Part shown: piece by piece, positions 1 to 32,000 of the stretch
Position numbering within the stretch: the stretch's first letter is position 1
Layout: each line of letters begins with the position of its first letter
Source of the DNA: Cupriavidus necator
Lineage (GTDB): Bacteria > Pseudomonadota > Gammaproteobacteria > Burkholderiales > Burkholderiaceae
Length of the DNA: 32,000 nt
Assembly (NCBI RefSeq): GCF_016127575.1
Contig: NZ_CP066019.1
Coordinates: 360,001 to 392,000, forward strand
Direction: 5' to 3'
Program-made: the position numbers and the translations under genes
Notes under the pieces: generated by a model
Told to the model about the DNA's origin: nothing
Seen by the model: the letters and a program-made list of their open reading frames with translations, nothing else
The model's database searches: none

Positions 1-87
1 CTGCGCAACCACCAGCGCTCCCATGACATGCGCGAGGGCTTGCTGGCCTTCGCCGAAAAGCGGCAGCCCGTCTTCAAGGGCTGCTGA
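1..87 (+). CDS. enoyl-CoA hydratase/isomerase (crotonase) family protein, 3' end only (gene starts upstream of window)
   Basis: Frame 1 reads LRNHQRSHDMREGLLAFAEKRQPVFKGC followed by TGA at 85-87. The EG-x2-AF-x-EKR-x-P-x-F tail is the usual crotonase C-terminus. The next gene starts 20 nt downstream. Confidence 0.6.
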   Translation: MRNHQRSHDMREGLLAFAEKRQPVFKGC

Positions 88-106
88 ACCGACACAAGGA
101 ACCACC

Positions 107-1252
107 ATGGACTTGCTCTACTCGGAGGAGCACAAGGCGTTCCGGCAGGAAGTGCGCGACTTTCTCGCCGCCAACCTGCCGGACGACATGCGCGAGCGCC
201 TGCGCGCCGGCGGCTTCGCCACCAAGGACGACAACGCACTCTGGCAACGCAGGCTGAACCAGCGCGGCTGGGGCGCGCCCGCCTGGCCGAAGGCATTTGG
301 CGGCGCCGGCTGGGACGCCGACCGCCAGCGCATCTTCGCCGACGAATGCGCTGCCGCGCCGGCACCGACGCCGCACCCGTTCAACATCACCATGCTGGGG
401 CCGGTGCTGATCCACTTCGGCTCCGACGTGCAGCGTGAGTATTTCCTGCCCAAGCTTCTGAACGCCGACATCCAGGTCTGCCAGGGATTCTCGGAACCGG
501 GCTCCGGCTCCGACCTTGCCTCGCTGAAGACCACGGCTGTTCGCGAAGGCAATGAGTACATCGTCAACGGCCAGAAGATCTGGACGAGCCAGGCGCATTA
601 CGCGGACTGGGCCTTCTGCCTGGTGCGGACCGACGTCGACGCGGTGAAGAAGCAGGCCGGCATCTCGTTCCTGCTGATCGACATGAAGTCGCCGGGCATC
701 ACCGTGCGCCCGATCATCAGCATCGACGGCCGCCACAGCCTGAACGAAGTCTTCTTCGAGAACGTGCGCGTGCCTGCCGACAACCTGGTGGGCGAGGAGA
801 ACAAGGGCTGGAGCTACGCCAAGTTCCTGCTCGGCCACGAGCGCGCCCACATCGCCGGCATCGGCCGCAACAAGGAGCGCGTGGCCTGTGCCAGGGCGCT
901 GCTGGCGAAGATGGAGGACGAGGGCTACCCGGAGGCGACGCTGGCAGCCTATCGCGGACGGATTGCCATGATCGAAGCCGACCTGCATGCGCTGGAAGTG
1001 ACGCAACTGCGCGTGCACGGCGGGCACGCCGACGCGAAGCTGTCGCCGATGCTGAAGGTTCGCGGCAGCGAGATCTTCCAGGCCGTCACCGACCTGCTTT
1101 GCCGGATGACCGGCACCGGTTCGCTGCCCGCCGACGGCGCCGACGTGACGCTGACCCGGTCCTACCTGTACTCGCGCGCCGTCTCGATCTTCGGCGGTAC
1201 CACCGAAGTGCAGAAGAATATCCTTTCCGCTTCCCTCCTGGATCTGTCATGA
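107..1252 (+). CDS. acyl-CoA dehydrogenase family protein (alpha-like member of an adjacent ACAD pair)
   Basis: Lies in ORF 23..1252. ATG at 107 (MDLLYSEEHKAFRQEVRDF) is preceded by AAGGA at 94-98. ACAD hallmarks are present: CQGFSEPGSGSDLASL, NGQKIWTS and the C-terminal IFGGTTEVQKNIL. GC3 is high. Confidence 0.9.
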   Translation: MDLLYSEEHKAFRQEVRDFLAANLPDDMRERLRAGGFATKDDNALWQRRLNQRGWGAPAWPKAFGGAGWDADRQRIFADECAAAPAPTPHPFNITMLGPVLIHFGSDVQREYFLPKLLNADIQVCQGFSEPGSGSDLASLKTTAVREGNEYIVNGQKIWTSQAHYADWAFCLVRTDVDAVKKQAGISFLLIDMKSPGITVRPIISIDGRHSLNEVFFENVRVPADNLVGEENKGWSYAKFLLGHERAHIAGIGRNKERVACARALLAKMEDEGYPEATLAAYRGRIAMIEADLHALEVTQLRVHGGHADAKLSPMLKVRGSEIFQAVTDLLCRMTGTGSLPADGADVTLTRSYLYSRAVSIFGGTTEVQKNILSASLLDLS

Positions 1253-2346
1253 ACCTGCAACTGAACGACGTCCAGCAGCAACTGCAGGACAGCCTGGGGC
1301 GGCTGCTGGCCCGCGAGTACGACTTCGGCCGCCGCCAGCAATATGCGGCGTCCGCTGCCGGGCATTCGCCCGAGGCGTGGGCGCAACTGGCCGGTCTGGG
1401 CGTAACGGCCGCGGCCATCGGCGAGGCGCATGACGGCTTCGGCGGCGACGCCGTCGACCACATGATGATCTCCGAGGCACTCGGCAAGTGCCTGTCGCTG
1501 GAGCCGTATCACGGCACCGTGGTCATGGCGGCCACGGCCATCGAACAGCTGGGCTCGCCCACGCAGCAGTCCAGCCTGTTGCCGCGGATCGCGCGGGGCG
1601 AACTCCAGGTGGCGTGGGCACATGGCGAATCGGTGCCCGGGCGCATCGCCACGCGCGCTGCCCATGGCGTGGATGGCTGGCGGCTCTATGGCACCAAGCC
1701 CTGCGTGCTGCATGGCACCGGGGCGGATTACTTCCTCGTGACCGCGCAGGCGCCGAATGAGGGCGTCCAGCTGTTCCTGGTCAATGCCAGCACCACGGGC
1801 GTGCGCAACGCCGGCGGCCGCCTGATCGATGGCACCCCGGCGGCGGACCTGGCGCTGGATGACGCCGAGGGCGAGCGGCTTGGCACGCTGACGCCCGCGC
1901 TGCTGACCCGTCTGCTGGAAACCGGCATCAGTGCCGCCTGCGCCGAGATGGTCGGCGCGATGGATGGCGCCTGCGCGCTCACCGTCGCGTACCTGAAGAC
2001 GCGCTCGCAGTTCGGTCGCGTGATCGGAGCGAATCAGGCGCTGCAGCACCGCGTCGTCGACATGCTGACCGCGCTGGAGCAGAGCCGCAGCATGTCGGTC
2101 TCGCTGGCGCTTGCACTGGCAGGGCGCAATGACCTGACCGGCGCCGAGGTGCCGGTCCACGCGGCCAAGGTGCTGGTGACGCAGAACGCGCGCCACGTCG
2201 CGCAGGAAGCCATCCAGCTGCACGGCGGCATCGGCATGACCGAGGAGTACGCCGTGGGGCACTACCTGCGCCGCATCCTCGTGCTCGACCAGCTGCACGG
2301 CGACATGCAATACCACCTCGGCTACCTCGAGCGGCGCGCCGCCTGA
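1249..2346 (+). CDS. acyl-CoA dehydrogenase family protein (beta-like partner, degenerate FAD-contact motif)
   Basis: ATG at 1249 overlaps the upstream stop (ATGA at 1249-1252), which suggests translational coupling. The ACAD C-terminal domain is recognisable (QFGRVIGANQALQHRVVDM, IQLHGGIGMTEEYAVGHYLRR). The SEPxxGSD position instead reads HGESVPGR. Confidence 0.85.
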   Translation: MNLQLNDVQQQLQDSLGRLLAREYDFGRRQQYAASAAGHSPEAWAQLAGLGVTAAAIGEAHDGFGGDAVDHMMISEALGKCLSLEPYHGTVVMAATAIEQLGSPTQQSSLLPRIARGELQVAWAHGESVPGRIATRAAHGVDGWRLYGTKPCVLHGTGADYFLVTAQAPNEGVQLFLVNASTTGVRNAGGRLIDGTPAADLALDDAEGERLGTLTPALLTRLLETGISAACAEMVGAMDGACALTVAYLKTRSQFGRVIGANQALQHRVVDMLTALEQSRSMSVSLALALAGRNDLTGAEVPVHAAKVLVTQNARHVAQEAIQLHGGIGMTEEYAVGHYLRRILVLDQLHGDMQYHLGYLERRAA

Positions 2347-2400
2347 TCGGCTGGCAGCGCCACCCCAAAGCAATCCCCATACATCCCAAGGAGACAAACC

Positions 2401-3171
2401 ATGTCTGACATCATGTCCCTGGCCGGCAAGGTCATCATCGTTACCGGCGCCGCGCAGGGCATCGGCCGCGCCACCGCCGAACTCGCGCTGAGCCTGGGCG
2501 CCAGGGTTTGCGTGGTCGACCTGCAGCGCGAAGCGATCGAGGCGTTTGCCGCCGAGCACCCCGACCATGTCCAGGCCTATGCCGGCAACGTGGCTGATCC
2601 CGACTTCGTGTCGTCGTCCGTCGAGCACGCGGTGTCCCGCTTCGGCAAGGTCGATGGCCTGGTCAACTGCGCCGGCATCGTGCGCGCCGCGATGATCGAG
2701 AACATGACGCTGAAGACCTGGCACGACGTGGTCGACTGCCACCTGACCGGCGCCTTCCTCTGGCTGCAGGCGGTGGGCTCGCGCCTCGTCGAGCGCGCCA
2801 AGGCGGGCGAGAAGGTGCAGGGCTCGATCATCAACGTCTCGTCCGATGCCGGCCGCCGCGGCTCGGTCGGCCAGATCAACTACGCGTCGGCCAAGGCCGG
2901 CATGTTGGGCATGACCATGAGCGCCGCGCGCGAGTGGGGCAAGTTCGGCGTGCGCACGAACTCGGTCTGCCTGGGCATGGTGGAAACGCCGATGACCGAG
3001 ACCATCCGCGGCGAGCGCTTCCGCGACACCTACCTGGCGATGATCCCGATGGGCCGCTGGGCGCAGCCGGAAGAAATCGCCGCGCCGATCTGCTTCCTGC
3101 TGTCCGACGCCGCCGGCTACGTGCTGGGCCAGCACATCGGCGTGAACGGCGGCCTGCACATGGCGAGCTGA
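2401..3171 (+). CDS. SDR family oxidoreductase (FabG-like 3-oxoacyl/3-hydroxyacyl reductase)
   Basis: 256 aa. Rossmann motif TGAAQGIGRA, then NCAGI, and catalytic S...YASAKAG (Y-x3-K). AAGGAGA lies about 10 nt upstream of the ATG at 2401. Confidence 0.9.
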   Translation: MSDIMSLAGKVIIVTGAAQGIGRATAELALSLGARVCVVDLQREAIEAFAAEHPDHVQAYAGNVADPDFVSSSVEHAVSRFGKVDGLVNCAGIVRAAMIENMTLKTWHDVVDCHLTGAFLWLQAVGSRLVERAKAGEKVQGSIINVSSDAGRRGSVGQINYASAKAGMLGMTMSAAREWGKFGVRTNSVCLGMVETPMTETIRGERFRDTYLAMIPMGRWAQPEEIAAPICFLLSDAAGYVLGQHIGVNGGLHMAS

Positions 3172-3178
3172 GGGCGGC

Positions 3179-5323
3179 ATGTCGACACGCGATCTCTATA
3201 CCCACGCGCAACTGCGGCGCCTCTTCCATCCGCGCACCATCGCGGTGGTCGGCGCGACGCCGAACGCTCGCTCGTTCGCCGGCCGGGCCATGACGAACCT
3301 GCAGCAGTTCGACGGCAACGTGCTGCTGGTCAACCCCCGCTACCCCGAGGTGAACGGGCAGGTCTGCTATCCGTCGCTGTCGGCGCTGCCCGAGGCGCCC
3401 GACTGCGTGCTGATCGCCACCGCGCGCGAAACGGTGGAGCCCATCGTGCGCGAGTGCGCGGGGCTGGGCGTGGGCGGCGTGGTGCTGTTCGCGTCGGGCT
3501 ATGCCGAGACCGGCAATCCGGAGCAGATTGCCGAGCAGGCTCGGCTGGTCGCCATTGCCCGGGAAAGCGGCATGCTGCTGCTCGGTCCGAACAGCATCGG
3601 CTATGCGAACTACATCAACCATGCGCTGGTGTCGTTCACGCCGCTGCCCGCGCGTGGCGGCGAACTGCCGGCCCATGCGATCGGGCTGGTCAGCCAGTCC
3701 GGCGCGCTGGCATTTGCGCTGGAACAGGCGGCCAACCACGGCACGGCGTTCAGCCACGTGTTCTCGTGCGGCAATGCGTGCGATATCGACGTGACCGACC
3801 AGATCGCCTATCTCGCCGGGGATCCCTCGTGCGCGGCGATCGCATGCGTATTCGAAGGGCTGTCCGACGCCAGCCGGATCATTCGCGCGGCGCAAGTCTG
3901 CGCGGAAGCCGGCAAGCCGCTGGTGGTCTACAAGATGGCGCGCGGGACGGCGGGCGCGGCGGCGGCCATGTCGCATACCGGCTCGATGGCGGGATCCGAC
4001 CGCGCCTACAGCACGGCGCTGCGCGAAGCTGGCGTGGTGCAGGTCGATACCATCGAGCAGCTCGTGCCGACGACGGTGTTCTTCGCCAAGGCCCCCCGGC
4101 CGACGACGTCCGGCGTGGCCATCGTCTCGGGTTCGGGCGGCGCGGGCATTGTCGCCGCCGACGAGGCCGAGCGTTTCAACGTGCCGCTGCCGCAGCCGTG
4201 TGACGCGACCCGCGCCGTGCTCGAATCGCACATTCCTGACTTCGGCGCCGCGCGCAACCCGTGCGACCTGACCGCCCAGGCCGCCAACAACTTCGACTCC
4301 TTCATCCAGTGCGGCGACGCGGTCTTCGCCGATCCCGCCTACGGCGCCGCCGTGGTGCCGCTGGTGGTGACCGGCGACGGCAACGGCCGCCGCTTCCAGG
4401 TGTTCAACGACCTAGCCGTCAAGCACGGCAAGATGGCGTGCGGCCTGTGGATGTCGAACTGGATGGAAGGGCCGGAGGCGGTCGAGTCCGAGGCGCTGCC
4501 GCGCCTTGCGCTGTTCCGCTCGGTCTCGCACTGCTTCGCGGCGCTGGCCGCGTGGCAGGCACGGGAGCAATGGCTGTTGTCGCGCGCCACGCCGAAGCCG
4601 CCGCGCCTGACACACGCTTCGGTGGCCGCCGAAGCGCGCGCGCGCATCGTTGCCGCGCCGGCCGATACGCTCACCGAGCGTGAAGCCAAGGACGTCCTTG
4701 CCATGTACGGCGTGCCGGTGGTGGGCGAGTCCCTGGCGACGAGCGAGCAGGACGCCGTGCGCGCCGCCGATGCCTGCGGCTATCCGGTCGTGCTGAAGGT
4801 CGAGAGCCCGGCCATCCCGCACAAGTCGGAAGCGGGCGTGATCCGCCTCGGCGTGAACTCGGCGCAGGAGGTTGCCGTCGCGTACCGCGAGGTCATGGCG
4901 AATGCGCGCAAGGTGACCGCCGACGACCGCATCAACGGCGTGCTGGTGCAGAGCCAGGTGCCGACCGGCATCGAGATCTTGGTCGGCGCCCGCGTGGACC
5001 CGCACCTCGGCGCGCTGCTGGTGGTGGGGCTGGGCGGGGTGATGGTCGAGCTGATGCAGGACACGGTCGCGACCATCGCGCCGTGCTCGGCGCAGCAGGC
5101 GCGCGCCATGCTGGAGCAGCTGCGCGGCGTGGCGCTGCTGAAGGGCTTCCGCGGCGCGGCGGGCGTGGACATGGACCTGCTGGCGGAAATCGTCGCCAGC
5201 CTGTCCGAGTTCGCGGCGGACCAGCGCGACGTGATCGCCGAGTTCGATGTGAATCCGCTGATCTGCACGCCGGACCGCATCGTGGCGGTGGATGCGCTGA
5301 TCGAACGGAGAGTGGGGGCCTGA
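3179..5323 (+). CDS. acetate--CoA ligase family protein (NDP/ADP-forming acyl-CoA synthetase: CoA-binding + succinyl-CoA-ligase-like + ATP-grasp domains)
   Basis: 714 aa. N-terminal CoA-binding motif TIAVVGAT, LLGPNSIG, phosphohistidine-loop motif MSHTGSMAG, and a C-terminal ATP-grasp region (YGVPVV...GYPVVLKVESPAIPHKSEAGVIRLGV). Confidence 0.9.
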   Translation: MSTRDLYTHAQLRRLFHPRTIAVVGATPNARSFAGRAMTNLQQFDGNVLLVNPRYPEVNGQVCYPSLSALPEAPDCVLIATARETVEPIVRECAGLGVGGVVLFASGYAETGNPEQIAEQARLVAIARESGMLLLGPNSIGYANYINHALVSFTPLPARGGELPAHAIGLVSQSGALAFALEQAANHGTAFSHVFSCGNACDIDVTDQIAYLAGDPSCAAIACVFEGLSDASRIIRAAQVCAEAGKPLVVYKMARGTAGAAAAMSHTGSMAGSDRAYSTALREAGVVQVDTIEQLVPTTVFFAKAPRPTTSGVAIVSGSGGAGIVAADEAERFNVPLPQPCDATRAVLESHIPDFGAARNPCDLTAQAANNFDSFIQCGDAVFADPAYGAAVVPLVVTGDGNGRRFQVFNDLAVKHGKMACGLWMSNWMEGPEAVESEALPRLALFRSVSHCFAALAAWQAREQWLLSRATPKPPRLTHASVAAEARARIVAAPADTLTEREAKDVLAMYGVPVVGESLATSEQDAVRAADACGYPVVLKVESPAIPHKSEAGVIRLGVNSAQEVAVAYREVMANARKVTADDRINGVLVQSQVPTGIEILVGARVDPHLGALLVVGLGGVMVELMQDTVATIAPCSAQQARAMLEQLRGVALLKGFRGAAGVDMDLLAEIVASLSEFAADQRDVIAEFDVNPLICTPDRIVAVDALIERRVGA

Positions 5324-5336
5324 CGGGCCGCTCCGG

Positions 5337-5365
5337 TGCCGGCGGGGAGGGCGTTCCCGCCGGCA
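5337..5365. terminator. hairpin between convergent genes (candidate bidirectional terminator)
   Basis: A 10-bp perfect stem, TGCCGGCGGG (5337-5346) paired with CCCGCCGGCA (5356-5365), with a 9-nt loop. It sits between the + strand synthetase stop (5323) and the - strand LysR stop (5376). There is no strong U-tract. Confidence 0.4.
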
Positions 5366-5375
5366 TCGGAAACAT

Positions 5376-6314
5376 TCAGGCGGCGGCGCGAAGCGGCGCT
5401 TCGACCGCCGCCTCCTGGCTGGCCGCGCCGGTGACCTCGTGCGCCAGTGCCACGAAGTTGCGGGTGGTGGCGTGCATGTTGCCCGGCAGCGTTGCCAGTG
5501 CGATGCCGAATTCCATCTGCGCCGGCAGCCCGGTCAGCGGAACATGCCGGATACCGTCGCCGCCCAGCCGGGCGGTGGAGGCCGGCACCAGCGCCACACC
5601 CAGCCCGCTCTCCACCAGCGCGAGGATGGTGGGTACCTGCACCGCTTCCTGCGCAATAGGCGGCTGGATGCCGGCCACCTGGAACGCATGCATCATCAGC
5701 GAATGCATCGCCGGCACGCGGGCCTGCGAATAGACGATGAACGGCGTGTCGCCCAACTCGGACAGCGCGATGTGCTTGCGCCGTGCCAGCGGAGAATCGG
5801 CGCTGACGGCGAGCATCATCGGTTCGGACTGCAGCAGCGCGATCTGCAGCGGCGTCTTGGCGAGCACGGGATAGCGCACCAGCGCGACATCGAGCACGTG
5901 TTCCTCGACCGCACGCAACAGGTCGACCGTCGTCGATTCCTCGATGATCAGCTCCACGTGTGGATACCGGCCGCGAAATGCCCGGATCAGGCGCGGCATC
6001 AGCGAATACACCGACGAGCCGACGAAGCCCACGCGCACCTTGCCGCGCACGCCGTTCTCGCCTTCGCTGGCCGCGTGGCGGATCTCGTCGGCGAAGTACA
6101 GCGTGCTGCGCATCTGCCGCAGCACCAGCTCGCCCACCGGCGTGAGCGTGAGACCGGACGGGTGGCGGTCGAACAGCGTCACGCCGAGTTCCTCTTCCAG
6201 CTTGCGGATGGCCGTGGACAGCGGCGGCTGCGCCATGCAAAGGCGCTCGGCGGCGCGGTGGAAGTTAAGCGTTTCGCTCAGCACCAGGGCCTGGCGCATC
6301 TGTCGGAGGTCCAT
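5376..6314 (-). CDS. LysR family transcriptional regulator
   Basis: Lies in ORF 5376..6443. The likely start is the ATG at 6314 (MDLRQMRQALVLSETLNFHRAAERLCMAQPPLSTAIRKLEEELG), a canonical LysR N-terminal HTH. The rest of the protein looks like a LysR substrate-binding domain. Confidence 0.9.
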   Translation of the reverse strand: MDLRQMRQALVLSETLNFHRAAERLCMAQPPLSTAIRKLEEELGVTLFDRHPSGLTLTPVGELVLRQMRSTLYFADEIRHAASEGENGVRGKVRVGFVGSSVYSLMPRLIRAFRGRYPHVELIIEESTTVDLLRAVEEHVLDVALVRYPVLAKTPLQIALLQSEPMMLAVSADSPLARRKHIALSELGDTPFIVYSQARVPAMHSLMMHAFQVAGIQPPIAQEAVQVPTILALVESGLGVALVPASTARLGGDGIRHVPLTGLPAQMEFGIALATLPGNMHATTRNFVALAHEVTGAASQEAAVEAPLRAAA

Positions 6315-6319
6315 CTTGG

Positions 6320-6400
6320 AAGTTGCCTGATATACGATATGTGGTTGAAGAATACGAATTGTCGCAGAATAAGACAACCGGATTCGGGTATTCCCTGATC
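6320..6400 (-). promoter_or_regulatory. AT-rich LysR upstream region with a long imperfect inverted repeat (candidate promoter/operator)
   Basis: This is the most AT-rich stretch of the window. GAATAC (6350-6355) and GTATTC (6388-6393) flank nested arms CGAAT/ATTCG (6355-6359 and 6382-6386) and TTGTC/GACAA (6359-6363 and 6373-6377). It lies directly upstream of the LysR ATG. Confidence 0.3.
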
Positions 6401-6497
6401 GGGTTGCGTAGCGTCGCGCACTTTGGCGGGCGTGGAAATGCATCGGGGCGGCCTTGGCCGCCCCGCGTATTGCTTTCAGGTCTCCTGCCGCGCCGGC

Positions 6498-7253
6498 TTA
6501 CCTGGGCTGCATCCGGATCGCCCCGTCGAGACGGATGACCTCGCCGTTCAGCATCGGGTTGCCGACCACGGCTTCCACCAGCCGCGCATACTCGGCGGGC
6601 CGTCCGAGGCGCGAGGGGAACGGCACCATCCTGCCCAGCGCGTCGCGCACGGTTTCGGGCAAGCCCATCAGCATGGGCGTTTCGAAAAGGCCCGGCGCGA
6701 TGGTCACGCAGCGCACGCCGTCGCGCGCCAGGTCGCGGGCGATGGCCAGCGTCATCGACGCTACGCCGCCCTTCGACGCGGCATAGGCCGCCTGCCCGAT
6801 CTGCCCCTCGAACGCCGCCACCGACGCGGTGTTGACGATGACGCCACGCTCGCCGCCGGCATCGGGCGCGTTGCCCACCATCGCCGCGGCGGCGAGGCGG
6901 ACCATGTTGAAGGTGCCGATCAGGTTGATGCGCACGGTGCGCTCGAAGGCGTCGAGCGGATGGGGGCCGTCCTTACCGACCGTCTTGCACGCGGGCGCCA
7001 CGCCGGCGCAGTTCACCAGTCCGGCCAGCCGGCCGAGCGCGGTGGCGGCGTCGACGGCGGCGCGGCCGTCGGCCTCGCTGCTCACGTCGCAGCGCACGAA
7101 GCGGCCGCCCAGTTCGGCAGCCAGCGCCTCGCCGGCGGGGTTGATGTCGGCGATGACGACCTTGCCGCCGGCGGCGGCAATCATGCGGGCGGTGGCTTCG
7201 CCGAGGCCCGAGGCGCCGCCGGTAACGAGGAAGACGTTGTCGCGGATGTCCAT
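6498..7253 (-). CDS. SDR family 3-hydroxyacyl-CoA dehydrogenase, type-II / HSD17B10-like (3-hydroxy-2-methylbutyryl-CoA dehydrogenase family)
   Basis: 251 aa. [35 protein letters not shown] and the C-terminal [38 protein letters not shown] closely follow, from memory, the human HSD17B10 signature. Confidence 0.9.
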
Positions 7254-7266
7254 GCCAGTCTCCCGC

Positions 7267-8052
7267 TCAGCGCTTCAGTTGCGCCATGTAGCTGTCAAGC
7301 GCGGCCTCATGGTCGTTGGTGTGGTGCGCCAGCGCCTGGAAGCCGGCCGACATTTCGAGGATGGTGTCGAGGCGGGCGTGCTGGCCTTCCTTCAGCAGCC
7401 GCTTGGCCATGCGCAGCGCATGGCCGGGATTGACCGCGATGCGCTGCGCCAGTTCCATTGCCGTGGGCATCAGCGCCTCCTGCGGGACCACGCGCGAGAC
7501 CAGTCCCCATTCGAGCGCCTGCGCGGCGTCGATGGTATCGCCGGTGAAGCACAGCTCCGCCGCACGCGACATGCCCACGGCGCGCGGCAGCAGCCACGCG
7601 CCGCCATCGCCCGGAATCAGGCCGAGCTTGACGAAAGTGGCGGCGAACACGGCCGTTTCGGATGCGATGCGGATGTCGCACGTGCAGACGAGGTCATTGC
7701 CCGCGCCGAGCGCCGGACCATTCACTGCCGCGATGACCGGCACTTCGAGGTTCGACAGCGCCAGCGGCAGGCGCTGGATGCCGTCGCGGTAGGCGTAGCG
7801 GGCCATCACCGGCTCGCCCGACTCGCGCCCGAAGGTGGCGCGCAGGCTCTTCAGGTTGCCGCCGGAGGAAAAGGCGGGACCGGCGCCGGTCAGCACCACG
7901 ACGCGCACGGAATGGTCGCGGTTGACGGCTTCGCACATCTCGACCAGCGCCTCCACGGCGTCGTTGTCGGACAGCGCGTTGCGCGTCTGCGGACGGTTCA
8001 TGGTGACGATGGCGATGGCGCCTTCGCGTTGGATATCGAGGAAATTGCTCAT
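7267..8052 (-). CDS. enoyl-CoA hydratase/isomerase family protein
   Basis: Lies in ORF 7267..8100. The start is taken as the ATG at 8052 ([27 protein letters not shown]). Crotonase oxyanion-hole motifs are present: [17 protein letters not shown] and [14 protein letters not shown]. Confidence 0.9.
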
Positions 8053-8124
8053 GACAGACTGTGGTGGGGAAGACGTGTGGTTTCGGCCGCGTTCAGGCAA
8101 CGGCCGGGGCAGGGGGGCGCGGTG

Positions 8125-9303
8125 TCAGCGCCGCTGGCATTTCTCCGACACGGCGCGCGCAGCGTCGATGCGGCCGGGCGGCAGCCAGCCCGCCAGGACC
8201 TCGGCAATCCCGGCGGCGTCCGGCGCGCGCGGCGCCGCGGGCGGCACCGAAGGCGTGCGGCTGAAGCGCGGCGCGGGCGCCGGATGCATGATGCCGTCCA
8301 CCTCGACGAAGGTGCCGCGCGCGCGCAGGTGCGGGTGGTGCGGCGCCTCGTGGTAGTTCAGCACGGGGGCGAAGCAGGCGTCGGTGCCATCGAGCAGGGC
8401 GCACCATTCGTCGCGCGTGCGGGTGCGGAAGACTTCGGCCAGTGCCGCGCTTCCGGCTTCCCAGTTGGCGGGGTCGTTCTGGTCACCAAGGCTCGCAGGG
8501 TCCACGCCAATCCGGCTGAGCAGGTCTCGGTAGAAGCGCGCCTCGACAGGGCCGACCGAGATCCAGCCGCCGTCCTTGCACGCGTAGACGTTGTAGAAGT
8601 GCGCGCCGGAATCGAGCACGTTCGTGCCGCGCTCCGGGCGCCACTGGCCGGCGGCGGCGAGGCCGAAGAACACCGCGCCCAGCGCGGCGGCGCCATCGAC
8701 GATGGCGGCATCCACCACCTGTCCCTTGCCGGACTTGCCCGCCTCGATCAGCGCGGCCAGCACGCCGGCGACGAGGAACATGCCGCCGCCGGCGAAGTCG
8801 CCAAGGTAAGCCGGGGGGATGGCCGGCGGGCCGCCGCGCTGGCCGATGGCATTGAGCGCGCCGGTCAGCGCGATGTAGTTGACGTCATGCCCCGCCGCGT
8901 TGGCCAGCGGACCGCTCTGGCCCCAGCCCGTGACACGGCCGTACACGAGCCGCGGATTGCGCCCCATGCACGCGTCCGGGCCGAGGCCCATGCGCTCGGT
9001 GACGCCGGGGCGAAAGCCTTCGATCAGGGCGTCGGCCTTCTCCACCAGTTCCAGCACGGTCGCCACGGCCTCGGGATCCTTCAGGTCGAGCACGAGGGAC
9101 TTGCGATTGCGCAGCATGAGGTCGTACCGGCGCTCGCGCTTCACGCCGAGATCGACCTCGCCCGGACGCTCGATGCGCAGCACCTCCGCGCCCATGTCGG
9201 CGAGCATCATGCCGGCCAGCGGGCCGGGGCCGATGCCGGCCAGTTCGATGATCCGGATGCCCGCGAGCGGGCCCTTCCTGGTTTCCTGGTCTGATGCGTG
9301 CAT
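8125..9303 (-). CDS. CaiB/BaiF family III CoA-transferase-fold protein, alpha-methylacyl-CoA racemase (AMACR/Mcr)-like
   Basis: 392 aa. GIRIIELAGIGPGP, RPGVTERMGLGP, GWGQSGP, AGHDVNYIALTGAL, LGDFAGGGM, GKGQVVDAAIVDG and GPVEARFY match, from memory, the motifs of human AMACR and M. tuberculosis MCR. These include the GHD(I/V)NY and GDF(G/A)GG motifs that hold the His/Asp catalytic pair. Confidence 0.85.
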   Translation of the reverse strand: MHASDQETRKGPLAGIRIIELAGIGPGPLAGMMLADMGAEVLRIERPGEVDLGVKRERRYDLMLRNRKSLVLDLKDPEAVATVLELVEKADALIEGFRPGVTERMGLGPDACMGRNPRLVYGRVTGWGQSGPLANAAGHDVNYIALTGALNAIGQRGGPPAIPPAYLGDFAGGGMFLVAGVLAALIEAGKSGKGQVVDAAIVDGAAALGAVFFGLAAAGQWRPERGTNVLDSGAHFYNVYACKDGGWISVGPVEARFYRDLLSRIGVDPASLGDQNDPANWEAGSAALAEVFRTRTRDEWCALLDGTDACFAPVLNYHEAPHHPHLRARGTFVEVDGIMHPAPAPRFSRTPSVPPAAPRAPDAAGIAEVLAGWLPPGRIDAARAVSEKCQRR

Positions 9304-9312
9304 GTTTTTGCT

Positions 9313-10326
9313 CTACTCCACGGGGATGCCGGCAGTCTTTACGATGTCGCGCGTGCGTTGTATCTCGGCGAGCTGGAAGTCGCGCAGGCGGGTGGTGCTG
9401 CCGGTGTACACGGTGCCGCCCAGGCTCTCGACGAATTTCACGCCGGCGGGCGCCTGCAGGGCCGCGCGCACGGCGTCCGACAGGCTCTTGATGATCGGCG
9501 CGGGCACGTTGGCGGGCGCGAAGACCCCGGTCCACGCCGAAACGTCGAAGCCCGGCGCGCCGCTTTCGGCCACGGTGGGCACCTCCGGGAGTTCCTTGAG
9601 CCGATGGGTGTCGGTGACCGCAAGCGCGCGCAGGCGGCCGGCCCGGACCAGCGGCATGACCGCGCTGATCTCGGCCATGGAGTAGTCCACCTGTCCGACG
9701 GCGACGTCGGTCATGGCCGGGGCGGTGCCCTTGTAGGCGATCGGGGCGGCGTGGATACCGAAGCGCTCGTTGAGCAGTTCGACGAACACCTGGTAGCCGG
9801 GGCTGCCGGCGGCGTAGTTGAGCTTGCGGGGCGCCTTGCGCGCGCCGTCGACCAGCTCCGCGAGCGTCCGGAACGGGGAGCCGGTCGGCACCACGACGAC
9901 GAGCGCGAAGCGCGCGATGCGTTCCACCGGCGCGAAGTCCTTGACGGGGTCATACGGCAGGTTCCTGAACACGGCGACGTTGGTCACCATGGTCGAGTTG
10001 CTGCCGACAAACAGCGTATAGCCGTCGGGCGCAGCCTCGGCCGCGGCGCGTGCGCCGATGAAGCCGTTGGCGCCTGGGCGGTTCTCCACCACGAACGGCT
10101 GGTGGAACTTCGCCGAGAGTGCCTGGGCGACAAAGCGCGCGGTCGTGTCCGTGCCGCTGCCGGGCGGCAGCGAGACAATGATCTTGACCGGGCGGTTCGG
10201 GTAAGCCGCCTGCGCCAGGGCCGGTTGCATCCACGCGGACGCCGCGGCCACCGCGCACGCCGCCACACATGTCGCCATGAGGCGCCAGCGCCGCCAATAC
10301 GGCAATCGGGGTAGATGAAAGGCCAT
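9313..10326 (-). CDS. Bug family tripartite tricarboxylate transporter substrate-binding protein (TctC-like)
   Basis: Lies in ORF 9313..10377. ATG at 10326 is preceded by AGGAGA. A signal peptide ends at ALAQA, followed by AYPNRPVKIIV. Bug hallmarks follow: ENRPGANG, YKG.AP...D...G.VD. Confidence 0.9.
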   Translation of the reverse strand: MAFHLPRLPYWRRWRLMATCVAACAVAAASAWMQPALAQAAYPNRPVKIIVSLPPGSGTDTTARFVAQALSAKFHQPFVVENRPGANGFIGARAAAEAAPDGYTLFVGSNSTMVTNVAVFRNLPYDPVKDFAPVERIARFALVVVVPTGSPFRTLAELVDGARKAPRKLNYAAGSPGYQVFVELLNERFGIHAAPIAYKGTAPAMTDVAVGQVDYSMAEISAVMPLVRAGRLRALAVTDTHRLKELPEVPTVAESGAPGFDVSAWTGVFAPANVPAPIIKSLSDAVRAALQAPAGVKFVESLGGTVYTGSTTRLRDFQLAEIQRTRDIVKTAGIPVE

Positions 10327-10711
10327 GTCGTCTCCTTGGTTCCCTGGTCTGGTCGTGATCCTGCAAGGGGACGGCACGCCGTCCTTTGAGGGAGTCCGAC
10401 AGATGCTAAGAAGCTGGCGCAGTTGTGAAAAATACTTTCGGTATGTCGATCAATACATGGGATGTATCGGCGCGTGCCGGCCACGGCAAGGCAGAGGGAC
10501 CCGCAATGCCTGATCCAGGTGGCGGATCGTTCCCTGCGCCACGAACTTTGATTAGGGTTTTCCTACGATATATGGCGAAACACTACGAAAACACGTAGTA
10601 TTGGATCGTCGGTATCTGGAAGGTGTCCACGACATCTCGTAGGAATCAGCCGGCACAGGGAGTCTTTGGATCCGGCAAGAGACCGGTGCGATACACAGGA
10701 GATAGTTGGAC
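10327..10711. promoter_or_regulatory. divergent promoter region between two Bug genes
   Basis: A 385-bp, relatively AT-rich gap between divergent starts. It contains the inverted repeats GGACGGC-ac-GCCGTCC (10369-10384) and ACTACG-aaaaca-CGTAGT (10582-10599). I could not recognise a definite sigma-factor consensus. Confidence 0.35.
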
Positions 10712-11758
10712 ATGCTGTCACGAATCCGGAGCCGGCGCCCCCGGTTCCCCGGCCTCGCCCGCCTTCCCAGGCGCTTCGGAACAACCCTGGCGGCGGCCGC
10801 CGCAGTCGTGTGCGGCCTCGCCGCCGCGACGAGCGCATCGCCCGCGCGTGCGCAGGACGGGTATCCCGCCAAGCCGGTCACGATAGTGGTGCCCGCGCCG
10901 CCCGGCGGCATCACCGACCAGCTTGCCCGGCTCGTCGCCTCGCATATGGCCAGGGACTTCGGGATCCAGGTCGTGGTCGACAACCGGGGCGGCGCCGGCG
11001 GCAACATTGCCGCGGAAATCGGCGCGCGTGCGCAGCCTGACGGCTACACCGTCCTGATGGGCACGCAGGGCATGTTTGCCGGCAACCAGTTCCTCTACAA
11101 GGCGCTGCGCTTCGATCCGGAGAAGGACTTTATCGCGGCACAAGGCCTGGTCACCATTCCCAACATCCTGGTGGTGAACAGCCGGTTGCCGTTCCGCTCG
11201 GTCGCGGACCTGGTCACGTACGCCAGGGCCAATCCCGGCAAGCTGACCGTGGCGTCCGTGGGCAACGGCACGGGGACGCACCTGGCCGCCGAACTCTTCC
11301 AGGCCCAGGCGGGAGTGAAGTTCGTCCACATCCCCTACAAGGGCAGCGCGCCTGTCATCAATGACCTGCTGGCGGGACAGGTCGACATGACCTTCGACTA
11401 CCCCGTTTCGACGCTGCCGCAGATCCAGGCGGGCAAGCTGCGCGCGCTCGCGGTCACGAGCAAGGCACGCCTGCCCGCGCTGGCGCAGGTGCCGACCGTG
11501 GCCGAGGCCGGCTATCCCGGGGCGGAAGCCACGTCGTGGATCGGCCTGTTCTTCCCGGCCCGCACCAGTCCGGCCATCGTGGCCAGGTGGCAGGCCGATA
11601 TCGGCCGCCTGCTGGCCGATCCGGCGGTGACCGCCGAGATCCAGCGGATGGGCGCCGCGCCGCTGCCGCTTGGCGGCGAACGTTTCCGCGCCTTCGTGGC
11701 ATCCGAACGCGGGAAGTGGAAGGCCATCATCCAGCGCTCCGGCGCCAGCATTGACTGA
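10712..11758 (+). CDS. Bug family tripartite tricarboxylate transporter substrate-binding protein (TctC-like)
   Basis: Lies in ORF 10706..11758. ATG at 10712 sits 9 nt after AGGAGA (10697-10702); TTG at 10706 is an alternative start. An Arg-rich signal peptide ends at ARAQ, followed by DGYPAKPVTIVVP, DNRGGAGG and YKGSAPVINDLLAGQVD. Confidence 0.9.
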   Translation: MLSRIRSRRPRFPGLARLPRRFGTTLAAAAAVVCGLAAATSASPARAQDGYPAKPVTIVVPAPPGGITDQLARLVASHMARDFGIQVVVDNRGGAGGNIAAEIGARAQPDGYTVLMGTQGMFAGNQFLYKALRFDPEKDFIAAQGLVTIPNILVVNSRLPFRSVADLVTYARANPGKLTVASVGNGTGTHLAAELFQAQAGVKFVHIPYKGSAPVINDLLAGQVDMTFDYPVSTLPQIQAGKLRALAVTSKARLPALAQVPTVAEAGYPGAEATSWIGLFFPARTSPAIVARWQADIGRLLADPAVTAEIQRMGAAPLPLGGERFRAFVASERGKWKAIIQRSGASID

Positions 11759-11838
11759 GCCCGGCTCCCCGACACCCAGGCAGTCCCAGGCCGCCCTGCA
11801 TGGCGCGGCGCGAGGCTGCCCCATCGGCAGAGGCGCAT

Positions 11839-14800
11839 ATGCGTGTAGCACACCAGATCATCCTGACCGACCAGGATCGCTCCCAGCTCGAAACACTTGC
11901 CACCGCGCCGGAGACCCCGGCCAAGGTGGCGCAGCGCGCCCGCATCATCCTGCTGGCGGCGCAAGGCGAGCAGAACAAGATGATTGCGCCCCGCCTCGGC
12001 ATCGGGCGCGCACAGGTCGCGCGCTGGCGCGAGCGCTATGCCCACGCGGGGCTCGGCGGCATCCTGCATGACCTGCCGCGCGGCGCTCCGCCCGTCAGGG
12101 TGGACCTGACGAGGCTGGCGAGGCTGACTGGCGCAGACGGCCCCGACGCGACGCGCGGCTGGAGCATGCGCGGCGTGGCGGCGGAACTGGGCGTCAGCGC
12201 CGCAAGCGTCTCGCGTCACTGGCGCGCGGCGGGACTCGCTTCCGGGCTTGGCGGCCTTGGCGGACTTGGCGGGTTGAATGGGATCAACGGCCGTGCATCC
12301 GGCCCGGCGCCGTTCCATTTCACCGGGCGGGCTGTCGAAATCGTTGCCCTCTACGCAGCCGGGCCCGAGCATGCACTGGTGCTGGCGTTCGACGAGCCTG
12401 CGCATCCGCTGGCCGCCCCTGGCACGTCGGGGGCGGGGGGCCAGAACCTGCGCTCGCTGCCGGCGCACCAGCGCAGCCTTGCCGCATCGCTGCTGACGGC
12501 GCTGCGGATGCTCGATGGCGGGCTTGGCGACGCAAGCGCCGGCGCCCAGCACGAAAGCTGGCTGGGCTTCCTGCGCGACGTGGAGGCGGCCACGCCCGCG
12601 GACCGGCACATCTGGGTCCTGTCGGACAACTACGCCAGCCACCAGCATGCGGACGTCCAGCACTGGGTCCGGCGCCATCCGCGCGTGATGGTGCAACTGG
12701 CACCCAACGGCGCCGCCTGGCTGCGCATGGTGCAGCGGTTCCTGTGCGATGCGCAGACCGTGCGCCGGTCGAGTTTTCCGGCCGCCATTCCGGAGGCGCT
12801 GGCCGCCATCGAAGCGGCTGCGCGGTCGCGCGGCGCGACGCCGTATCGCTGGATCCGCCAGACCGTGCCGCACGGTCCGGCCAACGGCCAATCGCGGGAT
12901 ATGCCGGATATGCCGGATGCGCCGGACGTTCCGCTGGAGCCGCAAGCCGCGAGCCCGCTGTTGCTGCCTGGCCATGCCGTGGCCGAGGGCGAACGTCCCA
13001 TCCAGGCGATCACCAGCACCAAGGTGCTGCCGCCGCGCGGCGCCCGGCAACTGATGCCGCGCGAAGCGCTGATGGGCCGCCTGCTCGACGCCCGCCGCCA
13101 CCGCTGCGTGATGATCCACGGCCAGGCGGGAAGCGGCAAGACCAGCACGCTGATGGCGTGGCGCAAGGCCATGATCTCGCTGGGCTACGACGTCTGCTGG
13201 CTGTCGCTGGCGGCCGAGGACAACGAGCCGGCGCGCTTCCTCGACTATCTGCTTGCCAGCATTGCGGAGGCCGATCCCGCCGCCGCGCGCGAAGCCTCGC
13301 AAGTCGTGGCCGCCGGACACGACGAGGCCGAGATCGAACTGTGGGCGATCACGCTGGTGCAGGGCCTGGCCCGGCGCCAGCGCGAACTGGTGCTGATGAT
13401 CGACGACCTGCACCATGTTTCCGACCCCGCTATCCTGCTGGCGCTGCAGTGGCTGCTGGAGTACGCCCCGCCGCAACTGCACGTGGCGCTGGCCTCGCGC
13501 ACGGCGCTGGACCTGTCGATGGAGCGCCTGCGTCTGCAGAACCAGCTCGCGGAATTCGACATGCGCGACCTGCGCTTCTCGCCCGAGGAATCCGCGCGCT
13601 ACCTGCGCGACCAGCTCGGCAACATTCCGGGCAGCGACGCCGCGGCGCTGCATGAACTGACGGACGGATGGGTGGCCGGGCTGCAACTGTTTGCCATCGG
13701 CCTGCGCACCCGGCAGGCCGGCAGCTACCCGGTGACGCAGGTGCGCGACGCCCGGGCGTTCGCCAGCTTCTTCGAGCGCGAAGTGCTGGTCCGGCTCGCG
13801 CCCGACGATCTCGACATGCTGACCCGGGTGGCCATCTGCCAGCGCTTCTGCGTGCCGCTGTGCGCGGAAATCCTCGGGCAGCCCGACGCTGTGGCGGGCA
13901 TCAAGGCGCGCGTGACGCGGATGGTGGCCGACCATCTGTTCATCACCGTGGTCGGCAGCCACGACAACGAAACCTGGTACCGCATCCACCCGCTGCTGCG
14001 CGAAACGCTGCTCGGCTACCTGGCGGCCCGCGACGAAGCGGAGATACGCGCGCTGCACGCCACGGCCTGGCGCTGGTTCGACGCCCGCGGCCACCTCGAC
14101 GAGGCTGTGCTGCACGCCGTGAGCGCGGGCGAGCCGGACGCCGCCGCGAAGCTGGTCGAAGGGCGCGCGCAGGCGCTGCTCGTCGGCGGCGAACTGAGCC
14201 AGGTGGCGGGCCTGCTGCGCATGCTGCCGCAAGAGCAGGTCAGGCGCAGCTTCCGCCTGCACGTGGCCCACGCCTACATGCTGCTCTACGCGCGCGATTT
14301 CGACAGCCTGCGCCGCAGCCTCGACGAGATGGACGCGCAGCGCGCCAGCGTTGGTACGGTCGGGTGCTATACCGTGTCGCTGCTGCGCGCGGGCATGGCG
14401 CTGCAACTCGACGATATCGACACCGCGGCGGCGCTGCTGCCGGAAATCTGGAACCCGCCGCCGGAGGCCGGCGATTTCACATGGCTTGCCCGCGCCAACG
14501 CGCTGTCCTGGCTGCTGATCCAGCGCGGCGAGCACGATCTGGCGCGCGGGATTCTGGAAGAGGCCGACCTGCGCAGCCGCTCGCCGCGCAGCCGCCAGTT
14601 CGGCCGCTGCGTGCACGCGCTGAGCCTGGTGCGGGAAGGGAAGATCCGCCAGGCCTGCAAGATTGTGCGGGAGGTGCTGGCGGAAGCCGAGGGGTATGGC
14701 GCGGGCTACGTGGCGATGGCGAGCATGGCCGCCGGGCTGCTGGCCGATGCGCTGTACGAGCTGAACGAAACCGAGGCGGCCTGCCAGCTTCTGGAGCCGC

Positions 14801-15711
14801 GCATCGGCATGGTGGAGCGCACTTCGTTGCCGGAGGTGGTGCTGCGGGCCAGCCTGGTGCTGTCGAATTCGCACTGGATCGCCGGGCGGCGCCAGCAGGC
14901 ACTGGCCTGTCTGGACCGGCTGGAGGCCTATGCGGTGCGCTATGGCCTGGACCGGCTGCTGGCCGAGGCGCTGGTGCAGCGGTTGCGCCGGCATCTCCAG
15001 CAGGGCGCGATGGAGCGGGCCAATATCGTCCTCGAATGCGTGCGGGGGCTTGCGCAACGCCATGCCGCTTCGGGTTCGGATTCGGGCCCCGAGCGGGCCC
15101 GCGCGCTCGCCCACGCGGCCGAGCGCGCGGCGATCGACATGGCCCTGCACACCCGCGATTTTGCCGGGGCGCTGGAGCGCATCCAGCCCTTGCTCGATGC
15201 CACCGCGCAGGGACCCGCCACGGCCAGCCTGCGCATGCAGCTTGCCGTGGCGCGGCAGGGGCTGGGGGAGGGGGCGGCGGCTCGGCAGGACTTCGTGACG
15301 GCCTGCCGGCTGGGCCACGGGCTGGGTTTGTCGCGCACGCTGCTGGACGCGCTGGAGGTCATGTCGGACGCCTCCGACGCTCTTATCCGCGAGCCGCTGC
15401 CGGACCCTGTGCTCGGCTTCTACGTGCAGCGCCTGCTGGCGGCGCATCGCACGGCGGCCAGCGAGCGCGGCGCCGCCGATGCCGGGCCGCAGAGCGGCCC
15501 CATCGCCCTGCTGAGCGAGCGCGAGCGCGAAATCCTGTACCTGCTGGCGCAGGCGATGTCCAACAAGAAGATCGCGAGAGTCCTGAATGTCTCCGCCGAG
15601 ACGGTCAAATGGCATCTCAAGAACATCTACGCCAAGCTGGGTGTCGGCGGCCGCGGCGGCGCCGCCGCGCTGCTGCGCGACGTGATGGGGCCGGGCGTGG
15701 TGCCGGCCTGA
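11839..15711 (+). CDS. LuxR-family large ATP-binding (MalT/LAL-type STAND) transcriptional regulator with an N-terminal IS630-type transposase-derived domain
   Basis: Single ORF 11800..15711. ATG at 11839 follows AGAGG; ATG at 11800 is an alternative start.
- nt 11839-12861 align along their full length to IS630-family transposases: HTH (RARIILLAAQGEQNKMIAPRLGIGRAQVARWRERY), FDE (D at 12391), SDNYASH (D at 12625), WLRMVQRF (Q at 12733 where the catalytic E is expected) and the tail PYRWIRQ.
- Walker A GQAGSGKTS lies at 13120-13146 and Walker B LVLMIDDLH follows.
- A long helical/TPR-like region comes next.
- A GerE/LuxR HTH (LSEREREILYLLAQAMSNKKIARVLNVSAETVKWHLKNIYAKLGV) lies at 15511-15645. 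Confidence 0.8.
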   Translation: MRVAHQIILTDQDRSQLETLATAPETPAKVAQRARIILLAAQGEQNKMIAPRLGIGRAQVARWRERYAHAGLGGILHDLPRGAPPVRVDLTRLARLTGADGPDATRGWSMRGVAAELGVSAASVSRHWRAAGLASGLGGLGGLGGLNGINGRASGPAPFHFTGRAVEIVALYAAGPEHALVLAFDEPAHPLAAPGTSGAGGQNLRSLPAHQRSLAASLLTALRMLDGGLGDASAGAQHESWLGFLRDVEAATPADRHIWVLSDNYASHQHADVQHWVRRHPRVMVQLAPNGAAWLRMVQRFLCDAQTVRRSSFPAAIPEALAAIEAAARSRGATPYRWIRQTVPHGPANGQSRDMPDMPDAPDVPLEPQAASPLLLPGHAVAEGERPIQAITSTKVLPPRGARQLMPREALMGRLLDARRHRCVMIHGQAGSGKTSTLMAWRKAMISLGYDVCWLSLAAEDNEPARFLDYLLASIAEADPAAAREASQVVAAGHDEAEIELWAITLVQGLARRQRELVLMIDDLHHVSDPAILLALQWLLEYAPPQLHVALASRTALDLSMERLRLQNQLAEFDMRDLRFSPEESARYLRDQLGNIPGSDAAALHELTDGWVAGLQLFAIGLRTRQAGSYPVTQVRDARAFASFFEREVLVRLAPDDLDMLTRVAICQRFCVPLCAEILGQPDAVAGIKARVTRMVADHLFITVVGSHDNETWYRIHPLLRETLLGYLAARDEAEIRALHATAWRWFDARGHLDEAVLHAVSAGEPDAAAKLVEGRAQALLVGGELSQVAGLLRMLPQEQVRRSFRLHVAHAYMLLYARDFDSLRRSLDEMDAQRASVGTVGCYTVSLLRAGMALQLDDIDTAAALLPEIWNPPPEAGDFTWLARANALSWLLIQRGEHDLARGILEEADLRSRSPRSRQFGRCVHALSLVREGKIRQACKIVREVLAEAEGYGAGYVAMASMAAGLLADALYELNETEAACQLLEPRIGMVERTSLPEVVLRASLVLSNSHWIAGRRQQALACLDRLEAYAVRYGLDRLLAEALVQRLRRHLQQGAMERANIVLECVRGLAQRHAASGSDSGPERARALAHAAERAAIDMALHTRDFAGALERIQPLLDATAQGPATASLRMQLAVARQGLGEGAAARQDFVTACRLGHGLGLSRTLLDALEVMSDASDALIREPLPDPVLGFYVQRLLAAHRTAASERGAADAGPQSGPIALLSEREREILYLLAQAMSNKKIARVLNVSAETVKWHLKNIYAKLGVGGRGGAAALLRDVMGPGVVPA
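12245..12275 (+). repeat. in-frame 9-bp tandem repeat (GLG)n inside the regulator gene
   Basis: ggcttggcg / gccttggcg / gacttggcg plus a partial fourth unit, encoding GLGGLGGLGGL. It lies at the junction of the transposase HTH and catalytic-core regions. Confidence 0.8.
12898..12933 (+). repeat. in-frame 9-bp tandem repeat (D-x-P)4 linker inside the regulator gene
   Basis: gatatgccg / gatatgccg / gatgcgccg / gacgttccg, encoding DMPDMPDAPDVP. It sits exactly between the transposase-derived domain and the STAND module. Confidence 0.8.
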
Positions 15712-15758
15712 TCCTGCCGCCTTCCTGCCGCTGTCCACGCACGCCCGCGTCATGCGGG

Positions 15759-15890
15759 TAATGCCGTTCAGTTTCAGCTGGTCCACCGTCGTCCCCGCGA
15801 AAGCGGGGACCCAGTGGCTTTGAAAGACGCTGGGTTCCCGCTTTCGCGGGAATGACGGTAAGACCAGGAATGCTCAACTGAACGGCATTA
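15759..15890 (+). mobile_element. MITE-like nested-palindrome element (REP/dRS3-like core) with terminal inverted repeats and target duplication
   Basis: Perfect 15-bp TIRs: TAATGCCGTTCAGTT (15759-15773) and AACTGAACGGCATTA (15876-15890). A 12-nt direct repeat GCGTCATGCGGG flanks them (15747-15758 and 15892-15903). The core (15787-15857) is a near-perfect palindrome of two hairpin units, GTCCCC-GCGAAAGC-GGGGAC and GTTCCC-GCTTTCGC-GGGAAT. The element is intergenic. Confidence 0.75.
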
Positions 15891-16122
15891 AGCGTCATGC
15901 GGGCGTGTTGTTGCGGGCGCATTGCGGATTGCCGGAGTGCTCCGCTAGCGCGCCTCATGCGGCGGGTGGTGGTGGCGCGCGGACCTTACGCATGCTTATC
16001 CGCGCGCCATAAGCTCCGCTCCTCCCCATGCCACCCGAGTCGGGGAGTACCTGCCCCGGGCCCGCCGGCCAATCATGGACACACACCTTTCGTTCAACCC
16101 GATTTACTGGAGTGTCCAAGAC

Positions 16123-17034
16123 ATGAGCCTGCTTGAAGGGAAAGTCATCATCGTGACCGGCGCCGGCGCCGGCGTGGGCAAGGGGATCGCGCTGGAGGCG
16201 GCCCGCCAGGGTGCGCGCGTGATCGTCAACGACATCGGCGTCAACATCGACGGCTCGGGCGGCAGCGCCAGCCCCGGCGAACAGGTCGTCGCGGAAATCC
16301 GCGCGGCTGGCGGCGAGGCGGCGGTCAACACCGACAGCGTGGCCGACTGGGGCGCGGCGCAGAAGATCGCCCAGCAGGCCATGGACCTGTATGGCCGCAT
16401 CGATGGCGTGGTCAACAACGCCGGCAACCTGCGCGACGTCCTCTTCCACAAGATGAGCGAAGAAGAGTTCGACGCCGTGATCGCGGTCCACCTCAAGGGC
16501 AGCTGGAACGTCTCGCGCTCGGTGGCGCCGCATTTCAAGGCGCAGGAGAGCGGCGCCTTTGTCCACATGACCTCGACCACCGGCCTGATCGGCAACTTCG
16601 GCCAGGCCAACTATGCGGCGGCCAAGCTCGGCATCGTCGCGCTGTCGAAGTCCATCGCCATCGACATGCAGAAGTTCAACGTGCGCTCCAACTGCATCGC
16701 GCCGTTCGCCTTCACGCGCATGGTCGACAGCGTGCCCGCCAATACGCCGGAAGCGCTGGAACGCCGCAAGGTCAACATGCGCCTGGAGGCCGGCAAGATC
16801 GCGCCGTTCACGCTGGCCCTGCTGGCCGACGAAGCGAAGCACGTCAACGCCCAGGTCTTCGGCGTGCGCAACAACGAAGTCTTCCTGTTCTCCCAGCCGC
16901 GGCCGATCCGCTCGGCCCACAGGAGCGAAGGCTGGACCGTGCAGTCCTGCGTGGAGCATGCCATCCCGATGCTCAAGAGTTCGTTCGTCCCGTTCGAGCT
17001 GTCGCGCGACATCTTCACCTGGGACCCGGTCTGA
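16123..17034 (+). CDS. SDR family (3R)-hydroxyacyl-CoA dehydrogenase, MFE-2 / HSD17B4 N-terminal-domain-like (Hsd4A-like)
   Basis: Lies in ORF 16075..17034. The start is taken as the ATG at 16123 (MSLLEGKVIIVTGAGAGVGKG). VIVNDIG...DG, RIDGVVNNAGNLRD, LKGSWNVSR, GLIGNFGQANYAAAKLG and SNCIAP follow, from memory, the MFE-2 dehydrogenase domain. Confidence 0.85.
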   Translation: MSLLEGKVIIVTGAGAGVGKGIALEAARQGARVIVNDIGVNIDGSGGSASPGEQVVAEIRAAGGEAAVNTDSVADWGAAQKIAQQAMDLYGRIDGVVNNAGNLRDVLFHKMSEEEFDAVIAVHLKGSWNVSRSVAPHFKAQESGAFVHMTSTTGLIGNFGQANYAAAKLGIVALSKSIAIDMQKFNVRSNCIAPFAFTRMVDSVPANTPEALERRKVNMRLEAGKIAPFTLALLADEAKHVNAQVFGVRNNEVFLFSQPRPIRSAHRSEGWTVQSCVEHAIPMLKSSFVPFELSRDIFTWDPV

Positions 17035-17065
17035 CCGCGGATCACGGCTTCAAAGGAGCAATGCA

Positions 17066-18283
17066 ATGGATTTCGAGCCCGATCTCGGACTGGAGGCGTT
17101 CCGCCAGGAAGTACGGACTTTCCTGCGCGAGAGCCTGCCTGCCGACCTGGCCGGCAGGCCGCGCAGCGGCACTCGCTCTTCGCGCGCGGACCTGACTCGC
17201 TGGCAGGGCATCCTGAACCAGCGTGGCTGGGGCGCACCGTCCTGGCCGAAAGAGCATGGCGGCACCGGCTGGTCGGTGCTGCAACGGCTAATCTTCGACG
17301 AGGAATGCGTGGCCGCCGGCGCCCCGTCGCCGGACACCGCCGCCCAGCGCCTGCTGGGACCGGTGCTGAACGCTTTCGGCACGCCGGCGCAGCGCGCCGA
17401 GCATATCCCGCACATGCTGAGCGGCGAGCGCCAGTGGTGCCAGGGCTTCTCGGAGCCGGGTTCCGGCTCCGACCTCGCCTCGCTGCGCACGCGCGCAGTC
17501 AGGGATGGCGACCACTATGTGGTCAACGGCCAGAAAATCTGGACCACCTGCGCCCACCGCGCCGACTGGATCTTCCTGCTGGTGCGCACCGATCCCGAGG
17601 CGAAGAAGCAGGCCGGCATCACCTTCCTGCTGGTGGACATGAAGTCGCCCGGCATCACGGTGCGGCCGATCCGCAGCATCGACGGCTGCCACCACCTGAA
17701 CGAGACCTTCTTCGAGGATGTCAGGGTGCCGGTGGCCAACCGCGTGGGCGAGGAAGGCGCCGGGTGGAGTATCACCAAGTTCCTGCTCAACAACGAACAC
17801 GCGACGGCCGCCGACCTGCCGATGCTGCGCCGCTACCTGACGCAGGTGCGCAATCTCGCCGCGCGCAAGGATGTCAGCGGCCGCACGCTGGCGCAGCGGC
17901 ACGAGTTTTCGCTGCGGCTGGCGCGCTTCGAGGCGGAGCTGAACGCCATCGCCATGCTGGTGCAGCGCGTGGCGTCGATGGAGGAAGACCATAGTCCCGC
18001 TGCCCACGCGATGGGCTCCATGCTGAAGATCCGCGGCACGGAACTGCAGCAGGCCATGAGCACCTTCCTGGTGGAAGCGCTGGGCGACTACGGCGCCGTG
18101 GCGTACCCGACGCTGGACGACGAGGGTGGCAACGGCCATGGCGACGAACGCGCCGAGCTGCCCATGCAGGACCTGGGCCGCGGCATCGCCAGCGAGATGT
18201 TCTTCCGGCGCGCCTCGACCATCTATGGCGGCACCAGCGAAGTCCAGCGGACCATCATCGCCAAGTCGCTGTTCAATTTCTGA
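17066..18283 (+). CDS. acyl-CoA dehydrogenase family protein (alpha-like member of second ACAD pair)
   Basis: ATG at 17066 sits 7 nt after AAGGAG (17053-17058). The protein starts MDFEPDLGLEAFRQEVRTF. It carries CQGFSEPGSGSDLASL, NGQKIWTT and the C-terminal IYGGTSEVQRTIIA. It is a clear paralogue of 107..1252. Confidence 0.9.
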   Translation: MDFEPDLGLEAFRQEVRTFLRESLPADLAGRPRSGTRSSRADLTRWQGILNQRGWGAPSWPKEHGGTGWSVLQRLIFDEECVAAGAPSPDTAAQRLLGPVLNAFGTPAQRAEHIPHMLSGERQWCQGFSEPGSGSDLASLRTRAVRDGDHYVVNGQKIWTTCAHRADWIFLLVRTDPEAKKQAGITFLLVDMKSPGITVRPIRSIDGCHHLNETFFEDVRVPVANRVGEEGAGWSITKFLLNNEHATAADLPMLRRYLTQVRNLAARKDVSGRTLAQRHEFSLRLARFEAELNAIAMLVQRVASMEEDHSPAAHAMGSMLKIRGTELQQAMSTFLVEALGDYGAVAYPTLDDEGGNGHGDERAELPMQDLGRGIASEMFFRRASTIYGGTSEVQRTIIAKSLFNF

Positions 18284-18298
18284 AGGCAGTCACCGAGC

Positions 18299-19432
18299 AT
18301 GAAATTCAACCTGAATGATGAGCAAGGCCTGCTGCGCGACAGCGTGCGGCGCTTTGTCGACAAGGAATACGACCTCGCGGCGCGCACGGCACGCCTGCGC
18401 AGCGGCGAGCCGTGCCATGCCGGCCATTGGCGCACCTTCGCCGATAACGGCTGGCTGGCCGCGGCGCTGCCGGAAGCGGCGGGCGGACTGGGCGGCAATG
18501 TCATCGACATGGCGCTGATCAGCGCCGAGTTCGGCCGCGGCCTGGTGATCGAGCCCTGGCTCGGCAGCGCCGTGCTGGCGCCGCAGACGGTGCTGGCAGG
18601 CGGCTCTGCGCTGCAACGCGAAGCGCTGCTGCCCGCCGTGGCGGACGGCTCGCGCCGGCTGGCGCTGGCCTACAGCGAAAGCCAGTCGCGCGGCTTCGCC
18701 GGCCCGGTCCTGACGCGCGCCATGCCGACGCAGGGCGGCTACACACTGCACGGCACCAAGACGCTGGTGCTGGGCGGCTGCGACGCCGATGCGTTCGTGG
18801 TCTCGGCCGATGTGGCCGGTGTGGGCACCAGCCTGTTCGTGGTGCCGGCCGGAAAGGAAGGCGTAAAGCGGCGCGCACTGCCGCTGCATGACGGCAGCTG
18901 GGCCGCCGAAGTGAGCTTCGACGGCGTCTTCGTTCCGGCCGACGCGCTCCTGGGCGAGGCCGGCAACGGCGAGGCCGCGCTGCGCCAGGGCCTGGCGCAT
19001 GGCACCGCCGCGCTGTGCGCCGAACTGGTGGGCGCCATGGAGAAGGCCATCGAGATCACGGCGGAGTACCTGAAGGTGCGCAAGCAGTTCGGCGTGGCGA
19101 TCGGCAGCTTCCAGTCGCTGCAGCACCGGGTGTCGGACATGGCCGCCGAGATGGAAGTCGCCCGCTCGATGCTTTACGTGCTGCTGGCAGCCATCGAAAA
19201 CGACAGCCCCGACCTGGACCGCACCGTGTCGCAGGCCAAGAGCCTGGTGGTGCGCGCCGCGCGCTTTGTGTGCGGACAGGCCATCCAGCTGCACGGCGGC
19301 ATTGGCATGACCGAGGAATATCCAGTCGGCCATTACTTCAAGCGCGCCGTCGTGGCGGACGCGCTGTTCGGCAATGCCGACATGCACGATGCGCGCAATG
19401 CCGAGGCATGGCAGGCATCCCTGACTGAATAG
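18299..19432 (+). CDS. acyl-CoA dehydrogenase family protein (beta-like partner of second ACAD pair)
   Basis: 377 aa, starting 15 nt after the upstream stop. The ACAD C-terminal domain is present (QFGVAIGSFQSLQHRVSDM, IQLHGGIGMTEEYPVGHYFKR). The SEPxxGSD position reads SESQSRGF. It is a paralogue of 1249..2346. Confidence 0.85.
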   Translation: MKFNLNDEQGLLRDSVRRFVDKEYDLAARTARLRSGEPCHAGHWRTFADNGWLAAALPEAAGGLGGNVIDMALISAEFGRGLVIEPWLGSAVLAPQTVLAGGSALQREALLPAVADGSRRLALAYSESQSRGFAGPVLTRAMPTQGGYTLHGTKTLVLGGCDADAFVVSADVAGVGTSLFVVPAGKEGVKRRALPLHDGSWAAEVSFDGVFVPADALLGEAGNGEAALRQGLAHGTAALCAELVGAMEKAIEITAEYLKVRKQFGVAIGSFQSLQHRVSDMAAEMEVARSMLYVLLAAIENDSPDLDRTVSQAKSLVVRAARFVCGQAIQLHGGIGMTEEYPVGHYFKRAVVADALFGNADMHDARNAEAWQASLTE

Positions 19433-19443
19433 GAAGAGCAAGC

Positions 19444-19899
19444 ATGAAGACCTACGAGAACATCGCCGATCTCCAGCCGCTGGTTGGAGAAGTCATCGGC
19501 ACGAGCGAATGGCTGGCGCTGGACCAGGCCCGCATCAATACGTTCGCCGACGCCACGGGCGACCACCAGTGGATTCACGTCGACGTCGAGCGCGCGAAGA
19601 ACGGCCCGTTCGGCGCGCCGATCGCCCACGGTTTCCTGACGCTGAGCCTGCTGCCTGCCTTTACGCACTCCGCGTACCGGATCCGGAACAGCAGCACGGG
19701 CGTCAACTATGGCCTCGACAAGGTGCGGTTTCCCGCCCCGGTTCCGGTCGACAGCCTGCTGCGTGCGCAATTCAAGCTGATGTCGTACGAGGCGCTGGAG
19801 AACGGCGGCGCCCAGTTCAAGGTCGAGATGATGGTGGAGCGGCAGGGCGGCAGCAAGCCGGTGTGCATCGCGGAATCGATCCTGCGGCGCTTTCCCTGA
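19444..19899 (+). CDS. MaoC family (R)-specific enoyl-CoA hydratase / hydratase-2-like dehydratase
   Basis: 151 aa. Hot-dog-fold hydratase-2 motif FADATGDHQWIHVDVERA with the Asp/His pair. It starts 11 nt after the ACAD stop. Confidence 0.85.
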   Translation: MKTYENIADLQPLVGEVIGTSEWLALDQARINTFADATGDHQWIHVDVERAKNGPFGAPIAHGFLTLSLLPAFTHSAYRIRNSSTGVNYGLDKVRFPAPVPVDSLLRAQFKLMSYEALENGGAQFKVEMMVERQGGSKPVCIAESILRRFP

Positions 19900-19935
19900 T
19901 TTCCATAAGGCGCCGCACGCCGCGCGGTGACGACG

Positions 19936-19970
19936 ACGGGCGGGTCTGCTGGCAGGCCGCCCGTCTTTTG
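19936..19970 (+). terminator. rho-independent terminator after the MaoC gene
   Basis: Stem ACGGGCGG (19936-19943) pairs with CCGCCCGT (19957-19964), with extra inner pairs, and is followed by CTTTTG. Confidence 0.6.
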
Positions 19971-20030
19971 CCATTCAGGCACCCCGGCAGACAGACCGCC
20001 CCCACGGCAGTGTTGCCGTCTAGCCAACCA

Positions 20031-20137
20031 CCGTCGTTCCCGCGCATACCCGAAGGGCACGTGGGCGGGAACCCAGTGACTTTGATCCCGAAGGGGACGT
20101 GAAGACGCTGGATTCCCGCCTGCGCGGGAATGACGGT
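20031..20137 (+). repeat. second, expanded copy of the nested-palindrome REP/dRS3-like core
   Basis: The ends match copy 1 (CCGTCGTTCCCGCG ... GGGAATGACGG). The right hairpin ATTCCC-GCCTGCGC-GGGAAT (20112-20131) is perfect. The left hairpin and the centre carry extra sequence (catacccgaagggcacgtgg; gatcccgaaggggacgtg). The flanking TIR-like sequences are degenerate. Confidence 0.65.
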
Positions 20138-20205
20138 AGCGCTTGATGCCTTAACAGGACTACGTCATCCCCATGCAGGGGACTCAATAGAAGGAGGAGA
20201 CAGGC

Positions 20206-21216
20206 ATGACCAGACCCCATTCGACACGCCGCCGCCACATCCTGGCGCTGGCCGCCAGCAGCGTCATCCAGACGCTGGCACCGGCCGCGCGGGCGCAGGC
20301 GCGCGGCTACCCGGACCGCCCGCTCAGGATCGTGTCCGTCGCGAGCCCGGGATCGGGCATCGACGACTACACGCGCCTGCTGGCCAAGTTCCTGGGCGAG
20401 AAGCTGGGCCAGGGCGTGGTCGTGGAGAACCGGCCCGGGGCCAACATGATCATCGCCAGCGACTACGTGGCCAAGTCAGCGCCGGACGGCTATACGCTGC
20501 TGCTGACCGCATCGAGCTCGATGGCGGCGAATCCCTTCCTGTTCCGCCAGCTGCCGTACAACCCCAACAAGGACTTCGTGCCGGTGGCCCGGCTGTCGAC
20601 GTTGCCCATCGTGCTGGTGGTGCCGGCCGCATCGCCATACAGGACCGTGGCCGACCTGGTCAACGCCGCGCGCGCCAATCCGGGCAAGCTCAATGGCGCC
20701 AGCAGCAGCACCGGCTACCGGCTGATGGCCGCCGCGTTCACGCAGGCGGCGGGCATCCGGACGACCGACGTGCCGTACAAGGCGACCGCCAGCCTGCTGA
20801 CGGACCTGATGGGGGGCAGCGTCGATTTCACCATGGTGGAGTTCGGGGCGGCGCTGGCGCTGATCCGCTCGAACAAGCTGCGTGCGCTTGCCATGCTGAG
20901 TCCGAAGCGGCTGCCGCAGTTGCCCGACGTGCCGACGCTGGCGGAAGCCGGCATGCGCAACGGCACGCTGGTGGAGTCGGTGTCGCGCATCAACTGGAGC
21001 GGGCTGTTCGCGCCCGCGGGCACACCGGCGCCGATCGTGGAGCGGCTCGGGCGGCTGTCGCTGGAGTTCGTCAATTCGCCGGAGGCGGCGGCGCACTACG
21101 CCAGCCGGGGCAGCCTGGCGAATCCCGGCTCGGGCCCGGAACTGGGCAAGGCGGTGCTGGACGACCAGCAGGTCTGGAAAACGCTGATCGCCGCGGCTGG
21201 CGTGCAGCCCGAGTAG
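20206..21216 (+). CDS. Bug family tripartite tricarboxylate transporter substrate-binding protein (TctC-like)
   Basis: 336 aa. AAGGAGGAGA (20191-20200) lies upstream of the ATG at 20206. Signal peptide with TRRRHILAL. Then YPDRPLRIV, ENRPGAN and YKATASLLTDLMGGSVD. Confidence 0.9.
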   Translation: MTRPHSTRRRHILALAASSVIQTLAPAARAQARGYPDRPLRIVSVASPGSGIDDYTRLLAKFLGEKLGQGVVVENRPGANMIIASDYVAKSAPDGYTLLLTASSSMAANPFLFRQLPYNPNKDFVPVARLSTLPIVLVVPAASPYRTVADLVNAARANPGKLNGASSSTGYRLMAAAFTQAAGIRTTDVPYKATASLLTDLMGGSVDFTMVEFGAALALIRSNKLRALAMLSPKRLPQLPDVPTLAEAGMRNGTLVESVSRINWSGLFAPAGTPAPIVERLGRLSLEFVNSPEAAAHYASRGSLANPGSGPELGKAVLDDQQVWKTLIAAAGVQPE

Positions 21217-21336
21217 TGAATTAGTTAAGGTTTCTATTCCTGCTGTCATTCCCGCGAAAGCGGGAACCCAGCGTCTTTCAAAGCCACTGGGTCCCCGCTT
21301 TCGCGGGGACGACGGCGGACTAACTGAACCGCATTA
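21208..21336 (-). mobile_element. third copy of the MITE/REP-like element (inverted orientation relative to copy 1)
   Basis: Core 21243-21315 is identical to the reverse complement of the copy-1 core except for 1 nt. The right TIR AACTGAACCGCATTA (21322-21336) has 1 mismatch. The left TIR is degenerate and overlaps the TAG stop (21214-21216) of the Bug gene. The element lies between convergent Bug genes. Confidence 0.7.
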
Positions 21337-21351
21337 ACCCGGGGGGGCGCC

Positions 21352-22323
21352 TTATTCCACCCGCGCCCCGGACAGGCGGACCAGGCGTTCCACAACGGGA
21401 GCCGTGGCCTCCACATCGCGCTTGAAATCCGCCCCGGTGGTGCCGAGCGGCTGCATGCCGAACACCTGGAAGCGGGCCTTCATCGCGGTGGTCTGCGCGG
21501 CGGCGCGCGCCGCCTGCTCCAGCTTTGCCAGCACCGGCGCCGGCACGTTGGCGGGCGCCAGGATGCCGCCCCAGCCGATGGTCCTGTACTCGGCGCCGGG
21601 AAAGCCGGCCTCGGCCATGGTCGGCACGTCGGGCAGCTCGGCCAGCTTCTGGTTGCCCATGACGGCCAGCGCGCGAAGACGGCCGCTTTTCAGGTGCGGT
21701 GCCAGCGTACCGGTGGTGCCGATGCCCCAGTCGATCTGGCCGCCGATCAGGTCCTGCATCATCGGCGCCTCGCCCTTGTAGGCGGCGTGGGTCATCTCCA
21801 GCTTGTTGGACTCGCTGAAGTACGCCGCCATCAGGTGCGCCGACGAGCCGATGCCGTACGAGCCATAGGTCACGCTGCCCTTGTGCTGCTGCGCCCAAGA
21901 CACAAATTCCCTGACCGACTTCACCGGCACCTTTTGCGTATTGACCGCCATGACGAGCTGGCCGTCGCAAATCTGCGAGACGAAGGTGAAGTCGCGTTTG
22001 ACGTCATAGGGCACCCTTGCATACAGGAACGGCGCCATGAGGATCGGGCCGGACGTGGTGACCAGCAGCGTGTACCCGTCCGGCGCGGCGCGGGCCACGT
22101 ACTGGGCACCGAGCATGCCGCCGGCGCCGGGCCGGTTGTCGATGACGATTGGCTGGCCCAGTTGCTTGCTCATCGTCTCCGCCATGGTGCGGGCGATGGA
22201 GTCCATCGCGCCGCCTGCGGCGTTGGGCACGACGAATGTAATCGGCCGGCTGGGATAGGTGTCGGCCCGCGCGGTGATGCCGCAGAACAGCATGGCCACA
22301 CCGGCGATCGCTTTCCACTTCAT
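21352..22323 (-). CDS. Bug family tripartite tricarboxylate transporter substrate-binding protein (TctC-like)
   Basis: 323 aa. Sec-type signal peptide MKWKAIAGVAMLFCGITARA, then DTYPSRPITFVVP, DNRPGAGG and YKGEAPMMQDLIGGQID. Confidence 0.9.
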   Translation of the reverse strand: MKWKAIAGVAMLFCGITARADTYPSRPITFVVPNAAGGAMDSIARTMAETMSKQLGQPIVIDNRPGAGGMLGAQYVARAAPDGYTLLVTTSGPILMAPFLYARVPYDVKRDFTFVSQICDGQLVMAVNTQKVPVKSVREFVSWAQQHKGSVTYGSYGIGSSAHLMAAYFSESNKLEMTHAAYKGEAPMMQDLIGGQIDWGIGTTGTLAPHLKSGRLRALAVMGNQKLAELPDVPTMAEAGFPGAEYRTIGWGGILAPANVPAPVLAKLEQAARAAAQTTAMKARFQVFGMQPLGTTGADFKRDVEATAPVVERLVRLSGARVE

Positions 22324-22426
22324 CGTTGTCTCCTCTTCTGGGTCTTGTCATGAAGGCCGGGCCTGGCCCGGAAAGTCGCCCGGCCGGCCCCGGTCCCGTC
22401 GCCGCGAGTGGCCGGCCGGGCGGCAA

Positions 22427-23590
22427 TCAGTTGATGGCGTTGAGGCCGAGGATCTCGCGCCCGATGATCAGCGTCTGGATCTCGGTGGTGCCTTCGGGAA
22501 TCAGGCCGCCGCGCGCGTCGCGGAACAGGCGCTCGACCGGGTAGCCCACCGCGCAGCCCATCGCGCCATGCACCTGCAGCGCGAGGTGGGACACTTCATA
22601 GGCGTTATCGGTCGCATACAGCTTGGCGATCGAGCATTCGCTGCGCGCGTTGCCGCTCTGCAAGGCCCGCGCGGCGCGGTAGCCGAGCGCCCGCGCCGCC
22701 TGCACGCGCGTGGTCATGTCGACGATATGCTTCTGCACGAGCTGGAACGAACCGATGGGGCGCCCGAACTGCTTGCGCTGGGTGGCGTAGTCGGTCGCCA
22801 GGTCCAGCGCATACTGCGCCGCGCCGACCGCGCCCATCGCCACGTTGAGACGGCCGAAATTCAGGCCGATCAGCGTCTGGCGCAGGCCCTGGCCTTCCTT
22901 GCCCAGCAGGTTCGCTGCCGGAATCTCGGCATTTTCGAAGGTGAAGGCGGCGGTGCCGGTGGTGCGCGCGAACATCATCTCGACCGGCGTGGCGGTGTAG
23001 GGCGTGGCGTCGCGCTCGACCAGGAACATCGACAGATCGCCGTTGCAGGTGTCGCTGTAGGTGCGCGCCACCACGATGCCGAAGTCGGCGAACATGCCGT
23101 TGGTGATCCACAGCTTGCTGCCGTTGAGCACGTAGGTGTCGCCGCGCTTGTCGGCGCGGGTCTTGATCTCGGCCACGTTCGAGCCGACATCGGGCTCGGA
23201 GATCGACACATAGCTCTTGCGCTCGTTGCGCAGCAGCGGCCACAGGAAGCGCTCCTTCTGGGCCTCGGTGCCGTAGGCCTGGATGATGCCCGCGACGATG
23301 TTCATCGAATTGATGATGGCGCGCAGCGACTGCCAGCAGTAGCCGGCTTCCTCCATCATCACCGCCCAGGTCAGGTAATCCAGCCCCAGCCCGCCTTCGG
23401 ATTCCGGCATGTAGCCGCCGAAGTAGCCGAAATCGGCCAGGCCGGGCAGCACCTCGTGGGGGAAGCGCCGGTTCTTCTCCGCCTCGTCGATGATCGGGGT
23501 GATCTTGTCCTTCAGGTAGCGGCGGATGTTATCGCGCAGCAGGCGCTGGGTGTCGTCCAGGCCATCGATGTCAAGGGTGGTGTCAGCCAT
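22427..23590 (-). CDS. acyl-CoA dehydrogenase (canonical homomeric type)
   Basis: Lies in ORF 22427..23848. ATG at 23590 (MADTTLDIDGLDDTQRLLRD) is preceded by GGAGG. It carries SEPDVGSNVAE, NGSKLWITNG, QFGRPIGSFQLVQ and the C-terminal catalytic-Glu motif IPEGTTEIQ. Confidence 0.9.
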   Translation of the reverse strand: MADTTLDIDGLDDTQRLLRDNIRRYLKDKITPIIDEAEKNRRFPHEVLPGLADFGYFGGYMPESEGGLGLDYLTWAVMMEEAGYCWQSLRAIINSMNIVAGIIQAYGTEAQKERFLWPLLRNERKSYVSISEPDVGSNVAEIKTRADKRGDTYVLNGSKLWITNGMFADFGIVVARTYSDTCNGDLSMFLVERDATPYTATPVEMMFARTTGTAAFTFENAEIPAANLLGKEGQGLRQTLIGLNFGRLNVAMGAVGAAQYALDLATDYATQRKQFGRPIGSFQLVQKHIVDMTTRVQAARALGYRAARALQSGNARSECSIAKLYATDNAYEVSHLALQVHGAMGCAVGYPVERLFRDARGGLIPEGTTEIQTLIIGREILGLNAIN

Positions 23591-23842
23591 GCGGCCTCCG
23601 CAAATAAGAAAGGGTTTGGCGCCATGTTGGCGGCGCGCGGGAGAGGCCGGCAAACGGTTTTTTGGAGGGGCACGGATAAGCGCGGCATGGCGGATAAGTG
23701 CGCCTGATCGCGCAGGGCCGGCACTGGCGCGGCATGGGCGGCGTGCCCTGGCGCAGGCTGCGCTTTGCCGCCCCCCCGACCCCGCAGCGGTCCGGCGTCG
23801 GCGATTTCCGGAAGTCGTCATATGCGCCGCTTGATGCGATAT

Positions 23843-23875
23843 GCGCAACCCCCGCCGGGGGGGCGGGGGTTGCGC
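23843..23875. other. perfect 14-bp GC-rich hairpin/palindrome in a divergent promoter region
   Basis: GCGCAACCCCCGCC (23843-23856) pairs with GGCGGGGGTTGCGC (23862-23875) around a 5-nt G loop. It lies 48 nt upstream of the ATG at 23923. No gene end is nearby, so it is not an ordinary terminator. Confidence 0.6.
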
Positions 23876-23922
23876 GATCGGCGGGTATCTTCAGGCGTGT
23901 ATCGAACCTTGCGAGAGCGAAC

Positions 23923-31736: not shown

Positions 31737-32000
31737 ATGCCTACGACCAACCCGCATCTTCATTACGTTCCAGCCGGCGTCACGCTTCCCGTGGCGGCGC
31801 ATGAAGGTGATCCCTTTCGAAGCCTGAAGGTCATGGCCGAGGCGAATCCGGACGCCGTCGTGGCCACCGACGAGGCCGGCGGACCGCTGACCTGCGCGCA
31901 GTTGCTGAATGCGAGCCTCATGCTGGCGGGATACATGCAGCAGCGCCTGGATGTCCGCGGCGGCGAGCGTGTGTTGCTGATGCTGCCGGCATATCCCCCG
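31737..32000 (+). CDS. AMP-dependent synthetase/ligase (acyl-CoA ligase) family protein, 5' end only
   Basis: The frame is open from 31608 to the window end, so it is not in the ORF track. The translation ...MAEANPDAVVATDEAGGPLTCAQLLNASLMLAGYMQQRLDVRGGERVLLMLP has the typical N-terminal layout of adenylate-forming ligases. The start is uncertain: ATG at 31659, 31692, 31707, 31737 or 31833. Confidence 0.6.
   Translation, partial: MPTTNPHLHYVPAGVTLPVAAHEGDPFRSLKVMAEANPDAVVATDEAGGPLTCAQLLNASLMLAGYMQQRLDVRGGERVLLMLPAYPP

Follow-up and report, generated by a model that had tools for sequence, protein, structure and literature searches.

Does a gene that begins as a transposase and ends as a transcriptional regulator encode one working protein, and what would the transposase part contribute to it? 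The question is raised by CAJ95192.1 from chromosome 2 of Cupriavidus necator H16, whose gene lies within the window, the stretch of 32,000 nucleotides analysed here. An original prediction, made from the letters of this DNA, held that a dead IS630-type transposase module had been recruited as an additional N-terminal domain of a MalT/LAL regulator. We propose, with a probability of roughly 0.6, that the protein is a pathway-specific MalT/LAL-type activator of an acyl-CoA catabolic regulon whose N-terminus is a domesticated IS630-family transposase. Its parts are as follows.

11839-15711, plus strand: whole gene, a 1290-residue fusion regulator (ORF and translation; exact match to AM260480.1; start common to ~45 homologues)
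11839-12093, plus strand: HTH1, transposase-derived, residues 1-85 (Pfam HTH_23, HTH_29 and HTH_28 at 28-85)
12094-12243, plus strand: HTH2, transposase-derived, residues 86-135 (weak HTH_32 match at 60-128)
12244-12342, plus strand: variable linker with GLGGLGGLGGLNGING repeat, residues 136-168 (23% identity, pLDDT <50, GC3 dip)
12343-12873, plus strand: degenerate DDE/RNase H-like remnant, residues 169-345 (aligned with the DDE_3 portion of IS630-type transposases)
12874-13014, plus strand: junction linker including DMPDMPDAPDVP, residues 346-392 (20% identity; dN/dS 0.5-0.9)
13015-13758, plus strand: MalT-type N-terminal arm and nucleotide-binding oligomerisation domain (AAA_16 at 411-545; NF003420)
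13759-15438, plus strand: winged-helix and helical (TPR-like) sensor region of the STAND module (PF25873 and PF17874 records)
15508-15666, plus strand: C-terminal GerE/LuxR-type HTH (PF00196, E=3.4e-21, residues 1224-1276)

The gene is, as first described, one uninterrupted frame of 1290 codons plus stop. The longest mechanical ORF offers an earlier possible ATG at 11800; the start at 11839 (MRVA...), with GGCAGAGG 5 nt 5′ of it, is the one shared by the homologues. The high GC3 reported for the transposase-like part extends along the whole gene (0.80-0.95), the single exception being a dip to 0.70 at the GLGG repeat linker. Could translation begin near 12901 and yield the STAND-LuxR part alone, the preceding region being a newly inserted IS, a pseudogene or the product of a wrong start? 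Met codons at residues 355 and 358 would permit this, and a homologue of 927 residues that lacks the N-domain (P0041) is on record, but the linker holding those codons is not conserved, whereas the MRVA N-terminus and the entire frame are, and GC3 is high throughout. P0041 is nested among fused proteins and comes from a metagenome contig of 6.3 kb, so that it was probably truncated in gene calling or lost the domain secondarily. Initiation near 12901 is unlikely, since the upstream frame is conserved and free of stops in all homologues, and misannotation in any of these forms seems very improbable to us.

Residues 1-345 match IS630-family transposases from end to end. The NCBIfam profile transpos_IS630 (NF033545) detects the homology claimed for the first ~340 residues at E=9.6e-26 (90.9 bits; residues 32-298 versus profile positions 1-265 of 299), and an exhaustive HMMER search returned 11,629 matches to residues 1-354, including standalone proteins of 340-365 residues aligned end to end (1-341 versus 1-337). 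In tblastn, the transposase of an active IS spans residues 1-311 at 43% identity. The four short IS630 motifs that had been named are located at AFDEP 183-187, SDNYASH 262-268, WLRMVQRF 294-301 and PYRW 335-338. The triad positions are D185 (12391-12393), D263 (GAC, 12625-12627) and Q299 (CAG, 12733-12735), the last being Gln, 36 residues after the second Asp, just as predicted. The segment between the two Asp residues had been called shortened and degenerate; a KSQVQALDRTQPG... stretch is indeed gone, but the segment is little shorter, with a spacing of 78 residues versus 83 in the active IS. Pfam DDE_3 gives E=0.16 for the remnant and 7.7e-22 for the active IS. The AF2 model of the RNase H-like domain has a pLDDT of 87.5. 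A Foldseek search with the domain-only model gave no significant match and retrieved no relative of RNase H fold from the PDB, and the top matches of the N-domain model, with weak E-values, were the Mos1 mariner transposase and the TIR-bound SETMAR DNA-binding domain. The junction linker stands in place of the transposase C-terminal tail, and alignment to the IS transposase stops there.

The active IS nearest to the N-domain is multicopy, ~1.15 kb long, bounded by terminal inverted repeats (TIRs) and inserted in CTAG; the nearest named relatives are ISBmu8-family transposases. Transposase and N-domain are 42-43% identical end to end; at the DNA level, IS and gene share 71% identity over 305 nt. 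Consistent with the reported absence of terminal inverted repeats and target duplication, the TIR of this IS has 0 matches in the 32-kb window when up to 3 mismatches are allowed, and blastn of the whole IS against the window matched coding sequence only, with no terminal repeats; neither the TIR scan nor blastn found a copy of the IS there, and no target duplication is present. Active copies elsewhere had been named as a sign of recent insertion. Other Cupriavidus genomes do have related copies, but with only 42% identity to the N-domain these point to the lineage of origin and not to recent insertion. The ~50 homologues in one clade, together with the missing terminal repeats, speak strongly against a recent IS insertion or artefact.

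These full-length fusion homologues (~50 database clusters, 44-64% identity) come from Cupriavidus and Paraburkholderia, several per genome, and supply the orthologues carrying the fusion that the original prediction had asked about. A literature search found no paper describing a transposase-MalT fusion, in keeping with the earlier remark that no LAL regulator of such architecture was known; in the databases, however, the architecture is shared by all of these clusters, under names as inconsistent as 'IS630 family transposase', 'serine/threonine protein kinase', 'LuxR C-terminal-related regulator' and 'MalT'. The fusions form one clade with unfused proteins as its sister group, and their N- and C-terminal halves diverge in step (Spearman rho 0.81); by this phylogeny the fusion is old and monophyletic. 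With dN/dS of 0.17-0.32 in the HTH part and 0.35-0.39 in the RNase H-like part, versus 0.5-3.3 in the linkers, the N-domain is under purifying selection. HTH1, present in every variant, is its best-conserved part (66% mean pairwise identity), and over residues 28-85 the family consensus agrees with the active IS transposase at 51/58 positions (88%). HTH2 (57% within the family, 54% identical to the IS transposase) is degenerate or lost in P0002, P0051 and P0052, and the variable linker, at 23% mean pairwise identity, is an insertion relative to the IS transposase. In the triad columns of 43 members the first Asp is variable, the second Asp is kept in 39/43, and Gln, whose conservation had been in question, likewise in 39/43, with Glu in none; on this alignment the catalytic triad is broken across the whole family. 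Several lineages have deleted the RNase H-like part and retain the HTH. To judge from these natural deletion variants, what was recruited and has stayed constant is the HTH DNA-binding region, and the RNase H-like remnant is dispensable in some lineages.

Could the module be a passenger, a co-translated relic decaying at the head of an ordinary LAL regulator? The loss of the triad, a hardly detectable Pfam DDE_3, deletions of pieces in several lineages and the existence of unfused sister proteins would all fit, but the frame has stayed open over 345 codons in at least 43 proteins diverged to 44% identity, the HTH is more conserved (66% identity) than the ATPase domain (63%), N-domain dN/dS is 0.17-0.39 versus at least 0.5 in the linkers, and HTH1 is absent from no fused variant. 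We consider such a relic improbable. Monophyly, purifying selection and the Gln of 39/43 members favour recruitment of a dead IS630 module, and the N-module is very probably a domesticated, translated and selected fusion. The fusion arose a single time, in a Burkholderiaceae ancestor, when an IS of the ISBmu8-like lineage, which remains active in genomes of Ralstonia and of other Cupriavidus, was joined to a MalT-like regulator gene at its 5′ end. The fused IS then shed its terminal repeats, C-terminal tail and catalytic triad, and the fusion afterwards multiplied into paralogues, each beside a beta-oxidation-like gene cluster.

Residues 393-1290 make up a STAND ATPase of the MalT/LAL type that includes a GerE DNA-binding domain. 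The repeat linker followed by a complete MalT-like module is found as described: linker DMPDMPDAPDVP at 354-365, TKVLPPR at 394-400, Walker A GQAGSGKTS at 428-436 (13120-13146), Walker B LVLMIDDLH at 517-525 (13387-13413), a MalT profile match (NF003420, E=4e-71, residues 394-866) and the GerE match listed above. PF25873 (WHD_MalT) is recorded for CAJ95192.1 and PF17874 (TPR_MalT) for many homologues. Mean pairwise identity in the family is 63% for the nucleotide-binding domain and 75% for the GerE HTH, where dN/dS is 0.12-0.15.

What this protein might regulate is suggested by a new element, a conserved promoter downstream of the fusion regulators that occurs twice in the window (16031 and 31664).

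16008-16017, plus strand: upstream box CATAAGCTCC, a weakened copy of ATAAGTTCCA (sole CATAAGYTCC match in the 32-kb window)
16031-16048, plus strand: family operator CCACCCGAGTCGGGGAGT, an imperfect palindrome centred at ~-44 from the inferred transcription start (exact window match)
16071-16076, plus strand: -10-like hexamer AATCAT, 22 nt past the operator (conserved [AG]AT[CG]AT)
31664-31681, plus strand: second exact family operator CCACCCGCGTCGGGGAGT, preceding an AMP-binding (acyl-CoA synthetase) gene that starts at 31737

Exact operator matches in the window number 2, versus 0.06 expected. The operator lies 60-330 nt 3′ of the stop codon in 12/14 genome fusion loci (11 by exact core, and L083 with one substitution), and its GGGGAGT core occurs in 5/7 metagenome fusions and 0/69 unfused relatives. 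An [AG]AT[CG]AT hexamer follows at 21-22 nt in all family promoters, at 31703-31708 (AATCAT) in the second promoter of the window. After the first promoter comes an SDR-ACAD-ACAD-MaoC-TctC operon (16.1-21.2 kb), its SDR gene most likely starting at 16123 (MSLLEGKVIIVTGAGAGVGK), and an acyl-CoA catabolic gene cluster surrounds every paralogue examined. A simple sigma-70 scan found no promoter, as expected if the promoter is activator-dependent; the absent match lends no support either. In the same strain a beta-oxidation-adjacent regulator, identified as LuxR-family only, acts positively (PMC12285253). Our fusion regulator is probably a local activator acting through the conserved operator.

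Many family promoters also carry one or two upstream boxes, ATAAGTTCCA, that match the motif in the inner part of the source IS's terminal repeats. A matrix built solely from 39 IS ends (TIR positions 23-34) has 14 matches in 1,600 nt upstream of operators versus 136 in 271,891 nt of background (binomial p=2e-13), and because the promoters compared are orthologous or paralogous, and so related by descent, these may collapse to one or a few ancestral coincidences; by a rough estimate, a single coincidence at 19-20 bits has a probability of ~4e-4. TIR blocks 1-12 and 12-23 give 1 match each upstream of operators, and 0/300 column-shuffled matrices reach 14. Matches of at least 15 bits number 8 in 273 kb of fusion loci (7 in regulator-flanking promoters) and 0 in 555 kb of unfused-relative loci. 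Box offsets are fixed at 31-34 and 56-57 nt. The H16 box at 16008, at 5.7 bits, is just below the 6.4-bit threshold; CATAAGCTCC is also the only TA[AG]G[CT]TCC match in the window and begins 34 nt upstream of GGGGAG, as in orthologues, and the second H16 promoter (31664) has merely CCATATGCGCC at the box position. In Group-B paralogues the operator has no box upstream, and a related box sits upstream of the regulator gene. The boxes could alternatively be bound by the GerE domain or another protein.

By analogy with the Mos1 and Tc3 transposase complexes, HTH1 would pair with the inner TIR block, and we give even odds that the N-terminal HTH binds the TIR-like boxes. Two other roles are conceivable. 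The module, translated and conserved, may be a protein-protein, oligomerisation or autoinhibition part of the STAND ATPase, occupying the N-terminal place, next to the nucleotide-binding domain, where STAND proteins usually have effector domains, with the boxes bound by GerE or another factor. Purifying selection on the RNase H-like part, its invariant W241, F244, L245, W294 and W338 and its predicted compact fold agree with such a role. We nonetheless think it unlikely, as the HTH pair is conserved most, with recognition helices nearly unchanged from the active transposase, lineages lacking the RNase H-like part have retained the HTH, and the sequence of the promoter box matches that of the TIR sub-site cognate to this HTH. 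Less probable still is that the module binds the TIRs of active related ISs, as an inhibitor or a coupling to metabolism, and not catabolic promoters. The 88% identity over residues 28-85 would suit this, as would a Cupriavidus sp. KK10 replicon with 8 places matching the IS transposase alongside fusion P0036, but the surroundings of the fusions examined are catabolic clusters that have a family-specific operator, what occurs at fixed promoter positions is the inner block of the TIR and not its full length, and the window holds no IS copy.

For the activator that we favour, we infer a mechanism from sequence alone, as regards binding, start sites and the protein N-terminus alike. Inducer and ATP at the STAND module would cause oligomerisation, as in MalT, and the GerE domains would bind the palindrome CCACCCG-N3-CGGGGAG(T), centred at ~-44 and overlapping the -35 region, switching on the SDR operon as well as the promoter at 31.66 kb that precedes the acyl-CoA synthetase gene. 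A second DNA-binding activity, on the boxes at fixed distances of ~-68 and ~-92, upstream of the operator, would come from the transposase-derived HTH, mainly HTH1. Classical MalT promoters have distal activator sites, for which the inner-TIR-like boxes are the proposed substitute in the fusion family. The RNase H-like remnant would perform no chemistry and have at most the role of a spacer or of a scaffold for dimerisation.

On the best reading, a transposase DNA-binding module may thus have been co-opted along with its own binding site. The architecture defines a family in which CAJ95192.1 is one member among several paralogues per genome.

The gene that we call the fusion regulator carries a catalytically dead IS630 transposase as a conserved and selected N-terminal domain, and it belongs to a family of MalT-like regulators that goes together with acyl-CoA catabolic clusters and with a promoter specific to the family. 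It occupies positions 11839-15711 of the window on the plus strand, as a single uninterrupted frame of 1290 codons and a stop. The longest mechanical ORF begins at 11800; the MRVA... start at 11839 is common to ∼45 homologues and is preceded by a Shine-Dalgarno-like GGCAGAGG. The protein is identical to CAJ95192.1 from C. necator H16 chromosome 2 (AM260480.1, ∼446.5-450.4 kb), and the same sequence goes by the public names 'Serine/threonine protein kinase', 'IS630 family transposase' and 'LuxR C-terminal-related transcriptional regulator'. GC3 stays at 0.80-0.95 over the whole frame, with one dip, to 0.70, at the GLGG repeat linker. An internal start, which would leave the transposase-like part as an untranslated relic, is hardly credible, since the linker contains no Met and no motif that is conserved in the family alignment.

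The original prediction had read IS630 and MalT/LAL motifs in this frame, and all of them are in place, with GAC at codon 263 and CAG at codon 299. Among Pfam models, the homeodomain-like HTH_23, HTH_29 and HTH_28 match residues 28-85, and HTH_32 matches residues 60-128 weakly; the bipartite HTH region is present and aligns with positions 1-110 of the NCBIfam profile transpos_IS630 (NF033545). Homology to IS630 transposases, as predicted, was recovered by this profile, which matches residues 32-298 over positions 1-265 of 299 (E=9.6e-26), but at 90.9 bits the score is just below the curated cutoff of 100 bits, and Pfam detects only a trace of DDE_3 (E=0.16, residues 238-306). An exhaustive HMMER search with residues 1-354 gave 11,629 matches, many of them end-to-end with standalone proteins of 340-365 residues; a sequence search of the PDB with the same residues gave none. 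The remainder of the protein contains AAA_16 at residues 411-545 (Pfam), Walker A (GQAGSGKTS, 428-436) and Walker B (LVLMIDDLH, 517-525) motifs that are both conserved in the family, and a C-terminal LuxR-type HTH (GerE, PF00196, residues 1224-1276, E=3.4e-21). PF25873 (WHD_MalT) is on record for this exact protein and PF17874 (TPR_MalT) for many of its homologues, and the NCBIfam MalT profile NF003420 matches residues 394-866 (E=4e-71) with 240.1 bits, far below its equivalog cutoff of 537 bits.

In an AlphaFold2 model of residues 1-345 (pLDDT 79.5), an alpha/beta domain comes after two helical bundles, and residues 137-155 and 195-203 are disordered. When this model was compared with the PDB by Foldseek, the mariner transposase Mos1 ranked first (4u7b, 5hoo, 3hos), followed by 7s03, the SETMAR DNA-binding domain on its terminal inverted repeat (TIR), and, lower in the ranking, by the Pax5 paired domain (1k78), none of them at E<=1e-3. 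A domain-only model of residues 160-345 reached pLDDT 87.5 and pTM 0.85 and returned only noise from Foldseek, and we do not claim the RNase H fold of this segment as structurally verified. As no Foldseek match was significant, the argument for a transposase origin is one from sequence and not from fold comparison.

Alignment of the N-domain with genome contigs showed that most matching loci are copies of a multicopy element of ∼1.15 kb, whose hosts include C. necator A5-1 (at least 5 copies), Ralstonia pickettii, Thiobacillus, Acidithiobacillus, Ideonella and others. The transposase of this active IS, of 361 residues, matches DDE_3 strongly and has a full triad (D173, D256, E292). Its identity to the fusion regulator is 42-43% over residues 1-340 and 62% over HTH1, the first of the two HTH units; the family consensus agrees with the IS transposase at 51 of 58 positions across residues 28-85, and at the DNA level the IS and the fusion gene share 71% identity over 305 nt. 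Relatives at 62-63% identity bear the PGAP name 'IS630-like element ISBmu8 family'. The active IS is located in CTAG and ends in 34-bp terminal repeats with the consensus TAGTGTAGTGTTGCATTCT[TG]NNTGGAACTTA[TA]. The original prediction had found neither terminal repeats nor a TA (here CTAG) duplication around the gene, and our searches agree: the window, scanned for a 26-nt TIR pattern from the closest active IS with as many as 3 mismatches allowed, gave no match, the whole IS compared with the window by blastn matches the coding sequence only, in one copy, and ungapped matching of whole TIRs beside 7 fusion genes gave background levels. The fusion is present once in the window, its orthologues are syntenic and not scattered at unrelated sites, and the same flanking operon accompanies them in H16, in a second C. 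necator assembly (L082) and at several metagenome and Cupriavidus loci. We consider a role for the N-domain in controlling the active IS very improbable; the domain resembles the transposase of that element, most closely over HTH1, and none of the element outside the coding sequence has a match in the window.

An inverted repeat, 11638-11663/12830-12855 (26 nt, 81% complementary, ∼1.2 kb apart), brackets the transposase-like part and was considered as a pair of relic TIRs. We rejected it as a chance GC-rich match, since its left arm is inside the TctC coding sequence and neither arm is like the IS repeat.

Among 5.8 billion proteins searched, ∼50 clusters with lengths of 1230-1340 residues matched the fusion regulator at 44-64% identity with at least 98% query coverage; their sources are Cupriavidus (necator, taiwanensis, oxalaticus, pinatubonensis, lacunae, yeoncheonensis and several further strains) and Paraburkholderia sacchari. 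In the genome-contig scan, which added a locus from Paraburkholderia sp. J41, active IS copies made up most of the loci and no more than three were fusions (L001, L020 and L073); the taxonomic range is therefore drawn mainly from the protein search. Each genome holds several fusion paralogues. A neighbour-joining tree of the STAND-LuxR part places the fused proteins in one clade with unfused proteins of 880-920 residues as its sister group, so that the fusion, whose presence in orthologues the original prediction had left to be looked for, falls within a single clade. Pairwise distances in the N-domain and in the STAND-LuxR part are correlated (Spearman rho 0.81), and a single fusion with later gene duplication is the simplest history.

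Conservation and selection by segment of the fusion regulator. Identity is the mean pairwise value among 43 full-length members; dN/dS was calculated by the Nei-Gojobori method against three relatives, with dS near saturation in two of the three comparisons.
HTH1 (residues 1-85): identity 66%
HTH2 (residues 86-135): identity 57%
HTH: dN/dS 0.17-0.32
RNase H-like part (residues 169-345): identity 28-44%; dN/dS 0.35-0.39
Two linkers (residues 136-168 and 346-392): identity 20-23%; dN/dS 0.5-3.3
ATPase domain: identity 63%; dN/dS 0.23-0.31
GerE: identity 75%; dN/dS 0.12-0.15

Both dN/dS and per-segment identity indicate that the transposase-derived part is under purifying selection. Its triad positions are D185, D263 and Q299 (CAG at 12733-12735), within regions that read CVDEKS, DNYATHK and NxVERFF in intact IS630 relatives. 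Asp is not conserved at the first position among the 43 members (E in 12, D in 8, G in 7, R in 6, A in 4, S in 4, and others), the second Asp is retained in 39, and at the third, where an exchange of Glu for Gln had been noticed in this one protein, Gln is found in 39, His in 3, Arg in 1 and Glu in none. The segment between the two Asp residues, which had been described as shortened, is so to a small degree (78 residues versus 83 in the closest active transposase), but it has lost the KSQVQALDRTQPG... stretch. Four homologues (P0016, P0017, P0018 and P0175) retain HTH1 and HTH2 and have no RNase H-like part, and two (P0051 and P0052) retain HTH1 alone. Identities, dN/dS and deletion variants together mark the HTH region as what is constant and selected; the RNase H-like remnant, although constrained in members that have it, is dispensable. 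We think it improbable that the N-domain is a passenger relic, an idea for which the loss of the remnant in some members might be cited and against which the selection on the HTH region must be set. Domestication of the transposase is well supported.

A locus from C. taiwanensis (L089) carries an unfused MalT-like gene (13362-15780, >900 residues) 3.5 kb downstream of the fused P0042 in the same cluster, and this pair might provide a natural comparison of function. The nearest unfused relatives of the N-domain are standalone proteins of 334-365 residues (P0129, P0132, P0137, P0143, P0153 and P0157). Several of them are without the first catalytic Asp and/or the DNY motif, so IS630 derivatives that are degenerate and possibly domesticated may occur as genes of their own as well.

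The genes around the fusion regulator are acyl-CoA catabolic, not maltose, genes. Two Bug/TctC receptor genes and an operon for a CoA-transferase, an enoyl-CoA hydratase and an SDR lie upstream, and an SDR, two acyl-CoA dehydrogenases, a MaoC dehydratase and a TctC gene lie downstream; the downstream SDR operon is retained beside orthologues, and other paralogues occur in distinct though analogous clusters that contain thiolase, hydratase, dehydrogenase, CoA ligase and TctC genes. On the same chromosome, the LuxR-family protein H16_B1342 is needed for hexanoate-induced expression of the H16_B1332-B1337 beta-oxidation cluster, a case in the same strain of a LuxR-family regulator that lies beside a beta-oxidation cluster and acts as a positive regulator of hexanoate genes (PMC12285253).

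Alignment of the regions downstream of orthologous regulators revealed a conserved block, which consists of an imperfect palindrome, C[AC]CCCG-N3-[CT]GGGGAGT, and of [AG]AT[CG]AT 21-22 nt later. The palindrome, which we term the family operator, lies 60-330 nt past the stop codon in 12 of 14 genome fusion loci, and its GGGGAGT core is found no more than 450 nt downstream of 5/7 metagenome fusions as compared with 0/69 unfused relatives. The window contains two exact copies where 0.06 would be expected by chance, and the associated features are as follows.
16031-16048: family operator, first copy, preceding the SDR operon
26552-30986: genes for an ATP-grasp CoA ligase, a ChsH2-like protein, a thiolase-like protein and a DUF2889 protein, left of the second operator
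31664-31681: family operator, second copy, CCACCCGCGTCGGGGAGT, followed by AATCAT (to 31708)
31737-32000: AMP-binding (acyl-CoA synthetase) gene downstream of the second operator, truncated by the right edge of the window

In other genomes the gene set of 26552-30986 adjoins the regulator itself, and the regulon therefore looks split in H16. The conserved operator ends 21-22 nt before the -10-like hexamer and is accompanied by no -35 match; a simple scan of 10300-16200 detected neither a promoter nor a terminator. In the H16 annotation the SDR begins at 16075 (319 residues), with an ATG that is within the conserved -10-like motif CAATCATGG, and the second C. necator assembly starts it at the equivalent of 16123 (303 residues, MSLLEGKVIIVTGAGAGVGK); the start is probably at 16123, the better match to an SDR N-terminus, and not at 16075. 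With the hexamer taken as the -10 element, transcription is predicted to begin ∼7 nt past 16076, GGGGAGT occupies ∼-41 to -35 and the centre of the palindrome falls near -44, which is the geometry of class II activator sites and MalT boxes. A nested palindromic element of ∼165 bp (15740-15907), with inverted repeats at 15785-15821/15823-15859 and 15759-15773/15876-15890 and a flanking direct repeat, GCGTCATGCGGG, lies between the regulator stop codon and this promoter. It is missing from the orthologous intergenic regions of L001, L083, L086 and L091 and thus looks like a REP- or MITE-type insertion.

Many of the family promoters have a further motif, CATAAG[TC]TCC[AG], upstream of the operator. 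This box starts 31-34 nt before GGGGAG, often with a second direct copy at 56-57 nt (at 44 nt in one case), and its sequence, ATAAGTTCCA, is the reverse complement of a conserved inner block, TGGAACTTAT, of the terminal repeats of the source element. The resemblance was evaluated with position weight matrices made from 39 distinct IS ends only, with promoters not used. The matrix for repeat positions 23-34 had 14 matches in the 1,600 nt upstream of operators, distributed over 9 of 15 promoter windows, and 136 matches in the other 271,891 nt of 19 fusion loci (binomial p=2e-13). Since these promoters share ancestry, the evidence that is truly independent may come down to a few ancestral coincidences or to one, and by a rough estimate a single coincidence at 19-20 bits has a probability of ∼4e-4. 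The matrices for positions 1-12 and 12-23 matched once each upstream of operators, and none of 300 column-shuffled matrices reached 14 matches (mean 1.6, maximum 11). At 15 bits or above, where real terminal repeats score a median of 19.2 bits and the matrix threshold is 6.4 bits, there are 8 matches in 273 kb of fusion loci, 7 of them in promoters flanking the regulator gene, and none in 555 kb around 73 unfused relatives. The H16 box, CCATAAGCTCCG at 16007-16018, scores 5.7 bits, just under the threshold, and the second H16 promoter (31664) has only CCATATGCGCC at the box position. Local alignment of the TIR consensus with individual promoters gave p=0.003 for L083, p=0.007 for L093, p=0.01 for L001 and p=0.027 for L086; the two H16 promoters were not significant (p=0.21 and 0.90), so the claim is made for the family and not from H16 by itself.

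In the thiolase-type (group-B) paralogues the box is absent upstream of the operator, and [TG]TTATG[TC]TCTAC is found 50-65 nt upstream of the regulator's own start, at L087 (∼5943), L089 (∼5936), L092 (∼4941), L094 (∼4951) and L165 (∼281). There it sits in the divergent promoter region that the regulator shares with an operon for an enoyl-CoA hydratase and an acyl-CoA dehydrogenase, a placement that hints at autoregulation. Upstream of the operator the thiolase-type promoters share TTTCATNCGMAACAC; a relationship to the mid-TIR sequence ATGCAACAC was considered and dropped as not significant (p=0.07-0.5).

We propose that the recognition system of an IS was domesticated in both of its halves, the DNA-binding domain as an accessory domain of STAND and, independently, TetR factors, and the inner TIR sub-site as a promoter box at a fixed position, and we give this proposal a probability of about 0.45. 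The GerE domains would bind the palindromic operator, and the transposase-derived HTH, chiefly HTH1, would bind the boxes that resemble the inner repeat. Inducer- and ATP-driven oligomerisation of the STAND domain could then join contacts spaced ∼24 bp apart, at ∼-44, -68 and -92. In mariner and Tc3 complexes, the counterpart of HTH1 touches the inner part of the terminal repeat. The pattern is coherent: HTH1 is most conserved and never lost, and its presumed sub-site is the sole repeat block retained, while HTH2 is less conserved and sometimes lost, and the outer repeat blocks are absent. The N-domain might alternatively be a non-DNA-binding scaffold or an autoinhibitory module, which we regard as unlikely; the box matches concentrated upstream of operators count against it. 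Domestication of both halves is a specific and testable hypothesis of mechanism, and it is unproven. If true, it would add a third, regularly spaced (∼24 bp) class of site to a MalT-like nucleoprotein assembly.

With E. coli MalT and the LAL regulators the fusion regulator has in common an N-terminal arm, a Walker A/B oligomerisation domain, a MalT winged helix, a helical sensor and a C-terminal GerE HTH, and it adjoins catabolic genes that it presumably activates. The G-rich half-site of its operator, GGGGAG(T), overlaps the -35 region and is reminiscent of MalT boxes (GGGGA[T/G]GAGG, centred near -38). In contrast to MalT, it has ∼390 extra transposase-derived N-terminal residues, its operator is a palindrome, and its distal elements are TIR-like boxes and not more copies of the site for the C-terminal domain; at 240 bits versus a 537-bit cutoff, it is not an orthologue but part of a MalT-like paralogous family. 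Compared with IS630 (ISBmu8-like) elements of the Tc1/mariner/IS630 superfamily, residues 1-345 are homologous end to end, including the bipartite HTH, the LPRGAPP connector, DNY-x-x-H, the W-L-x-x-V-[EQ]-R-F helix and the P-[FY]-x-W tail. Unlike these elements, the fusion is a single copy in the window, syntenic in orthologues and devoid of TIRs and TA/CTAG duplication, with a broken triad (Gln299, and a first Asp that is not conserved in the family), and it has lost the KSQVQALDRT stretch and the C-terminal 20 residues and falls below the NCBIfam cutoff.

In concept, the nearest parallel comes from eukaryotes. SETMAR (Metnase), found in anthropoid primates and one of the eukaryotic domesticated Tc1/mariner or pogo transposases, joins a transposase from this superfamily in frame with a regulatory protein of the host, with a DNA-binding domain under purifying selection that binds genomic TIR-derived sites and with its third catalytic residue replaced. 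The fusion regulator is alike in its in-frame fusion, in the purifying selection that preserves its DNA-binding domain and in the replacement of its third catalytic residue, and the SETMAR DNA-binding domain was among the best Foldseek matches of the N-domain model (none at E<=1e-3). It differs in that it is bacterial, that the partner is a STAND ATPase activator and not a histone methyltransferase, that its promoters hold only a 10-12-nt inner TIR sub-site at fixed positions, and that its family has grown into a set of local pathway regulators. Among prokaryotes, the TnpB-derived TldR regulators set a precedent for converting a transposon protein into a transcription factor. As in TldR, a bacterial mobile-element nuclease has lost catalysis and would be reused for sequence-specific regulation; TldR is RuvC-like and RNA-guided, whereas the fusion combines a DDE domain with a protein HTH, has no guide RNA, and uses its transposase part as an accessory domain of a larger regulator.

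Three metagenome proteins (P0126, P0162 and P0139) join the same IS630 lineage (MRVAPEI..., LPRGAP) to a complete TetR (TetR_N and TetR_C_24), the first two with a degenerate DDE part and P0139 with the HTH only. They are an independent second type of transposase-regulator fusion, and their origin from the same IS lineage suggests a more general phenomenon. Eight other proteins of 470-1470 residues (P0123, P0124, P0127, P0128, P0134, P0169, P0173 and P0233) match the IS630-type HTH in 5-11 stretches, with nine HTH_23 repeats in P0124, and are tandem arrays of transposase-type DNA-binding domains.

In eukaryotes, regulatory novelty is well known to arise from transposases that were domesticated into transcription factors, with transposon ends as their sites. 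As far as the literature that we found extends, domestication of DDE transposases into bacterial regulators is almost undocumented; our full-text searches found no account of an IS630-LAL fusion and no DDE-transposase-derived bacterial transcription factor with co-opted repeat sites. If our proposal is true, the family would stand as the equivalent, in prokaryotes, of transposon-derived regulatory networks of the SETMAR/Hsmar1 type. It is a tractable case in C. necator H16, which is genetically amenable and used in industry. With the active element, the complete fusion, natural variants that retain only the HTH and the unfused sister regulators all extant, the predicted operator and boxes are directly testable. 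The fusion also explains why genes of this family have been annotated inconsistently as an 'IS630 family transposase', a 'serine/threonine protein kinase' or a 'LuxR regulator'. Finally, the family directs attention to how several redundant beta-oxidation-like clusters are regulated and from which promoters, clusters that are important in the use of fatty acids and volatile fatty acids by C. necator.
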